A DNA stretch of 64,000 nucleotides. Origin: Acidobacteriota bacterium. GTDB lineage: Bacteria > Acidobacteriota > Blastocatellia > Pyrinomonadales > Pyrinomonadaceae. The notes below the pieces were generated by a model. That model was not told the origin of the DNA and did no database searches. It saw only the letters and a list, made by a program, of their open reading frames with translations. This document shows positions 1 through 64,000 of this stretch, piece after piece. The stretch covers positions 5,121 through 69,120 of the forward strand of contig JBDTZO010000124.1 in assembly GCA_040005135.1 (NCBI GenBank), written 5' to 3'. The translations under genes and the position numbers were made by a program. The stretch's first letter is position 1. Each line of letters begins with the position of its first letter.

Positions 1-710
1 TCAGTGTCGATCCAAACTCGCGTGCAGAGGTCCGCGAGAGCGGGAGAGGTCCAAATGTGGTCGATTCTGAGGCCTTGATTTCGCTGAAAGGCACCCGCAC
101 GGTAGTCCCACCAGGAATATTCACGGACGTCGCCGTTCAATTTGCGAAATACGTCGACAAAGCCCCACTGTTTTACGTATTGAATGGCAGCTCGTTCCGG
201 TTTGGAAAAATGAATGTGGCCTTCCCACGCAGGCGGGTCCCAAACATCGAGTGGGTCGGGTGCGACGTTAAAATCCCCACAGAGCAGGACATTCTCGCTA
301 GGAGCGTAATCGTCGTCGAAAAAACGCCGTAGCCGCTGCAGCCAGTCGAGCTTGAATTTGAATTTATCGCTCCACAGTTCAGAGCCGTTCGGGATGTAGG
401 TGTTGACAACTCTGACACCATTCACGGTGGCAGCGATCAGGCGTTTTTGAGAGTCGATGTCGTCGTTAGGAAATCCCTTCACCACGTTGGTCGGTTCGTG
501 TTTCGAAAGGATCGCAACACCGTTATACGATTTTTGCCCGTAAAACTCGGAATAGTATCCGAGGTCAGAGATCGCCTGGTACGGGAACGACTCATCCACG
601 CATTTGGTTTCCTGAAGGCAAATGACATCCGGTTCAGCCGTCTTGCACCAGTCCGCGAGGTGTGTGATGCGAGCTTTTATCGAGTTTACGTTCCAGGTTG
701 CGATCTTCAT
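1..710 (-). CDS. xthA: Exodeoxyribonuclease III (AP endonuclease); its C-terminal end runs off the left edge
   Basis: Absent from the ORF track because it has no in-window stop. My own translation from the ATG at 710..708 gives MKIATWNVNSIKARITHLADWCKTAEPDVICLQETKCVDESFP...LLCGDFNVAPDPLDVWDP...LRIDHIWTSPALADL. These are ExoIII/EEP family signature blocks. Confidence 0.85.
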   Translation of the reverse strand, partial: MKIATWNVNSIKARITHLADWCKTAEPDVICLQETKCVDESFPYQAISDLGYYSEFYGQKSYNGVAILSKHEPTNVVKGFPNDDIDSQKRLIAATVNGVRVVNTYIPNGSELWSDKFKFKLDWLQRLRRFFDDDYAPSENVLLCGDFNVAPDPLDVWDPPAWEGHIHFSKPERAAIQYVKQWGFVDVFRKLNGDVREYSWWDYRAGAFQRNQGLRIDHIWTSPALADLCTRVWIDT

Positions 711-808
711 TTATTACTTTTTAGCATATTCGGGCTGATGGCGCATGGGTGAGGGTTTACGGTCAAATGTTTTACGCGAACGAAATAGAAAGCGAAAAGG
801 TCGCATTC

Positions 809-1936
809 CTACTTTATTTTATGGGCACCGGCACGAGCGTTCCTTTCCCAAAAGACTCCATCCGAAAATCCTTGGATCGTTCGATCATGACCGGCGATCT
901 CCAAACGCTTTTGTGCGAGCAGGCAATATTTTTCGTCGGACTCGATGGCGGTAAAATGTCTGTCGAGCTTCTTTGCAACAACGGCAGTCGTGCCGCTCCC
1001 CGCGAACGGGTCGAGGATGAGAGCGCCGGGGTTGGTGCTAGCAAGGATGATCTTGGCCAGTAGTTTTTCCGGTTTCTGTGTTGGGTGGTCGGTGTTTTCA
1101 GGCATTGACCAAAACGGCACGCTAATGTCGGTCCATAAATTCGACGGATACGTGTCGCGAAAATTACCGCCGTTCTCCGCGGTCCAGTCCTTCGCGATGC
1201 CGTTTTCAGTATATGGAGCAAGCACTTTGCGCCGGACTTTTACATCGTCGATATTAAAAGTGAAATCGTCGGATACCGTAAAAAACCAAATATCTTCGGC
1301 TGAGTTCTTCCAGTTCGACATTGCTCCGCGGCCTTTTTCGCGTTCCCAAGTGATCCGATTACGCACCTTAAAGTATTTGCATCCGATCCGCTGGATAGCT
1401 GAGCTCGAACGCCAGTCAGCACAAATATAGATCGATGCAGAGGGTTTGAGCAGCGGCACACACGCGACGAGCCATGAATCAAGCCATTCTTCGTAGGCGT
1501 TTACAGATAGTTCGTGAAATTTCTCCCTGCCGAATGATTTATTGAGATTGTAAGGCGGATCGGCAAAAAGGAGGTCGAAGGACTGCTTGGGCAATCGGCT
1601 CAGGGTTGTAAAAGCATCGCCGCAGATGATCCGGTCGGCGACGAAATCCCACTCGGGATCGTTCGCGTGATCTACCATGAAGCCCAACAGTGCGGCTTCG
1701 TCGGCTGATACGTCTAGAGTCCGATTGCGTGGTGCTCTAACTTTCCTTGGGCTGAATTCGGGCGACATCGTTCTTGTAACGACAGACTCTAGCACAAAGT
1801 CGGAACGGTCAAAAGAGAGATCGGTTTTGACCGTTCCAAGAGGGTGCCTTGACCCTAAAATCGGGCGCGTGGTACTCTTATATCTTTTGAGAATCGGGTG
1901 ATTTGCGCCCTTATAATATAGTGTTATTGGTTTCAT
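809..1936 (-). CDS. Site-specific DNA methyltransferase, beta class (N4/N6 MTase family, probably m6A)
   Basis: Motif IV LLFADPPYNL lies upstream of motif I ILDPFAGSGTTAVVAKKL, and HPTQKPEKLL is present. The roughly 100 aa N-terminal extension is unassigned. The true start may be internal (for example M57 at 1768), because a promoter-like site for atp lies inside the first codons. Confidence 0.8.
   Translation of the reverse strand: MKPITLYYKGANHPILKRYKSTTRPILGSRHPLGTVKTDLSFDRSDFVLESVVTRTMSPEFSPRKVRAPRNRTLDVSADEAALLGFMVDHANDPEWDFVADRIICGDAFTTLSRLPKQSFDLLFADPPYNLNKSFGREKFHELSVNAYEEWLDSWLVACVPLLKPSASIYICADWRSSSAIQRIGCKYFKVRNRITWEREKGRGAMSNWKNSAEDIWFFTVSDDFTFNIDDVKVRRKVLAPYTENGIAKDWTAENGGNFRDTYPSNLWTDISVPFWSMPENTDHPTQKPEKLLAKIILASTNPGALILDPFAGSGTTAVVAKKLDRHFTAIESDEKYCLLAQKRLEIAGHDRTIQGFSDGVFWERNARAGAHKIK
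1887..1917 (+). promoter_or_regulatory. Sigma70-like promoter candidate for the atp operon
   Basis: TTGAGA (1887-1892), a 19 nt spacer, then a perfect TATAAT (1912-1917), about 25 nt upstream of the atp b' ATG. It lies inside the annotated 5-prime end of the divergent methyltransferase ORF. The long spacer lowers confidence. Confidence 0.3.
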
Positions 1937-1942
1937 AATCTT

Positions 1943-2392
1943 ATGTTCGTGTTGGCATTCGCCGAGTCTATCCAGTTATTTCCGGACGGCACACTATTCA
2001 TCCACGTTGGTTTGATCCTCGTAATGATATGGGTGCTCAACCGTACTCTATTTCGTCCGATCAATCGCATCATTGAGACACGTGAGATGCATAAGGGCGG
2101 TGCCGGAGGTGATGCCGTTGGGATCCTTAGTGAAGCAAGTGAAAAAGAAGCCAGAGTGACCAGTGAGTTGCTTGACGCCCGTAATAAGGGATACGAACTT
2201 GTCGAAAAAATACAGTCGGATGCGGCTGAAGTTAATCACGAGAAATTAGCGCAAGCTAAGCTGGAAACCGCGGCACTTTTTGACGGCCGACGAGCCGAGA
2301 TAGATAGGCAAACGGACGAAACTCGAACCGCCATTGGCGTTGACGCAAATAAGATCGCGGATCAGATTACCGCAAATATATTGAAGGCATAG
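1943..2392 (+). CDS. F0F1 ATP synthase subunit b' (second b-type stalk subunit)
   Basis: Single N-terminal TM helix (LFIHVGLILVMIWVLNRTLFRPINRII) followed by a charged coiled coil. It sits directly upstream of atpF-atpH-atpA-atpG. Confidence 0.7.
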   Translation: MFVLAFAESIQLFPDGTLFIHVGLILVMIWVLNRTLFRPINRIIETREMHKGGAGGDAVGILSEASEKEARVTSELLDARNKGYELVEKIQSDAAEVNHEKLAQAKLETAALFDGRRAEIDRQTDETRTAIGVDANKIADQITANILKA

Positions 2393-2398
2393 TTTGTT

Positions 2399-2971
2399 AT
2401 GTGGGCTTTCGTCAGTACATTATTGATTCTTTTTGAGGGTTCGACGCATGGCGCCGAAAGCGGTTTTCGTGGTTTTTACAATGAGTATTTCAATATTTCC
2501 GGTTTCGAGCTTTGGAAGTTTTTGAACCTTGGCATATTCGTGGCCATAATGTTCTACCTTCTGAGAAAGCCACTTGGCGAAGCATTCAAAGCAAAGCGTG
2601 AGCTCATCCGTGCCGAACTGATCAAAGCCGAAGAAGAGAAGAAGGCTGCTCTGGCTAAACTTGCCATCGTCGAGGGAAAACTGGCTCAACTTGAAACTGA
2701 GAAACAGAACATACTTGTCCGTGCCAAGGCTGAAGGAGAAGCCAGCGTAAAGCGAATGGCCGACGCATCTGAACAGGAAGCCGCAAGACTTCGAAAGCAG
2801 GCGGAATCCGATCTTGCGAGGATAGAAGCTCAAAAGAGCGTGGAGCTTAGGCGCTTTTCCGCCGAGGAGAGCATTCGCATCGCCGAAGAAAAGCTTCGTG
2901 CCCGAATAGATGTCGTGATTGATAGCCGACTCATAAACGCAAATATCCAAGAGATCGGAGGGCTGAACTAA
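2399..2971 (+). CDS. atpF: F0F1 ATP synthase subunit b
   Basis: TM helix (LNLGIFVAIMFYLLRKPL) plus a long Ala/Glu/Lys coiled coil. Its position is immediately before delta. Confidence 0.75.
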   Translation: MWAFVSTLLILFEGSTHGAESGFRGFYNEYFNISGFELWKFLNLGIFVAIMFYLLRKPLGEAFKAKRELIRAELIKAEEEKKAALAKLAIVEGKLAQLETEKQNILVRAKAEGEASVKRMADASEQEAARLRKQAESDLARIEAQKSVELRRFSAEESIRIAEEKLRARIDVVIDSRLINANIQEIGGLN

Positions 2972-2972
2972 A

Positions 2973-3515
2973 ATGAGTGTCGAGACTATCGCGCGCCGCT
3001 ACTCCGCCGCACTCGCTGACATTGTTCTCAGTACGGGCGAGTTCGAAACGGTCAAAGTCGAATTGGCCGGATGGAGCGAAATGTTTGCCAAGAGTCCGGA
3101 TCTGAGAAACGTTTTCGCCAACCCGGCAATTGCTTCTACGAATAAAGTTGATCTGTTGGAAAGCCTGCTTGCGAGATCCAAGCCGACTAAAACCACGGCA
3201 AATTTCTTGCGAATCCTGCTTCGAAACGGTCGTCTTTCGGAGATCGGTCATATTAACGATCGATTTGACTCGGTACTTCAGGAACGCAGCGGAGTTGTAG
3301 CAGCTCAGATCGTGACTGCTCGTGAATTGCCGGACAGCGAGCGTTCCGGGTTTCAGGCGAACCTCGAAAAGATGACAGGCAAGCGTGTAAATATCAGTTT
3401 CGCAATTAATAAAGACATAATCGGTGGCGTCGTGACACAGATCGGTTCGACGGTTTACGACGGTTCCATAAGAACGAAATTAGAGACCCTAAGGGAACAA
3501 CTTATAAACGGATAG
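2973..3515 (+). CDS. atpH: F0F1 ATP synthase subunit delta (OSCP)
   Basis: ARRYSAALADI at the N-terminus, the C-terminal block IIGGVVTQIGSTVYDGSIRTKL, and operon position. Confidence 0.85.
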   Translation: MSVETIARRYSAALADIVLSTGEFETVKVELAGWSEMFAKSPDLRNVFANPAIASTNKVDLLESLLARSKPTKTTANFLRILLRNGRLSEIGHINDRFDSVLQERSGVVAAQIVTARELPDSERSGFQANLEKMTGKRVNISFAINKDIIGGVVTQIGSTVYDGSIRTKLETLREQLING

Positions 3516-3589
3516 TGATCGTGTGCGGGTTCAACGGGCGAGGAATTACTCGCTGTATGTAACTCATCATTAAAAACTCACTTAAAGCT

Positions 3590-5122
3590 ATGGAAGCAAT
3601 TAAAGCTAACGAGATAAACGAGATAATTCGGGCTCAGATCGAGAATTTTGACGCTAGAATGACCGTCAACGAAGTCGGAACGGTCATCAAGGTCGGCGAC
3701 GGTATCGCTGAGATCTACGGCCTTGAAAAGGTCATGGCAGGAGAACTGCTGGAGTTTCCATTTGGAGTTCGCGGGCTCGCACTTAACCTGGAAGAAGATA
3801 AGGTCGGCTGTGTGCTATTTGGTGATTTCCAAAAGATCAAAGAGGGCGACGAGGCTAAACGTACCAAGCGGATCATGAGTGTCCCCGTTGGCGATGCGCT
3901 GATAGGACGTGTAGTCGATGCTCTCGGCAATCCGATCGACGAAGCAGGCGACATCGTGACCGACACGTATCTTCCTATCGAGCAGATCGCTCCCGGTATC
4001 ATCGACCGCCAGCCCGTTAAGGAACCACTTCAAACCGGACTTAAGGCGATCGACTCGATGGTGCCGATCGGTCGGGGACAGCGTGAGCTGATCATTGGCG
4101 ATCGACAGACCGGCAAGACTGCCGTTGCGATCGATACGATCATTAACCAGAAAGGCAAGGATGTCATTTGTATCTACGTCGCTATTGGACAAAAGCAGTC
4201 GACCGTCGCACAGGTGCGGCAGAAGCTTGAAGAATTCGGTGCGATGGATTATACGATCATTGTTTCGGCTACTGCGTCGGATCCCGCAGCCATGCAGTTT
4301 TTGGCGCCGTACGCCGGATGTGCAATGGGCGAGTATTTCCGTGACAACGGTCGCCATGCTCTGACGATCTACGACGATCTTTCTAAGCAAGCTGCCGCGT
4401 ACCGCGAAATTTCATTGCTTCTCCGCCGTCCACCTGGCCGCGAAGCCTATCCCGGCGACGTTTTCTACCTTCACTCGCGTCTGCTGGAGCGCGCGGCTAA
4501 GATGTCCGACAAGCGAGGCGGCGGTTCGTTGACGTCCCTCCCGATCATCGAAACTCAGGCGGGCGACATTTCGGCATACATTCCAACAAACGTGATCTCG
4601 ATCACGGATGGACAGATCTTTCTCGAAAGTGACCTTTTCAACTCGGGAGTTCGTCCGGCCATCAACGTTGGTAACTCGGTGTCCCGGGTAGGCGGTGCGG
4701 CACAGATCAAAGCTATGAAGCAGGTTGCCGGAACCTTGCGCATCGACCTCGCGCAGTATCGGGAACTCGCTGCCTTCGCGCAGTTTGGGTCGGACCTTGA
4801 TAAGTCGACCCAAGCACAACTTGAACGCGGAAAACGGCTCACGGAGATATTGAAACAGCCGCAGTACAAGCCGATGGATGTCGTTGAGCAGGTGCTGATC
4901 ATTTGGGCCGTCACGAATGGACTGGCAGATGATATCGCGGTCGAAGACCTTAAACGGTTTGAAGAGGAATTGACTAGGTTTGCTGAAGAAGCCCATCCGG
5001 GAGTATTGAACACGATGCGCGAAAAGAAATCCATCGACGACGATCTCAAAGCATCGATGAAAGAAGCGATCGAGGATTTCAAGGTGACCCGTTGGGCGAC
5101 GGCGGGAGCCGTCGCAGCGTAG
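3590..5122 (+). CDS. atpA: F0F1 ATP synthase subunit alpha
   Basis: Walker [10 protein letters not shown], plus [35 protein letters not shown]. The full-length protein is 510 aa. Confidence 0.97.
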
Positions 5123-5201
5123 ACATTCGTTCGAGTGTAAGCGGGCAAGCGTTCACGAAGGACGACTTTCGACGTTGGGCCGAGACGGAACATTTTGAAA
5201 T

Positions 5202-6077
5202 ATGGCAAGTCTTCTGGACATGCGCCGACGCATTAAGTCGGTCAAGAATACACAACAGATCACGAAGGCGATGAAAATGGTCGCGGCCGCGAAGCTTAAG
5301 CGCGCACAGGACCGTGTGACGTCTTCGCGTCCTTTTGCGGGTAAGATGTCTGAAGTTTTGGGCGGATTGAGCGCCAGGCTTTCGGATGACTTTTCGCATC
5401 CGCTGCTGGATTCTCGCGGAGACGACAAATATCTGATTGTCCTCGTCAGCGCCGATAAAGGTTTGGCCGGGGCGTTCAACGCTAACGTTATCAAGGCTAC
5501 GCAGTCCTTCCTGAAGGAAAATTCGGCCAAAGCGACTGAAATGGTTGCGATCGGCCGCAAAGGACGTGATTTCTTTAAGCGTCGGGATGTAAAATTTGCG
5601 GACGAATACATTGGCTTGACCGGCTCAGGGCAAGTCAAATTGCAGGACGCTCTCGATATCGCTGCCAAGATCATCAAGACCTTTACCGATGACGAGTCGA
5701 TCGACAAGGTCTTTATCGTCTTTACCGAGTTCAAGACGGTTCTGTCGCAAAAGCCGGTTATTGAGCAGCTCTTACCGATCCCGCGTAACCCCGAAATGGA
5801 AAGCTCCGAGGGCGTCGCGGAATCTGAGTATATTTACGAACAACCGGCGGCGGAGATCTTCGGGAAACTGCTACCCAAGCAGGTGGAGACTCAGATCTAC
5901 AAGGGAATGATCGAGTCGGTCGCTTCCGAACAGGGGTCGCGCATGACCGCGATGGATTCTGCGTCAAAAAATGCGGGCGAGTTGATCGACACGCTCACTC
6001 TCAATATGAACCGGATACGCCAGGCAGCGATCACGAAAGAGATAATTGAGGTAGTCAGCGGAGCCGCGGCAGCATAA
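5202..6077 (+). CDS. atpG: F0F1 ATP synthase subunit gamma
   Basis: MASLLDMRRRIKSVKNTQQITKAMKMVAAAKL at the N-terminus and LNMNRIRQAAITKEIIEVVSGA at the C-terminus. Confidence 0.95.
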   Translation: MASLLDMRRRIKSVKNTQQITKAMKMVAAAKLKRAQDRVTSSRPFAGKMSEVLGGLSARLSDDFSHPLLDSRGDDKYLIVLVSADKGLAGAFNANVIKATQSFLKENSAKATEMVAIGRKGRDFFKRRDVKFADEYIGLTGSGQVKLQDALDIAAKIIKTFTDDESIDKVFIVFTEFKTVLSQKPVIEQLLPIPRNPEMESSEGVAESEYIYEQPAAEIFGKLLPKQVETQIYKGMIESVASEQGSRMTAMDSASKNAGELIDTLTLNMNRIRQAAITKEIIEVVSGAAAA

Positions 6078-6203
6078 GGCAGCTTGAGTTAGATCAATCA
6101 CCAACGGCTATGGACTTTGATATTCGTAATCAGTTAGAACCGCACTGACGCGACTGGCGGCGGATGAAGTTCTCATTCCTCATCTTGACCCTGCCGTAAA
6201 TAC

Positions 6204-6677
6204 GTGAGAAACACTTTGGTTAAAGATCGACGCGCGAGTTTTGTAGCTTACTCGTCGGTTCTTTTATGGATCGGCCTTGTCTTTTTTCTCTCGAGCCCCG
6301 AAGGGGCGTCCACGGAGACCTCCCGGTTCCTCAGGCCTCTTATCGGCTTCTTTTTTCCAAATGCATCGCCTGAGTTGTTTGAGGCCGCCCACTTTGTTGT
6401 GCGCAAAGCGGCCCATTTTACTGAATACGCCATTCTGGCTATCCTTGCATTTCGGGCATGCCGACTTTCAGGTATTGCGTGGCTGAATGGCAACTATTTG
6501 ATCGCTCCGATCGTGCTAGTCGCCGCGGTAGCCGTGCTGGACGAATTCAACCAGAGTTTCGAGCCGTCGCGAACGGGTTCGGCGTGGGACTCGCTGCTCG
6601 ATTGTGCAGGCGGAATTGTCGCTATCTTCGGCTGCCATTTTATCGCAAGCCGGCGGAGCAAAAACCGGCATTTGTGA
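6204..6677 (+). CDS. VanZ family membrane protein
   Basis: Four TM segments and the VanZ-like block AHFVVRKAAHFTEYAILAILAFRA. Confidence 0.65.
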   Translation: MRNTLVKDRRASFVAYSSVLLWIGLVFFLSSPEGASTETSRFLRPLIGFFFPNASPELFEAAHFVVRKAAHFTEYAILAILAFRACRLSGIAWLNGNYLIAPIVLVAAVAVLDEFNQSFEPSRTGSAWDSLLDCAGGIVAIFGCHFIASRRSKNRHL

Positions 6678-6944
6678 CGACACGAGACCCAACAGCTCAT
6701 ACGAGCCTGTTTCATGTGTGCGAAATACATGTGTCGACGTACCGTCTGAAAACGAGAAATAACGATTCAGCCTGGAGGCCCTCGAATTACCGGGATCGTC
6801 TAAAGTTTGTGCTTTACCTTAAATTGCGGCCATTGCTCTATTCGCCTTTACGACGATCGAGCCCTCACATGAGCGACAATCCTTTGATTATCGGAACATT
6901 GTGGCATATATTATCGTTTAGCAACCATAAGGAGATTTGAAAAC

Positions 6945-8108
6945 ATGAGCATTTTTGACAAGGTCAAGCAAGAAGCCCTGAACCAATTTATCGAGGTCAT
7001 CGAGTGGCTTGACGCGACGCAGGACACGATACTCTATCGATTCCCCGTTGCCGGCGAGGAGATCAAGAACGGTGCCCAGTTGATCGTCCGCGAATCTCAG
7101 GCCGCGGTCTTTGTGTTCGAAGGCCAGGTCGCTGACGTATTTTCGCCCGGCCAATATACCATTGACGGAGGCAACACACCTATCCTCTCGAAGCTCGGGG
7201 CTTGGAAATACGGCTTTAATTCTCCATTCAAATCGGAAGTTTATTTTGTTAATACAAAGCAGTTCACGGACATGAAATGGGGGACCTCGAACCCGATCAT
7301 GCTTCGCGATGCGGACTTTGGAATCGTTCGGCTCCGGGCTTTCGGAGCTTACAGTCTCCGCGTTTCGGACCCGGCCGAGTTTATCAGGCAGATTGCCGGG
7401 ACGAACGCTCATTTTCAGACCGAGGACATCGACGGTCAACTGAAGCGCGGTATCGTTACCGAGTTCTCGGACGCCCTTGGCGAGATGAAAATTCCTGCGC
7501 TCGATCTCGCCGCTCAATACAAGGAACTCGGCGAGGCCATACGTGGCAAGATCAACGAAGAGTTCAAAACTTGGGGCATTGAGGTGATGAAGTTCTTTGT
7601 CGAGAACATCAGTCTTCCGCCCGAGGTCGAGGCGGCGATGGACAAGCGTGCTTCTATGGGCGCACTTGGCGATGCACAAAAATATATGCAGTTTCAAGCC
7701 GCGGACGCACTTCGCGATGCTGCCCAAAACGAGGGCGGCGCCGCCGGTCTTGGCGCGGGCCTTGGAGCCGGTTTCGCGGTCGGCGGTCAGATGGCGAATG
7801 TGTTTGGCCAGCAGTCCGGTGCAGGGTCACAGGGCGGCGGACAGCCAGCGGCACAAACGGCCTCGATTCCGTGCCCGACCTGCAGCAAGCCTAACGCAGC
7901 GGGAGTGAAATTCTGCTCCGAATGCGGAGGCAAGATGGAGATCGCCAAGGTGCCCTGCGTGAAATGCGGTGCCGACCTTCGCGAGGGAGCTAAGTTCTGC
8001 TCGGAATGCGGATCATCGCAGGAAAAGGCCAAGTGCGCGAACTGTCAGTACGAGCTGGCACCCGGGGCAAAATTCTGTCCCGAGTGCGGCACAAAAACAG
8101 TCCAGTAG
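6945..8108 (+). CDS. SPFH-domain protein with three C-terminal zinc ribbons (COG4260/YdjI-like)
   Basis: N-terminus FDKVKQEALNQFIEVIEWLD and an SPFH body. The C-terminus has three CxxC-N9/10-CxxCG units (CPTCS..FCSECG, CVKCG..FCSECG, CANCQ..FCPECG). AAGGAG SD lies 9 nt upstream. Confidence 0.8.
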   Translation: MSIFDKVKQEALNQFIEVIEWLDATQDTILYRFPVAGEEIKNGAQLIVRESQAAVFVFEGQVADVFSPGQYTIDGGNTPILSKLGAWKYGFNSPFKSEVYFVNTKQFTDMKWGTSNPIMLRDADFGIVRLRAFGAYSLRVSDPAEFIRQIAGTNAHFQTEDIDGQLKRGIVTEFSDALGEMKIPALDLAAQYKELGEAIRGKINEEFKTWGIEVMKFFVENISLPPEVEAAMDKRASMGALGDAQKYMQFQAADALRDAAQNEGGAAGLGAGLGAGFAVGGQMANVFGQQSGAGSQGGGQPAAQTASIPCPTCSKPNAAGVKFCSECGGKMEIAKVPCVKCGADLREGAKFCSECGSSQEKAKCANCQYELAPGAKFCPECGTKTVQ

Positions 8109-8114
8109 CAGAGC

Positions 8115-8666
8115 CTATTTCGTGACTGGTTCAGCCACTGTTTCTGCTCTGAGAAAGTAGACGAAAACGGGGGTCTTTTCTTCCTTCGTCGGTAGCGCGA
8201 CGATTATGAGTCCTTTTTGCTTTCCGTCTTCGACCTTCTGGTACAGGCACACATCGCCATAAAGCCCTTTTTCTTTGCCGTCGAAACATGATGTTTCCAT
8301 GCCTTCGGGCAGATGCCAACCGCCACTGCTCAGCATTTTTGCGGGCGTATAGAAATTCTTAATGTCCGTTTCGCTTCCCTTATAATTGTAGATTATCCAG
8401 TCGGTGGAGACGGATTGCGAATTCTTGTCCGAATTGAGCACCATGTCGACAAACGTGTGCAAGACGAGTTTGATCGTCATTGGCAAGTCTTCCGTGGGCG
8501 AGTCGTTAAGTCCATCCATTTGAGGCACGTCGCTCCACAACGAACCGGCTCTCTTAGTATTCAGCCCCTTGTCCAGACCCTTTTCCACCAATTTGCCCGC
8601 AAGACTGCAAGATAAGACTGCGATGATCAAAACGCCGAAACCGGCTGCTTTGTATATATAATTCAT
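8115..8666 (-). CDS. Hypothetical exported or lipoprotein
   Basis: N-terminal hydrophobic signal (GFGVLIIAVLSCS) and a GGAGG SD 5 nt upstream of the ATG. I recognised no family. Confidence 0.55.
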   Translation of the reverse strand: MNYIYKAAGFGVLIIAVLSCSLAGKLVEKGLDKGLNTKRAGSLWSDVPQMDGLNDSPTEDLPMTIKLVLHTFVDMVLNSDKNSQSVSTDWIIYNYKGSETDIKNFYTPAKMLSSGGWHLPEGMETSCFDGKEKGLYGDVCLYQKVEDGKQKGLIIVALPTKEEKTPVFVYFLRAETVAEPVTK

Positions 8667-8744
8667 TACTACCTCCGTCCTATAATTTTACTCTTCATCG
8701 AGGTAATATAATATAAAAAGAATATGTTGGAGATACATTGAAAA

Positions 8745-8921
8745 ATGGCAGTCAGCCCCGAACTCATCGAGATACTTCGCTGTCCGAAGTGTAAGTCCAA
8801 GGTCGAGATCGATCACGAACAAACGCGCCTGAAATGCGTTAACACGGAATGCTCGCTCGTTTACCCCATCCGCGACGACATACCAGTCATGCTGATCGAC
8901 GAGGCGACCGTGGAGAAATAA
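8745..8921 (+). CDS. Trm112/YcaR-family small zinc-ribbon protein (58 aa)
   Basis: Below the ORF-track size cutoff. My own translation gives MAVSPELIEILRCPKCKSKVEIDHEQTRLKCVNTECSLVYPIRDDIPVMLIDEATVEK, the classic UPF0434/Trm112 pattern. Its stop overlaps the next gene's start (ATAATG). Confidence 0.8.
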   Translation: MAVSPELIEILRCPKCKSKVEIDHEQTRLKCVNTECSLVYPIRDDIPVMLIDEATVEK

Positions 8922-10003
8922 TGATAAAATGCCAGGCTGCCGTGATCGATTGGACGGCCGTTCGGCGAGTGCTCGTCATTCGACTCCGCTCGATCGGTGA
9001 CACGGTGCTGGCCACTCCGTCGCTGATCGCCCTCAGACGGTTCCTGCCTCATGCGAAAATAGATATCCTGCTCGAAAATTGGGTCGCTCCTGTACTCGAT
9101 GGATTTGACGCGGTCGATAATGTAATCACCGTCGGCAAAGGTTCGAGCGAACGGATAAAAACCGCATTCGATCTGCGTCGGCTCGGATACGACATTGTCT
9201 TTAATCTGCACGGCGGCACGACCTCTACCTTTTTTACCGCCGCGACGCGAGCGAAACACCGTGTCGGTTATGCCAATTATCAATATTCCGTTCTCTACAA
9301 TCGGCTTCTGTCTTCGTCGTCGGATTTCTGGCAACAGGAAAAAACGCACTCCGCTGAACAGCAGCTTGCCTTGCTCGGTTTCGTCGGTGTGCCTGTCGAT
9401 GATCGGCCAAAGACACGGCTTGAAGTAACGTCACAGGCAAGCGAGTCGCTGGAACATAAGCGCAACGCAACGACGCACAGACCCCAAAGTTTTGTCGACG
9501 CCCCCTATGCACTCTTCCATCCAACAAGTGCTTTTTTCACCAAGCAATGGGCGACTGAAAACTTCGCCCAGACGGCAGAGTTCCTGGCTGGCAGGGGCAT
9601 CCACACCATAGCCATCGCGTCAAAAAACGAAAACGAGGTTCTCTATGATCTTCAACGTGAATCGCGTGTTCCGATTTCGACATTTGATGACCTAACTCTT
9701 CCCGAGGTTACCGCTCTCGCGTCGAAAGCGGAAATTTTCGTCGGTAACGACTCGGGCATCGCCCATATCTCTGCGGCCGTCGAGACGCCATCTGTAGTGA
9801 TCTTCGGCTCCTCAAGCCGCCAACATTGGCGGCCGTGGACTGACGCACCGAATGAGATAGTTTTTCGCGAATTTTCTTGCCAGCCGTGTGCAGGCTACGC
9901 CTGCAAGGCGTTTGTCGAGCCGCGTTGCATTCTTAGTGTCCAGACATCGGACGTATTTGCCGCGATCGACCGCGTTCTCGGCGAAAAAAAAGCGGGCTCG
10001 TAA
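8921..10003 (+). CDS. Glycosyltransferase family 9 (LPS heptosyltransferase-like)
   Basis: VLVIRLRSIGDTVLATPSLIALRRFLP and FVGNDSGIAHISAA blocks. The start is moved from the track's 8849 to the in-frame ATG at 8921 (MIKCQAAV), which abuts the Trm112-like stop. Confidence 0.8.
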   Translation: MIKCQAAVIDWTAVRRVLVIRLRSIGDTVLATPSLIALRRFLPHAKIDILLENWVAPVLDGFDAVDNVITVGKGSSERIKTAFDLRRLGYDIVFNLHGGTTSTFFTAATRAKHRVGYANYQYSVLYNRLLSSSSDFWQQEKTHSAEQQLALLGFVGVPVDDRPKTRLEVTSQASESLEHKRNATTHRPQSFVDAPYALFHPTSAFFTKQWATENFAQTAEFLAGRGIHTIAIASKNENEVLYDLQRESRVPISTFDDLTLPEVTALASKAEIFVGNDSGIAHISAAVETPSVVIFGSSSRQHWRPWTDAPNEIVFREFSCQPCAGYACKAFVEPRCILSVQTSDVFAAIDRVLGEKKAGS

Positions 10004-10011
10004 AAGCCCGC
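9984..10011 (-). terminator. Intrinsic terminator for the minus-strand BON gene
   Basis: On the minus strand it reads GCGGGCT-TTTACG-AGCCCGC followed by TTTTTTTT. The hairpin lies inside the last codons and stop of the convergent GT9 gene. Confidence 0.55.
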
Positions 10012-10037
10012 ATCGGAACAAAAACCCAACTACGAGA

Positions 10038-10607
10038 CTACTTTTTATTAGCGTTCGAATGCTCCATGTTGGCGTTGCCCGACATGTTGGTCATCGAATC
10101 ATTCGGTGCGACCTTAAGCTCATTTACGACCTTTTTTTTGCCTTCGATACCGTTAGCAACCTGTTCGGCCTTGGCTTTTTGAGCAGCGTTTGCGACGGTG
10201 CCCTTAAGCGTGATTACATCGTTGACCACGTCGACATTGATCGTGGATTCCCGCAGGTCGCTGGTGGTGAGCAGTGCAGCCCGAGTTTTGAACCATAGCC
10301 AACTATCGTTTACTCCGGTTCCGATCGTGCTCACTCCTTTTTCCTTCTCGTAGTCAGCACGGCTTTTGTCGTACTCTTCGCGGCTCACGTTTGCGTCGTT
10401 CCAGCGATTGGTAGCGATGTTAGAATTAGAATTGACGAGCACCGCGTTCGAACTGGAGTTGTTAGTGCCCATGTTCGTCATTGCGTTCGTACTGCGATTC
10501 GCGTTGACCGAGACGTTCGTTGAAGATTCGCCGCAGCCCGCGAGAACACTGGAAGCGACCAGAACGGCGACTCCTAAATAAAATTTCACAGTCATAAGTT
10601 TCTCCAT
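10038..10607 (-). CDS. BON-domain lipoprotein (OsmY-like)
   Basis: Signal plus LAGC lipobox, an Asn/Ser-rich linker, then the BON block INVDVVNDVITLKGTVANAAQKAKAEQVANGIEGKKKVVNELKV. Confidence 0.8.
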   Translation of the reverse strand: MEKLMTVKFYLGVAVLVASSVLAGCGESSTNVSVNANRSTNAMTNMGTNNSSSNAVLVNSNSNIATNRWNDANVSREEYDKSRADYEKEKGVSTIGTGVNDSWLWFKTRAALLTTSDLRESTINVDVVNDVITLKGTVANAAQKAKAEQVANGIEGKKKVVNELKVAPNDSMTNMSGNANMEHSNANKK

Positions 10608-10729
10608 TTTTACCTAAACTTAGTTAAATTTGCCCGTAGCGTACAAAAGCAGAACACAGAATAACAAGATTAGTGTGCGTGGTCGGTATGACTGCATACG
10701 TTCTTTAATGGAGTCCGACGCTCGATTTC

Positions 10730-10758
10730 TTGACACTTTGCCCTCTAACGCTTAGTAT
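10730..10758 (+). promoter_or_regulatory. Sigma70-like promoter candidate for ffh
   Basis: TTGACA (10730-10735), a 17 nt spacer, then TAGTAT (10753-10758), about 37 nt upstream of the ffh ATG. Confidence 0.35.
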
Positions 10759-10794
10759 TTATAGTTTCGACTCTTGCGGCCGAATTGCGTCTTT

Positions 10795-12282
10795 ATGTTC
10801 GAATCGTTATCCGACAAACTCAAGAAATCGCTGAAGAATCTGCGCGGCCAGGGCAAACTTACGCCCGAGCACGTAGACGCGGCACTTCGCGAGATCCGGA
10901 TGGCGCTACTCGAAGCCGACGTTAACTACAAGGTCGCCAAGGATTTTGTCGAGGCGATCAGAGCAAAAGCCGAAGGACAGGACGTTTGGCAAGACCTGAA
11001 ACCACACGAACAGGTCGTCAAGATCGTTTACGACGAGCTATCCGAACTGATGGGCGGAACCTCATCGAGGCTGGTATTTACCAAGGCGATCCCGAACGTT
11101 GTGATGATCGTCGGTCTTCAAGGTTCCGGTAAGACGACCTCTACGGGTAAGATCTCACGCTGGCTCGCCGATAATCAGGAGAGAAAGCCACTGCTGGTAT
11201 CGGTAGACGTTTATCGTCCGGCCGCACGCGAGCAGCTCAAGGTCGTTGCGAACGCTGTTGGTACGGCGGTTTACGAAGATAAGTTGACGAACGATCCGAT
11301 GACCTTGGTGCGTGGGGCTATGAAGCACGCGGCCGAAGTTGGATTCGATACGCTGATGATCGACACCGCCGGTCGTCTGCACATTGACGACGATCTGATG
11401 GTCGAGCTCGAGCGGATCAAGGCCGAGACCAAGCCGGTTGAAGTCCTGTTCGTCGCCGACGCGATGACCGGCCAGGATGCAGTGCGTTCGGCTGAGGTTT
11501 TTCACGAGAGAGTTGGTATAACCGGTGTCGTCCTTACCAAGATGGACGGCGACGCTCGCGGCGGTGCGGCCCTTTCGATCAAACAGGTCATTGGCCAGCC
11601 CGTAAAGTTCGTCGGCGTCGGCGAAAAATACGACGCGATCGAGCCGTTTTATCCTGATCGTATTGCCCAGCGGATCCTGGGAATGGGTGACGTTCTTTCG
11701 CTCATCGAGGAAGTTCAGGGGAAGATCGACGAAAAGGACGCGCAGGAACAACTGCGAAAAATGACGAGCAATCAGTTTACGCTCGAAGATTTTCGCAACC
11801 AGCTCGGTCAGTTCAAAAAGCTCGGCTCAATGTCCAAGTTGATGAAAATGCTGCCCGAGCAGATGACCGGCGGCCTGCAGATTTCGGATGAGCAGTCAGC
11901 TGAGGTCGATCAGCAGATGCGTAAGACCGAGGCGATCATCGATTCGATGACAAGGCTCGAGCGAAATAATTATAAGGTGATCGACGCCAGCCGAAAGACG
12001 CGTATTGCCGGCGGCTCGGGTTCGACGATATCAGATATCAATCAGCTCATCCGACAATATGAGCAGATGCGAAAGATGATGGCCCAGATGAATCGCGGCG
12101 GCCTGCTCGGCGGCCTCGGCAAGAAAATGATGGGCGGTCTCGCCGGCGGCTTGGGCAATATGATTGGCGGCGGCGGAATGGGTGGAATGCTTGGCAGCGG
12201 TTCGGATATGGAAGACGAAGATCAGAACGGTTCGCCTGCGCGAAGCATCCGAAAGAAAAAGAGGCACAAGAAAAAGAGATAG
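10795..12282 (+). CDS. ffh: Signal recognition particle protein Ffh
   Basis: MFESLSDKLKKSLKNLRG, GLQGSGKTTSTGKI, DTAGRL, TKMDGDARGGAALS. The M domain is followed by a Gly/Met-rich and polybasic tail. The start is set at the conserved MFE..L motif rather than the track's TTG at 10774. Confidence 0.95.
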   Translation: MFESLSDKLKKSLKNLRGQGKLTPEHVDAALREIRMALLEADVNYKVAKDFVEAIRAKAEGQDVWQDLKPHEQVVKIVYDELSELMGGTSSRLVFTKAIPNVVMIVGLQGSGKTTSTGKISRWLADNQERKPLLVSVDVYRPAAREQLKVVANAVGTAVYEDKLTNDPMTLVRGAMKHAAEVGFDTLMIDTAGRLHIDDDLMVELERIKAETKPVEVLFVADAMTGQDAVRSAEVFHERVGITGVVLTKMDGDARGGAALSIKQVIGQPVKFVGVGEKYDAIEPFYPDRIAQRILGMGDVLSLIEEVQGKIDEKDAQEQLRKMTSNQFTLEDFRNQLGQFKKLGSMSKLMKMLPEQMTGGLQISDEQSAEVDQQMRKTEAIIDSMTRLERNNYKVIDASRKTRIAGGSGSTISDINQLIRQYEQMRKMMAQMNRGGLLGGLGKKMMGGLAGGLGNMIGGGGMGGMLGSGSDMEDEDQNGSPARSIRKKKRHKKKR

Positions 12283-12347
12283 TTTTTCGGCGAGGCGGGC
12301 CGCGAACAAAGCGTTCTGTGTCATCGGAAGGATTTTACGGAGAAAAT

Positions 12348-12608
12348 ATGTTAGCAATTAGCTTAATGAGAATGGGTGCGAAAGGGAAGCCCTTTTATCG
12401 CCTTGTGGTGAAGGAAAAGCGTAGCAAACGAGATGGCAAGTATCTCGAAAACGTGGGTACTTACAATCCAATGCTGAATCCGGCGGCAGTCGTGCTTAAT
12501 CACGAACGAATCCAGTATTGGATCGGCGTGGGAGCTCAGCCGACGGAAACGGTCAAGAGCCTGATCAAACACAATCCGGCAGTCGCAGACGAGACAGCGG
12601 CGGTATAA
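12348..12608 (+). CDS. rpsP: 30S ribosomal protein S16
   Basis: MLAISLMRMGAKGKPFYRLVVKEKRSKRDGKYLENVGTYNP. A GGAG SD lies 5 nt upstream of this ATG. Confidence 0.92.
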   Translation: MLAISLMRMGAKGKPFYRLVVKEKRSKRDGKYLENVGTYNPMLNPAAVVLNHERIQYWIGVGAQPTETVKSLIKHNPAVADETAAV

Positions 12609-12690
12609 TTCTAGAGTACAGGTCTCTTTGGGTCGGTATTCCAGAATCTGGAAATTTCGAGTCTCTGGGAACTCGGTCGACTTTTAAGTC

Positions 12691-12924
12691 ATGAAAGAAG
12701 CTGTTGAACGTATTATAAGATCTTTGGTCGGCGAGCCAGATGCGGTCGAGGTGAATGAAAATGCGGACGGCAAGAATGTCCGAATCGAAGTTCGCGTCGC
12801 GGCACACGACATGGGCCGCATCATCGGGCGCGAGGGACGTACGGTCAAGGCACTTCGCAGCATACTTTTCATTGCCGGACAAAAGCAAGGCAAGCGTTTT
12901 CAACTCGACCTGCTCGAGGATTAA
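12691..12924 (+). CDS. KH-domain RNA-binding protein (YlqC/UPF0109)
   Basis: GRIIGREGRTVKALRSIL (GxxG KH core). It holds the conserved position between rpsP and rimM. Confidence 0.85.
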   Translation: MKEAVERIIRSLVGEPDAVEVNENADGKNVRIEVRVAAHDMGRIIGREGRTVKALRSILFIAGQKQGKRFQLDLLED

Positions 12925-12945
12925 CGTAGAAACGTAGGTTTTGCA

Positions 12946-13458
12946 ATGGAAGAGCTCGTAGCTATAGCCAGACTGGTCAAGACCCGAGGCCTGAAAGGTG
13001 AGCTTGCAGCCGAGCTTTTGACCGATTTTCCTGAGCGGTTCGAAAACCTAGACGCCGTCACCGCGATCAGGCCGGACGGGAGCCGTCTCAGCCTGAATAT
13101 CGCAAATGTTTGGTTTCAGAATGGCCGCGTTATTCTCCGGTTTGAGGGCTACGGAACGATCGAAACCGCGGAGGAACTTCGCGGATGTGAGATTTGCGTT
13201 CCTGAGTCCCAGGCGGTGGAACTTGATGATGATGAGTTCTTTGATTGGCAACTGCAGGGTTGCCGCGTCGAGACGCTTGGTGGCGAGTCCGTGGGGACGG
13301 TCATCGAAGTCCTGAGAAACGGCGGTACTGAGATCTTGGTGGTCAAGAATGGCGACAAAGATCATTTGATTCCGTTCGCTCAGACGATTTGCCCCGAGGT
13401 GGATATCGACAACAAGCTGATCCGGATCGATCCGCCGGAAGGATTGCTCGATTTTTAG
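12946..13458 (+). CDS. rimM: 16S rRNA processing protein RimM
   Basis: VAIARLVKTRGLKGEL at the N-terminus, a PRC-barrel C-terminus (LIPFAQTICPEVDIDNKLIRIDPPEGLL), and synteny. Confidence 0.9.
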   Translation: MEELVAIARLVKTRGLKGELAAELLTDFPERFENLDAVTAIRPDGSRLSLNIANVWFQNGRVILRFEGYGTIETAEELRGCEICVPESQAVELDDDEFFDWQLQGCRVETLGGESVGTVIEVLRNGGTEILVVKNGDKDHLIPFAQTICPEVDIDNKLIRIDPPEGLLDF

Positions 13459-13604
13459 CCGATCGCCCTGGACGGCAGGCGCCCTCGTCTTTGAGCCTTC
13501 GATAGAACGCCGTCGAGCGTTACGGCAATTCAAGTCGAGGAATGCCAGTAATTTTCACGCCGGACGAGCCGGCGTTGCCGCCGAGGGCGGCCGCGTTCCC
13601 GGCA

Positions 13605-14318
13605 ATGAAGATCGACGTTTTAACAATTTTCCCAGAGTTCTTTGAGCAGGTCTTTGATTTTGGAATCATTCGCCGGGCAAGACTCGCTAAAATAGTCGAG
13701 ATCGGGATTCACGACATCCGCGATTTTGCGACCGACAAGCATCGAATGGTAGACGATCGGCCGTTTGGCGGCGGCGACGGGATGGTCTTCAAGCCCGAAC
13801 CCATTTTTGCCGCGATCGAGAATTTGTTAGGGACGAGCGAACCCGAATCGTATCCGGCAGGCACCCGTGTTGTGCTGCTATCGCCGCAGGGTAGGCCATT
13901 TAAGCAGGGTGTGGCGACCGAATTCGCCCAGGAAGCAACGCATATCGTCATGATTTGCGGCCGTTACGAAGGAATCGATGAAAGAGTGAATGAGACGCTC
14001 GTCACAGATGAGATATCGATCGGCGATTACGTTCTCTCAGGTGGCGAACCAGCGGCAGTAGTGATGGTCGATTCAATAGTTCGGCTTTTGCCTGAGGCCT
14101 TAGGTAGCGGAACGTCTGCTGCCAACGACTCTTTCTCGGACGGATTGCTCGATTGTCCGCACTATACAAGGCCGGCCGAGTTTAGAGGGATGAGAGTCCC
14201 CGAAGTTTTACTTAACGGCAATCATGCCGAAATTGAAAAATGGCGCAAGTCCAAAGCGCTCGAAAAAACGAGGTCGTCGAGAGGCGATCTATTATCAGGA
14301 GATAAGGGTGACATGTGA
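13605..14318 (+). CDS. trmD: tRNA (guanine37-N1)-methyltransferase
   Basis: [46 protein letters not shown]. The start is set at the conserved MKIDVLT. Confidence 0.93.
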
Positions 14319-14357
14319 ACGGCTCAATATGCCGCTGACCTCTGGCCCGCTACAAAA

Positions 14358-14723
14358 ATGAATAGATTAGACGGTGTCGAAGCGACACAAATGAAAGAAT
14401 CAACTCCGGTTTTCCAGCCTGGCGATACGCTCCGTGTTCACGTCCGTATCAAGGAAGGGAATAAGGAACGTTTGCAGGCCTTTGAAGGCGTTTGTATCGC
14501 CCGCAAGCACGGAGGTGTTCGCGAAACCGTTACGGTCCGTAAGGTAAGCTTTGGCGTTGGCGTCGAGCGTATCTTTCCGCTCCATGCGACAGTGGTCGAT
14601 CACATCGACGTGATCCGTCATGGTAAAGTGCGTCGTGCAAAGCTCTATTACCTTCGCGATCTGCGTGGTAAGGCTGCCCGTATCAAGGAACGCGATACAC
14701 GCGGTAAAGCCAAAAAGGCGTAA
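14358..14723 (+). CDS. rplS: 50S ribosomal protein L19
   Basis: [39 protein letters not shown] and [20 protein letters not shown]. Confidence 0.95.
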
Positions 14724-14742
14724 CCCGTCAGGAGAAAAAGAA

Positions 14743-15459
14743 GTGAAAAACGCGAGAGTTTCGGATTCATTCGGTTTGGGTGAGTCCGAGCCTCGCGTTT
14801 CTCTTTTTGAAGATGTCGTCATTGACGGTATCGGGCTGATATTTGAAAGGCTTGCGGTAGACGAAGGGTTTCGCTACGTCGCGGGCCTCGACGAAGTTGG
14901 CCGCGGCTGTCTCGCTGGTCCGGTTGTCGCCGCTGCCTGTATTCTGGATCACGATAAACGGCTGCCGGACGGACTCGACGACTCCAAAAAACTCACGGCT
15001 AAGAAACGCGAAGAGATCGCCGCTGAGCTAAAAAATAACTGCGTCGCATATGCCGTAGGTCAGATCGAGGCCGATGAGATCGACCGGATCAATATTCTGG
15101 AGGCTACCAAACAAGCGATGCTGATCGCCATCGCCGGCCTTTCGCCATCGGCGGATTATTTGTTGATCGACGCGCTCCGCTTAAAACAAAGCCCGCTCAG
15201 GCAAAAATCGATCATCAGAGGAGATGGCATTTCGGCCTCGATCGCTGCCGCATCGATCCTCGCAAAGGTGTTTCGGGATGCTCTGATGACCGGATATCAC
15301 GACGAATTTCCACACTATGGGTTCGCCGGGCACAAGGGCTACGCCGCTGCGACCCATTATGCCGCCCTTCGCGAGCACGGACCGTGTAGGATCCATCGAA
15401 TGAGTTTTCGAGGAGTTGTGACAGATCAGAATTCGATCCAGTCCGTCGGTTCCTTATGA
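14743..15459 (+). CDS. rnhB: Ribonuclease HII
   Basis: VAGLDEVGRGCLAGPVVAAACIL, DSKKLTAKKRE, ASIAAASILAKV. I chose the GTG at 14743, preceded by AGGAGA, so the ORF does not overlap rplS. The exact start is uncertain. Confidence 0.85.
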   Translation: MKNARVSDSFGLGESEPRVSLFEDVVIDGIGLIFERLAVDEGFRYVAGLDEVGRGCLAGPVVAAACILDHDKRLPDGLDDSKKLTAKKREEIAAELKNNCVAYAVGQIEADEIDRINILEATKQAMLIAIAGLSPSADYLLIDALRLKQSPLRQKSIIRGDGISASIAAASILAKVFRDALMTGYHDEFPHYGFAGHKGYAAATHYAALREHGPCRIHRMSFRGVVTDQNSIQSVGSL

Positions 15460-16256
15460 TGTGAGATCGTTACAGTAGTTTCGGCTCTGAAAAGCGGGGA
15501 ACGCATCTGCAATGCGGACTCGGCCATCAGTCGGGCAAGATGAGGTTCGTTGGCCCTTTGGGATAGGTGAGCGAGCACGACGTAGCGGGCAGATCCGTCA
15601 AAGTCGTTTTGCAGCCAGTCGGCGAGATCCTCGTTCGAGAGGTGTCCGGTCCGGGAGAGAATCCGCTGCTTGAGTTCCCACGTGTAAACCGAACACGCCC
15701 GCAGCATGTCGCGGCTGTGGTTCGATTCGATAACTATCGCGTCGCATCGGCACAGCCGCTCTTTAATAAGATCGGTCATGTGGCCAAAATCCATCAGGGT
15801 CGCGATCCTCAAGCCGTCCTTTTTTGCTACAAACCCAAAATTATCGGCCGCGTCATGCGGCACACAGAACGGTTCAAAATCGAGATCGCCAATTCGGAAC
15901 TCTTGGTCGGATTCTATCTCAATGGTGCGGCCTTTCAGCGAAACCTGACGTTTGGACGATTCACTGCTGCCATTCGCCCCACCGGCCCGTGTGTCGTAGA
16001 AGGAGTCTTCGGTCGCTCGAGAGATGTAGACGGGACATGTCACCGAATTGAGCAGCACCCGCAGCCCTCCGGCGTGATCGCTATGTTCATGGGTGATGAG
16101 AACCGCGTCGAGGTCCTCACGATCGACGCCGACAAGAGCTAGCCGACGCAAGATCTCTCGGGCGCTCATTCCGGCATCCACGAGGACGTTAGTCTTTTCG
16201 GTGGATATCAAGACCGAATTGCCGGTCGAGCCGCTGCCGAGAACGGTGAATCTCAT
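15426..16256 (-). CDS. MBL-fold metallo-hydrolase (YycJ/PhnP-like)
   Basis: MRFTVLGSGSTGN and ITHEHSDHAGG (HxHxDH). Confidence 0.85.
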   Translation of the reverse strand: MRFTVLGSGSTGNSVLISTEKTNVLVDAGMSAREILRRLALVGVDREDLDAVLITHEHSDHAGGLRVLLNSVTCPVYISRATEDSFYDTRAGGANGSSESSKRQVSLKGRTIEIESDQEFRIGDLDFEPFCVPHDAADNFGFVAKKDGLRIATLMDFGHMTDLIKERLCRCDAIVIESNHSRDMLRACSVYTWELKQRILSRTGHLSNEDLADWLQNDFDGSARYVVLAHLSQRANEPHLARLMAESALQMRSPLFRAETTVTISHHKEPTDWIEF

Positions 16257-17038
16257 TTATCTCCCTGAAACTTGGGCCTCAAGGCCTTGGCCATTGCCCG
16301 TGTAGTAATTGCGTGGGGCACGTATCCGCCGAGGAACGCACCAAGCTTATTAGCAAGGCCGGAAACGACCTTTCTTCGCCCGCTTTTAATTGCGCTCATC
16401 GCTGTTTCGATGACGTCATCGACGGACTGCTGACCCTTGACCTGAATGGGCCGCTCGATGTTGGACGCGGCAAAAAAATTGGTCTTGGTCGATCCGGGAC
16501 ACAAGGCGAGCACTTGGATCCCGTATGGTGCATTTTCTTCGGCGATCGCCTCAGAAAACGACGAGACAAAAGCTTTGGTCGCCGCGTACGTAGCCATGAA
16601 CGGTATCGGTTGAAAGCCGGCGGCCGATGACACATTTATTATCTTGCCGCCTTTGCGTTCGCGCATCGGGCCGAGATATCGGTGCGTCAGTGCCACGAGC
16701 GAGCGAATATTCAGATCGATCATCTGCAGTTCCGTGCCCCGATCAAGTTTGGCAAAATCACCGCTTGAGCCGAACCCGGCGTTATTTATGAGCCATTCGA
16801 CTTCAAATCCATGTTTTTCCGTCTCGGCCCACAACGTCGCATCCGCGTCCGGATCGGTCAGGTCTAGCACCACATAGTGCGCAGTTATATGATGCTTTAG
16901 CATTAATTCGTCACACAGTTCATGCAGGGCCATTTCCGAGCGCGCAACAAGCAAGAGATTATGTTGTTCGGCCGAGAGCCGACGTGCAAAGGCCTCACCT
17001 ATTCCGCTCGATGCACCAGTGATCAGCGTTACTTTCAT
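16253..17038 (-). CDS. SDR-family oxidoreductase
   Basis: TGASSGIGEAFARRL, NNAG, YAATKAF. ATGA overlaps at both ends suggest translational coupling. Confidence 0.9.
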   Translation of the reverse strand: MKVTLITGASSGIGEAFARRLSAEQHNLLLVARSEMALHELCDELMLKHHITAHYVVLDLTDPDADATLWAETEKHGFEVEWLINNAGFGSSGDFAKLDRGTELQMIDLNIRSLVALTHRYLGPMRERKGGKIINVSSAAGFQPIPFMATYAATKAFVSSFSEAIAEENAPYGIQVLALCPGSTKTNFFAASNIERPIQVKGQQSVDDVIETAMSAIKSGRRKVVSGLANKLGAFLGGYVPHAITTRAMAKALRPKFQGDK

Positions 17039-17562
17039 ATATCTTCGGCCTCTTCGTCGGGCTTACGAAACGAAAAATAAATTGCCATGAGGATCGCAAC
17101 TATTATAATTACCGTTCCAGCGAATCTGATAACCTTTGCGACGCCCTTTGTCGAATCGAGCAGGCCCGTTGCGGTCAGCAAATAATTCCAATCGTGAAAG
17201 CTGCCTTCGCTGCCTGTAAAGCCGCTCGTCAGCACCAATTGCCCAACAATCGCGTCCGAGGCATAGACCCACACGTTCAAGATACTTTGGCCCACCCAAA
17301 GCACTAGGATCGCAGCGGAATAATAGCTCCGCTGCCAAAAAGCGAAATAAGCCGCAAACACTGCCGGGAAGATCACCTGGAACAGTGAACCGCCCGCGAC
17401 CATCAAAAATTCGCCGAATGGTCTGAACAACAGGTGGCCCGTTTCGTGGATCGGTAGATCGACGTTGTCCAAAAAACTGCCCTGCATCGGATCGTACGCG
17501 ATCCAGAGAATATAAATGCTCGCGATGGCCGCAAATATCAGTTTTGGCACATTGGGCTTCAT
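17035..17562 (-). CDS. Small polytopic membrane protein with an HExxH motif (putative membrane metalloprotease-like)
   Basis: Five or six hydrophobic segments, with LPIHETGHLLF after the first. I could not confirm a family by eye. Confidence 0.55.
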   Translation of the reverse strand: MKPNVPKLIFAAIASIYILWIAYDPMQGSFLDNVDLPIHETGHLLFRPFGEFLMVAGGSLFQVIFPAVFAAYFAFWQRSYYSAAILVLWVGQSILNVWVYASDAIVGQLVLTSGFTGSEGSFHDWNYLLTATGLLDSTKGVAKVIRFAGTVIIIVAILMAIYFSFRKPDEEAEDI

Positions 17563-17571
17563 ATTCGGGTA

Positions 17572-18120
17572 TCAGATCAATCTGATGTTAATGTCGTCAC
17601 TCTTTGGCCGCAGAAACTCTTCGCTCGAGATCGCGTAGTAAACGACCTCCATGCCATAATGTTCGCCCGATCTTTCGTAGTGCATACCGCACTTTTCCAT
17701 GATCCGCCACGAGCCTTTGTTGTCGGGATGTGCGACAGCTACGATGCGCTCCAGTCCCGCGATCTCAAAGCCATATTTAAGCCACGCCATCGCGCACTCG
17801 TAACCGTAGCCGTGGCGCCAATACTGCTCCGACAGGTTATAGCCGATCTCGATCTCACCGGTATCATCAAGCGGTACGAGGCCGCTGGTACCGATCTTCG
17901 CCCCGTTCGACTTGAGCGACATGACAGAAAAGCCGAAACCGAACTTTTCATAGCTCGCGAGATAAAACGTCATCCGATCGGCAAGCCGTTCGGCGTTCTG
18001 AAGATCCGGGCCTCCCATATAACGGTTGACCGAGTCCGGCGAACGCATTTCGATGAGCCATTCGAGATCGTCGGCGGTGATCTTTCGGATAATTATGCGT
18101 TCGGTTTCGAGCGTATCCAT
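17572..18120 (-). CDS. GNAT-family N-acetyltransferase (RimJ/RimL-like)
   Basis: TERIIIRKITADDLEWL and YWRHGYGYECAMAWLKYGFE blocks. Confidence 0.85.
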   Translation of the reverse strand: MDTLETERIIIRKITADDLEWLIEMRSPDSVNRYMGGPDLQNAERLADRMTFYLASYEKFGFGFSVMSLKSNGAKIGTSGLVPLDDTGEIEIGYNLSEQYWRHGYGYECAMAWLKYGFEIAGLERIVAVAHPDNKGSWRIMEKCGMHYERSGEHYGMEVVYYAISSEEFLRPKSDDINIRLI

Positions 18121-18126
18121 AGCTAT

Positions 18127-18771
18127 TTACGGCGAAAGACGCGAAATGTGCCAACCCCCGTTGTCCAACTCATAACAGATGCGGTCGTGCAGCCGACTCT
18201 CGCGTCCCTGCCAGAATTCGAATCGGTCAGGCACGATGCGAAAGCCACCCCAGTGCGGCGGTCTCGGCACATTGCCGCTTGCGTATTTCACGACCAACCG
18301 AGCCACACGCTTGATCAATACCATTCTCGAATCGATCGGTTCGCTTTGTTTCGAGGCCCACGCCCCGACGCGGCTTGCGTACGGCCGTGACTGAAAGTAA
18401 TTGTCCGATTCCTCGGGCGAAACGCGCTTCGCCGAACCGCTGATGTTTATCTGCCGCTCTAGGTCCGGCCAGAAAAAATGTATGGCCGCGTTCGGATTGC
18501 CCGCGAGTTCACGACCCTTTCGGCTTTTGTAATTGGTATAAAAAACAAATCCTTCGTCATCAAAACCTTTCAGAAGGACGACGCGGGATGATGGCCGCCC
18601 GTCCGACGACACCGTCGCGAGCACCATCGCTGTGGGCTCAGGAATCTCCGATCTCAGGGTATCTTCCATCCACTTGGAGAATTGCTCAAATGGGTCTGCC
18701 GAAACTGATGTCTCGTTCAGTTCGCTCTTTGAATAGTCCTTTCGTAGATCCGCGAGATTTGCTTTGAGCAT
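18127..18771 (-). CDS. pdxH: Pyridoxamine 5-prime-phosphate oxidase
   Basis: DPFEQFSKWMEDT, PTAMVLATVSSDGRPSSRVVLLKG, FEFWQGRESRLHDR. Confidence 0.92.
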   Translation of the reverse strand: MLKANLADLRKDYSKSELNETSVSADPFEQFSKWMEDTLRSEIPEPTAMVLATVSSDGRPSSRVVLLKGFDDEGFVFYTNYKSRKGRELAGNPNAAIHFFWPDLERQINISGSAKRVSPEESDNYFQSRPYASRVGAWASKQSEPIDSRMVLIKRVARLVVKYASGNVPRPPHWGGFRIVPDRFEFWQGRESRLHDRICYELDNGGWHISRLSP

Positions 18772-18775
18772 GCAA

Positions 18776-20002
18776 TTAGATCAAATGTACCAGCAATCCG
18801 TCCTTGAGTTTCGGTTCAAACCATGTCGATTTCGGCGGCATGATCTCGTCCATGTCGGAGACGGCAAAAAGGTCATCCATGGTGGTCGGGAACATCGAAA
18901 ATGCGAGAGTGGCATCCCCACGGTTCACCATGCGTTCGAGTTCACCGGTACCGCGGCGACCGCCGACAAAACCGATCCGCTCGTCGGTTTGAACATCTGT
19001 GATTCCGAGAACGGGAGAGAGAACGTATTGTTGTAAAATGCTGACGTCCAGCCGTTCGATAGGGTCAGGCTGCCGCAAATATCGGACATTGAACGACAGA
19101 GTGTACCATTTACCGCTGAAATACATGCAAATATCGCCGTGCTGTTTTGGCTCTTTTTGGCCATTTTCGACAATGATGAAGTTATCCCGCAATTTTGCAA
19201 AGAATTCCTCGGTCGATAAGCCGTTGAGGCCCTTGACTGTCCGGTTGTATGCCAGGATCTTTAGGTCCTCAGCGGGAAACACACCCGCAAGAACGAAGTT
19301 GAATTCCTCTTGGCCGCTAAAGCCGGGATCTCGTTTACGCATAGCATTACGCGCGAGCAAAGCGCTTTCTGCACGATGATGTCCATCTGCGATGTACAAT
19401 GCGGGCACCTCGAGAAAAGCTTCCGTCCACGGTTCAGTGTCAGCACAGCGCCAAACCGTATGGCGGACGCCGTCGTGCCCCTGAAAATCGTAAAGCGGAG
19501 AGCCGCCCACGGCTGAGCTGAAAAGACCGTGGATCCTTTCGGTTCCGCGAAATGCCAAAAATATCAAGCCAGTCTGTGCCCCAACCGCCAACAGATGGCC
19601 GGTTCGGTCCTCAACCTTGTCAGGCCTCACTTTTTCATGTTTTTTGATTAGGCCCTGGTCATATTCGTCAATAGAGCAGCAGGCGACCAATCCAGTCTGA
19701 GAATGATTGCGCGTAGCGAGTCGATATACATAAAGTGCCGGCTCCGGATCAACGGCATAAATATTATCGCGGATCAGGCCTTCTAAATTCAGGCGGGCAC
19801 GCTCAAAGAGAGCTTCGGGAGACGGGGTCTCGCCCGCCGGAAAATCGCCGTCCGGCCGGGTCACGCGCAGAAAGCTGCGGCGATATTGTTCAACCTGGTC
19901 CCGAACCTCAGATTCGTAGACGACATCATAAGGAACGCTTGAAACCTGTTCGGCCATTTCGGCCTGCGGCCGTAAGGCGTGGAAGGGTTTGATTACTGAC
20001 AC
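18776..20002 (-). CDS. DUF1015-family protein
   Basis: IKPFHALRPQAEMAEQVSSVPYDVV and YIADGHHR blocks, which are typical of DUF1015. Confidence 0.8.
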   Translation of the reverse strand: MSVIKPFHALRPQAEMAEQVSSVPYDVVYESEVRDQVEQYRRSFLRVTRPDGDFPAGETPSPEALFERARLNLEGLIRDNIYAVDPEPALYVYRLATRNHSQTGLVACCSIDEYDQGLIKKHEKVRPDKVEDRTGHLLAVGAQTGLIFLAFRGTERIHGLFSSAVGGSPLYDFQGHDGVRHTVWRCADTEPWTEAFLEVPALYIADGHHRAESALLARNAMRKRDPGFSGQEEFNFVLAGVFPAEDLKILAYNRTVKGLNGLSTEEFFAKLRDNFIIVENGQKEPKQHGDICMYFSGKWYTLSFNVRYLRQPDPIERLDVSILQQYVLSPVLGITDVQTDERIGFVGGRRGTGELERMVNRGDATLAFSMFPTTMDDLFAVSDMDEIMPPKSTWFEPKLKDGLLVHLI

Positions 20003-20011
20003 TCGTTTCTC

Positions 20012-20536
20012 CTAAAAAGGTGTGGCCGATGTCGGCGGAGCGTTGGGCACGGCACCGTTCGCTCCGTTGATCACGTTATCGATGGCCTTGTTCTTATCGT
20101 CGATGTCCTTCATCATCTGGTCGGCATAGCCCACTTTATCGATCTTCCAGACGCCGTCTTCGCGAACGAACGGGACCGTCTCCCACGTGTTGAACGAATT
20201 TTTCACCTGCAGCGTAGCTTTGTCGCCGTCGATCTTTTCTTCGCGATATTCAACCGTTTTCTGGTTTTCGTTAAAGAGAGTCTCACGTTTGACGATGTCA
20301 TCGACGTTGACGCCTTGGGCCTTAGCCTCTTTTTCGTGCATCTTGATCGTCGCGTCCGAAAGCAGCAGCTTCATCGTCGTCGTATCCTTTTGCTTGATCG
20401 CCTTGGTGTAGGTCTTAAACGTCTCAATGGGCGTCGCGACCTTTGGCTGGGCGCACGACGCGGACGTAATGAGGGCGACCGCAACCAACATGATTCTTGA
20501 CCAACGGAGCATCTTAAATATACCTTTATTAGACAA
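20012..20536 (-). CDS. Hypothetical lipoprotein
   Basis: Signal with ITSASC, and a small mixed alpha/beta body. No family assigned. Confidence 0.55.
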   Translation of the reverse strand: MSNKGIFKMLRWSRIMLVAVALITSASCAQPKVATPIETFKTYTKAIKQKDTTTMKLLLSDATIKMHEKEAKAQGVNVDDIVKRETLFNENQKTVEYREEKIDGDKATLQVKNSFNTWETVPFVREDGVWKIDKVGYADQMMKDIDDKNKAIDNVINGANGAVPNAPPTSATPF

Positions 20537-20583
20537 TTACAAAACCTAGATTATAGCGTATAGGCGAGGAGTCGAGAAAGACA

Positions 20584-20868
20584 ATGGAGCGTAAATTACT
20601 GATGCCGGACGAGATCCCAAATAGGCTCGGCAACCTCGAGGGTTGGTCGGCCGCGGGCAAAATACTCAAACGGCGAATGGAATTTGATGATTTTGCCGGG
20701 GCACTTATCTTCGTCAACAAAGTCGGTGCGATCGCCGAGCGCCTCGACCATCATCCTGATATTACTTTCGGTTGGGGATATGCCGATATTGAGACGACAA
20801 CACACGATCGGGGAGGAATTACCGATCTCGACATCGCACTCGCCCGCGAGATAAACAGTTTGGCCTGA
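20584..20868 (+). CDS. phhB: Pterin-4a-carbinolamine dehydratase
   Basis: 94 aa, with F.DF..A..FVNKVGAIAERLDHHPDI..GWGYADIETTTH. Confidence 0.88.
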   Translation: MERKLLMPDEIPNRLGNLEGWSAAGKILKRRMEFDDFAGALIFVNKVGAIAERLDHHPDITFGWGYADIETTTHDRGGITDLDIALAREINSLA

Positions 20869-20874
20869 ACCAGG

Positions 20875-21990
20875 CTATTTGATTTCTGAGCAGGGAATGG
20901 CGATATCCTTTTTCAAGTCGATAGTTGATTCGCCAAAGCGGTCGTTCATCGGTGCGAACCGCTGAGTTATGTCGGCGGTGCCGTACATGCATGCCGCGCC
21001 GCTTCGATACAGGAACGTCGCTGTGATCGTCCGAAATTGTCGGATGCTCGACGGATCATCGCTGTACTCTCCCCAAAAATCATCAGAAAAGTATATGCTC
21101 GTCGGCACGATCCCTTCCGAAGTGAGACGGTTTGTAAGCTCTGTTCTTACAGCCTTGTCGTCGAATTTCCCAGCGATAGGCAGCTTACTTTCGTCCGTCG
21201 AGTCTCGCAGTACCAGTGATTGGAATGAATTTCGTTCCGCAGGATACTTTGCGATTCCTTTAGAGAAATCCGAATTGAAAGCGGTCTTTGCAAGGTAATC
21301 GCCGGGGCTGCGCGGAAATCCCGGCCTGTCCGAGATCCGAAGCTCGTTGTGCCACAATCCCGGTTTCGAGACGGCGACATTCTTAATATAAATGGCGAGA
21401 GCGTTGTTGTGTCCCGCTTTTCCCGGTGCAAGGCTCATTTTAAACTCACTAAGCGCAAGTTCGGCCTTGCTGAATTCGATCGTCTCGTGGCTCTTCGCGG
21501 TAACGTCGCCGGCTGGACCGTATTCCACAAAGAGGAGAAACCTCTCGCCGCTTGGGTCGGAGGTGCGATAGACATATTTTTCGAGTTTTCCGTTCAGCTT
21601 GATGTACAACCACGCAGGGTCGCCGTCGGCGAATACAGTCGCCGCGTTGGGCTTGGCCTCTGCGAACGATTTGTAATCATTCTTTGTAAGCACCATCTGA
21701 ACGTCAACGTTCGTCACAGGGCGAGCCGCAGCAACGGCTGGTTTGCCCTGCTTTTCTGCCGCCTGGCGAGCCTCATCGGCCGCGATCATTTCGCGCCGCC
21801 GCTCGTCTGCTTGTCGCATTTGCGGAAACTGAGCGTGAATTGAGCCCACGAGACCCATCACGATAAACCCGAGCACTACTTTCGAAGTTTTTTTCACATT
21901 GCTCCTCACGCCCATTCCGGGCGAACGCTTAATTATAGCCAATTTCATTTGTCGTTTCGATGCGAGCCCGCCGCAGATGGTTACCGCCAT
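20875..21990 (-). CDS. Hypothetical secreted protein
   Basis: Long ORF with an internal signal-like segment (VVLGFIVMGLVGSIHA). The start may be internal. No family recognised. Confidence 0.55.
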   Translation of the reverse strand: MAVTICGGLASKRQMKLAIIKRSPGMGVRSNVKKTSKVVLGFIVMGLVGSIHAQFPQMRQADERRREMIAADEARQAAEKQGKPAVAAARPVTNVDVQMVLTKNDYKSFAEAKPNAATVFADGDPAWLYIKLNGKLEKYVYRTSDPSGERFLLFVEYGPAGDVTAKSHETIEFSKAELALSEFKMSLAPGKAGHNNALAIYIKNVAVSKPGLWHNELRISDRPGFPRSPGDYLAKTAFNSDFSKGIAKYPAERNSFQSLVLRDSTDESKLPIAGKFDDKAVRTELTNRLTSEGIVPTSIYFSDDFWGEYSDDPSSIRQFRTITATFLYRSGAACMYGTADITQRFAPMNDRFGESTIDLKKDIAIPCSEIK

Positions 21991-22308
21991 TTATTTGAAC
22001 GACGTTTTCGTCGTATCTCAATGTTAAGTGAGCATGTTTAGAGCGCGTGATACCCACTGTACTTTACAGTACAAATACTGGCTGTTTCATTTGGTTTCAT
22101 GTAAGCGTGCAGAGATCATCGGCCGCAATTGAGAGTTTCATTAACGCTCTCGTTGGAGCTTCTCGACGCTCGGCGCGTAATTATCAGATAGTCGAGTACC
22201 ATTTTATGTTTCCAATTATGTGGCGAGATGCAAGGCCTTTCGTATCGCACGCAGATCTGGCCGCGGGAACGCGAGGTTCACCGTTTAGACGGCGATGGAG
22301 GCGGTCAA

Positions 22309-24941
<2,633 letters not shown>

Positions 24942-25102
24942 TTATTTTTTAACTTATTTAGCGCGGTTAGTAATTAACACTATATTAGGACGCTTTGGGT
25001 CAAAACGTAAATTAGTCGGTGAGGACGACGGCATACGATGGCATGCAATGAGATCAAGGTCGAAATTTGCTTTCACCGCTCATCTCTTTTAATTTGGAAG
25101 CA

Positions 25103-25384
25103 ATGACTGAAAAACAGTACTGTTCGATCTGTAATGCGCAGGTTCCGGCAATGGGCCGCTATCCGCAATATGTTTGTGGAACATGCTATCTGCGTGCGAC
25201 GGACGAGGACGGACGCAGCATCAGCTTTTCAAACGTTTCATTGTCGGGCGGATTTGCTGCTCTATATCGCGATACGCACGAAGAACGGCATTCTGACATT
25301 TGCTATATTGACGGCATAAAATGCCGCGCCGAAGAAGCAAGGTTCGGCGGAATAGTGGTTCAACCGTATGACGAAGAAAGCTGA
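25103..25384 (+). CDS. Hypothetical zinc-ribbon protein upstream of purE
   Basis: [29 protein letters not shown] (CxxC..CxxC). The 3-prime end overlaps the purE start by 17 nt. The start is uncertain (track TTG at 25067 versus ATG at 25103). Confidence 0.45.
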
Positions 25385-25874
25385 TCAGCACGCGGCACCG
25401 CTGGTTGCGATCATAATGGGCAGTAAATCTGACTGGCCGACGATGGAGGTCGCGTCGAATATGTTGACCGAATTCGGCGTCGACCACGAGAGTAAGATAG
25501 TCTCCGCGCATCGTACGCCTGACTTGCTTTTCGAGTTCGCAAAGACAGCTGAATCCCGCGGTATCGAGGTTATCATCGCCGGCGCCGGCGGAGCCGCTCA
25601 CCTGCCGGGGATGTGCGCATCGCAAACCGTTTTGCCGGTTCTGGGCGTGCCTGTCGAGAGCAAGGCACTTAAAGGCATTGATTCGCTACTCTCGATCGCT
25701 CAAATGCCGGCCGGCATTCCTGTCGGCACCCTTGCCATCGGTCAGCCCGGCGCCAAAAATGCGGCCTTGCTGGCGATCGCGATCCTCGCAAATTCACGCC
25801 CGGATCTCCGAAAAAAGCTTCATGACTTTCGCACTGTCCAGACGATCGCGGTCATGCAAACCTTGATCGACTGA
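25368..25874 (+). CDS. purE: N5-carboxyaminoimidazole ribonucleotide mutase
   Basis: [40 protein letters not shown]. Confidence 0.95.
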
Positions 25875-25976
25875 CTCATACAACACGCAGCGTTAAAACT
25901 TGTTGACATATGAGCCTGAAATAGCCTTAAATTATCGTTGAGGCCGCACTCTCCCTCAAAAGGCGGAAAATAGGAA

Positions 25977-26393
25977 ATGAATTCTGAACGGTGCAACGCA
26001 TGTGGTTCGCTGAATCCGACCTCCGTCGCGGCGTGTAGGCGGTGCGGCGCAGGGTATACCGCATATCGGCCGCCGCCGAGCCCGGCCGCGAGTCCGCGTG
26101 AGGCCGCCCGGCGGTCGTCGTGGCTATACACTTTGCTGTTTCTGGCCCTCCTTGGCGGCGGAGCATATTATCTCTACTCTGGTTTTTTGCGATCATTCGA
26201 GCAGGTCCAGTCCAACGAAAATTATGTATCCCGACCTGCTGCGGCCCCAACTTCACAGAGGATGTCGAACCGGACCGAATCCGATCGGCAACGCGTAACG
26301 CCCTTTAAGACTGCGATCCAGAACAGCCCCGGTTTGACCGAAGCAAACCGCCGACTCGCCGAGACTCAAAAGCTGATGCAGCCCACCAGATAG
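25977..26393 (+). CDS. Hypothetical zinc-ribbon membrane protein
   Basis: CNACGSLN..CRRCG, followed by one TM helix (WLYTLLFLALLGGGAYYLY). It lies between purE and purK. Confidence 0.5.
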   Translation: MNSERCNACGSLNPTSVAACRRCGAGYTAYRPPPSPAASPREAARRSSWLYTLLFLALLGGGAYYLYSGFLRSFEQVQSNENYVSRPAAAPTSQRMSNRTESDRQRVTPFKTAIQNSPGLTEANRRLAETQKLMQPTR

Positions 26394-26466
26394 AGACCGC
26401 GAATTCAATTCTCGCTAAAAGTAGGTTAATCTAACCGTTCTAATCACTTTTGCAGATTCGGAATTC

Positions 26467-27642
26467 GTGGCGAAACCAATTCTTCCAAATTCGACGATCG
26501 GTGTCTTCGGCAGCGGCCAACTCGGACGGATGTTCGCTCTCGAGGCGCGCAAGCTCGGCTATCGCGTCCATACACTCTCACCCGACAGCGATACGCCGAC
26601 GGGCCAAGTGGCCGATATCGAGACACAGGCAGCCTATGATGACCTTTACGAGGTCCGGACCTTTGCGCAAAGTGTCGATGTCGTGACGTTCGAATTTGAG
26701 AACGTCCCATCGGCGACCGTTGAGGCGGCAGCGGAATTCGTCGATGTGTTCCCTCGCGGTGAGATCCTGCACACTACCCAAAACCGTTTGCGGGAAAAGA
26801 CGTTCTTGTCCCGGCACGGCTTTCCGGTGACGCCTTTCCGACACGTCGAGACACTTGACGACCTGGGCTCCGCAGCCGAGGGGTTGGGCTTCCCGTGCGT
26901 GCTTAAGACCGCCGGTTTCGGATACGACGGTAAAGGCCAAAGCAATATCGCATCCGCGGCAGATATTGGGCCGGCTTTCGCGCTTCTGGGCGGCCGCGAT
27001 GCGGTGCTGGAGGCTTTCGTGGATTTTGAAAAGGAGGTCTCAGTCGTTTGTGCCCGCGACCAGCAGGGAAACTTTGCTCATTTTGGCGTTATCGAGAATG
27101 TGCATGCCAACCATATCCTCGACGTTTCATTTGCACCAGCAGTCGTCTCAGACACGACCTACAAAAATGCGGTCGCTATCACGCAGAGTATTTCGGAGAC
27201 GATGGATTACGTCGGGACGCTTTGTGTTGAATTTTTCGTGACGCGAAACGGGGAATTGTTGGTAAACGAGCTTGCTCCGCGTCCTCACAATTCAGGCCAT
27301 CTGACCTTCGACGCGTGCGTCACTTCGCAATTCGAACAGCAGCTAAGGTCCGTTTGCGGAATGCGGCTCGGGTCGACTGAGTTCTATCGACCGGCGGCAA
27401 TGGCTAACTTGCTAGGTGACGTCTGGCGATTCGGAGAGCCGAATTGGCCTGCGGTGCTCAATTCGTCGGGCGTTAAATTGCATCTTTATGGAAAAGCAGA
27501 GGCTCGAACCGGGCGAAAGATGGGTCACATCACAGCCATTGCCGAATCGGCTCAGGACGCTGCCAAGCTCGTGCTCAAAGCACGCGAACTGGTAACGCCT
27601 TACCAAGAGCCACTCCAGCGATCAACGCCAGGAATCCCGTAA
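26467..27642 (+). CDS. purK: N5-carboxyaminoimidazole ribonucleotide synthase
   Basis: IGVFGSGQLGRMF, an ATP-grasp body, ELAPRPHNSGH, GRKMGHIT. Confidence 0.92.
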   Translation: MAKPILPNSTIGVFGSGQLGRMFALEARKLGYRVHTLSPDSDTPTGQVADIETQAAYDDLYEVRTFAQSVDVVTFEFENVPSATVEAAAEFVDVFPRGEILHTTQNRLREKTFLSRHGFPVTPFRHVETLDDLGSAAEGLGFPCVLKTAGFGYDGKGQSNIASAADIGPAFALLGGRDAVLEAFVDFEKEVSVVCARDQQGNFAHFGVIENVHANHILDVSFAPAVVSDTTYKNAVAITQSISETMDYVGTLCVEFFVTRNGELLVNELAPRPHNSGHLTFDACVTSQFEQQLRSVCGMRLGSTEFYRPAAMANLLGDVWRFGEPNWPAVLNSSGVKLHLYGKAEARTGRKMGHITAIAESAQDAAKLVLKARELVTPYQEPLQRSTPGIP

Positions 27643-27973
27643 AAACGCTCAAAAACAAATATCCCACGGCCATCAAGAACTGTCGATCACGGGCGAGGCC
27701 GAAGATCTCCATTTCGAAAGTCGAAAATGTCGTAAACGCGCCTAGAAACCCGATAATTATTGCCATCCGGAGATTGTCGCTGACCTCTATCTTGTCGGTA
27801 AGCACGATGATCAGAAAGCCGATCAGAAAAGATCCCGCTACGTTTATCAGAAACGTGGGAAACGGAAATCGCTGAAAAAGGTTTGCGGCCGGCGACACAT
27901 TGATGAGGTAGCGGGCCACCGCTCCACACGCACCACCCGCTGCGACGAAAAGTATTCTTCCAAATGTTCCCAA
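27575..27973 (-). CDS. crcB: Fluoride ion channel CrcB/FluC
   Basis: 132 aa with four TM segments, GGACGAVARYL, and FLGAFTTFSTF. Confidence 0.9.
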   Translation of the reverse strand: MGTFGRILFVAAGGACGAVARYLINVSPAANLFQRFPFPTFLINVAGSFLIGFLIIVLTDKIEVSDNLRMAIIIGFLGAFTTFSTFEMEIFGLARDRQFLMAVGYLFLSVFTGFLALIAGVALGKALPVRVL

Positions 27974-28078
27974 TAGAAATACCTCCGACAGAACAGTTCA
28001 AAATTAACTGCGATTATACATTTTTCAGCGGATCCAATCATTTGCTCGCCGAACTCCCACACAGTAAACTCAAGCTTT

Positions 28079-28564
28079 ATGGCTGAGACACTTGAATTTA
28101 CGCGGAACGCTCCGCGCGAGACGATCTATGTGGAGCTTGTTCCGCAGGTTCGGGCTCTCGTGGCCGGCGAGCCCGATGCGGTCGCGAATATGGCAAATAT
28201 CGCGGCAGTGCTCCGCGAAGCATTGGGATTTTTCTGGGTCGGATTTTATGTCAATAAGGACGGTCAGCTCGTATTAGGCCCGTTCCAAGGCCCCTTGGCC
28301 TGCACACGAATCGATTTTGATCGGGGCGTCTGCGGACACGCGTACACTACCCGCGAAACGGTGATCGTACCGGATGTTGCGGAGTTTCCCGGCCACGTTG
28401 CATGCTCTTCGGCTTCGCGATCCGAGATCGTAGTGCCCATATTCGGCCGAGGCGGTGACGTTTTTGGAGTGCTGGATGTGGACAGCAATTTGCTGAATGA
28501 TTTTTCAGCGACTGACTCCGAGGGCCTCGGGAGAATCGTAGCCATCCTGGAAGCCGCGCTTTGA
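28079..28564 (+). CDS. msrC: GAF-domain free methionine-(R)-sulfoxide reductase-like protein
   Basis: WVGFYV..GQLVLGPFQGPLACTRIDFDRGVCG and HVACSSASRSEIVVPI blocks, as in YebR/fRMsr. Confidence 0.8.
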   Translation: MAETLEFTRNAPRETIYVELVPQVRALVAGEPDAVANMANIAAVLREALGFFWVGFYVNKDGQLVLGPFQGPLACTRIDFDRGVCGHAYTTRETVIVPDVAEFPGHVACSSASRSEIVVPIFGRGGDVFGVLDVDSNLLNDFSATDSEGLGRIVAILEAAL

Positions 28565-28586
28565 TCGGCCGTTCGGCCCGTAACCT

Positions 28587-29630
28587 ATGAATACGATAGA
28601 ATATCCATATTGGGTGTGGGGCGTATTCTTCACGGTCGTTTTCGTTGCCCTCTTTGTCGATCTTGGGATCGCCAATCGCCGCACTCATGCTCCGACGCGT
28701 AAAGAAACTATCGCTTGGAGTCTGGTCTGGATCTCTCTGGCGGCGGCTTTTGGCGGGTTTATTTACTGGCAGTTCGGCGGTTTCAAGGGCAAGGAGTTTC
28801 TGACCGGATACTTGATCGAGCTCTCGCTTTCGATAGATAACCTGTTCGTTTTCCTGCTCATTTTTGGCTATTTCAAGGTTCCCAAAGCATTTCAGCACCG
28901 AGCTCTGTTTTGGGGAATTTTCATGGCGCTCGTTATGCGGATGGTGATGATATTTGCCGGAGCGCAGCTGGTCGAGAGCTTTGAATGGATACTTTATTTC
29001 TTCGGCGTCTTCCTGATCTACACAGGTATCAAAATGTTCGGCGACGACGAGGCGTTTGAGCCCGAGGACAGCGTCATCGTGAAGGTCACAACGCGGTTCG
29101 TACCGATCTCAAAAGAATACGATGGTGAGAAGTTTTTCGTTATTAGGGATGGTAAGCGAATCGGAACATTGCTGCTGCTTGTACTGATCGTGATCAATGT
29201 TGCCGACATTGTTTTCGCCGTCGACTCGATCCCGGCAATATTCGGGATCACCACCGACCGCTTTATCGTCTACACATCAAACATCTTCGCGATCCTCGGG
29301 CTTCGTACTTTTTATTTTTTACTCGCCGACCTAGCTGATAAATTCCACTACCTTAAATATGGCCTCGCGTTCGTGCTGAGCTTTATCGGCGTTAAAATGC
29401 TCTTGCCACTTTTTGCCGATGGCCTGATAATGGTACTTGGTCAGGATCACAGCTCGCAGTTGAGCGAAGTTTTGCTGAGGTACTCTCATCACGAATACGA
29501 GCAGATGATTATAAATATCTCGCTCGCGGTGGTTGCCGGAGCAATTGCTTTCTCAGTGATCTTGTCGATCCTGTTTCCGCACAAGGCGGCTGATGACGAC
29601 TCAGAGCAGTCCGCCATAGATGGACGATAA
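28587..29630 (+). CDS. TerC-family integral membrane protein
   Basis: ELSLSIDNLFVF and VDSIPAIFGIT blocks, with a polytopic profile. Confidence 0.9.
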   Translation: MNTIEYPYWVWGVFFTVVFVALFVDLGIANRRTHAPTRKETIAWSLVWISLAAAFGGFIYWQFGGFKGKEFLTGYLIELSLSIDNLFVFLLIFGYFKVPKAFQHRALFWGIFMALVMRMVMIFAGAQLVESFEWILYFFGVFLIYTGIKMFGDDEAFEPEDSVIVKVTTRFVPISKEYDGEKFFVIRDGKRIGTLLLLVLIVINVADIVFAVDSIPAIFGITTDRFIVYTSNIFAILGLRTFYFLLADLADKFHYLKYGLAFVLSFIGVKMLLPLFADGLIMVLGQDHSSQLSEVLLRYSHHEYEQMIINISLAVVAGAIAFSVILSILFPHKAADDDSEQSAIDGR

Positions 29631-30858
29631 TAAATACCGCAAATTTTATGTCGAATGGTGGCACATTCGAAAGAGCACGATCTTCGGCCTAGTAGCCGTT
29701 TGTGTTCTGGCTGGTATCGTCGGCGGCGGTGCCTGGTGGGCGTCCAGGAACAACTGGTTTGCCCAGAAGATGGACATCGAGATACCCACGGACGCTGCCC
29801 GCATCGCGTCGTTTGAGGGTGACGTGCGGATCGTGAGAGCGCAGACGCGCGAGACGATACTCGTCACAAAAGAAACATATGTAGCGGCGGGAGACACTAT
29901 TCAAACCCAATCGGACGGCAGAGCGATCGTACAAATGATCGACGGATCAGTTTACAGGGTTGGGCCGAACAGCACTGTTGTGGTGCGCGACAGCACTTCG
30001 ATCCTCGGCGGCAAGAACGTACGTGTTCGCGTAAGTGATGGACAATTGAACGTTCGCACAAACGATCAGACTGAGGACGCCAAGAATATCGTCGAACTCG
30101 GTGAGTCGGAAAATGAGGTGCAACCGAAAACCGATGCGAGCTTTAGCGCCAATGGCGACAACGGCGGCGAAATACGAATCAGCCGCGGCGGCGTCGAAAC
30201 GACAATTGGTGGCGACAAGACGCTGATCGGCGAAAACGAGTTCGCGACCGTTGCCAACGGCAAATTATCGCCGCGCGAGAAATTGCTTGCACCGCCCCGG
30301 CCGATCTCGCCAGAGGATAGTTCGCAGATCGTGGATTCGACCGGAAGCGGTGTCGGCGTTAACTTCACATGGCGTGACGCTGAGGGCGGGAACGCAGCCA
30401 CATTTTATTTGCAGGTGTCACGCTCGCCGCTATTTGCTTTGGACGCGATCCTCGTCGACCGAAGCTCGATCGCAGCACGGGAATTTCGGCTTTCGGGCCT
30501 GTCGCCGGGAACTTATTACTGGCGGCTGAAATCTACGGCCCGGTCCGGCCAGACGACCCCGTGGAATGATCAATGGAAATTCACGGTCGTAAAGCGCGGA
30601 GCGAATACCACAATTGAGGCGGGCGAGTGGGTCGTCGAACCGGTCGGCGGCAACGTATTTTTTGTCAGCGGGCGTACGCAGCCGGGCATGGCTGTTCGGG
30701 CGCTCGGGCGGTCGACGTTCGCAGCTTCGGATGGCACGTTCAAGCTGCAAATATCTACGCCGTCCTCTGAGGCCTTTATTGAGATCGGCGACGACCGCGG
30801 CAACCGCAGCGGTTTTATTCTATCGATGCGGACCGGAAATTTGATGGGACGCTATTAA
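29620..30858 (+). CDS. Membrane-anchored FecR-domain protein with a C-terminal beta-sandwich region
   Basis: One TM helix, then FEGDVRIVRAQT...AAGDTIQTQSDGRAIVQMIDGSVYRVGPNSTVVV (FecR-like) and an FN3-like LSGLSPGTYYWRLKS. Confidence 0.65.
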   Translation: MDDNKYRKFYVEWWHIRKSTIFGLVAVCVLAGIVGGGAWWASRNNWFAQKMDIEIPTDAARIASFEGDVRIVRAQTRETILVTKETYVAAGDTIQTQSDGRAIVQMIDGSVYRVGPNSTVVVRDSTSILGGKNVRVRVSDGQLNVRTNDQTEDAKNIVELGESENEVQPKTDASFSANGDNGGEIRISRGGVETTIGGDKTLIGENEFATVANGKLSPREKLLAPPRPISPEDSSQIVDSTGSGVGVNFTWRDAEGGNAATFYLQVSRSPLFALDAILVDRSSIAAREFRLSGLSPGTYYWRLKSTARSGQTTPWNDQWKFTVVKRGANTTIEAGEWVVEPVGGNVFFVSGRTQPGMAVRALGRSTFAASDGTFKLQISTPSSEAFIEIGDDRGNRSGFILSMRTGNLMGRY

Positions 30859-30864
30859 CGAATT

Positions 30865-31806
30865 ATGGGATCCGAGCATAGTCACGGTGCTGTTGATCGG
30901 ACGAACCGACGATACGTTGCGCTCACATTCGCACTGGTTCTGACCGCGGTTTACACTGTCGCCGAATTCATCGGCGGCTGGCTTACGAATTCGCTTGCTT
31001 TGATCGCCGATGCCGGTCACATGCTCACGGACGTAGCGGCCCTCAGCCTGACACTCTTCGCTTTTTGGTTCGCAGCCCGGCCTGCGACCTCCCGCAAGAC
31101 CTACGGATACTATCGTCTCGAAATACTCGCAGCGTTCGTCAACGGCATAGCACTGGTACTGCTTTCGATCTGGGTTATTTACGAGGCGATTCTGCGATGG
31201 CAGGCCCCGCCGGAAGTTCGTGCGTTTGATATGACGCTGGTCGCGACGGGCGGACTGATCGTTAATATAATTGTCGCAAAGATACTGCACGCGGATCACA
31301 AGCACGACTTGAACATGCGAGGGGCCTTTCTGCACGTTCTCGGTGATCTACTTGGCTCTGTCGCCGCGATCACGGCAGGCCTGTTGATACTGGCGTTCGA
31401 CTGGTTATGGGCTGATGCCGTGTGCAGTATCCTGATCAGCGCAATTATCATCCTGGGTGCTTGGCGGCTTGTGTCTGAATCGGTCAACGTTCTGCTCGAG
31501 GGCACGCCGCGGCATATTGATCTCGCCGCAGTAAAAGAAGCGCTGATCGCTACCGACGGCGTGACCGGCGTTCACGACCTGCACGTTTGGACGATATCAT
31601 CCGGTATCGACGCTTTATCAGCCCATATCAATCACGAGGACAGGATCCGGCACTCGGACTTGCTCGCAATGATTCGGGATCGTTTGAGCACTCAATTTGC
31701 GATCGGCCATCTGACTATCCAGATGGAATCCGCGGATCATCAGAACGAGGCGGTCTACATTTGCGAAACGGGGACGAAGTGCTTCGAGCCTGCAAGGCCG
31801 CATTAG
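30865..31806 (+). CDS. Cation diffusion facilitator transporter (CzcD/ZitB-like)
   Basis: SLALIADAGHMLTDV, HVLGDLLGSV, VHDLHVWTISSG. Confidence 0.92.
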   Translation: MGSEHSHGAVDRTNRRYVALTFALVLTAVYTVAEFIGGWLTNSLALIADAGHMLTDVAALSLTLFAFWFAARPATSRKTYGYYRLEILAAFVNGIALVLLSIWVIYEAILRWQAPPEVRAFDMTLVATGGLIVNIIVAKILHADHKHDLNMRGAFLHVLGDLLGSVAAITAGLLILAFDWLWADAVCSILISAIIILGAWRLVSESVNVLLEGTPRHIDLAAVKEALIATDGVTGVHDLHVWTISSGIDALSAHINHEDRIRHSDLLAMIRDRLSTQFAIGHLTIQMESADHQNEAVYICETGTKCFEPARPH

Positions 31807-31812
31807 AGAAAT

Positions 31813-33081
31813 GTGATGCGGCTGATCGATCTCAAATACGGCCGAACGGCTGTTCCGTTCGAATATGACGAGGATCGTTTCGAGGTGCTCGGCCCGATCG
31901 CTCCAACGCGTGCCCTGACAGATGCTGAGATCGGCGCGAAATTCGATGATCCGATAGGCACTGAGCCGCTCGACAACATCGTTGCAACAGGCGAGACCGT
32001 CTTGATCGTCGTGCCGGATGCGACTCGCGAAATCGGATGCGGCCAGGTTGTCAATCTTATTGTCCGGCGCCTGATCGCGAACGGCATCAATTCGTTCGAC
32101 ATACGGATCATTTTTGCGACCGGCATTCATCGAAAGGTCACTGAGGTAGAAAGGGCGTCGATCCTGACGCCGTTCATCGCGCAGCGGATCAAGACGCTTG
32201 ACCACGAACCCCGCGACCTGTTGCGGATCGTGCGACTGGGCGAAACAACGGGTGGCTTGACGGTCGAGCTAAACCGAGCTCTCGTCGATCATGACCACGT
32301 CATACTAATTGGCGGAGCTTCGTTTCATTACTTTGCGGGGTTCACCGGTGGACGCAAGCTCATCTGCCCTGGTCTGGCGTCGTCGAGGACGGTTTCGGCG
32401 ACGCATAAGCTGGCATTCGACTGCGAGAAAATGGATCGGCGCGACGGCGTCGGAGCGGGACTGCTCGATGGCAACGCTGTTCACGAGTCTTTTGTGGAAG
32501 CAGCATCCAAGGCGGCACCTGGTTTCGCGATCACCACTATCGTCAATGATGCGGGCGAGATCGTCGACATATTTTGCGGCGACTGGATATCTTCTCATCG
32601 GGCGGCGTGTGATCAATACGCACTCGCAAACACGGTCGAGCTTACTGAAAAGCGACACTTCGTAGTCGTGAGCTGCGGCGGCTTTCCGCACGATATCAAC
32701 CTGATCCAAGCTCACAAAGCCCTCGACGCCGCATCGAAGGCGTGTGTCGACGGTGGCCGTATCGTCCTTTTGGCCGAATGCTCAGAGGGTCTCGGGCGAG
32801 ACGATTTCCTAGATTGGTTTTCTGCCGGTGACAGCGTGCAGCTTGCCCGCAACTTATGCGAAAAATACCAGGTCAACGGGCAAACAGCTCACAGCCTGCT
32901 TCGCAAGAACGAGAGGTTCGATGTCGGTGTAGTCACCTCGCTGCCAAGCGACATGATAAGAAAAATGCGGTTTCGGCCCGTTGATAGCCTTTCGTCCGAA
33001 ATTGAAAAAGCCGCTCGAAATGCGAGCGGCTATATCATTCCCAACGGTGCAAAGCTGAATTTTAATTTCAGCCGACCGTGA
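31813..33081 (+). CDS. LarA-like (DUF2088) nickel-pincer-dependent racemase/epimerase homolog
   Basis: ATGIHR and FHYFAGFTGGRKLICPGLAS blocks, which resemble LarA FFAGFSGGRK. The size is 422 aa. Confidence 0.75.
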   Translation: MMRLIDLKYGRTAVPFEYDEDRFEVLGPIAPTRALTDAEIGAKFDDPIGTEPLDNIVATGETVLIVVPDATREIGCGQVVNLIVRRLIANGINSFDIRIIFATGIHRKVTEVERASILTPFIAQRIKTLDHEPRDLLRIVRLGETTGGLTVELNRALVDHDHVILIGGASFHYFAGFTGGRKLICPGLASSRTVSATHKLAFDCEKMDRRDGVGAGLLDGNAVHESFVEAASKAAPGFAITTIVNDAGEIVDIFCGDWISSHRAACDQYALANTVELTEKRHFVVVSCGGFPHDINLIQAHKALDAASKACVDGGRIVLLAECSEGLGRDDFLDWFSAGDSVQLARNLCEKYQVNGQTAHSLLRKNERFDVGVVTSLPSDMIRKMRFRPVDSLSSEIEKAARNASGYIIPNGAKLNFNFSRP

Positions 33082-33586
33082 AAGTTCGAGCGATCGAATC
33101 AGTTTGATTCTGTATCGACCGAAGTTTGTCTTTCATACCGGTAAATCGCAAAACATATATGGTCGTGTCGTTGACACGCAAAAAATACATACGTCCGCTC
33201 ATCGGTCGGCCGGTCCGCACAAATTCGAAGTTAAAAACTATCCCGCGATGTTTTCCGGCGAAATTTTCCTCTTTTCCGCCAACATAACCGGGCAAAAACT
33301 GCAGTTTCTGTTCCTCATCGCGGATCGCGTCGGAAAGCAGCACCTCCTTTCTAGTGCTTATCTTTCGGACCTCAAGATGGCCATCGCTTCGGTCAATGTA
33401 GACGTATTCGACGTTAGGGCTGGTTTCGGACGGCTTCACGGTCATTTTCCATTTCGCATCCGGAAGTGTGAATGAATAGTCGACGCTAGGCGAACTGAAC
33501 GTTTCATTCTGCGCGCGTGCCGCTAACGCAGAAGCCGCAAATAACAATCCCAATATAAGTGCTGTCGATCCGTATCTTTTCATCAA
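33068..33586 (-). CDS. Hypothetical secreted protein
   Basis: Signal peptide (ALILGLLFAASALAARAQ). No family recognised. Confidence 0.55.
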   Translation of the reverse strand: MMKRYGSTALILGLLFAASALAARAQNETFSSPSVDYSFTLPDAKWKMTVKPSETSPNVEYVYIDRSDGHLEVRKISTRKEVLLSDAIRDEEQKLQFLPGYVGGKEENFAGKHRGIVFNFEFVRTGRPMSGRMYFLRVNDTTIYVLRFTGMKDKLRSIQNQTDSIARTFTVG

Positions 33587-33795
33587 GTGTATTTAGGCCG
33601 AGATCATGCTGCGCAATTTTATCCTATAATTGGTAGAACTGCGAGAGGTGTGATGTTCGCGCGCCTGATACTGTTGTCTGACGCCCGCCGTCCATGGTAG
33701 GACCGCTAGCGTAATTTTGTCGCCCTTTACGGCTTTTCCGTCGTCTAACTGTGCAGATGATACATTCACAATCAGCAACATTGGGGTACGAAATA

Positions 33796-35853
33796 ATGAA
33801 TTATAAAAGATCGATCGGACAAAAACTGGCCGTCTTCGTGATGGTGATGTCGTTTATGACTCCGCTCGCAGCTTTCGGTGCAAAGCCGCCGGCTGCCGTG
33901 AAACCGCTTACGGAAGACCAAAAGATATTGCACGTGCTCAACCGGCTCGGATTCGGTGCGCGGCCCGGAGACTTGGAAAGAGTCAAGGCGATCGGACTTC
34001 AGAAATATATCGAACAACAGCTCGATCCATCGTCTATTCCGGACCCGGTCGCTGAGAGCAAGGTAAAAAATATCGACATTTTCAATATGACGACCGCCGA
34101 AGTATTCGCCAAGTATCCAAATCCCGGAGCCCTGATCCGTCAGCTTGACGGCCAGAAGCGCGGAGCTGCCCCGGCAGCTGCAGTTGATCCCAATATGAAG
34201 GATATGCCGGCGGTCGCTGGGCAACCTGCCGTGGATCCGGCGGCAGCAAGCAAAGCCGAACAGCAGGAGCGTCGACAGCGTCTCGCTGAGCTCTATCGAG
34301 AATATGACCTAAAGCCCGCAGGGCAGCTCGTTCCTGAGATCGCGGCAAATCGTGTGTTGCGAGCTGTCTATTCTGAACGGCAGCTTCAAGAAGTGATGGT
34401 CGATTTTTGGCAGAACCATTTCAATGTATTTTCGGGCAAGGCGGCGGTGAAATGGTACATACCCAGTTATGAGCGTGATGTTTTACGCAAAAATGCTCTT
34501 GGCAATTTTAAGGATCTGCTTATCGGGACTGCACAGCATCCCGCAATGCTTTTCTTTTTAGATAATTTTCAGTCCGTTTCGCCTGATTCACAGGTCGCCG
34601 GCAAGAACGCCAAAAGCGGCCGGGTTCAGCAGTTGATCAAGGAAGGCGGTCAACTTCCACCGCAGGCACGCGAGCGTTTGAAACAGCTTTATCGGGTAAA
34701 TGACGCACAGCTCGATGCTCGGCTCAAGCAGATGCGCGAGGATCCGAAGGCAGCTGCCGCAAAAAATCGCCCGAGCCGCGGCATTAATGAAAACTATGCA
34801 CGCGAGCTGATGGAGCTGCACACGCTCGGCGTCGAAGGCGGCTACACGCAAAAAGATATTATCGAGGTAGCCAAGTGCTTTACCGGATGGACGATCTCCG
34901 ATCCGCAAGGTTACAGACGGGCGGCGGCGAGCATGATCCAGGGAAATGAGGACAAGCGTCTTGAAAGGCAGCAGCGGCAACAGGGCGTTCCAGACGAAGT
35001 CGACAGCGGCGAATTCTATTTCAACGCACGCTGGCATGAAAACGGACCCAAGACCGTGCTGGGCCAAACGGTCAATGAAGGCGGGATCAAGGACGGGCTA
35101 AAGGTCCTCGACATCCTGGTCAACAGCCAATCGACGGCAAAGTTTATCGCTCGAAAGCTCGCGGTCAAGTTCGTTAGCGACAACCCGAGTCCGGCTCTTG
35201 TGTCCCGCGTGGCCGACGCGTTTCATCGTTCGGGCGGCGATATCAAAACGACTCTTCGGGCCCTGTTCAGCGATAAGGAATTTTTCGCTCCAGAGAATTA
35301 TAAGGCAAAGATCAAAACGCCGTTCGAGCTTGCGATCAGTTCGATCCGGGCGGTCGGTGCCGATACGAATGGCGGCCCGCAACTATTGGCAATGCTGAAT
35401 AAGCTCGGCGAGGTCCCGTATGGCTATCAAGCACCAACCGGTTATCCCGATATGGCCGAGGACTGGGTGAACACAGGTGCTCTGCTAGAACGAATGAATT
35501 TTGCGATCGCTTTCGCAAGCAATCGTATCGCGGGTACAACGGTCAATCTTAAGGACTTCAGCGGCTCGGACCGTACACAGGTCCTCGATAAGGCGATCGC
35601 GACGATCCTCGACGGCGAAGTGTCGCCGTCGACCAAAGCGACTCTCGTCAGGCAGATCGAGCAGCCGCTGCCGGAGGCTAAGGCTGGAAAGCCGTTGACC
35701 GATACCTCGATGGTGGCGGCGAGTATGCAGCAGCCGGGCCCGAAAGGAAAAGGACAAAACCGCGACCCGAAATTGCTTAATCCGAGCGGTGATCCTGACG
35801 TTTTCAAGGCCGTGAGCCTTGTGCTCGGCACGCCCGAGTTTCAGCGGCAGTAA
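33796..35853 (+). CDS. DUF1800-family protein
   Basis: HVLNRLGFGARPGD, FWQNHFNV, ENYARELMELHTLGV. The start is set at MNYKRS, ahead of the signal peptide. Confidence 0.8.
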   Translation: MNYKRSIGQKLAVFVMVMSFMTPLAAFGAKPPAAVKPLTEDQKILHVLNRLGFGARPGDLERVKAIGLQKYIEQQLDPSSIPDPVAESKVKNIDIFNMTTAEVFAKYPNPGALIRQLDGQKRGAAPAAAVDPNMKDMPAVAGQPAVDPAAASKAEQQERRQRLAELYREYDLKPAGQLVPEIAANRVLRAVYSERQLQEVMVDFWQNHFNVFSGKAAVKWYIPSYERDVLRKNALGNFKDLLIGTAQHPAMLFFLDNFQSVSPDSQVAGKNAKSGRVQQLIKEGGQLPPQARERLKQLYRVNDAQLDARLKQMREDPKAAAAKNRPSRGINENYARELMELHTLGVEGGYTQKDIIEVAKCFTGWTISDPQGYRRAAASMIQGNEDKRLERQQRQQGVPDEVDSGEFYFNARWHENGPKTVLGQTVNEGGIKDGLKVLDILVNSQSTAKFIARKLAVKFVSDNPSPALVSRVADAFHRSGGDIKTTLRALFSDKEFFAPENYKAKIKTPFELAISSIRAVGADTNGGPQLLAMLNKLGEVPYGYQAPTGYPDMAEDWVNTGALLERMNFAIAFASNRIAGTTVNLKDFSGSDRTQVLDKAIATILDGEVSPSTKATLVRQIEQPLPEAKAGKPLTDTSMVAASMQQPGPKGKGQNRDPKLLNPSGDPDVFKAVSLVLGTPEFQRQ

Positions 35854-35866
35854 AATCCGCATTATG

Positions 35867-35915
35867 CGGGCCTCGGAATGACGTCACGCGTTCCGAGGCC
35901 CGCTGTTTTGTTTTT
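35867..35915 (+). terminator. Intrinsic terminator after the DUF1800 gene
   Basis: A 12 bp perfect stem, CGGGCCTCGGAA (35867-78) with TTCCGAGGCCCG (35891-902), followed by CTGTTTTGTTTTT. Confidence 0.65.
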
Positions 35916-35940
35916 CGGGCGTTCGGTTATAATCGATTGC

Positions 35941-36780
35941 TTGGACGCTGAACACACACACCCGACCCCGATCATCCACATACAGCCGCGAAGCTCATTC
36001 ATGGCACTAGGTCTGCGCGAGCTGTGGGCTTATCGCGAACTGCTATATTTCCTGACGCTTCGCGACATTAAGATCCGATATAAACAGACGGTCATCGGCG
36101 TTGCGTGGGTACTGCTGCAGCCGATAGTCACTACCGCGATCTTTACCGTGATCTTCAGCTCATGGGCTCGGTTTGACACCGGGACGACGCCATATCCGCT
36201 GTTTGCTTTGAGCGGGCTGACCATCTGGATCTTCACTTACGGATCGATCTCGATCGCTAGCAATAGCTTTGTCAACAACGTCAATCTTGTGACGAAGGTT
36301 TACTTTCCGAGGCTGATCGTTCCGTTTGCGGCAACCCTCGCCGGGCTGTTTGACCTCCTGTTTAGCGTGGCCATACTGATAATTTTGATGGCCTATTACG
36401 GCAGTGTGCCTTCTTTCAGCGTGATCCTCGCACCGCTGTTCATCTTGCTTGCGTTGATTCAAACGGCCGCTTTCGGCACGCTGCTGTCTGCTTTGAACGT
36501 CCGTTTCCGCGATATCAAATTTGCCGTTCCCTTTATTCTTCAGGTCTGGATGATTGCTTCGCCCATTTTCTACCCAGCGAGTTTGGTATCCGCAAAATGG
36601 CGTCTCGTCTTTGCTTTAAACCCGTTGACGGGAATTATCGACGGCTTTCGAAGCTCGCTTTTCGGTTTGCCATTCGATTGGCCTGTGATCGGCATCTCGT
36701 GTATTTCGGTCCTGATCTCGTGCATCGTCGCGCTTTCGGTCTTTAAGCGAATGGAGGATGATTTCGCGGATCTGGTTTAG
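35941..36780 (+). CDS. wzm: ABC-2 type polysaccharide exporter permease (Wzm)
   Basis: LRELWAYRELLYFLTLRDIKIRYKQTVIGVAWVLLQP and six TM segments. The track start at 35878 lies inside the upstream terminator stem-loop, so TTG 35941 or ATG 36001 is more likely. Confidence 0.75.
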   Translation: MDAEHTHPTPIIHIQPRSSFMALGLRELWAYRELLYFLTLRDIKIRYKQTVIGVAWVLLQPIVTTAIFTVIFSSWARFDTGTTPYPLFALSGLTIWIFTYGSISIASNSFVNNVNLVTKVYFPRLIVPFAATLAGLFDLLFSVAILIILMAYYGSVPSFSVILAPLFILLALIQTAAFGTLLSALNVRFRDIKFAVPFILQVWMIASPIFYPASLVSAKWRLVFALNPLTGIIDGFRSSLFGLPFDWPVIGISCISVLISCIVALSVFKRMEDDFADLV

Positions 36781-36782
36781 CC

Positions 36783-37988
36783 ATGCAAGTGATCAAAGCT
36801 GAACACTTATCTAAGGAGTACAAGCTCGGAGCCGCCAAGCAGGATTCCGTGCGCGATTCGCTGGCAGCGATCTTCGGACCGCGCTCAAACAAGAGCTCGG
36901 CGCCGATCCTGCGGGCGCTCGACGATATTAGTTTTACTGTGGGCCACGGCGAAACGATCGGTATTATTGGCCGAAACGGTGCGGGCAAATCGACGTTGCT
37001 AAAAATACTCTCGCGCATTACCAAACCAACGAGCGGAACGGCCGAGATACGCGGCCGGGTCGGAAGCCTTCTCGAGGTCGGGACTGGATTTCACAACGAG
37101 CTGACGGGCCGCGAAAATATATATCTGAACGGCGCGATCCTCGGAATGAAACACGCCGAGATCGACCGTAAATTCGACGAGATCGTTGATTTTTCAGAGG
37201 TCGAACGCTTCCTCGACACGCCGGTCAAGCATTATTCGAGCGGAATGTACATGCGTCTCGCCTTTTCTGTAGCCGCGCATCTCGACCCCGAGGTCTTGAT
37301 AGTAGACGAAGTGCTGGCGGTCGGCGACATGATGTTTCAGCAGAAATGCCTCGGCAAAATGGACGAGTTTGGACGCTCCGGCCGCACTGTATTATTTGTC
37401 AGCCACAATCTCGGCAGCCTGGCCCAGATCTGCAAGCGCGGCCTCCTGCTCGATGGCGGCAAATTGATCGCGGAGGGCGGGATCGACGAGACTATCAATA
37501 AGTACCTCAGTCTCGCGCGGTCGCAAAAACAATATTCGATCGCGGAGCTCGACGCGTCAAAATCAATGCAGATCACGGAGGCGTACGTCACCAACTCCGG
37601 CGGAGATATATCTGCTGAGATCGGACATGACGAGGACCTTTTCTTGAATTTTGCGGTACAGATTGCAGATCGAAAGCGCGGGGCGATGTTCTGCGTGGCG
37701 CTTTTGAACAAATACAAGGAACGCGTATTTACCGAGCACCGTCTTGTCGAGGATTTCGTCTCCGAAGGCGTCGATTCTGTCAGCCTTCGCTTTGGCATCC
37801 CGAGCGATTTTATTGCACCTAATAACTATTCGTTCCTTTTGCAGATCTTTTTGCCGACGGGCGAGATCATCGACAATAACATCGATATCTGTCCGATAAC
37901 CATCATCGACACGGGCTCGGAGCTAGCTATCTATAAGGACTATGGATACGTACAGGTCCGGTCAACGTGGGAAACTATTGTCAGATGA
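36783..37988 (+). CDS. wzt: Polysaccharide ABC exporter ATPase (Wzt) with an extra C-terminal domain
   Basis: GRNGAGKSTLLK (Walker A), YSSGMYMRLAFS (signature), LIVDEVLAVGD (Walker B), plus about 150 further residues. Confidence 0.9.
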   Translation: MQVIKAEHLSKEYKLGAAKQDSVRDSLAAIFGPRSNKSSAPILRALDDISFTVGHGETIGIIGRNGAGKSTLLKILSRITKPTSGTAEIRGRVGSLLEVGTGFHNELTGRENIYLNGAILGMKHAEIDRKFDEIVDFSEVERFLDTPVKHYSSGMYMRLAFSVAAHLDPEVLIVDEVLAVGDMMFQQKCLGKMDEFGRSGRTVLFVSHNLGSLAQICKRGLLLDGGKLIAEGGIDETINKYLSLARSQKQYSIAELDASKSMQITEAYVTNSGGDISAEIGHDEDLFLNFAVQIADRKRGAMFCVALLNKYKERVFTEHRLVEDFVSEGVDSVSLRFGIPSDFIAPNNYSFLLQIFLPTGEIIDNNIDICPITIIDTGSELAIYKDYGYVQVRSTWETIVR

Positions 37989-38001
37989 ACCGCTATTTTC
38001 C

Positions 38002-38730
38002 ATGAACGACCGGATCCGAAATGAGTTTATCGAAGTGCCGATGCGGCCGGGAACAATGTTTTACTACGTTCCGCGAACGGGTATTCTCCGCGCGGTGAGC
38101 GAGTCAGCCGACGTGTTTCACGGCGTTGTGCTCGACGTCGGTTGCGGCTTTATGCCATATCGCGAGATCGTTGAGTCGAATCCCAAGGTTACGAAATACG
38201 TTGGGATGGACCTCGAGGGATCTGAGTTGTACGGCCGCGTGGAGCCCGACTTGATCTGGAACGGGACCACGATCCCGATGCCCGACGGATCGGTTGACTG
38301 CATCATGGCGACGGAATTCCTGGAGCATCATTCCGATCCGGCACAGGTCTTGGCCGAATTTTACCGCGTTCTTGCCCCCGGCGGTTCGTTGTTCGCGACG
38401 GTTCCCTTTATATGGAATCTCCACGAGATACCCCACGACGAATATCGCTATACCCCTTTTTCGCTCAGCCGAATTATCGGTGATGCAGGATTTTCCGCGG
38501 TCACCGTCCGGGGGCTCGGCGGGTGGAACGCCTCAATGGCCCAAATGATCGGCCTTTGGATCACATTCGCGGGCATGCCGCCGCTGGTCCGGACAATTTT
38601 GAGGATAACGTTGTTTCCGGTCTTTGCAGCCCTCGTAAGAACGGATCGACGGCCTGAAAGTTTTGACGACAAGCAAAACTCTATGTTTACTGGACTCAGC
38701 GTGACCGCGGAAAAACAGCCCGTGATATGA
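38002..38730 (+). CDS. Class I SAM-dependent methyltransferase
   Basis: VLDVGCGFMPY (motif I) and LAPGGSLFATVP. The start is set at the first ATG after the wzt stop. Confidence 0.8.
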   Translation: MNDRIRNEFIEVPMRPGTMFYYVPRTGILRAVSESADVFHGVVLDVGCGFMPYREIVESNPKVTKYVGMDLEGSELYGRVEPDLIWNGTTIPMPDGSVDCIMATEFLEHHSDPAQVLAEFYRVLAPGGSLFATVPFIWNLHEIPHDEYRYTPFSLSRIIGDAGFSAVTVRGLGGWNASMAQMIGLWITFAGMPPLVRTILRITLFPVFAALVRTDRRPESFDDKQNSMFTGLSVTAEKQPVI

Positions 38731-39869
38731 AGCGGTTCCTGTTCATCGGACATGAGGCGACGCGCAGCGGTGCGCCGTTCGTGCTCCTTCATCTACTTCG
38801 CTGGATAAAAAAGCATCGGCCGGAATGCGAACTTGACCTGCTGCTGCTTGCCGGCGGCGAGCTAGAGCCCGAATATCGGAAGGTCGCGAATGTGCAATTA
38901 TTGAAACCTCCCAAACCTCGAAACATTGTCGCGAAAAAGATCCTCGGGATCCGTTCAAGGTTTGATGATGAACTACGTCTCGGCGTGTCCGGCCTTCCGC
39001 TTTTCCAGAACAAATACGACGTCGTGATCGGCAACACGGCGGTAACGCTTCGCCATTTGAGGCTGTTCAAACGTCGCGGATTTACGACTGCGGGCTGGAT
39101 GCATGAGCTCGATGGAGCACTCGAGTCGCTCGGGCTGGCGGCTGAATTCAGCGATCTCGCACAATTTGTCGATCGCTTTATCGTCGGTTCAAACGCCGTT
39201 GGAGACATGCTTCGCAGGCGCGGGATCTCGACGCAAGTCGACCGGATATATGAATTCTCGCCGCCGCTGTCCGAAGCGACGTTCGATCCTGCGGCGATCC
39301 GTGCCGAAATTGGCCTGTCGGCCGGGACGTTCGTGATCGGCGCCTGCGGCACGATCGAATATCGAAAAGGAACCGATCTCTTTGTCCGTTTGGCTGACCG
39401 GCTCAGATCCCATACCGACTTTCATTTCATTTGGGTCGGACGCTCGAACGGTGAGCAAGATCCGCTGTTCGCGGAAGTCGCCGAGATGATCGAACGGCTC
39501 CAACTCGGGGACCGATTGACCATACTTAAGGCGGCGGGAAGTTCGGAACGGTATCTCGCGGCGATCGATCTGTTTGTTCTGACCTCACGTGAAGACCCGT
39601 TCCCACTAGTGTGCCTTGACGCCGCAAACCTCGGCAAGCCCGTCATATGTTTTGCCGGCGCCGGTGGAATGGCCGAATTCGTTGGTAATGATGCCGGAGC
39701 GGTCGTACCTTTCGGAAATGTCGACGATATGGCTGCCAGCATCGAGCGGTTTTATCTTGACCCCTATGCCCGCAAACGTGCCGGGGACGTTGCTAAACAT
39801 AAGGCACAGACCGATTTCTCAGCCGAATTGTCCTGCTCAAAGCTATTCGCTGTCCTATCCGGTCTTTGA
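38727..39869 (+). CDS. Glycosyltransferase, GT4/GT-B family
   Basis: C-terminal SREDPFPLVCLDAANLGKPVICF (EX7E-like region). There is a 4 nt overlap with the upstream gene. Confidence 0.85.
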   Translation: MKRFLFIGHEATRSGAPFVLLHLLRWIKKHRPECELDLLLLAGGELEPEYRKVANVQLLKPPKPRNIVAKKILGIRSRFDDELRLGVSGLPLFQNKYDVVIGNTAVTLRHLRLFKRRGFTTAGWMHELDGALESLGLAAEFSDLAQFVDRFIVGSNAVGDMLRRRGISTQVDRIYEFSPPLSEATFDPAAIRAEIGLSAGTFVIGACGTIEYRKGTDLFVRLADRLRSHTDFHFIWVGRSNGEQDPLFAEVAEMIERLQLGDRLTILKAAGSSERYLAAIDLFVLTSREDPFPLVCLDAANLGKPVICFAGAGGMAEFVGNDAGAVVPFGNVDDMAASIERFYLDPYARKRAGDVAKHKAQTDFSAELSCSKLFAVLSGL

Positions 39870-39874
39870 CCGCT

Positions 39875-40582
39875 TCACTTGCGTCGGCCGATCGCAAAAA
39901 GCTTTACCAGGACCAATCCCGCAATAAATCCGCCGATATGTGCCGCGTATGCCACGCCGCCTTCGCCGGCCGGCGACAGGTAACCTAAAACGATCTGATA
40001 GACGATCCAAATGCCGATCGCGACAATGGCCGGGACGGTCGTGAGCATGTTAAATAGCAACGCCCGCACAGGCCGGTTCGGGAACATCAGGACATAACCA
40101 CCGAGCACACCCGAGATCGCCCCCGAAGCTCCGAGCATCGGAATGATCGAATCCGGAGACATTATGATCTGGGCAGCCGCCGCTGCGAACCCGCAAAGGA
40201 TGTAGAAGACGACGTAACGCACATGCCCGATCAAGTCCTCAATGTTGTCGCCAAATATCCACAGAAACAACATGTTGCCGCCGATATGCATGATATCGCC
40301 ATGCATAAACATCGAGCTGAGAAGATTGAAATAGACCGGCAGCGGCGTCGCGTAGTGCTGGACCTCGGCAGTTCGCCCAATTGAGTCGCGGATGATCTGA
40401 ATGCCGGTGATGTCGATGCCCGACGTGATCTCTTTGGGCACGAGCGAAAATGCGTACGTGAACGCCTCATTGCTGCCGAACCGCTGAAAGACCAAAAAGA
40501 CAAAGATATTGATAGCGATAAATGCGTAGTTGACCCAAGGCTGTGTTCGCCGGTCGCTGTCATCGTCGCTGATGGGAAACAT
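39875..40582 (-). CDS. Rhomboid-family intramembrane serine protease
   Basis: MFMHGDIMHIGGNMLFLW, GASGAISGVLGGY, AHIGGFIAG. Confidence 0.9.
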   Translation of the reverse strand: MFPISDDDSDRRTQPWVNYAFIAINIFVFLVFQRFGSNEAFTYAFSLVPKEITSGIDITGIQIIRDSIGRTAEVQHYATPLPVYFNLLSSMFMHGDIMHIGGNMLFLWIFGDNIEDLIGHVRYVVFYILCGFAAAAAQIIMSPDSIIPMLGASGAISGVLGGYVLMFPNRPVRALLFNMLTTVPAIVAIGIWIVYQIVLGYLSPAGEGGVAYAAHIGGFIAGLVLVKLFAIGRRK

Positions 40583-40599
40583 GTCTTCGTCCTCCTAAG

Positions 40600-42117
40600 C
40601 TAGGCAGTTACGATCGGTCCGAGGCCCGTGACTTCTTCCAGCTCGGCCTCCTCCTTACGCCATTCTTCATTGCGGAAAGCGCCTTCCCACTTTGCAACGA
40701 CTACTGTGGCCAGGCAGTTTCCGATCACGTTGATGGCCGTGCGGGCCATATCCATAAGCTCGTCGACGCCGAGGATAAGGATGACGCCCTCGACCGGCAG
40801 CGCGAAAGATGCGAGCGTCCCGAGCAGTATCACGAGCGATGCACGCGGTACGCCCGCAACTCCCTTTGATGTCAGCATCAAAGTCAGCAGCATGACGATC
40901 TGCTGAGTCCATGAAAGCTCAACGCCGGCCGCCTGCGCCACAAAAATGGACGCAAGTGCCAAATACAATGTCGTGCCGTCAAGGTTAAAGCTATATCCGG
41001 TCGGGAGCACGAAACCCACGATCCGACGCGGAACACCCAAGCGTGCAAGATTTTCCATTGCCTTAGGCAGAGCAGATTCGCTCGATGTTGTCGCGAAGGC
41101 GATCGAGGCAGGCGTTTTGACCGCATTGAAAAAATCGCGCAGGGGCACCTTGAATATGAGAGCAATGGGCAGCAGCACGATCACTGCGAACGCAACCAGC
41201 GCGCCGTACAACGTCAGGACGAGCTTGCCCAAATAGAGCAGGACCCCGAGCCCTTGCTCGTTGTGGCCGATCGTGTACGCCATAGCGGCGCCCACGCCGA
41301 TCGGCGCAAACTTCATCACATATTCGGTAAAACGAAACATGATGTCCGACAGCGATTGGCACCATGCGATCACGGGGGCGGCCTTCGGTCCGATAGCAGT
41401 AGCGGCAAGCGCGAAAAGGACGGAAAATATAACGATCTGCAGTACGTCACCGTCCGCCATCGCCTTTATGATCGACGTTGGGGAGAGGTGGGCGATTATT
41501 TCGCCAAATGACTGGGGTTTGGCGGGCGGCTCGGGTGCAGTCAAGCCCTTAGCGGCCGCGTCGGCGGCAGCGGCTGCCTTTTCTGAGGCAAGCGCGGATT
41601 GCACATCTGCCTCAGCCGCTGCGCTTGGATCGGTCATTGATCTCGAACGAAGCTCCGCTGCCATTTTCGATGCGGTGTCGGCCTCCTTTGAAAAAGCCTG
41701 GGCACGCTGTGCTAAAACGGCCTTATCTTCACCGGTGTGGATTCCCGCGAGCGAGACTCCGTCTCCGGGACGCGTGATATTGACCGCGGCAAGGCCGATG
41801 AATAACGCAAGTGTGGTAACGATCTCGAAATAGATCAGTGACTTGGCACCGATCCTTCCTACTTGTTTGATATCGCCTGTCCCGGCGATGCCCACGACCA
41901 GCGTCGCAAATATCAGCGGAGCGATGATCGATTTGATCAAATTCAGAAACAACGTCGACAGCGAACGCACAAATGCCAGGATCGTCGTGGTCTCGATCCC
42001 GAGAATGTGATGATCGGCTGAGCTGAGATCCAACTCACGTATCAGCCATCCGGCAAAAATTCCGACCGCCAGGCCGATCATTATTTTCCACGTAAGCGAT
42101 ACTTTAGGCAGTTTCAT
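40600..42117 (-). CDS. Dicarboxylate/amino acid:cation symporter (DAACS, GltP-like) with a long Ala-rich loop insertion
   Basis: IAPLIFATLVVGIAG, TSSESALP, GVPRASL and DMARTAINVIGN blocks. Confidence 0.9.
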   Translation of the reverse strand: MKLPKVSLTWKIMIGLAVGIFAGWLIRELDLSSADHHILGIETTTILAFVRSLSTLFLNLIKSIIAPLIFATLVVGIAGTGDIKQVGRIGAKSLIYFEIVTTLALFIGLAAVNITRPGDGVSLAGIHTGEDKAVLAQRAQAFSKEADTASKMAAELRSRSMTDPSAAAEADVQSALASEKAAAAADAAAKGLTAPEPPAKPQSFGEIIAHLSPTSIIKAMADGDVLQIVIFSVLFALAATAIGPKAAPVIAWCQSLSDIMFRFTEYVMKFAPIGVGAAMAYTIGHNEQGLGVLLYLGKLVLTLYGALVAFAVIVLLPIALIFKVPLRDFFNAVKTPASIAFATTSSESALPKAMENLARLGVPRRIVGFVLPTGYSFNLDGTTLYLALASIFVAQAAGVELSWTQQIVMLLTLMLTSKGVAGVPRASLVILLGTLASFALPVEGVILILGVDELMDMARTAINVIGNCLATVVVAKWEGAFRNEEWRKEEAELEEVTGLGPIVTA

Positions 42118-42306
42118 AATTGTTCAATTGTGCAATTCATTTCCGCGCGGTGAGAGCTACCGAACGGTGGATCTAGGTTTTTGAGAGTTTAGCAGAAATG
42201 TGGTCGATCTCGCACGGTATTTGGTCACGACTTGCAGCAGGACGCAGCAAGTCGCGGCACTTATCGGAGATCTTAGATCGATGGTTGGTGTACGATTACT
42301 ACCGCG

Positions 42307-43944
42307 TCACTTCTTCTTCAGACGTTTTAGTGCCTCGATAGACGAGGCGTAATTCGGGTCGATGGCGACTGCCTTTTCATACGAACGAATGGCCTCGTCC
42401 GTCTTGCCGGCGATTACAAGAGCATCGCCGAGGCTGTCGTAAACGTTGGCCGATCCAGGGTTAGTCTCCGCGTTCAGCTGAAAGATCTCGACCGCGTCAG
42501 CGACACGCTTTTTAGCAAGCAGATCGTAACCGAGCCGATTCAGCATCGCTTCGAACTCGACGTATCTGTTCCGCTGATCGGCCTTGGCCGCTCGAGTCTG
42601 CTGAACAAAATTGCCTAGCGTCGCACTTTTTGAGGCGCTTCGTACGAGTTCCGCAACGGACTGGCCGGGCTTGTGGTCAATCACGGCCTGCAACGCGGGG
42701 TCTCGTCCCGAGCGGTAATCGTCGAATGAAAGTTCGGCGGCGATGTCCGGAGCTTTCCATTTTCGTTCGTCACGCGGGTCGAGGTCCTGCCACCACAGCG
42801 TCGACGCACGTACGACCAAGCCGCTGTTCGGCAGCGTGAACGGGCGGTTGTCGCCGTACATGTTGACGTGGTCGGCCGTCGGTTCGCCTACGAAAATGGC
42901 GTCCGTAAATTTTTCGAGCAGGTTGGTGAAATTCTGTGCCGCCGAAAATGTCTGTCTGCCGGTTATCACGAACAGATGACCCGGTTTATCCACCTTCGAC
43001 CTGATCAACTGGATAATGATCGACGTGTTCAGCCCATTGTTGCCGCCGCCGTTGTTCCTTAGGTCGATGACCAGCTTATCGACAGGGTTATTTTCTATAA
43101 GTTCGAAAACCCGCTTGTAAAAATTCGCGAGTGTTTCATCCGGCTTATTTTGCACGGCGTTCTGTTTCACATAGACGATCTGCTTGACTTTGAGATATTC
43201 GAACCAATAAGGGTCGCCCATGTGCATCAGATACAGCTGTGCGTTCTGCATCTTGGCCGCGTCCACCCAGTCGGGCGGCGTATCGAATATATCGTGAAAA
43301 GTGCCTTGCGGCTTAAGTTCCGCGGAATGCTCCTTACCGTCCTTGTTGACGACGACCGTTAGCTTTTGCTTGTCGCTTATCAGCTTCAGCCCCGCAAGGA
43401 TCTCGGGTATTGCCAGCAGTTTGGGCCCGCCGTCCATAATTCCCATTTTGTTATCGGCACTTACGACAGCCGACACCGCCGCCAGAGCGTCGTCCGCACT
43501 CGCGTTCCCGATCCTGACCACTTTTCCGCCTACGATGTCCGAGTAGGCCGGTGCCGCCTTCTGCACATAGAGCCCGTCGCTGAACCGATAAAAAGATACT
43601 GGAAAAGCACCGCTGCGAAAATACGGCGCCGCCTCCATATAGGTGTGCCCGTCATGGACCATCGCGATGATCTTCATCATGCCGACAACGATCTCATCCG
43701 CGCTCATGTTCGGCACGCCGCTATAGAGAGAATCAACGGCCGCGTCAAACTCCTCACGCCCAACTCGGTGAAACGCGTTCTTATGGACCATCGGAAGCTG
43801 TTCTCCCAGAAAACGCACATCCGCCTGCCATTGTGCCGCGGTGAAGTTCGGCGTTTTTTGGGCACCGGCATTCGAAAATAAACAAGCGGCCGCCAAAGCA
43901 GCCAAGATGAGCGTCCACACTGCATTTCCAGGCATTCTTCTCAT
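42307..43944 (-). CDS. S41-family peptidase-like protein with C-terminal TPR repeats
   Basis: Signal peptide, LVIDLRNNGGGN, ITGRQTFSAAQNF, and C-terminal TPR (ANVYDSLGDALVIAGKTDEAIRSYEKAVAIDPN). Confidence 0.8.
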   Translation of the reverse strand: MRRMPGNAVWTLILAALAAACLFSNAGAQKTPNFTAAQWQADVRFLGEQLPMVHKNAFHRVGREEFDAAVDSLYSGVPNMSADEIVVGMMKIIAMVHDGHTYMEAAPYFRSGAFPVSFYRFSDGLYVQKAAPAYSDIVGGKVVRIGNASADDALAAVSAVVSADNKMGIMDGGPKLLAIPEILAGLKLISDKQKLTVVVNKDGKEHSAELKPQGTFHDIFDTPPDWVDAAKMQNAQLYLMHMGDPYWFEYLKVKQIVYVKQNAVQNKPDETLANFYKRVFELIENNPVDKLVIDLRNNGGGNNGLNTSIIIQLIRSKVDKPGHLFVITGRQTFSAAQNFTNLLEKFTDAIFVGEPTADHVNMYGDNRPFTLPNSGLVVRASTLWWQDLDPRDERKWKAPDIAAELSFDDYRSGRDPALQAVIDHKPGQSVAELVRSASKSATLGNFVQQTRAAKADQRNRYVEFEAMLNRLGYDLLAKKRVADAVEIFQLNAETNPGSANVYDSLGDALVIAGKTDEAIRSYEKAVAIDPNYASSIEALKRLKKK

Positions 43945-44115
43945 GGTTTTATATAGTCAGGTCGTACTAAGAACACCGCTGAGCGATGTAATATGACGAT
44001 TATTTGCCCGATTCTCAGCCGAATGATTTCCAAACGCGATCGTGGAAGCCATCCTGAGATCGGTTATTCACAGGACCTGCCAAAATGCTCAGATCCTCGC
44101 ATTTCTGATACGATT

Positions 44116-45549
44116 ATGGGCATCATGTTTGAATCCATTCATTTTGCGTCGCACGGACGTCAAACGACTGCGGCGTCCAAACCAGAAGTGATAGAAAAGT
44201 TGCGGGCGATCTTGGGCGAGGAGAATGTCTTAGTAGACCCGACCCGCGTTGAACCGTATGGGGCGGACGCCGTGAAGGAAAAATTTCCGCCCGAGGCGGT
44301 CGTTTTTCCGGAATCCACCGAGCAGGTGGTCGCGATCCTTAAACTCGCGAACGAATTTCGATTCCCGGTGACCGCTCGCGGCGGCGGCGTCGGATACACG
44401 GGCGGAGCTGTACCGGTCGACGGCGGCATTGTCGTCGGCACCGACCGGATGAACCGGATCATCGAGCTAAACGTAGACGACCTCTACGCGGTATGTCAGC
44501 CTGGCATCACGACGTATGACGTGCAGCAGGCGGCCGAAGTCGAGGGATTGATGTTCGCGCCCGATCCGGCGAGCTACAAAGATTCATTCATTGGCGGAAA
44601 TATCGCGGAAAACGCGGGCGGCATGCGTACGCCCAAATATGGTGTGACCAAGCATCACGTCCTCGGGCTCGAGGTCGTTACGGCGACGGGTGAAGTCATA
44701 CGTACGGGCGGCAAGACGGTCAAAAACGTCGTTGGATTCGATTTGACGGGCCTGATGTGCGGTTCCGAAGGAATGCTCGGCATTATTACCGAAGCGACGC
44801 TCAAACTGCTGCCGATGCCCGAGGCGACATCGACCGTGCGTGCCAATTTTCGCTCAATGGAAGCCGCGTGCAGAGTGCTGACCAAATTCACTCCCGAGGG
44901 TTTGCTCCCGATGGCAATGGAGGTGATCGACAAATATTGCGTCGCCGCTGTCGAGGAAAATTTCGCGTTCGGACTTTCGTCAGAAGCCGAAGCGATCCTG
45001 CTTGTAGCGGTCGACGGCTCACGCGAAGAGGTCGACCGAAACGCCCGCGTCGTCGAACGCATCATCAGCGAAAATGGCGGCTTTGACGTGATCCGCGCTC
45101 ACTCTAAAGCCGAGGAAGACCAGCTCTGGGACGTTCGCCGGGCGATCTCGCCCTCGTTGATGAAATATGGCACTCTGAAGATCAACGAGGACGTCGTTGT
45201 CCCGCGTTCGCGGGTGCCCGAGCTCGTCGCCAGGATCGAGAAGATCGGCAAAAAGCACAACACGTTCGTTGCTAATTTCGGCCATGCCGGCGACGGCAAT
45301 ATTCACGTCAATTTCGTGGTCGACCGTGACGATCCTGACGAGATCGCACGGGCCCGTGAGTGCGTCGCCGAAACTTTTGCATTATCCGTCGAACTCGGCG
45401 GTACCATCTCGGGCGAACACGGGATCGGCTACGTAAAGTCGGCGTATCTAAGCTACGCTATAGATGCTCCGACGCTGGCGATCATGAAAAGCATCAAAAA
45501 AGTCTTCGACCCGAACGGTATTCTAAATCCGGGAAAGATGTTTATTTGA
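44116..45549 (+). CDS. FAD-linked oxidase (GlcD / D-lactate dehydrogenase-like)
   Basis: FPVTARGGGVGYTGGAVP, GGNIAENAGG, GHAGDGNIH, GEHGIG. The start is chosen at the internal ATG. Confidence 0.88.
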   Translation: MGIMFESIHFASHGRQTTAASKPEVIEKLRAILGEENVLVDPTRVEPYGADAVKEKFPPEAVVFPESTEQVVAILKLANEFRFPVTARGGGVGYTGGAVPVDGGIVVGTDRMNRIIELNVDDLYAVCQPGITTYDVQQAAEVEGLMFAPDPASYKDSFIGGNIAENAGGMRTPKYGVTKHHVLGLEVVTATGEVIRTGGKTVKNVVGFDLTGLMCGSEGMLGIITEATLKLLPMPEATSTVRANFRSMEAACRVLTKFTPEGLLPMAMEVIDKYCVAAVEENFAFGLSSEAEAILLVAVDGSREEVDRNARVVERIISENGGFDVIRAHSKAEEDQLWDVRRAISPSLMKYGTLKINEDVVVPRSRVPELVARIEKIGKKHNTFVANFGHAGDGNIHVNFVVDRDDPDEIARARECVAETFALSVELGGTISGEHGIGYVKSAYLSYAIDAPTLAIMKSIKKVFDPNGILNPGKMFI

Positions 45550-45578
45550 TACGATTTGATGAATAAGGACACCGCTAA

Positions 45579-46097
45579 ATGAAGCTTTGCAGACTGACTT
45601 TAAGCATCACGATATTGTCTCTGGTTGTTTGCGGCTCGATTGCCGCCCAGAAAAAGCTCATCATTCTCGTCCGGCATGCCGAAAAGAGTGCGACCGGCAA
45701 CGCTGTCGATATGGCTAAGGGCGACCCTGATCTGTCACCTGAGGGACGCGAACGTGCCGAGCGGTTCGCGAGGGCCGTGAAAAAATACAAACCGGGCGTG
45801 ATCTATGCGACGGATTATAAACGAACCAGACAAACGGCGGAGCCCATCGCAAAACTTCGCGGCAAAGAGATCCTAACCTTTGATCCTGCAAAACAGGCTG
45901 ACCTGATACCGCTCATTCTGAACGGCAAGACAAAACGCTTTCTGATAGTCGGCCATAGCAACACATCGCCGGCGTTGGCCAATCTGCTGTTCAAGAAAGA
46001 CGTTTTCAAACCGCTGCAGGACACTGAATTCGGAGTATTTTGGGTGATAAGGACCAATAAAGGCGTGGCGACCAAGATAGAGGTTTACACATACTGA
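45579..46097 (+). CDS. Histidine phosphatase family protein (SixA-like), secreted
   Basis: Signal peptide, then LIILVRHAEK and VGHSN. Confidence 0.8.
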   Translation: MKLCRLTLSITILSLVVCGSIAAQKKLIILVRHAEKSATGNAVDMAKGDPDLSPEGRERAERFARAVKKYKPGVIYATDYKRTRQTAEPIAKLRGKEILTFDPAKQADLIPLILNGKTKRFLIVGHSNTSPALANLLFKKDVFKPLQDTEFGVFWVIRTNKGVATKIEVYTY

Positions 46098-46107
46098 CCG
46101 AGGACAT

Positions 46108-46482
46108 ATGAACATTCCAAAAGAACACCAGGCCGTAATGCCATATTTGATGATGGAGAACGCTCCAGCATTTATCAAATTTATTACTTCGGTCTTCGGG
46201 GCCGAGATGACGCATCAGGATATTCGCGGCGAAATCGTCGGACATTGCGAAGCTAACATTAACGGCAGCACGATAATGTTTTCACAGAGCCGCGACGAGT
46301 GGAAACCAGCGACGGCTAATATGTTCGTCTACGTCGACGACGCTGATGCGACCTACAAAAAAGCCGTGGATGCGGGTGCCCAGACCGTCATGCCTCCCAG
46401 CGACCAGGAATACGGCCGGAGCTGCGGCGTAACTGATCCATTCGGCAATGTCTGGTGGATCACGTCAGTATCGAATTCATAG
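46108..46482 (+). CDS. VOC/glyoxalase-family protein (PhnB-like)
   Basis: 124 aa, with YGRSCGVTDPFGNVWWI at the C-terminus. Confidence 0.8.
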   Translation: MNIPKEHQAVMPYLMMENAPAFIKFITSVFGAEMTHQDIRGEIVGHCEANINGSTIMFSQSRDEWKPATANMFVYVDDADATYKKAVDAGAQTVMPPSDQEYGRSCGVTDPFGNVWWITSVSNS

Positions 46483-46556
46483 TCGCTCATTGACAAAAAA
46501 GACCGCCTTCGGTGAGTGAGTATCACCTTCGACGATCTTTCAACTTAAATCGAAGC

Positions 46557-47666
46557 TTATTTTTTTGTATCCGACTTGGCGAAATATCCTTGACGGTGCG
46601 TGACCTTGACCTTGTCTTTGACGAATTGCTGGTTGGTCAGCTCTATCTCGATCTTTCGGTACGAGCCGTCGCGTTTTTGGTCGGAGGGCTCGTAAGCGAT
46701 CAGATACTGGGAGCGCATCTCTTCCTGGATCTGTTGAAACGCATCACGCAGTTCACGCTCGTCACGAGGAAAATACGCCCGGCCGCCAGTCCGTTCTGAG
46801 ATCTTATTCAGAGCACCCTTGTCCACGCCGGCGTAAAAATTGTCTCCGATGCCGATCGAATATATGATCGCCTCGGACTTGAGAGCCGCCTGCACGGCGT
46901 CGTCTAGCTTCTTCATGCCGGACGTATTTACGCCGTCTGTCAACAATATGATGGCCCGCCGCGTCTTTTCGGGAGCCGGGCCGAGAACCTCGTCAGAGGT
47001 GACCCAGATAGCGTCCCAGATAGCGGTCGAGCCTTGGATCGACTGGTTATCTCCGGAAATTGGCGGAGTTCCGGCGATAACGCCGCCGCCGATATAACCC
47101 GAGGGCGGTATGAACTTGACCCGGTCGACCGAACGCCGAAGCGCGGCCAGATTGTTGGTCATTCCCTGTTCCAGCGTCGTTTCGCCGGTGAATGAAACCA
47201 CGGAAACTTCGTCTTTTGCCGGACGGACCACCGACTCAATGAACGAAATTGCCGCACTCTTTTCTTCGGGCAGCGTCCGCTCCTGTGAGACGCTCGTATC
47301 GAGCAGGATCGCCAGGCTTAGAGGCAGATCGACCTGCCGGGCAAAGGCGACGACCGACTGTTCTTTTCCGTTTTCCATGAGGCGAACGTCGCCCTGTTTC
47401 AGGTCGGTCAAGAGCCGTCTGTTGCGGTCCTGAGCGGTAAAGAGAACGTTTACGACCTCGGTGTCGACCTTGATAATTTCGTCGTCCGGATTCGAAGTCG
47501 CAGCCGGCGTAGGAGTCGGAGTTGCGGACAGCGTCGCCGAATACGGGACCTTGGCCCCCGCGACGTTCTGATCACGCTGGGCATGAACAAAGCGTGAGCC
47601 GATGAGAGCCGCTCCGAAAATAGCGACGGCCGCGGCCGTCAATACTGACTTATGATTTAACTGCAT
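46557..47666 (-). CDS. Secreted VWA-domain protein (acidobacterial VWFA-related type)
   Basis: Signal peptide, LLDTSVS (MIDAS DxSxS), LLTDGVNT, and the C-terminal tail YRKIEIEL..THRQGYFA. Confidence 0.85.
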   Translation of the reverse strand: MQLNHKSVLTAAAVAIFGAALIGSRFVHAQRDQNVAGAKVPYSATLSATPTPTPAATSNPDDEIIKVDTEVVNVLFTAQDRNRRLLTDLKQGDVRLMENGKEQSVVAFARQVDLPLSLAILLDTSVSQERTLPEEKSAAISFIESVVRPAKDEVSVVSFTGETTLEQGMTNNLAALRRSVDRVKFIPPSGYIGGGVIAGTPPISGDNQSIQGSTAIWDAIWVTSDEVLGPAPEKTRRAIILLTDGVNTSGMKKLDDAVQAALKSEAIIYSIGIGDNFYAGVDKGALNKISERTGGRAYFPRDERELRDAFQQIQEEMRSQYLIAYEPSDQKRDGSYRKIEIELTNQQFVKDKVKVTHRQGYFAKSDTKK

Positions 47667-47686
47667 TGTAAAAATTCCTCGGCCGA

Positions 47687-48676
47687 CTATTTCAGCGTGT
47701 CACGCACCGCACGATAGCTCGACTTTGAGCGGATCTTGAGGTCCTTGCCCCTATTCTTATCGGCAAAGCGTACTTCGATCTTTCGGGTTCGCCCGTCGTA
47801 TTCCTGGTTGGCGGGACGGTATGTGATGATGTACTGCGATCGGAGCTCATCGGCGATCTTCTGAAAGTCTCTTTCGAGAGCCAGCATGTCGCCGGTAAAA
47901 AAAGCCTCGCCGCCGGTTTGTTCGCATAGCTTGGTCAAGTCGGAATCGCCGCGGTCCTTTACAGTGCCAGCCTCGACGCCCGGCACAGAGCCCAGAAAGC
48001 CTCCTTTTGTGGAGATGGCAAAAATGGTCGTTTCCGTGCGTTGAGCGATGTCGATCGCATCGGCAAGATTGGCTCGGCTAAATGTGTCGTCGCCGTCCGT
48101 GATAAGCACGATAACGCGGCGTCCAGGCACGCTTCTTAACTTTTGATCGGTAAATTCCCAAACCGCATCATAAAGAGACGTTTGCGAACCCGGCTTTTTT
48201 ATCTTATCGATGGCCGACTGCAGGAGGTCGAGCTTGTCCGTAAAATCCTGTCGAAGCAAGACCTCGTGATCAAACGTCATGAAGGCCGCCTTATCTTTTC
48301 GAAGCCTGATCACAGAATGAAGAAAATTCATCGCCGCCTCTTTAGAATAACCAAATTTACCTGCCGTCGAGGGCGAGGTGTCCATCAGTACGCCGACGTA
48401 CACTGGCGGATTTGTTTTTTCATCGGAGAAAAATGTCACTTCTTGTTGAACGCCGTCTTCAAAGATAAGAAAATCGTTTTTGTTAAAGCCCGTGACGAGC
48501 TTATTCTTTTGCGTTACTGTCACGGGCAGGCGGACCTCAAATATCTTGGTCGTCCCCGGATCGTCCGAAACTGCGGGCGTAGGCGTTGGCAATGGCTTCT
48601 GTCCAAACGCCGGAGCGGCGCAAAACGCAGCCAGCAAAATGCTGAAAAAGTAAAAGGAACGATAAGTGGATCTCAT
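47687..48676 (-). CDS. Secreted VWA-domain protein, paralog of the downstream gene
   Basis: Signal peptide, LMDTSPS, LITDGDDT, and the C-terminal RKIEVRF..SKSSYRA. Confidence 0.85.
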   Translation of the reverse strand: MRSTYRSFYFFSILLAAFCAAPAFGQKPLPTPTPAVSDDPGTTKIFEVRLPVTVTQKNKLVTGFNKNDFLIFEDGVQQEVTFFSDEKTNPPVYVGVLMDTSPSTAGKFGYSKEAAMNFLHSVIRLRKDKAAFMTFDHEVLLRQDFTDKLDLLQSAIDKIKKPGSQTSLYDAVWEFTDQKLRSVPGRRVIVLITDGDDTFSRANLADAIDIAQRTETTIFAISTKGGFLGSVPGVEAGTVKDRGDSDLTKLCEQTGGEAFFTGDMLALERDFQKIADELRSQYIITYRPANQEYDGRTRKIEVRFADKNRGKDLKIRSKSSYRAVRDTLK

Positions 48677-48869
48677 ATTCTGCAGTGTAGGCGGATCTTC
48701 GGTGAACTACCGATATTATTGATGCTAAACGGCGCTTTTTTGTTGCCATGTCACAAGCCAAGAGTATAGCAAACCTATACTTTTACGGCATCAGAATGCG
48801 TGTTTTCGACCCACTGTAATTGCCCGTCGGGGCGTTCTGCGTAACAATTAGTCCTCGCAACAGCTATTT

Positions 48870-50225
48870 ATGGATCAGAATATTTTCAGGGAATACGATA
48901 TCCGCGGTGTCGTCGGCGAACAGCTTACATCGGAGACGGTCGCTGTGCTCGGAAAGGCACTTGGGACGTTTTTCGCGGATCATGGAGCTAAAAGAATAGC
49001 GATCGGTTTCGACGCCCGTTCCAGCTCGCCCGAGTTTTGCGGACTGCTGACCGAGGGCATTAACGGTGCCGGATGCGATGTCGTTCTGATCGGAATGGTG
49101 CCGACACCAGTGCTCTATTACACGGTTTTTACTAAGGACGTCGATGGCGGCGTAATGATCACGGGATCGCACAATCCGCCCGATCACAACGGTTTTAAGA
49201 TCTGCCTGGGCAGATCGACGATCTTCGGCGAGCAGATCCAGGAGATCAAAGCGATCGCGTTCGGGCAAGATCTTGCGACTGGTAAGGGCAGCGTCGAGTC
49301 AATAGAGATCCTCGATGAATATTGCCGCGAGATCGTGTCACGCGTTACGCTCGGGCCGCGAAAATTAAAGGCTGTCGTCGACGGCGGCAACGGAATGGGC
49401 GGAGTTACGGGCGTTCCAGTCTATCGGGACCTTGGCATCGATCTGGTCGAACTGTTTACTGAGCCCGATTCGACTTTTCCTAATCATCACCCGGACCCGA
49501 CCGTGACCGAGAATCTGCAGGACACGATACGGGCCGTCCGCGAGAGCGGTGCCGACCTCGGTATTGCGTGGGACGGCGACGGCGATCGGATCGGGATCGT
49601 GGACGAAAATGGGCGCATCATTTGGGGCGATGAACTGATGATCCTACTTTCGCGTTCGATCCTCGAGACGCGTCCTGGAGCAACGATCATCGGCGAGGTC
49701 AAGTGCTCGCAAAATCTCTTCGACGACATTGCGGAGCACGGCGGAGTTCCTATTATGTGGAAAGCGGGACATTCGATCATCAAGGCAAAGATGAAAGAGA
49801 CCGGCGCGGCTCTGGCCGGCGAGATGAGCGGCCATATATTCTTTGCCGATCGGTTTTTCGGTTTCGACGACGCGACCTACGCCGGAGCCCGCGTACTCGA
49901 AATACTGTCGAAAACTTATAAACCGCTGTCCGCTCTGCTCGCCGACGTGCCGAAAACATCTTCGACGCCGGAGCTGCGGGTTGATTGTTTGGACGAAACT
50001 AAATTTGACGTAGTCGCCAAGATCGCCCAGTATTTCGCCGTCGATCACCAAGTGATCACCATCGACGGCGCCCGCATTTTGTTTGACGGCGGCTGGGGTT
50101 TGGTGCGAGCTTCGAATACGCAGGCGATTCTCGTACTGCGATTCGAGGCCCAGTCCGACGAGCGGCTCGCCGAAATTCGCAATATTGTGGAATCGAAGGT
50201 TGATGAATTTATTGCCTCGACCTAA
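48870..50225 (+). CDS. Phosphomannomutase/phosphoglucomutase
   Basis: FREYDIRG, the active-site loop ITGSHNPPDHNGFK, WDGDGDR, and GEMSGH. Confidence 0.93.
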   Translation: MDQNIFREYDIRGVVGEQLTSETVAVLGKALGTFFADHGAKRIAIGFDARSSSPEFCGLLTEGINGAGCDVVLIGMVPTPVLYYTVFTKDVDGGVMITGSHNPPDHNGFKICLGRSTIFGEQIQEIKAIAFGQDLATGKGSVESIEILDEYCREIVSRVTLGPRKLKAVVDGGNGMGGVTGVPVYRDLGIDLVELFTEPDSTFPNHHPDPTVTENLQDTIRAVRESGADLGIAWDGDGDRIGIVDENGRIIWGDELMILLSRSILETRPGATIIGEVKCSQNLFDDIAEHGGVPIMWKAGHSIIKAKMKETGAALAGEMSGHIFFADRFFGFDDATYAGARVLEILSKTYKPLSALLADVPKTSSTPELRVDCLDETKFDVVAKIAQYFAVDHQVITIDGARILFDGGWGLVRASNTQAILVLRFEAQSDERLAEIRNIVESKVDEFIAST

Positions 50226-50255
50226 ATACGTTCGAGTCGCGCTACTTTTTCCGTC

Positions 50256-50295
50256 CGGATCTCGCCTTAATGTATGGACGCGATCCGTTTCTTCG
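50256..50295 (+). terminator. Possible terminator after the PMM/PGM gene
   Basis: An imperfect stem, CGGATC(T)CG with CGCGATCCG, followed by TTTCTT. Weak. Confidence 0.3.
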
Positions 50296-50364
50296 TACTT
50301 GCTTGGAACAAAAGTGCGGATGCGACGTAAAAAGTTTCGATCAATGAGACCTGGAGATTACGAA

Positions 50365-51912
50365 ATGATGAAAAATTACCGACGCTGCGGTGCTGCCGCG
50401 ACCGTGACACTGTTCGTTGCCATTTTTATTTCGGCTGCCGCGGCGGCCAATGTTTTCGCCGCCGAGGCCGTGAGATTCACGGTCAGATTGGACCCTTCGG
50501 TCGCGGGCAGCGTGCCCGTGAGCGGCCGGCTGCTCATTTTTATGAAAAAAGACGATGGCAAGCCATCGGACGGATTTGGCGTTGACGATCTCAACCCGAA
50601 TGCCGTCTACGTTTCAGGTACCGAACTCACCGATCTTTCTTCGGATAAAGCGATCGAGATCAATGCAGACGAACTTTCGTTCCCGACAGCGTTTTCGGCC
50701 GCACCAGCGGGTAATTATCTGGTATTCGCCCTGCTCGACCGCGATCATTCGTACACGTACAACGGGCCTGGCACCGGCGATATTTACAGCCCAGTTGTAA
50801 AGGTCACCATGCCATCCACAGAGGCTGCAATTACTCTTAACAAAGCGGTTCCTGAACGCAAAATTACCGTGCCGGCAAATGCACGTCTCATCGAATTCGA
50901 AAGCCCCTTGCTATCGGCATTTTGGGGCCGCCCGATCATGATGAAAGCCAGCGTCATCCTGCCGCCGAGCTACGATACGGCAAGATCGCAAAAGTATCCG
51001 ACCGTCTACGACGTCAGCGGTTACGGCGGCACGCGCCTCAACGCACTTCGAGGCGCGGCGGCCCGTGAAAAAGAGATGAAAGACGGAAAACGGCCCGAGA
51101 TGATCAACGTCTATCTCGAAGCTCAAGTCCCGATGGGCCACTCAGTCTTTGCCGATTCGGCGAATAACGGCCCGTGGGGCACTGCCCTCGTCAATGAATT
51201 TATTCCGTATCTCGAGAAACAGTTTCGAATGGATGCAAAGCCGTCAGGACGATTCCTGACCGGCCATTCATCAGGCGGCTGGACGACGATGTGGGTGATT
51301 GTCACACACCCCGATTTCTTTGGCGGAACGTGGTCGACATCGCCAGATCCGGTCGATTTTCGTAATTTCACCGGCCCCGACATTACTAAAATGCTTCCGC
51401 AAAACGCCTTTATGGACCCGAGCGGTAAGGAATACAACCTCGTTCGTGACGGCGGCAAAGAGCTGATGACCTTTCGCCAATATGCTCAGCAGGAGCGCGT
51501 TCTCGGATATTACGGCGGTCAGATGGCGTCATTCAACGCGGTCTTTTCGCCAAAAGGAGACGATGGTCAGCCGATGAAGCTTTTCGATTTCGACACCGGC
51601 CGGATCGACCCCGATGTGCAAAAGGCGTGGCAGAAATACAATATTTCCAAGCTACTGACTGAAAATTGGAAAACGCTCGGGCCTAAGCTCAAAGGAAAGA
51701 TCCATATCTTCGTCGGCACCGCAGACACTTTTCATCTCAACGAATCGGTCAAGCTTCTCGATGACGAGCTCAAAAAGCTCGGCAGCGACGCCCGCATCGA
51801 ATACATCGAGGGCCGCACCCATTTCAACCTCTACGAAGGCGGCCTCGCCGAACGTATAGCAAGCGAAATGTACGCCGTCGCCAGGCCTAAAGCGAAGGTC
51901 AAAAGTAACTAA
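50365..51912 (+). CDS. Secreted esterase-family alpha/beta hydrolase
   Basis: The start is set at MMKNYRR (GGAG 8 nt upstream) ahead of the signal peptide. Nucleophile elbow: LTGHSSGGW. The track's upstream extension overlaps the PMM/PGM gene. Confidence 0.75.
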   Translation: MMKNYRRCGAAATVTLFVAIFISAAAAANVFAAEAVRFTVRLDPSVAGSVPVSGRLLIFMKKDDGKPSDGFGVDDLNPNAVYVSGTELTDLSSDKAIEINADELSFPTAFSAAPAGNYLVFALLDRDHSYTYNGPGTGDIYSPVVKVTMPSTEAAITLNKAVPERKITVPANARLIEFESPLLSAFWGRPIMMKASVILPPSYDTARSQKYPTVYDVSGYGGTRLNALRGAAAREKEMKDGKRPEMINVYLEAQVPMGHSVFADSANNGPWGTALVNEFIPYLEKQFRMDAKPSGRFLTGHSSGGWTTMWVIVTHPDFFGGTWSTSPDPVDFRNFTGPDITKMLPQNAFMDPSGKEYNLVRDGGKELMTFRQYAQQERVLGYYGGQMASFNAVFSPKGDDGQPMKLFDFDTGRIDPDVQKAWQKYNISKLLTENWKTLGPKLKGKIHIFVGTADTFHLNESVKLLDDELKKLGSDARIEYIEGRTHFNLYEGGLAERIASEMYAVARPKAKVKSN

Positions 51913-52306
51913 TGGAGAAGGCGGTCGCGATAAATGTGACGCTCAGGTAAACCCAGAATATTGAAAATACTATGTGGATAGCTGTTTCAAAAGGCTTGCC
52001 TTTCCACAGCAGGGAAGAATAGCCAAAGAACTGAATATACAATCTGGTAAGCCAAAATATGCTGAGTCCTAATGCGATCCGCCGTCCAAGTGTTGTGCTA
52101 ACAAGATCGCCGGCAGACGTGACGCAGAGTAGTCCGATCAAAAACACGGTCAACGCGACGAATAGCGTATGCACATACATGATCTGACGGCTTAGGAGAC
52201 TCAGGGAAACCAGTTCTTTTTTCCAGCCAAACCGTCTGGGAAAAAATGCGTGAAGCAGCGCCAGACCGATTTGTAAAAGCCCGGCGATCTTAAGATTTAA
52301 TTCCAT
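51899..52306 (-). CDS. Hypothetical four-TM membrane protein
   Basis: Hydrophobic profile only. It overlaps the upstream gene by 17 nt. Low-GC codon usage. Confidence 0.5.
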   Translation of the reverse strand: MELNLKIAGLLQIGLALLHAFFPRRFGWKKELVSLSLLSRQIMYVHTLFVALTVFLIGLLCVTSAGDLVSTTLGRRIALGLSIFWLTRLYIQFFGYSSLLWKGKPFETAIHIVFSIFWVYLSVTFIATAFSISYF

Positions 52307-53045
52307 TTTTGTTTAAGAAAAACAGTGTAATAAATGGGGTTATCTTTTTTTCAGATTCGACAGTCAGTCTTGCCTGAGCAAACGTGCTTAGCCACACTGA
52401 TCTCGAGTGAAAATGAAGTGATCCCAGGTTATACGCGAGATAATTGGCAGTGTCGCGTAAATGCTCGACCACTACGACCTTTCCGTTCGCCGAAAGCACG
52501 CGATTGATATCGAGAAAGAAATTGCTCCTCTCGTGTGCGTCGCGGATCTCATGAGCGGATAAGATAACGAATATCCGATCTGCCGAACCATCTGCTTCCG
52601 GGATTTTGGCACTTGAAATATTTCGCGTACCGGGAAACGGAGGATATGCCTTTCTCGCTCTTTTTATCGACGCCTCGGTATGTCGTTCGGGATCGTAAAA
52701 ATCGAATGCTATCAACTCCGCGTCGTTGAATTTCGCGGCGAGCAGCCCGCTCGTTTCATCAAATCCAGCGTTGATGTTGAGTATTCGTTGGGGCAATTCG
52801 CGGCCTGAAGATTCTAACCAATTTAAATCGTAAAAGCCCGAAAGATCGTACACGTACCATGACACGATCAATGAAATGACCGTTAGTCCACCGACGAGGA
52901 TAAGCACAACAGCCGCCACCGCCGAGACGTTGCCGTTCGAGTAGGTTCGAACAACGAACATCGTTAAGGCTATTGCGAATGAAAGGAGGTAGAAAGGCCA
53001 ATTAAAATGCACAATGTTCCAGACACCTTGAAACGGCTTTCGCAT
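52290..53045 (-). CDS. Membrane-anchored SAM-methyltransferase-like protein
   Basis: Two N-terminal TM helices, then ILNINAGFDE...IFVILSAHEIRD...LSANGKVVVVEH (class I MTase-like). The start is set at MRKPFQG, 1 nt after the upstream stop. Confidence 0.6.
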   Translation of the reverse strand: MRKPFQGVWNIVHFNWPFYLLSFAIALTMFVVRTYSNGNVSAVAAVVLILVGGLTVISLIVSWYVYDLSGFYDLNWLESSGRELPQRILNINAGFDETSGLLAAKFNDAELIAFDFYDPERHTEASIKRARKAYPPFPGTRNISSAKIPEADGSADRIFVILSAHEIRDAHERSNFFLDINRVLSANGKVVVVEHLRDTANYLAYNLGSLHFHSRSVWLSTFAQARLTVESEKKITPFITLFFLNKNGIKS

Positions 53046-53046
53046 C

Positions 53047-53790
53047 TTATTTTGTACAGGGCTCGACCCTGCCTTTCTTCCAGTAATATGGTACGTTGCG
53101 GACCATGAATGCGTTAGCAAGTCTCACATCGGTCAGACGAAGTGTTTCAATAAACGTAAATTGGTGCTCGAGCACGTTTACCGGCAGCGGCGTCCAATTT
53201 TGCCTCACGCCCTCGACGATCAAGACCTGGTTTGATCCGGGTTCATGAGTGAATGTGAATGGCAGCGGCCCGGCAAATCGTCTGGCCTCTTTCCAGTCAG
53301 CGAATGGTGAACCGTCGGGCAGCGGAACGTCACTTCCGTTTGGATCCTCGTACAGAAGCTTTATTCCGGAAGCATTTGAATGAACGTCAGCGAACCCATC
53401 ATTCTCAGTCCGTGTGATGTCGGTGGTGGTGTATTTATAGTGTGTGAAAATATTGCCGAGAAACTCCATTTTCCGTTTATCGGTCGCTGACCCGAGAATA
53501 TACAGGCCTCGCGATCTTTTGCCGTTTGAGTCTGTGAATCTTACGAACACTCTATAACCGATCAGGAAAAAATCGCTGCCGAATATTCGCGGAAAACCAT
53601 TGGGTCTCAACTCCTTTGTATTGACCATGGCAACCGCTATAAAGCCCCAGCGGTCGTCGAACGTGTCGAGTTCCAGGCATTCCGGAATGAGCTTTGCGAC
53701 CTGCTCTTTCGGAACCGCGTAGGTGACAACGAGCGATCTCTCAAAGAATGCTTCGACCGCGAATGGATGATCTTTGAGAAACGAGAACAT
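53047..53790 (-). CDS. DUF2071-family protein (acetoacetate-decarboxylase-like fold)
   Basis: SLVVTYAVPKEQVAKLIPECLELDTFDDRWGFIAVAMV and FRVFVRF..GKRSRGLY blocks, which are typical of DUF2071. Confidence 0.7.
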   Translation of the reverse strand: MFSFLKDHPFAVEAFFERSLVVTYAVPKEQVAKLIPECLELDTFDDRWGFIAVAMVNTKELRPNGFPRIFGSDFFLIGYRVFVRFTDSNGKRSRGLYILGSATDKRKMEFLGNIFTHYKYTTTDITRTENDGFADVHSNASGIKLLYEDPNGSDVPLPDGSPFADWKEARRFAGPLPFTFTHEPGSNQVLIVEGVRQNWTPLPVNVLEHQFTFIETLRLTDVRLANAFMVRNVPYYWKKGRVEPCTK

Positions 53791-53803
53791 TTAAGTCACT
53801 CAA

Positions 53804-54163
53804 TTAATAAGCAAACTGCCTGTAATAGATCAGAATTATGAAGAGTAGGGCGATACAGGCATTTGCACGACCCCACAGAAGCAAGTCGCGGGCTAGGAAG
53901 TACTCGAGGATATTCATCGCGGCGATGATCACGATCTGCGTTACTGCACTAAATCGGCTCTGAATACCGCTGACAATCCAAAGGGTCATGCAGATCTCGG
54001 CAAATCCGATCGCTAAGGTGATAAGGCCAGCATGGGCTTCGCCCAGGATCCTCGCTACTATCGCTCGATGCCGCGGCACCGCACCCAATACTTTGCAGTA
54101 GAAACCGTTTACAAGCCACACTGCCGCGATAAAGAGATTCAAGGGATCGATCTGCAAAGTCAT
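53804..54163 (-). CDS. DoxX-like small membrane protein
   Basis: 119 aa with four TM segments, and LFIAAVWLVNGFYCKVLGAVPRHRAIVARILG. Confidence 0.6.
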   Translation of the reverse strand: MTLQIDPLNLFIAAVWLVNGFYCKVLGAVPRHRAIVARILGEAHAGLITLAIGFAEICMTLWIVSGIQSRFSAVTQIVIIAAMNILEYFLARDLLLWGRANACIALLFIILIYYRQFAY

Positions 54164-54220
54164 TCGTACCCCCAGATGTTAGAAATCGTATGTCCTCGTC
54201 GGATTGCCGGTTGCCGCAGC

Positions 54221-54835
54221 TTATGTTTCCTCGGTCTTGACCCGATATATCCGCCATGCGATGAAGGCTGCTATGATCCCGAGGACGAGGAGGATCGTTC
54301 CGGTCCGCCCGACCCATTCTACAAGCACCGGCAGGCTGTGGCCGAAAAAATGCCCGAGTGCAGTGATGACGACGGCCCAGATTATCGCCCCAGCCATGTT
54401 ATAGACGAGGAATATTCGCCATTTCATATGTGAGGCGCCGGCGAGCAATGCGGCGAAGACCCGCAGGCCGGTGATAAATCGTGCGACGAGGATCGTCTTA
54501 TTCCCATGGCTCTTGAAATAGTTCTCCATGTGCTCGAACCGCTTTGGGGTCAGCCACAGGTACTTGCCCACTTTCAAGATAAAGCCGCGTCCGAAATGAT
54601 GGCCTACCGCAAAGCCGATATTATCTCCGATCATAGCTCCGGCGGCCGCGATGAGCATCACGAGCCAGATATTAAAATTGCCCGTCGCCGAAAAATAACC
54701 CGCGACTAGCAAGATCGTTTCACCGGGCACCGGCAAACCAGCATTCTCGAGCATCACGCCAAAAAACACGGCCCAGTAGCCGTAGATCAGCATGTAATGC
54801 TCAATCAGCTCAAGCGAATTATGTAAAATGTCCAT
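54221..54835 (-). CDS. DedA-family membrane protein
   Basis: YGYWAVFFGVMLENAGLPVPGETILLVAGY and ILVARFITGLRVFAALLAG. Confidence 0.9.
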   Translation of the reverse strand: MDILHNSLELIEHYMLIYGYWAVFFGVMLENAGLPVPGETILLVAGYFSATGNFNIWLVMLIAAAGAMIGDNIGFAVGHHFGRGFILKVGKYLWLTPKRFEHMENYFKSHGNKTILVARFITGLRVFAALLAGASHMKWRIFLVYNMAGAIIWAVVITALGHFFGHSLPVLVEWVGRTGTILLVLGIIAAFIAWRIYRVKTEET

Positions 54836-54836
54836 T

Positions 54837-55005
54837 GCGGCGAATTGCGGCGAAAGGATAAAGGATAAAGGATAAAGGATAAAGGACGAAAGGCGAAGGG
54901 AGAATAGACCAGCCGCCAGATCGCCGAGTGTAAAAGCTCAAGTCGAACACGCGCCTCGCCCACTGGGGCGGCGTCTCCGGATCTTGGCCGCGTGTTGTTT
55001 TTGTT
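54837..55005 (+). ncRNA. Candidate small RNA with a GGA-rich single-stranded repeat and a 3-prime terminator (hypothetical)
   Basis: The 5-prime arm GCGGCGAATTGCGGCG (54837-52) can pair with CAGCCGCCAGATCGCCG (54910-26), enclosing the GGA heptads. A distal stem, AACACGCGCC (54946-55) with GGCCGCGTGTT (54986-96), is followed by GTTTTTGTT. No plus-strand gene lies upstream that would need this terminator. Confidence 0.25.
54849..54900. repeat. Heptanucleotide tandem repeat (GGATAAA x4, flanked by degenerate GGCGAAA/GGACGAA units)
   Basis: Read directly: GGCGAAA GGATAAA GGATAAA GGATAAA GGATAAA GGACGAA AGGCGAA GGG. It begins 14 nt from the dedA start codon. Confidence 0.9.
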
Positions 55006-55353
55006 GCACTATCCTGAATTGCGCGTAGAATAGCGACAACTTCAATTTACCTGCACGCGTTTGCACCGTTCCGCGTTCTTCCACTGACACATGAGGGATC
55101 GTTGCCCTCGTTTACTGATCGATCGATCATTCGGCCCGGCATGGAGTCCTTGTCGGTACCCGCCGGAGATTGTAGTTCAAAGATGACTTTTCGGCCTTGT
55201 CGTCGGTTCGATCAAAAATGAAGAAAGGTATTTACATCGTTCTTGCTTCAGCGTTGTTGGATTAACTGCATTTGCTAAGGCGGCCGCCCGCAGCCAGCTC
55301 GACCGGGTCAGCTAGTCGGCAAGGGCGGCGCAAATGAGAGGGATTCAAATATT

Positions 55354-55505
55354 ATGAAAAGTTGTTCTGAAAAGCCGCGCAAAAGTCGGACGATCGGGAA
55401 GACACCACGCTCTATAAAGTAGTCGTTAACCGTGAGGATCGATACGTCCTCTTGCCGGCCGACCCTGAAATTCCTCCCGGTTGGAACGACGTGGCAATTA
55501 AATGA
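55354..55505 (+). pseudogene. MbtH-like protein remnant (frameshifted near the start, C-terminally truncated)
   Basis: The frame open from 55371 to 55505 reads KAAQKSDDREDTTLYKVVVNREDRYVLLPADPEIPPGWNDVAIK*. This resembles MbtH NPFDDEDGTFLVLVN.E.Q.SLWP....IPAGW. That frame has no canonical start, and the nearby ATG at 55354 is in another frame. Confidence 0.4.
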
Positions 55506-55521
55506 TCAGGATAAAAAATTC

Positions 55522-56043
55522 ATGCTCAAAAGTTTACTGGCTCTCTCGTTCGTCTTGGTTTCTGCCCCTATGGCTCTGTCGCAAAGCAAGAGTGTCTACA
55601 CCTCACTCGCGGCTGACAAGTGCAAGACGGTTTCGCTTAACGCGGGGATGGCAGGTAATGCCACGACAAGATGCGATGGCGTTGGCGGATACAAACTGGA
55701 ATTTTACCTGGACGACGGCCGAAACTCCATCGGAGTCGTTCTACCGTCCGAAAAAACGGCCGGTCTCGACCTCTGGGATCACTTCAGCAATTTTTCCGAG
55801 CTTGGCGAAACGGCCGAATGGAGGATAAAAGGAAAGAAACCCGTGGCGTTGATCGTCAGGCTGAAAGTTTCCGACAAAGGCGATGAAGGGTCGCCGAGCT
55901 CCTACCTTATTGTTTCCAAGCTGAACCGCACGACCGCCTGTGTAACGGACATCGTGAAACCCGGAAAAGGCCAGAACGCCAAAGCCCAGGGCCTGGCGGA
56001 CAGAGCCCTGTCGCGGCCTTGTAAAAAAGCAGGACGGCACTAG
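55522..56043 (+). CDS. Hypothetical secreted four-Cys protein
   Basis: The start is set at MLKSLLALSFVLVSAPMALSQ (signal peptide). No family recognised. Confidence 0.55.
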   Translation: MLKSLLALSFVLVSAPMALSQSKSVYTSLAADKCKTVSLNAGMAGNATTRCDGVGGYKLEFYLDDGRNSIGVVLPSEKTAGLDLWDHFSNFSELGETAEWRIKGKKPVALIVRLKVSDKGDEGSPSSYLIVSKLNRTTACVTDIVKPGKGQNAKAQGLADRALSRPCKKAGRH

Positions 56044-56229
56044 CAACAATGAGACGGTTCATCATATGAAAAGCTGGTTACCTCAGCAACTGATCCGGAT
56101 CATTCCGGTCCGAGACTCCACGGATGCCATTGCAAGTTTTCTTCTCAACGGGCGTTCTCGTTCCTGAGCCGTCCACGTTCCACGGTGAATCAGGGACAGA
56201 TCAAATAACAGTTACTCGAAAAATAAAAT

Positions 56230-57300
56230 ATGAACAGATCATCTCGAACCGGCGTTAAAACCACTTTGGCAGCTATCGCCGCCGCATTCATTTGCACGGT
56301 GTTCACATTTACCGTAAACGCACAGTCGGACACAGGCCAACCCCTTACCGCAACCAAGCTGGAGGCCCTTGTACAAGAACTAAAAGGGGTCGTGGCGCGG
56401 GCCGCCCCGGAGGCGGGCGAGGCAGCTATGGTCGCCCGGAAATGGGATGCCCGACGTGATCTTACTGGCAAGACAAAGCTTGACGTGATCAACCTCCTTT
56501 TCCAGGATGTTAGGTCGTCTGTTAAAGATTCGGGGACTCAGTATCAGATCAGTTCCATCTTTGGGATGTACAAGATGATGCCGGATGACGCGATCGTAGC
56601 AGAAACGCCGAAGGCCAAATCCAATATCTCAAAACCCGCTGCGGTCAAAAAACTCGTTGAGCTGACCTACCGAAAGCATCCGTACGTCGGGATCGAAGAG
56701 ACGTTAAAGGCACTTCCCGGACCCAAACCCGACAAAGCCGCAGAGGATAAAGCCAGGACTGAGCGAATTGCCGGCTTTAATGAAGCACTGAAAATTAATG
56801 ATCAGTTAACCGCCGCTCAAAAATCGTTCGTCCGCCAGAATTACGACTTTGTCGAAAAACTGGTCGATTCAGTCACCGCAACCGCGATCAGTAAGAACTT
56901 CCCGACCGAGCAATGGATCAAAGAAGGTTTAGGGAAAAGCTACACAAGTAAATTCACTCCCACCGAACGCAACAGCTTGATCGTATATTTTCAGGGAAAG
57001 GCAGGTGAGCGAGTTTTGGAATACGTCAGGGTCATGGAAATGCGGGCGTTGATCGTCAATAACGGCGGAGCGACGACCGGATTCACAATAGCGGAAAAAG
57101 GGGAACACCGCAGATTTATCAACACGCCGCTCGGCAAAAGATTCATCGCCGCCTATTTACGAGAAGCGGTAGCGTATGAGGAAAGCAAAGAGAACGCGGT
57201 CAGAGCTGCCGATCCCGATGCCGACGGGTTTGCGATCTACAGGACGGAAAACCTGAACAAACTGTTCAATAAATTTGTCGCCGACAATTACAAGAAATAG
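56230..57300 (+). CDS. Hypothetical secreted protein
   Basis: Signal/anchor segment (LAAIAAAFICTVFTFTVNAQ) and a largely helical, Lys/Glu-rich body. No family recognised. Confidence 0.55.
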   Translation: MNRSSRTGVKTTLAAIAAAFICTVFTFTVNAQSDTGQPLTATKLEALVQELKGVVARAAPEAGEAAMVARKWDARRDLTGKTKLDVINLLFQDVRSSVKDSGTQYQISSIFGMYKMMPDDAIVAETPKAKSNISKPAAVKKLVELTYRKHPYVGIEETLKALPGPKPDKAAEDKARTERIAGFNEALKINDQLTAAQKSFVRQNYDFVEKLVDSVTATAISKNFPTEQWIKEGLGKSYTSKFTPTERNSLIVYFQGKAGERVLEYVRVMEMRALIVNNGGATTGFTIAEKGEHRRFINTPLGKRFIAAYLREAVAYEESKENAVRAADPDADGFAIYRTENLNKLFNKFVADNYKK

Positions 57301-57376
57301 TGGTTCGATTTTTTCCGAACCGCTTGTCCGAAACCAGCCATACGCTGGAAAATCAGTTACAGGGAGAAACTATCAA

Positions 57377-57805
57377 ATGAAAAAAGCAGTTTACTTTTCG
57401 CTCGCTCTCATTCTATTCGGGCTTGCATCGGCGGAGAATGCATTTGCCTGCAGTTGCGTCGCGAGCCCGGATCCCGCAGAAACGCAGATCCGGGCTGCAT
57501 TCAGCAACTCCGAAGCGATCTTTTCCGGCAAGGTAGTCGAGATCAAAGAGTCTCCGGCAGATCCTACCAGAATGATCGTCAGGATCAAGCTCGCACACTC
57601 GTGGAAAGGCTCGGCGAAACGCGAGATCTTTATTTCGACGGCGAAAGAAAGCTCGATGTGCGGCTACCTTTTTCAGGTCGGGCAAAAATATCTGGTTTAC
57701 GCCAACCAGAACAAGAACGATCTTTGGGTACAGAACTGTTCCCGCACGGCCGTCTTCAGCGACAAAGGCGATGCCAACTATCTGTCGAAATTAAAGCGCA
57801 GGTAA
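57377..57805 (+). CDS. Secreted TIMP/NTR-like protein (N-TIMP-like OB-fold, CxC N-terminus)
   Basis: The ATG at 57377 is preceded by GGGAG. The signal peptide ends AFA, followed by CSCVASPDP..AFSNSEAIFSGKVV...SSMCGYLFQVGQKYLVYA...WVQNCS. See the findings for the comparison with TIMP-1 and TIMP-2. Confidence 0.6.
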   Translation: MKKAVYFSLALILFGLASAENAFACSCVASPDPAETQIRAAFSNSEAIFSGKVVEIKESPADPTRMIVRIKLAHSWKGSAKREIFISTAKESSMCGYLFQVGQKYLVYANQNKNDLWVQNCSRTAVFSDKGDANYLSKLKRR

Positions 57806-57855
57806 GGATCGGCTTAGTTCTGTAAAAAAATATTTGGTCGCGAACAAGAAGCAAA

Positions 57856-58290
57856 ATGATTAAAACATTCAAAAAGACGAACAGCCGGACCGCCGCGGTC
57901 ATAACTTGGGTATTCGTGGTTTTAATGTTCGGTTTGACCGCTATGGCTCAGACCGAGCAGGAAAAAAGTGCCGAACTCCCCACGCGCATCCGCAGCGCGG
58001 CAACCGTAAGCGGTAACACTGGCGGTGAGTCGCACGACAGCTATGTCGTAACAGCACGTAAAGGCCAGACCCTCAAGGTCCAGATCTCATGGCAAACAGA
58101 AGACACTAATAAAGCTCAGTTCGTCGTCAGCAGATCGCCTGACTTTTTTGCCGGCGACCTGGTCGAGGGTGGCAGGGAAACGTACGATGGCAAGAACTGG
58201 GCGGGCAAGGTCGCCAAAACCGGCGATTATTACATCTACGTCACCGCTCACCCGCAAGCAAATTACAAGCTCAAAGTTACAGTTAAATAA
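57856..58290 (+). CDS. Hypothetical secreted beta-sandwich protein (pre-peptidase C-terminal domain-like, tentative)
   Basis: Signal/anchor segment, then DSYVVTARKGQTLKVQI...TGDYYIYVTAHPQANYKLKVTV, a PPC-like pattern. Confidence 0.5.
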   Translation: MIKTFKKTNSRTAAVITWVFVVLMFGLTAMAQTEQEKSAELPTRIRSAATVSGNTGGESHDSYVVTARKGQTLKVQISWQTEDTNKAQFVVSRSPDFFAGDLVEGGRETYDGKNWAGKVAKTGDYYIYVTAHPQANYKLKVTVK

Positions 58291-58351
58291 AAGATAGCGG
58301 ATAAACGAGAAACGGTTGTATAGGCGTGGCTTGCGGCGTTATATTGGGAGC

Positions 58352-60586
58352 ATGTATACGTGCACCTCCGCAGTTCGGCGCTTTTCCCTGAAGCTGCCCA
58401 TAGTATCGGGATTTCCCGCTTTGTTACTGATCATTTTCGCTCTCTCGTCTGCGGCTTTTGCGGTCGGCGATGCGGCTGAGAATGCGCGTTGGCAGCGGCA
58501 TTCGGCGAACGTCTCGATCGTCCGAGACGATTGGGGTATCGCGCATGTGGCGGGCAAGACCGACTCGGACGCCGTGTTCGGTGCGATATATGCTCAGGCA
58601 GAGGACGATTTTAACCGGATCGAGGTCAATTATCTGAATTCCTTGGGACGCATGGCCGAGGCCGAGGGCGGCGGCGCGGTGTGGAACGATCTACGTCAGC
58701 GGATGTTCGTCGATTCGGACAAGCTCAAAACGGACTATGCCGCTTCGCCGGCGTGGCTGCAAAAGCTGATGACGGCGTGGGCTGACGGACTCAATTTCTA
58801 TCTTTCGACGCATCCCGCAACAAAGCCGCGTGTGCTGACGCACTTCGAGCCGTGGATGGCGCTCAGCTTTACCGAGGGCAGCATCGGCGGCGACATCGAG
58901 TCGATCAATTTGAAACAGCTAGCCGCTTTTTACGGCGGCGACCGCGCTGCGGCGGCGGTCGCGGACAATACGGCCTACGACCCTTTCAAGGAACCGACGG
59001 GATCGAACGGCATTGCGATCGCGCCGTCAAATACCAAAAACAAACACGCATTGCTCCTCATAAATCCGCATACATCGTTCTTTTTCCGCTCTGAGCTGCA
59101 GATGACGAGCCGCGAAGGGCTCAATGCTTACGGAGCCTCGACGTGGGGTCAATTCTTTATCTATCAGGGATTTAACGACAATTGCGCCTGGATGCACACG
59201 ACGAGTGCCGCCGACCGTATCGACGAATTTCTCGAAACCGTCGTTACAAAAGGTGGCCAGTCATTTTACAGTCACGGCGGTCGCGACATGCCTTTCACAA
59301 CGTCTGAGATCAAACTGAGCGTTCGAACGAAAGATGGATCGCAGGAGCGCACGTTTACGGTTTACCGCACGCCTCACGGTCCTGTCGTGCGTAAACTGGG
59401 CGACAAGTGGGTCACGGTCAGCCTGATGAACAAACCCGTCGATGCACTGGTCCAATCTTATTCGCGGACCAAGGCCCGGAATCTCGATGAATTTAAGTAC
59501 GTCATGCAGCGGCACGCCAATTCATCAAATAACACGATCTATGCCGACCGTGACGGCCACATAGCGTTTTTTCATGTGAATTACATGCCGCGGCGCGATC
59601 CGCGATTTGACTGGACCAAGCCCGTCGACGGTTCAGATCCGGCAACGGACTACAAGGGCCTACTCACATTCGAAGAGTCGCCAAACCTGATCGACCCGCG
59701 GAGCGGATGGCTGTATAACAGTAATAATTGGCCGTGGTCGAACGCCGGCCGGAGCAGTCTGCGGCAGGCCGATTATCCAAAATATGTCGACAACGGCGTC
59801 GAATCTGCCCGCGGCCTCCACGCGATCAAGGTGCTTGAGAACAAACGCGATTTCACGCTCGAAACTCTGCGGGCCGCCGCATATGACAGCTATCTGACGT
59901 GGTTCGACAAGCCGCTGCCGGCTCTCATAAAGGCGTGGGACTCCACTCCCGCCGCCAGTAAGTTGAAAACACGAACGTCGGAGCAGCTCGCGATGCTCAA
60001 GGCTTGGGACCACCGTTGGTCGGTCGATTCGGTGCCGACGTCGCTAGCCATTTTTTGGGGCGAGGATATGGTCCGCCGCATTGGTGCCGACGCCCAGCGT
60101 GCCGGACTCTCGGCAGAGGAATACATCGCGACGCGGTCGACGCCCGACCAAATGCTCCAGTCATTTGCTGCCGCCAGCGACCGGCTGACGGCCGATTTTG
60201 GCAAATGGCGGACGCCGTGGGGCGAGATCAACCGCTTTCAGCGGCTGAACGACGACATCGTCAATCCGTTCAGCGACGCCGCCCCGAGCATTCCGGTCGG
60301 ATTCACGTCGTCGATCTGGGGCTCGCTCGCGTCCTTCGGCGCCAGGCCATATAACGGCTCGAAACGTATTTACGGCACGAACGGAAACAGCTTTGTCGCC
60401 GTGGTCGAATTTGGACCTAAGATCCGCGCCCGCGCGATCACGGCCGGCGGCGAGAGCGGTGATCCTAATTCCAAACATTTTGACGATCAGGCGGAGCGGT
60501 ATGCGACCGGCAACCTCCGCGACGTCTATTTTTATCCGGCCCAGCTAGAGGGTCACACCGAACGCCAATACAGGCCGGGTGAATGA
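58352..60586 (+). CDS. Penicillin-acylase-family (S45) Ntn hydrolase
   Basis: Signal peptide, IVRDDWGIAHVAGKTD, the autoprocessing site PTG-SNGIAIAPS, and a size of about 745 aa. Confidence 0.88.
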   Translation: MYTCTSAVRRFSLKLPIVSGFPALLLIIFALSSAAFAVGDAAENARWQRHSANVSIVRDDWGIAHVAGKTDSDAVFGAIYAQAEDDFNRIEVNYLNSLGRMAEAEGGGAVWNDLRQRMFVDSDKLKTDYAASPAWLQKLMTAWADGLNFYLSTHPATKPRVLTHFEPWMALSFTEGSIGGDIESINLKQLAAFYGGDRAAAAVADNTAYDPFKEPTGSNGIAIAPSNTKNKHALLLINPHTSFFFRSELQMTSREGLNAYGASTWGQFFIYQGFNDNCAWMHTTSAADRIDEFLETVVTKGGQSFYSHGGRDMPFTTSEIKLSVRTKDGSQERTFTVYRTPHGPVVRKLGDKWVTVSLMNKPVDALVQSYSRTKARNLDEFKYVMQRHANSSNNTIYADRDGHIAFFHVNYMPRRDPRFDWTKPVDGSDPATDYKGLLTFEESPNLIDPRSGWLYNSNNWPWSNAGRSSLRQADYPKYVDNGVESARGLHAIKVLENKRDFTLETLRAAAYDSYLTWFDKPLPALIKAWDSTPAASKLKTRTSEQLAMLKAWDHRWSVDSVPTSLAIFWGEDMVRRIGADAQRAGLSAEEYIATRSTPDQMLQSFAAASDRLTADFGKWRTPWGEINRFQRLNDDIVNPFSDAAPSIPVGFTSSIWGSLASFGARPYNGSKRIYGTNGNSFVAVVEFGPKIRARAITAGGESGDPNSKHFDDQAERYATGNLRDVYFYPAQLEGHTERQYRPGE

Positions 60587-60698
60587 CGCTGATCTCCGGC
60601 GCAACTAAAGTCTGCAGATCGACGTGTTAGTGCAATTAATGTGTGCACGAAAACCGTGGTTGTGCAAGAATTTACTTCACACGTATGCGATCGGGGAA

Positions 60699-63074
60699 AT
60701 GGCGGATAACTTAAAAAAGGGAAAGGCTTTAGGCCATTACCGAATACTCGAAAAGATCGGGGCAGGCGGCATGGGCGACGTCTATTTGGCGCAGGACACG
60801 CGGCTGGATAGAAAGGTCGCGCTCAAGCTTCTGCCTGATCGGATCGCGGACGACGGCAAACGCCTTCTGCGGTTTGAACGAGAGGCCCGAGCGGCGTCCG
60901 CTCTCAACCATCCCAATATACTGACGGTCCACGAATTTGGCGACGCCAACGGCGTCCGGTTCATCGCGTCCGAGTACGTCCACGGCCGTACGCTGCGCGA
61001 GCGGACCGAGGCAGGCGCGATACGCCTGATCGAGGCGCTCGAGATCACGATCCAGATCGCATCGGCTCTGCAGGCTGCCCATCAGGCAGGGATAGTCCAC
61101 CGCGACATCAAGCCCGAAAATGTAATGCTCCGCGACGACGGCTATGTAAAGGTGCTCGATTTTGGCCTTGCAAAGGTCTTTGCGGGTCCTGCGATCTCAA
61201 GTCCGTCGGACCCTGACGACGCGACACTAGTGCAGCTTCACACACAGGCCGGAGCAGTGATGGGCACGGCCGCGTACATGTCGCCGGAACAAGCTCGCGG
61301 CAAGCCGATCGATGCTCGGACGGATATATTCAGCCTCGGCGTTGTCCTTTACGAGATCGTGACCCGGCGTCAGCCGTTCACGGGCGAAACGATCAACCAC
61401 ACGATCGTCGCCATTCTCGAGACTACGCCGCCGCCGATCACGATATTCGATCCGTCGGTCCCGCCCGAACTCGAACGGATACTCGCTCGCTCGCTCGCCA
61501 AAAAAACCTCGGACCGCTATCCATCTATCGTTCATATGCTTTCCGATCTGCGGGCACTGACGAAACGGCTGGAATTCGAGGCGGAGCTCGAACGGACGAT
61601 GCCGCCGAACAAGTCTGATTCGAGCACGCTGATGTTCAGCTCGGCGGCCGTCGCAAGAACGCCGCAGACGGATCTCGGCAATACGATCGCCGTGATGCCG
61701 TTCGTCAACATGAGCCGAAACGAGGATGGTGATTATTTCTCAGACGGACTGGCCGAAGAGTTGCTGAACGTTCTCTCAAAGATCCGCGGCTTGCGGGTCG
61801 CCGCCCGAACCTCTGCCTTTTCATTTAAGGGCAAACAGTCGACGATCGGCGAGATCGGACGCACGCTGAATGTCGGGTCGGTGCTCGAGGGCAGTATTCG
61901 GATGGCCGGCAAACGCGTTCGGATCGCGGTACAGCTCGTAAATGTCGAGGACGGTTATCATCTGTGGTCCGAAACCTACGATCGCGTGATGGACGACATC
62001 TTCGCCGTTCAGGACGATATTGCGCAATCGGTTGTCGAAGAACTGCGGTCGCGGCTGATCGGCGAATCGCTCAGCCCAAATGACGCAGATCAGGTTGTTT
62101 CCGAAATTGCCGCCGCCGTCCGCGGACGAGCCGACGACCCTGAGGCACAGCGTCTGATGCTGCTCGGCCGTTACTTTTTAGATCGCCTGACGCGCGAGGA
62201 CACGGCAAAAGCGATCACCTATTTTGAACGGGCGCTCGAGATCGATCCGGGCTACGCACTGTGCTGGACTGAGTTAGGAAGAGCCTATTCGATCGAGGCG
62301 GGCCGAGCGTGGATACCGGTCGCGAAAGGCTTTGAGCTTGCGCGTGACGCCGCCAAGCGAGCACTCGAGCTTGAGCCGGATCTGGCCGAGGCATATTCGC
62401 TGCTCGCACGGATCCAGGCGACCTACGAGCTCGATCTCGCCGGAGCCGAGGCCTCAAATCGGCGGGCACTTGAGCTTGCTCCTGGCAGTTCCGGTGTTCT
62501 CGACGTCGCCAGCGTGCTCGCATACAAACTCGGACATGCCGACGAAGCTTTGGACCTCGGTCGCCGCGTCCTTTTGCAGGACCCGCTGAGCCCCGCGTTT
62601 TGGCATAATCTCGGGCTGACGTGTCACGCCGCGGGACTGCTGGCCGAATCTGAGGCCGCATTTCGCCGTGCGCTTGAGCTCGTCCCGCAGCGGATCGTCT
62701 CAGGCGCCTTGCTTGGACTGGTTTTGTTGGATGACGGGCGGACCGAAGATGCTCTGACGCAGGCAATGCTCGAGCCGGACGAATTTTGGCGGCTTTGGTG
62801 CCTCGCGATCATCTATCACTCGGCGGGCCGAACCGCGGAATCGGACGACGCGTTAAAGCAGTTGACCGAACGACATGCGGCCGGAAACGATTATCAGATC
62901 GCTGAGGTGTATTCGATGCGCGGCGAGACGGACGAGGCTTTCAAATGGCTGGGGCGAGCTCTCGCCGACCGAGATGCAGGCATCACCCACGCCAAGGTCA
63001 ATCCGCGCTTTCGGCCGATTCACGGCGATCCACGCTGGACCCGGCTGGTAAAGGATATCGGTTTCCAGACGTGA
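60699..63074 (+). CDS. Ser/Thr protein kinase with TolB-N-like and TPR C-terminal modules
   Basis: GAGGMGDVYLAQD, HRDIKPENVML, DFGLAK and SPEQ, then AVMPFVNMSRNEDGDYFSDGLAEELL and TPR repeats. The start is derived from the track frame (MADNLKKG). Confidence 0.9.
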   Translation: MADNLKKGKALGHYRILEKIGAGGMGDVYLAQDTRLDRKVALKLLPDRIADDGKRLLRFEREARAASALNHPNILTVHEFGDANGVRFIASEYVHGRTLRERTEAGAIRLIEALEITIQIASALQAAHQAGIVHRDIKPENVMLRDDGYVKVLDFGLAKVFAGPAISSPSDPDDATLVQLHTQAGAVMGTAAYMSPEQARGKPIDARTDIFSLGVVLYEIVTRRQPFTGETINHTIVAILETTPPPITIFDPSVPPELERILARSLAKKTSDRYPSIVHMLSDLRALTKRLEFEAELERTMPPNKSDSSTLMFSSAAVARTPQTDLGNTIAVMPFVNMSRNEDGDYFSDGLAEELLNVLSKIRGLRVAARTSAFSFKGKQSTIGEIGRTLNVGSVLEGSIRMAGKRVRIAVQLVNVEDGYHLWSETYDRVMDDIFAVQDDIAQSVVEELRSRLIGESLSPNDADQVVSEIAAAVRGRADDPEAQRLMLLGRYFLDRLTREDTAKAITYFERALEIDPGYALCWTELGRAYSIEAGRAWIPVAKGFELARDAAKRALELEPDLAEAYSLLARIQATYELDLAGAEASNRRALELAPGSSGVLDVASVLAYKLGHADEALDLGRRVLLQDPLSPAFWHNLGLTCHAAGLLAESEAAFRRALELVPQRIVSGALLGLVLLDDGRTEDALTQAMLEPDEFWRLWCLAIIYHSAGRTAESDDALKQLTERHAAGNDYQIAEVYSMRGETDEAFKWLGRALADRDAGITHAKVNPRFRPIHGDPRWTRLVKDIGFQT

Positions 63075-63092
63075 TCCGCCCGGCTGCTCTGA

Positions 63093-63251
63093 CTATGCCC
63101 GCGTGCCCGGTTCCTGGATTGCGTCTGTTCCGGGCTCCTGGATAGCGTCCGTTCCCGGCTCTTGAATAGCTTCTGCTGCCGGTCTTCGCGGTTCTTGCAT
63201 CTTCCGTGTTCCGGGATCCTGAATGTCTTCGTCCTCGTTATCTTTCTGCAT
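63093..63251 (-). CDS. Acidic repeat micro-protein (52 aa, (DAIQEPGT)n), hypothetical
   Basis: The ATG at 63251 is preceded by AGGAG at a 9 nt spacing. The protein is MQKDNEDEDIQDPGTRKMQEPRRPAAEAIQEPGTDAIQEPGTDAIQEPGTRA. The track's alternative TTG start is at 63287. Confidence 0.4.
   Translation of the reverse strand: MQKDNEDEDIQDPGTRKMQEPRRPAAEAIQEPGTDAIQEPGTDAIQEPGTRA
63103..63174. repeat. 24-bp imperfect tandem repeat x3, with one or two degenerate copies extending to about 63230
   Basis: GTGCCCGGTTCCTGGATTGCGTCT / GTTCCGGGCTCCTGGATAGCGTCC / GTTCCCGGCTCTTGAATAGCTTCT. Confidence 0.85.
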
Positions 63252-63348
63252 TTCTTTTAACTCCTGACGATAATTTTCACGGCGCAAACGGGTGCCTCAC
63301 TGTTGTCGTTCTCAACGACGCTTATATCTTGACTCGTTTGTTCAAACT

Positions 63349-63377
63349 ACTTTAATCGCGGGATCGACCCAAGTCAA
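63349..63377 (-). promoter_or_regulatory. Sigma70-like promoter candidate for the repeat micro-ORF
   Basis: On the minus strand: TTGACT (63377-72), a 17 nt spacer, then TAAAGT (63354-49). It lies between the lepA stop and the micro-ORF. Confidence 0.3.
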
Positions 63378-63414
63378 CACCTTTTTTCGGGGTCCGAGCG
63401 GGACATTATTGCCC

Positions 63415-64000
63415 CTAGCTCTCGTTCACCTTGAGCACGGCGAGGAAGGCTTCTTGCGGGATCTCAACGCGGCCGACTTTTTTCATACGCTTTTTGCCCT
63501 CTTTTTGCTTTTCGAGCAGCTTGCGCTTACGTGAAATGTCGCCGCCGTAGCATTTGGCGATGACGTTCTTGCCCATTGCCTTGACGGTCTCACGGGCGAT
63601 CACCTTGTTGCCGATGGCCGCCTGGATAGCGACCTCGAACATCTGCCGCGGTATCAATTCCTTCATTTTCGCGGTCAATAGCCGTCCCTTTACTGTTGCC
63701 GTGTCGGCGTGCAGGATGAGCGAAAGAGCATCGACCGGCTCGCCTGAGACGAGGACGTCTAACTTAACGAGCTTGCTCTCGCGATAGCCCGAGACGTGAT
63801 AGTCGAGCGACGCATAGCCCTTGGAAACGCTCTTGAGCCGGTCGTAAAAATCGAGCACGATCTCGTTGAGCGGAAGATCGTATACGAGCATCACACGGTC
63901 GGTCGTGATGTATTCGAACTTTTTCTGTGAGCCGCGTTTCTCTTCGAGAAGCGGCAGGATACCGCCGAGGTACGCATCGTTGGTAAGGATCGTCGCCTCG
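63415..64000 (-). CDS. lepA: Elongation factor 4 (LepA), C-terminal part; the gene continues beyond the right edge
   Basis: The LepA C-terminal domain is [16 protein letters not shown]...[58 protein letters not shown]. The frame stays open upstream of the track's start to position 64000. Confidence 0.93.

What the first reader, a model, noticed from the sequence alone, without database searches (positions are those of the whole stretch)
57377..57805. Secreted bacterial protein that looks like the inhibitory N-domain of animal TIMPs, with Cys-x-Cys exactly at the predicted signal-peptidase site
The ORF encodes the signal peptide MKKAVYFSLALILFGLASAENAFA, followed directly by CSCVASPDPAETQIRAAFSNSEAIFSGKVVEIKE. 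Human TIMP-2, from my memory, starts [24 protein letters not shown], and TIMP-1 starts [23 protein letters not shown]. Two further blocks line up: ISTAKESSMCGYLFQVGQKYLVYA against [26 protein letters not shown], and WVQNCS against HITLCD. The mature protein has Cys at positions 1, 3, 71 and 97, which match the TIMP-1 disulfides C1-C70 and C3-C99. The third N-domain disulfide is absent, with AFCN replaced by AFSN. In TIMPs the free alpha-amino and carbonyl groups of Cys1 chelate the catalytic zinc of metzincins. An Ala-x-Ala cleavage that exposes Cys1 therefore matters for mechanism and is unlikely to be chance. The protein is N-domain only, about 119 aa mature. No metzincin gene is present in this window, so the target is unknown. 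I know of no functional characterisation of bacterial TIMP-like proteins.
Basis: partly seen in the sequence, partly recalled or inferred. Interest (0 to 1): 0.78.

Follow-up and report, generated by a model that had tools for sequence, protein, structure and literature searches.

The report
Bacterial TIMP-like secreted protease inhibitor
A soil Acidobacterium encodes a small exported protein that is a true relative of the inhibitory half of animal TIMPs, belongs to a very large uncharacterised bacterial family, and sits beside a lysozyme-inhibitor homolog, which suggests it protects the cell envelope from zinc proteases.

Summary
ORF 57377-57805 (+) encodes 142 aa: a signal peptide ending Ala-Phe-Ala, then Cys-Ser-Cys. 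It scores above Pfam's TIMP (PF00965) threshold. A profile built only from bacterial relatives finds only TIMPs in the PDB, with all four Cys in register with TIMP-2 C1/C3/C72/C101. The AlphaFold model's best 16 PDB matches (18 of the best 20) are TIMPs.

The gene is one of a very large family: 7,385 clusters at E<=1e-10, in at least eight phyla. In 148 of 150 diverse representatives CxC lies near the N-terminus. Position -1 is Ala in 143, position -3 is small, residue 2 is Ser or Thr in 131, and only 8 fit a strict lipobox.

No metallopeptidase gene was found in the window. The next gene downstream (57856-58290) is a PliG-family homolog (inhibitor of g-type lysozyme). TIMP-like domains are fused to it and to two other neighbour families in other genomes. 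A minority of related loci carry a secreted DUF4344 metallopeptidase, an RHS toxin tip or a T6SS cargo protein with HExxH nearby.

Best reading: an exported TIMP-mechanism zinc-peptidase inhibitor in an envelope-protection cluster. Inhibition and target are inferred. Databases already label the family; I found no paper on it.

The parts
57362..57367 (+). Shine-Dalgarno-like GGGAGA, 9 nt before the ATG
   Evidence: Read directly from the sequence. It supports ATG 57377 as the start rather than the upstream TTG at 57275 listed. Homologs also start at MKK.
57377..57805 (+). TIMP-family (PF00965) N-domain-only gene: 142 aa precursor, 118 aa predicted mature protein
   Evidence: NCBI names it 'hypothetical protein ABJA02_08120', Acidobacteriota MAG.
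57377..57448 (+). Sec signal peptide (aa 1-24): n-region MKK, hydrophobic core, c-region ENAFA with Ala at -3 and -1
   Evidence: Sequence. Family-wide, -1 is Ala in 143 of 148, -3 is small or uncharged in 145 of 148, and a strict lipobox is present in 8 of 148. The AF2 model shows a helix at residues 4-17 with low pLDDT.
57449..57457 (+). Cys1-Ser2-Cys3 of the predicted mature protein; corresponds to the zinc-chelating N-terminus of TIMPs
   Evidence: Aligns to TIMP-2 C1-S2-C3. In 127 representatives C1 is present in 126, C3 in 127, and residue 2 is Ser in 107 and Thr in 7.
57650..57664 (+). S-S-M-C-G connector (mature Ser68 to Gly72, with Cys71), equivalent to TIMP-2 S-A-V-C72-G. This is the second half of the inhibitory ridge and the disulfide partner of Cys1.
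   Evidence: Alignment to TIMP-2 'TAPSSAVCG'. Family conservation: S68 in 92, A69 in 94, C71 in 126 and G72 in 121 of 126.
57737..57739 (+). Cys97 (mature numbering), equivalent to TIMP-2 Cys101 and partner of Cys3
   Evidence: 126 of 126.
57856..58290 (+). Adjacent gene, 50 nt downstream: exported 144-aa PliG-family homolog (inhibitor of g-type lysozyme). Fused to TIMP-like domains in other genomes.
   Evidence: The family profile finds only PliG structures in the PDB (E 9.5e-5 to 1e-3). AF2 model pLDDT is 78, and the Foldseek top hit is Aeromonas PliG 4dzg at E 6.8e-7. There is a weak Pfam PPC hit. Fusions: P0040, P0283 (=L009), P0287.
56230..57300 (+). Adjacent gene, 76 nt upstream: exported 356-aa protein ('P356') of unknown function with a DUF2059-like stretch. 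It is the most constant neighbour of the TIMP-like gene in Pyrinomonadaceae-type loci.
   Evidence: Neighbour clustering found it in about a dozen related loci. PDB profile hits to DUF2059 proteins at E 0.0015. Its N-terminal module is fused to TIMP-like (P0039) and to PliG-like domains (P0262, P0278).
55522..56043 (+). Exported 173-aa Cys-containing protein ('S174') of unknown function, a recurrent member of the same neighbourhood
   Evidence: Found next to the TIMP-like gene in L001, L007, L008 and L009 as well as the window. No Pfam, NCBIfam or PDB sequence match.

Best explanation
The gene encodes a Sec-exported, single-domain bacterial member of the TIMP/NTR family.

Shown:
- It is homologous to animal N-TIMPs in sequence and in predicted fold.
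- Its four Cys are the ones that form the C1-C70 and C3-C99 type disulfides that pin the TIMP N-terminal segment to the barrel.

Inferred from family-wide conservation:
- Signal peptidase I cuts after Ala-Phe-Ala, so Cys1 becomes the first residue of the mature protein.

Inferred from the established TIMP mechanism:
- The free alpha-amino and carbonyl groups of Cys1 chelate the catalytic zinc of a metallopeptidase.
- Ser2 points into S1'.
- The disulfide-linked S-S-M-C-G connector fills the non-primed side, giving a tight 1:1 complex.

Inferred from context:
- The protein works in the periplasm or just outside the cell as part of an envelope-protection set of small exported proteins, including a PliG-like lysozyme inhibitor.
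- It neutralises zinc peptidases that would damage the envelope. These could be foreign (secreted proteases of competitors or predators, or delivered toxins) or the cell's own secreted enzymes, such as the DUF4344 peptidase that lies next to it in sister genomes.
- The actual target in this organism is unknown.
For: Homology:
- Pfam PF00965 hit above the curated threshold.
- A bacterial-only profile retrieves only TIMPs from the PDB, with all four Cys in register.
- AF2 model pLDDT 84; the Foldseek top 16 are TIMPs, with TM 0.73 to N-TIMP-1.

Mechanistic features conserved over a huge family:
- 18,359 clusters at E<=1e-3 and 7,385 at E<=1e-10.
- A(-1), C1, S/T2, C3, the S-A-x-C-G connector, [WY]KG and C97 are near-invariant.
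- 144 of 150 representatives have CxC at residues 13-46, directly after an AxA-type site.
- The same holds in about 80 genomic loci from Acidobacteriota, Bacillota, Cyanobacteria, Planctomycetota, Actinomycetota, Lentisphaeria, Bacteroidota and Thioploca.
- In tandem-domain proteins the first domain always keeps A|CxC, while inner domains can lose all the Cys.

Literature:
- The N-domain alone suffices for inhibition, and single-domain TIMPs exist in helminths (PMC3679795).
- One extra N-terminal Ala abolishes TIMP activity (PMC2871463). This would explain selection for cleavage exactly before Cys1.

Context:
- The downstream neighbour is PliG-like.
- There are true fusions of TIMP-like domains with the PliG-like, 'Ivy-like' and P356 modules.
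- A secreted DUF4344 putative metallopeptidase lies 19-870 nt away in L003, L007, L009 and L010, with a remnant in L001.
- HExxH ORFs are enriched within 2.5 kb (18/631 versus 8/875, odds ratio 3.2, p=0.008).
Against: - No inhibition assay exists for any member.
- An NTR fold with an N-terminal Cys is not sufficient: PCPE-1 NTR trimmed to start at its Cys does not inhibit MMP-2, BMP-1 or ADAMTS enzymes (PMC2871463).
- No metallopeptidase gene lies in the 64-kb window.
- 59 of 67 related loci with full flanks have no HExxH ORF nearby, and several of the 18 nearby HExxH ORFs are spurious or cytoplasmic.
- Bacillota copies are stand-alone genes.
- DUF4344 lacks the HExxHxxGxxH motif of metzincins, the only known TIMP targets (motif HELGHCLID...EED).
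- The cleavage site is not proven. This clade has a second AxA (ASA|E) upstream, and no SignalP run or N-terminal sequencing was possible.
- Disulfide geometry could not be measured because model coordinates are not exposed.
- The third TIMP N-domain disulfide is missing.
Confidence: 0.6

Rival explanations
1. The protein is a dedicated immunity or orphan-immunity protein against zinc-metallopeptidase toxins that rival bacteria deliver into the periplasm (RHS, T6SS or T4SS effectors). The mechanism is TIMP-like, but the target is foreign toxins rather than housekeeping or secreted proteases.
For: - L036: an RHS protein ends in a toxin tip with HEQFH. An orphan copy of that tip (HERSH, E 1.6e-21 to the RHS tip) ends 3 nt before a TIMP-like gene, which is the slot where immunity genes sit.
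- L001: the TIMP-like / S174 / 'Ivy-like' trio abuts a T6SS VgrG-PAAR module. Its 603-aa cargo protein has a C-terminal HEMAH...H.
- DUF4344, the peptidase found next to TIMP-like genes in four loci, is listed as a toxin domain of bacteria-killing X-T4SS effectors (PMC6536674).
- The neighbours are inhibitor-like periplasmic proteins (PliG-like).
Against: - Only two of about 154 loci show a polymorphic-toxin or T6SS context.
- The toxin tips have no Pfam match, and peptidase activity is inferred from HExxH alone.
- In L036 the homologous full-length tip is followed by an unrelated 171-aa secreted protein, so the TIMP-like gene may be an insertion.
- The window itself has no toxin gene.
- The family is far more widespread than any one toxin family.
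Confidence: 0.15
2. The protein is a non-inhibitory NTR/OB-fold binding module. It uses the disulfide-stapled barrel to bind a polysaccharide, peptidoglycan or a partner protein, as non-TIMP NTR domains do, and the CxC is purely structural.
For: - Most NTR modules (PCPE, netrins, sFRP, complement C345C, agrin NtA) are not protease inhibitors, and they are the next-best fold matches.
- PCPE-1 NTR starting at Cys is inactive on metzincins and binds heparin-like ligands (PMC2871463).
- No partner protease is present in most loci.
- Fusions to other small domains could reflect scaffold roles.
- The tail is basic (KLKRR).
Against: - This reading does not explain why Ala(-1)|Cys1 and Ser/Thr2 are conserved across phyla, or why only the first domain of tandem proteins keeps CxC.
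- Sequence and fold are closer to TIMPs proper than to any other NTR class.
Confidence: 0.17
3. The protein is a lipoprotein, or its N-terminal CxC is a reduced metal-binding (Cu/Zn) site. In either case Cys1 is acylated or acts as a thiolate ligand and does not provide a free amine.
For: - Cys directly after a signal peptide is the hallmark of lipoproteins.
- 8 of 148 representatives fit a strict lipobox.
- Listeria Tim is a lipoprotein (PMC8235301).
- Some periplasmic OB-fold proteins are metallochaperones (from my own knowledge, e.g. CusF).
Against: - In this protein -5 to -1 is E-N-A-F-A: charged and polar residues before the site and Phe at -2, which a lipobox does not tolerate.
- In the family -2 is Tyr or Phe in 91 of 148 and -3 is mostly A/S/T.
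- The four Cys co-vary as a set and align with disulfide-bonded Cys of TIMPs.
- Bacillota members are anchored by a C-terminal transmembrane helix instead, which would be redundant with lipidation.
Confidence: 0.05

Closest known systems
Animal TIMPs (MEROPS I35, Pfam PF00965), specifically the inhibitory N-domain (N-TIMP-1/2/3) and the single-domain TIMPs of nematodes
   Same: - Same Pfam family, with a score above threshold.
- Same OB/NTR fold.
- CxC is the first residues after the signal peptide, and residue 2 is Ser.
- The Cys equivalent to the C1-C70 and C3-C99 pairs are present.
- The 'T-A-x-x-S-x-x-C-G' connector, '[WYF]-K-G' and 'Y-L-[IV]' blocks are conserved.
- Like helminth TIMPs, it has no C-domain (PMC3679795).
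   Different: - Bacterial, and probably periplasmic.
- Only two disulfides; the C13-C124 equivalent is absent.
- Only about 20-25% identity to TIMPs.
- No MMP, ADAM or other metzincin partner has been identified.
- Neighbours are lysozyme-inhibitor-like genes, not matrix genes.
- Activity is untested.
Serralysin inhibitors of Gram-negative bacteria (Pseudomonas APRin, Erwinia/Serratia Inh; MEROPS I38)
   Same: These are small periplasmic proteins, made with a Sec signal peptide, that protect the producer from a zinc metzincin. Their processed N-terminal residues insert into the active site and approach the zinc, much as TIMPs do. The similarity of the interaction is noted in PMC8235301; the structural details are from my own knowledge.
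   Different: The fold is unrelated (an eight-stranded barrel with no CxC). They are encoded in the protease operon, whereas the window gene has no protease partner.
Listeria monocytogenes Tim / Mtz pair (PMC8235301)
   Same: This is the only bacterial protein described as TIMP-like in the searchable literature. It is exported and is paired with a metzincin.
   Different: - Tim resembles TIMPs in predicted structure only ('not in sequence').
- It is a lipoprotein with an LTAC lipobox.
- It is cleaved by Mtz about 50 residues in and released.
- Its effect is sensitisation of the cell wall, and inhibition was not shown.
Potempin A of Tannerella forsythia (PMC9890683)
   Same: A small bacterial OB-fold inhibitor of an MMP-like metzincin (karilysin) and of MMP-12.
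   Different: It is an outer-membrane lipoprotein encoded directly upstream of its protease. It uses a 'bilobal' mechanism that does not involve the N-terminal amine, and the authors state that its structure is otherwise unrelated to TIMPs.
Periplasmic lysozyme inhibitors PliG / Ivy / MliC
   Same: They share the same logic and the same neighbourhood. They are small Sec-exported proteins that neutralise lytic enzymes reaching the periplasm. The window's next gene is a PliG-family homolog, and PliG-like and TIMP-like domains occur fused (background in PMC3458809).
   Different: Different folds and different target class (muramidases rather than zinc peptidases).

Membership tests
TIMP family (Pfam PF00965 / MEROPS I35) | Significant match to the family HMM above its curated threshold | tested here: met
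   30.8 bits against a cutoff of 23.1, E 3.1e-7, covering profile positions 2-114 of 183, which is the N-domain. The precomputed tables also give PF00965 for many relatives.
TIMP family (Pfam PF00965 / MEROPS I35) | OB-type NTR fold of the N-domain | tested here: met
   AF2 model pLDDT 84, core above 90. The Foldseek top 16 PDB hits are all TIMP-1/2/3, best E 4.2e-8, TM 0.73 normalised to N-TIMP-1.
TIMP family (Pfam PF00965 / MEROPS I35) | Cys1 is the first residue of the mature protein, giving the free alpha-amine that chelates zinc | tested here: inconclusive
   Comparative evidence is strong: Ala at -1 in 143 of 148, small residue at -3 in 145 of 148, and CxC at residues 13-46 in 144 of 150. 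However, no signal-peptide predictor or protein data were available, and this clade has an alternative ASA|E site.
TIMP family (Pfam PF00965 / MEROPS I35) | Disulfides Cys1-Cys70 and Cys3-Cys99 (TIMP-1 numbering) | tested here: met
   C25/C27/C95/C121 align to TIMP-2 C1/C3/C72/C101. They are invariant in 24 relatives and present in 126-127 of 127 representatives. Bond geometry in the model could not be measured.
TIMP family (Pfam PF00965 / MEROPS I35) | Third N-domain disulfide (Cys13-Cys124) | tested here: not met
   The mature protein has only four Cys, and AFCN is replaced by AFSN. The whole bacterial family lacks this pair.
TIMP family (Pfam PF00965 / MEROPS I35) | C-terminal domain with three further disulfides | tested here: not met
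   The protein ends 118 residues after Cys1, and the profile match stops at position 114 of 183. Helminth TIMPs, accepted family members, also lack this domain (PMC3679795).
TIMP family (Pfam PF00965 / MEROPS I35) | Small hydroxyl residue at position 2 (S1' probe) and the Ser-x-x-Cys-Gly connector of the inhibitory ridge | tested here: met
   Ser2 in this protein; family Ser in 124 and Thr in 7 of 148. The connector S-S-M-C-G corresponds to TIMP-2 S-A-V-C-G.
TIMP family (Pfam PF00965 / MEROPS I35) | Tight-binding inhibition of metzincin metalloproteinases | not testable with these tools
   This needs enzyme assays. No metzincin gene lies in the window.
Bacterial lipoproteins (SPase II substrates) | Lipobox [LVI][ASTVI][GAS]C with an uncharged preceding stretch | tested here: not met
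   The window protein has E-N-A-F-A-C. Only 8 of 148 family representatives fit the strict pattern.
PliG family (for the adjacent gene 57856-58290) | Sequence and fold similarity to solved PliG proteins | tested here: met
   The family profile hits only PliG chains 4dy5, 4dzg, 4dxz and 4dy3 (E 9.5e-5 to 1e-3). The Foldseek top hit is 4dzg at E 6.8e-7, although PPC and collagen-binding domains score nearly as well. Lysozyme inhibition is not testable here.

The most novel reading that the evidence does not exclude
TIMPs may not be an animal invention. They may be the metazoan branch of a very large, essentially unstudied bacterial family of exported inhibitors that expose Cys1 through signal peptidase (at least 7,000 clusters at 50% identity, at least 8 phyla). 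In bacteria these would act as envelope-defence or immunity proteins against zinc-peptidase attack. They would sit in the same gene clusters, and sometimes the same polypeptides, as lysozyme inhibitors, and in some genomes in the immunity slot behind RHS or T6SS metallopeptidase toxins.
Probability: 0.25. Interest if true: 0.85.

Novelty: new variant of a known kind. Interest (0 to 1): 0.62.

Why it matters
- Papers on TIMP evolution treat the family as metazoan: 'an ancient eukaryotic protein family' (PMC4860685), and PMC10755359 surveys only metazoans. A search of 8 million papers found no use of 'bacterial TIMP' or 'prokaryotic TIMP'.
- The family is nevertheless very large in bacteria and keeps exactly the features that make TIMPs work.
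- If these proteins inhibit zinc peptidases, three things follow. Bacteria would have a new, widespread class of metalloprotease inhibitors. There would be a testable origin story for TIMPs. And there would be a pool of small, two-disulfide N-TIMP scaffolds for engineering selective metalloprotease inhibitors.
- The link to PliG-like genes suggests a broader 'periplasmic inhibitor island' that shields soil bacteria from lytic enzymes. That idea can be tested with simple knockouts and protease or lysozyme challenge.

Tried and rejected
- NCBIfam gave no model for the protein or for any neighbour.
- tblastn against phage and plasmid collections found nothing relevant, so the gene is not obviously mobile. 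Foldseek against viral structures gave nothing at E<=1e-3.
- The weak Pfam DUF4131 hit (E 0.0024, below threshold) and the weak HasA hits in the PDB (E about 0.06) were set aside as chance or generic fold resemblance.
- The 'Ivy' (PF08816) label on the neighbour in L001, L002 and L005 comes only from the precomputed table. hmmscan and a PDB profile search did not reproduce it, so I do not rely on it.
- The promoter/terminator scan of 54.8-58.5 kb found nothing above shuffled controls, so the operon structure is undecided.
- Looking up the window's own contig in the contig index failed: only a 1-kb Logan fragment is indexed. The 10 kb of the 74-kb contig outside the window could not be inspected.
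- In Bacillota the most frequent 'neighbour' is an ABC-transporter ATPase with a two-component system. I judged this to be paralog noise or lineage synteny.
- The 'RHS-like' ORFs in L125 and L018 turned out to be FG-GAP/VCBS-type repeat proteins, not toxins.
- S174 gave no hit by any method.
Full report
**1. The observation**

ATG is at 57377 and TAA at 57803-57805, with a GGGAGA Shine-Dalgarno-like hexamer 9 nt upstream. The mechanical ORF list extends it to a TTG at 57275. That extension overlaps the end of the upstream gene and is not conserved in relatives, which start at MKK. The product is 142 aa: MKKAVYFSLALILFGLASAENAFA followed by CSCVASPDPAET.... After the predicted cleavage it has four Cys, at mature positions 1, 3, 71 and 97, and is 118 aa long.

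**2. Is the TIMP resemblance real?**

Yes, by three independent tests.

- *Pfam.* The TIMP model (PF00965) matches residues 24-128 to profile positions 2-114 of 183 with 30.8 bits. The curated cutoff is 23.1 and E is 3.1e-7.
- *PDB sequence search.* Pfam's model may already contain bacterial sequences, so I built a profile from 24 bacterial relatives only (alignment A1) and searched all PDB sequences. All 15 hits at E<=1 are TIMP-1, -2 or -3 (best 2e-4). The alignment runs from Cys1 to the fourth Cys with C25/C27/C95/C121 on TIMP-2 C1/C3/C72/C101.
- *Predicted fold.* An AlphaFold2 model (mean pLDDT 84, core above 90) was searched with Foldseek against the PDB. The best 16 hits are TIMP-1/2/3, led by N-TIMP-1 in complex with MT1-MMP (E 4.2e-8, TM-score 0.73 on the target). 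Of the best 20, 18 are TIMPs; the other two are the PCOLCE NTR domain at rank 17 and, further down the list, agrin NtA, complement C345C and meteorin.

No bacterial structure of this family exists in the PDB.

**3. The family**

The protein is annotated 'hypothetical protein ABJA02_08120' in an Acidobacteriota MAG. A Bacillus-group relative carries the automatic UniRef name 'Tissue inhibitor of metallopr...'. A full HMMER scan of 1.84 billion cluster representatives with the A1 profile found 18,359 clusters at E<=1e-3, 7,385 at E<=1e-10 and 81 at E<=1e-30.

One degenerate peptide pattern alone recovered 75 loci in GTDB genomes. They come from Acidobacteriota (Pyrinomonadaceae, Blastocatellia), many Bacillota (Sporosarcina, Lysinibacillus, Paenibacillus, Lederbergia, Viridibacillus and others), Cyanobacteria, Planctomycetota, Rubrobacteraceae and Nitriliruptoraceae, Lentisphaeria, Bacteroidota (Lacibacter) and Thioploca. 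A further 80 metagenome loci were recovered the same way. The gene is not on phages or plasmids.

**4. Is Cys1 the mature N-terminus?**

I could not run SignalP, so I used comparison across the family. In the 150 best representatives, each less than 50% identical to the others:

| Feature | Count |
|---|---|
| CxC within the first 80 residues | 148 of 150 |
| CxC at residues 13-46 | 144 of 150 |
| Position -1 is Ala | 143 of 148 |
| Position -3 is A/S/V/T/I/G/L/C | 145 of 148 |
| Position -2 is Tyr or Phe | 91 of 148 |
| Strict lipobox [LVI][ASTVI][GAS]C | 8 of 148 |
| Residue 2 is Ser / Thr | 124 / 7 of 148 |

(All.)

This is the signature of a signal peptidase I site placed exactly before Cys1. 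Such conservation across phyla is hard to explain unless that bond is the one cut.

In the window protein -5 to -1 is E-N-A-F-A, which does not fit a lipobox. A caveat for this clade is a second AxA (ASA|E) five residues upstream. It is not conserved outside the clade.

Bacillota members add a linker and a C-terminal transmembrane helix with a basic tail, which leaves the N-terminal domain free outside the membrane.

In proteins with two or three tandem TIMP-like domains, the first always has A|CxC. Inner domains vary, and one has lost all four Cys together. That pattern fits disulfide pairs rather than independent thiols.

**5. Conservation of the inhibitory ridge**

Over 127 aligned representatives the near-invariant positions are Ala(-1), Cys1, Ser2, Cys3, F25-x-G27-x-V29, W52-K53-G54, Thr64, S68-A69-x-C71-G72-[YF]-x-F75, Y81-L-V-Y-A85, C97-S-R-T100, D108 and L112.

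In TIMPs the wedge that enters the protease cleft is made of the N-terminal segment Cys1 to Pro5 and the connector before Cys70, which are joined by the Cys1-Cys70 disulfide. Residue 2 probes S1' (established knowledge; PMC3679795; PMC9890683). Both halves of that wedge are conserved here.

The N-domain alone inhibits, and helminth TIMPs are single-domain. Adding one Ala to the N-terminus abolishes TIMP activity (PMC2871463).

The same paper supplies the main caveat. The PCPE-1 NTR domain, engineered to start at its first Cys, inhibits none of the metzincins tested. Fold plus an N-terminal Cys is therefore not proof of activity.

**6. Genomic context in the window**

Pfam scans of 52 ORFs across most of the 64 kb show ordinary chromosomal genes:

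- ATP synthase, Ffh, RimM/TrmD and monomeric isocitrate dehydrogenase;
- PurE/PurK, glycosyltransferases and a rhomboid;
- an S41-like peptidase, penicillin amidase and a Ser/Thr kinase.

No metallopeptidase family was found. Only three ORFs of 80 aa or more contain HExxH. One is a methyltransferase, and the 174-aa ORF at 17035-17562 has no Pfam match.

The gene lies in a same-strand run of exported proteins with short gaps:

| Coordinates | Gene | Notes |
|---|---|---|
| 55522-56043 | S174 | No similarity to anything known |
| 56230-57300 | P356 | A DUF2059-like stretch, |
| 57377-57805 | TIMP-like | The finding |
| 57856-58290 | 144-aa protein | See below |
| 58316-60586 | Penicillin amidase | |

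The 144-aa protein gave only a weak Pfam PPC hit. A profile of its family, however, finds only the four PliG (inhibitor of g-type lysozyme) sequences in the PDB, at E 9.5e-5 to 1e-3. Its AF2 model (pLDDT 78) has Aeromonas PliG as best Foldseek match at E 6.8e-7. Salmonella and E. coli PliG are also among the top hits, alongside the related PPC and collagen-binding sandwiches. I read it as a PliG-family homolog.

**7. Context in relatives**

In Pyrinomonadaceae-type loci the same small exported families recur around the TIMP-like gene, in shuffled order:

- P356;
- the PliG-like protein;
- S174;
- a 165-aa lipoprotein;
- a 145-aa protein that the precomputed tables call Ivy (PF08816), a label I could not reproduce;
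- a secreted DUF4344 'putative metallopeptidase' (HELGH...EED) in L003, L007, L009 and L010, 19 to about 870 nt from the TIMP-like gene, with a 66-aa remnant in L001.

Public protein sets also contain true fusions in which the second module has lost its signal peptide:

- TIMP-like + PliG-like (P0040, P0283 = L009, P0287);
- TIMP-like + 'Ivy-like' (P0045);
- TIMP-like + P356 N-module (P0039);
- P356 N-module + PliG-like (P0262, P0278).

Shuffled co-location together with this fusion network argues that these proteins work together.

Outside this clade, credible metallopeptidase neighbours are sporadic:

- an M4-like 590-aa protein (L066/L150);
- a PF04228 zinc peptidase (L091);
- a 792-aa protein with HEAAHNYGLSHG, a metzincin-type motif, in Thioploca (L074).

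HExxH ORFs of at least 150 aa are enriched within 2.5 kb: 18 of 631 versus 8 of 875 at 2.5-10 kb, odds ratio 3.2, Fisher p=0.008. Several of the 18 are spurious or cytoplasmic, and 59 of 67 loci with full flanks have none. Bacillota copies are stand-alone genes. There is no obligatory protease partner.

**8. Two suggestive loci**

*L036 (Acidobacteriota MAG)* is a textbook RHS array:

1. An RHS core ending DPTGMV is followed by a tip with HEQFH.
2. A 171-aa secreted protein follows.
3. Next is an orphan tip homologous to the first (HERSH, phmmer E 1.6e-21).
4. A TIMP-like gene starts 3 nt after that orphan tip.
5. A third tip fragment and a second copy of the 171-aa gene follow.

*L001:* the TIMP-like / S174 / 'Ivy-like' trio converges on a T6SS VgrG-cargo-PAAR module. 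The 603-aa cargo protein ends with HEMAH...H. None of these tips has a Pfam match.

DUF4344 is listed among the toxin domains of bacteria-killing X-T4SS effectors (PMC6536674).

These observations suggest, but do not establish, that some family members serve as immunity proteins against delivered zinc-peptidase toxins.

**9. Interpretation**

*Shown:*
- The gene is a bona fide TIMP-family N-domain homolog with the two N-terminal disulfide Cys pairs.
- It belongs to a very large bacterial family.
- It is embedded among exported proteins, one of which is PliG-like.

*Inferred with good support:*
- Signal peptidase I exposes Cys1.

*Inferred by homology:*
- It inhibits a zinc metallopeptidase by the TIMP wedge mechanism.

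*Inferred from context, weaker:*
- Its role is envelope protection in the periplasm, against foreign enzymes or the cell's own secreted enzymes.

*Unknown:*
- The target.

Rival readings are given with their tests in the rival-explanations section: a non-inhibitory NTR binding module, a dedicated toxin-immunity protein, and a lipoprotein or metal site.

**10. Novelty**

The homology is already captured by automatic annotation (PF00965 in the precomputed tables; the UniRef name). It is therefore not categorically new. I found no paper that describes or tests these proteins:

- 'bacterial TIMP' and 'prokaryotic TIMP' occur nowhere in the library.
- TIMP evolution papers treat the family as eukaryotic or metazoan.

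I rate it a new variant of a known kind: a bacterial, two-disulfide, N-domain-only TIMP with signal-peptidase-exposed Cys1 and a lysozyme-inhibitor neighbourhood. It is of real interest for the origin of TIMPs and for bacterial protease control.

Noticed in passing
window 57856-58290 (+): The 144-aa exported protein 50 nt downstream is a PliG-family homolog (inhibitor of g-type lysozyme). Its family profile hits only PliG chains in the PDB, and its AF2 model's best Foldseek match is Aeromonas PliG. NCBI calls it hypothetical (ABJA02_08125).
   Followed up: yes
public proteins P0040, P0283 (=L009:2177-2926), P0287, P0045, P0039, P0262, P0278: There is a fusion network among the neighbour families: TIMP-like+PliG-like, TIMP-like+'Ivy-like', TIMP-like+P356 N-module and P356 N-module+PliG-like. 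The second modules lack signal peptides, so these are real fusions rather than read-through.
   Followed up: partly
L036:3088-11256: This is an RHS polymorphic-toxin array whose toxin tips carry a conserved HExxH (HEQFH / HERSH). An orphan tip ends 3 nt before a TIMP-like gene (9995-10549). A different 171-aa secreted protein follows the full-length tip and occurs twice. A second, 491-aa TIMP-like protein with CarboxypepD_reg repeats lies at 14030-15505.
   Followed up: partly
L001:11541-17766 (-) next to L001:10001-11480 (+): A T6SS VgrG / 603-aa cargo / PAAR module converges on the TIMP-like / S174 / 'Ivy-like' trio. The cargo protein has a C-terminal HEMAHILISMVH and no Pfam match.
   Followed up: partly
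L010:1625-2488, L009:2972-3787, L003:11060-11929, L007:8193-9056; remnant L001:9667-9867: A secreted DUF4344 putative metallopeptidase (HELGHCLID...EED) lies beside the TIMP-like gene in four Pyrinomonadaceae-type loci, with gene order shuffled between loci. DUF4344 is also listed as a toxin domain of X-T4SS effectors (PMC6536674).
   Followed up: partly
L001:11034-11480, L002:10928-11365, L005:8026-8451: A neighbour family of 142-148 aa has an invariant G-C-x4-C loop. The precomputed Pfam table labels it Ivy (PF08816), but hmmscan here and a PDB profile search give no Ivy match. The discrepancy is unresolved.
   Followed up: yes
L016-L079 (Bacillota loci), e.g. L020:9977-10573: Bacillota family members carry a linker and a C-terminal transmembrane helix with a basic tail. 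They are membrane-tethered with a free N-terminal domain, and they are stand-alone genes without protease neighbours.
   Followed up: partly
representatives P0034, P0043, P0049, P0073, P0094, P0095: These proteins have two or three tandem TIMP-like domains. The first always keeps A|CxC. Inner repeats are preceded by CxxC or have lost all four Cys.
   Followed up: partly
L074:7488-9866 (-): In a Thioploca MAG a 792-aa ORF with HEAAHNYGLSHG (the metzincin HExxHxxGxxH pattern) is divergently placed 117 nt from a 275-aa TIMP-like gene. It has no Pfam or NCBIfam match.
   Followed up: partly
window 55522-56043 (+) and 56230-57300 (+): Two exported proteins of unknown function lie upstream. S174 has invariant Cys and no match anywhere. 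P356 has a DUF2059-like stretch. Both recur next to TIMP-like genes in related genomes.
   Followed up: partly
window 17035-17562 (-): A 174-aa ORF with HETGH has no Pfam match. It is one of only three HExxH ORFs in the window and lies among housekeeping genes, 40 kb from the finding.
   Followed up: no
window 57302-57321: There is a perfect 7-bp inverted repeat (GGTTCGA TTTTTT CCGAACC) directly after the stop codon of P356 and 56 nt before the TIMP-like start. On the + strand it has no T-tail, and the terminator scan was not above shuffled controls.
   Followed up: partly
L003:8415-9245 and L004:212-1042: An SLT-domain (lytic transglycosylase) gene lies two genes upstream of the TIMP-like gene in the closest relative's locus. 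This may be relevant if the PliG-like and 'Ivy-like' neighbours control glycosidases of this fold.
   Followed up: no
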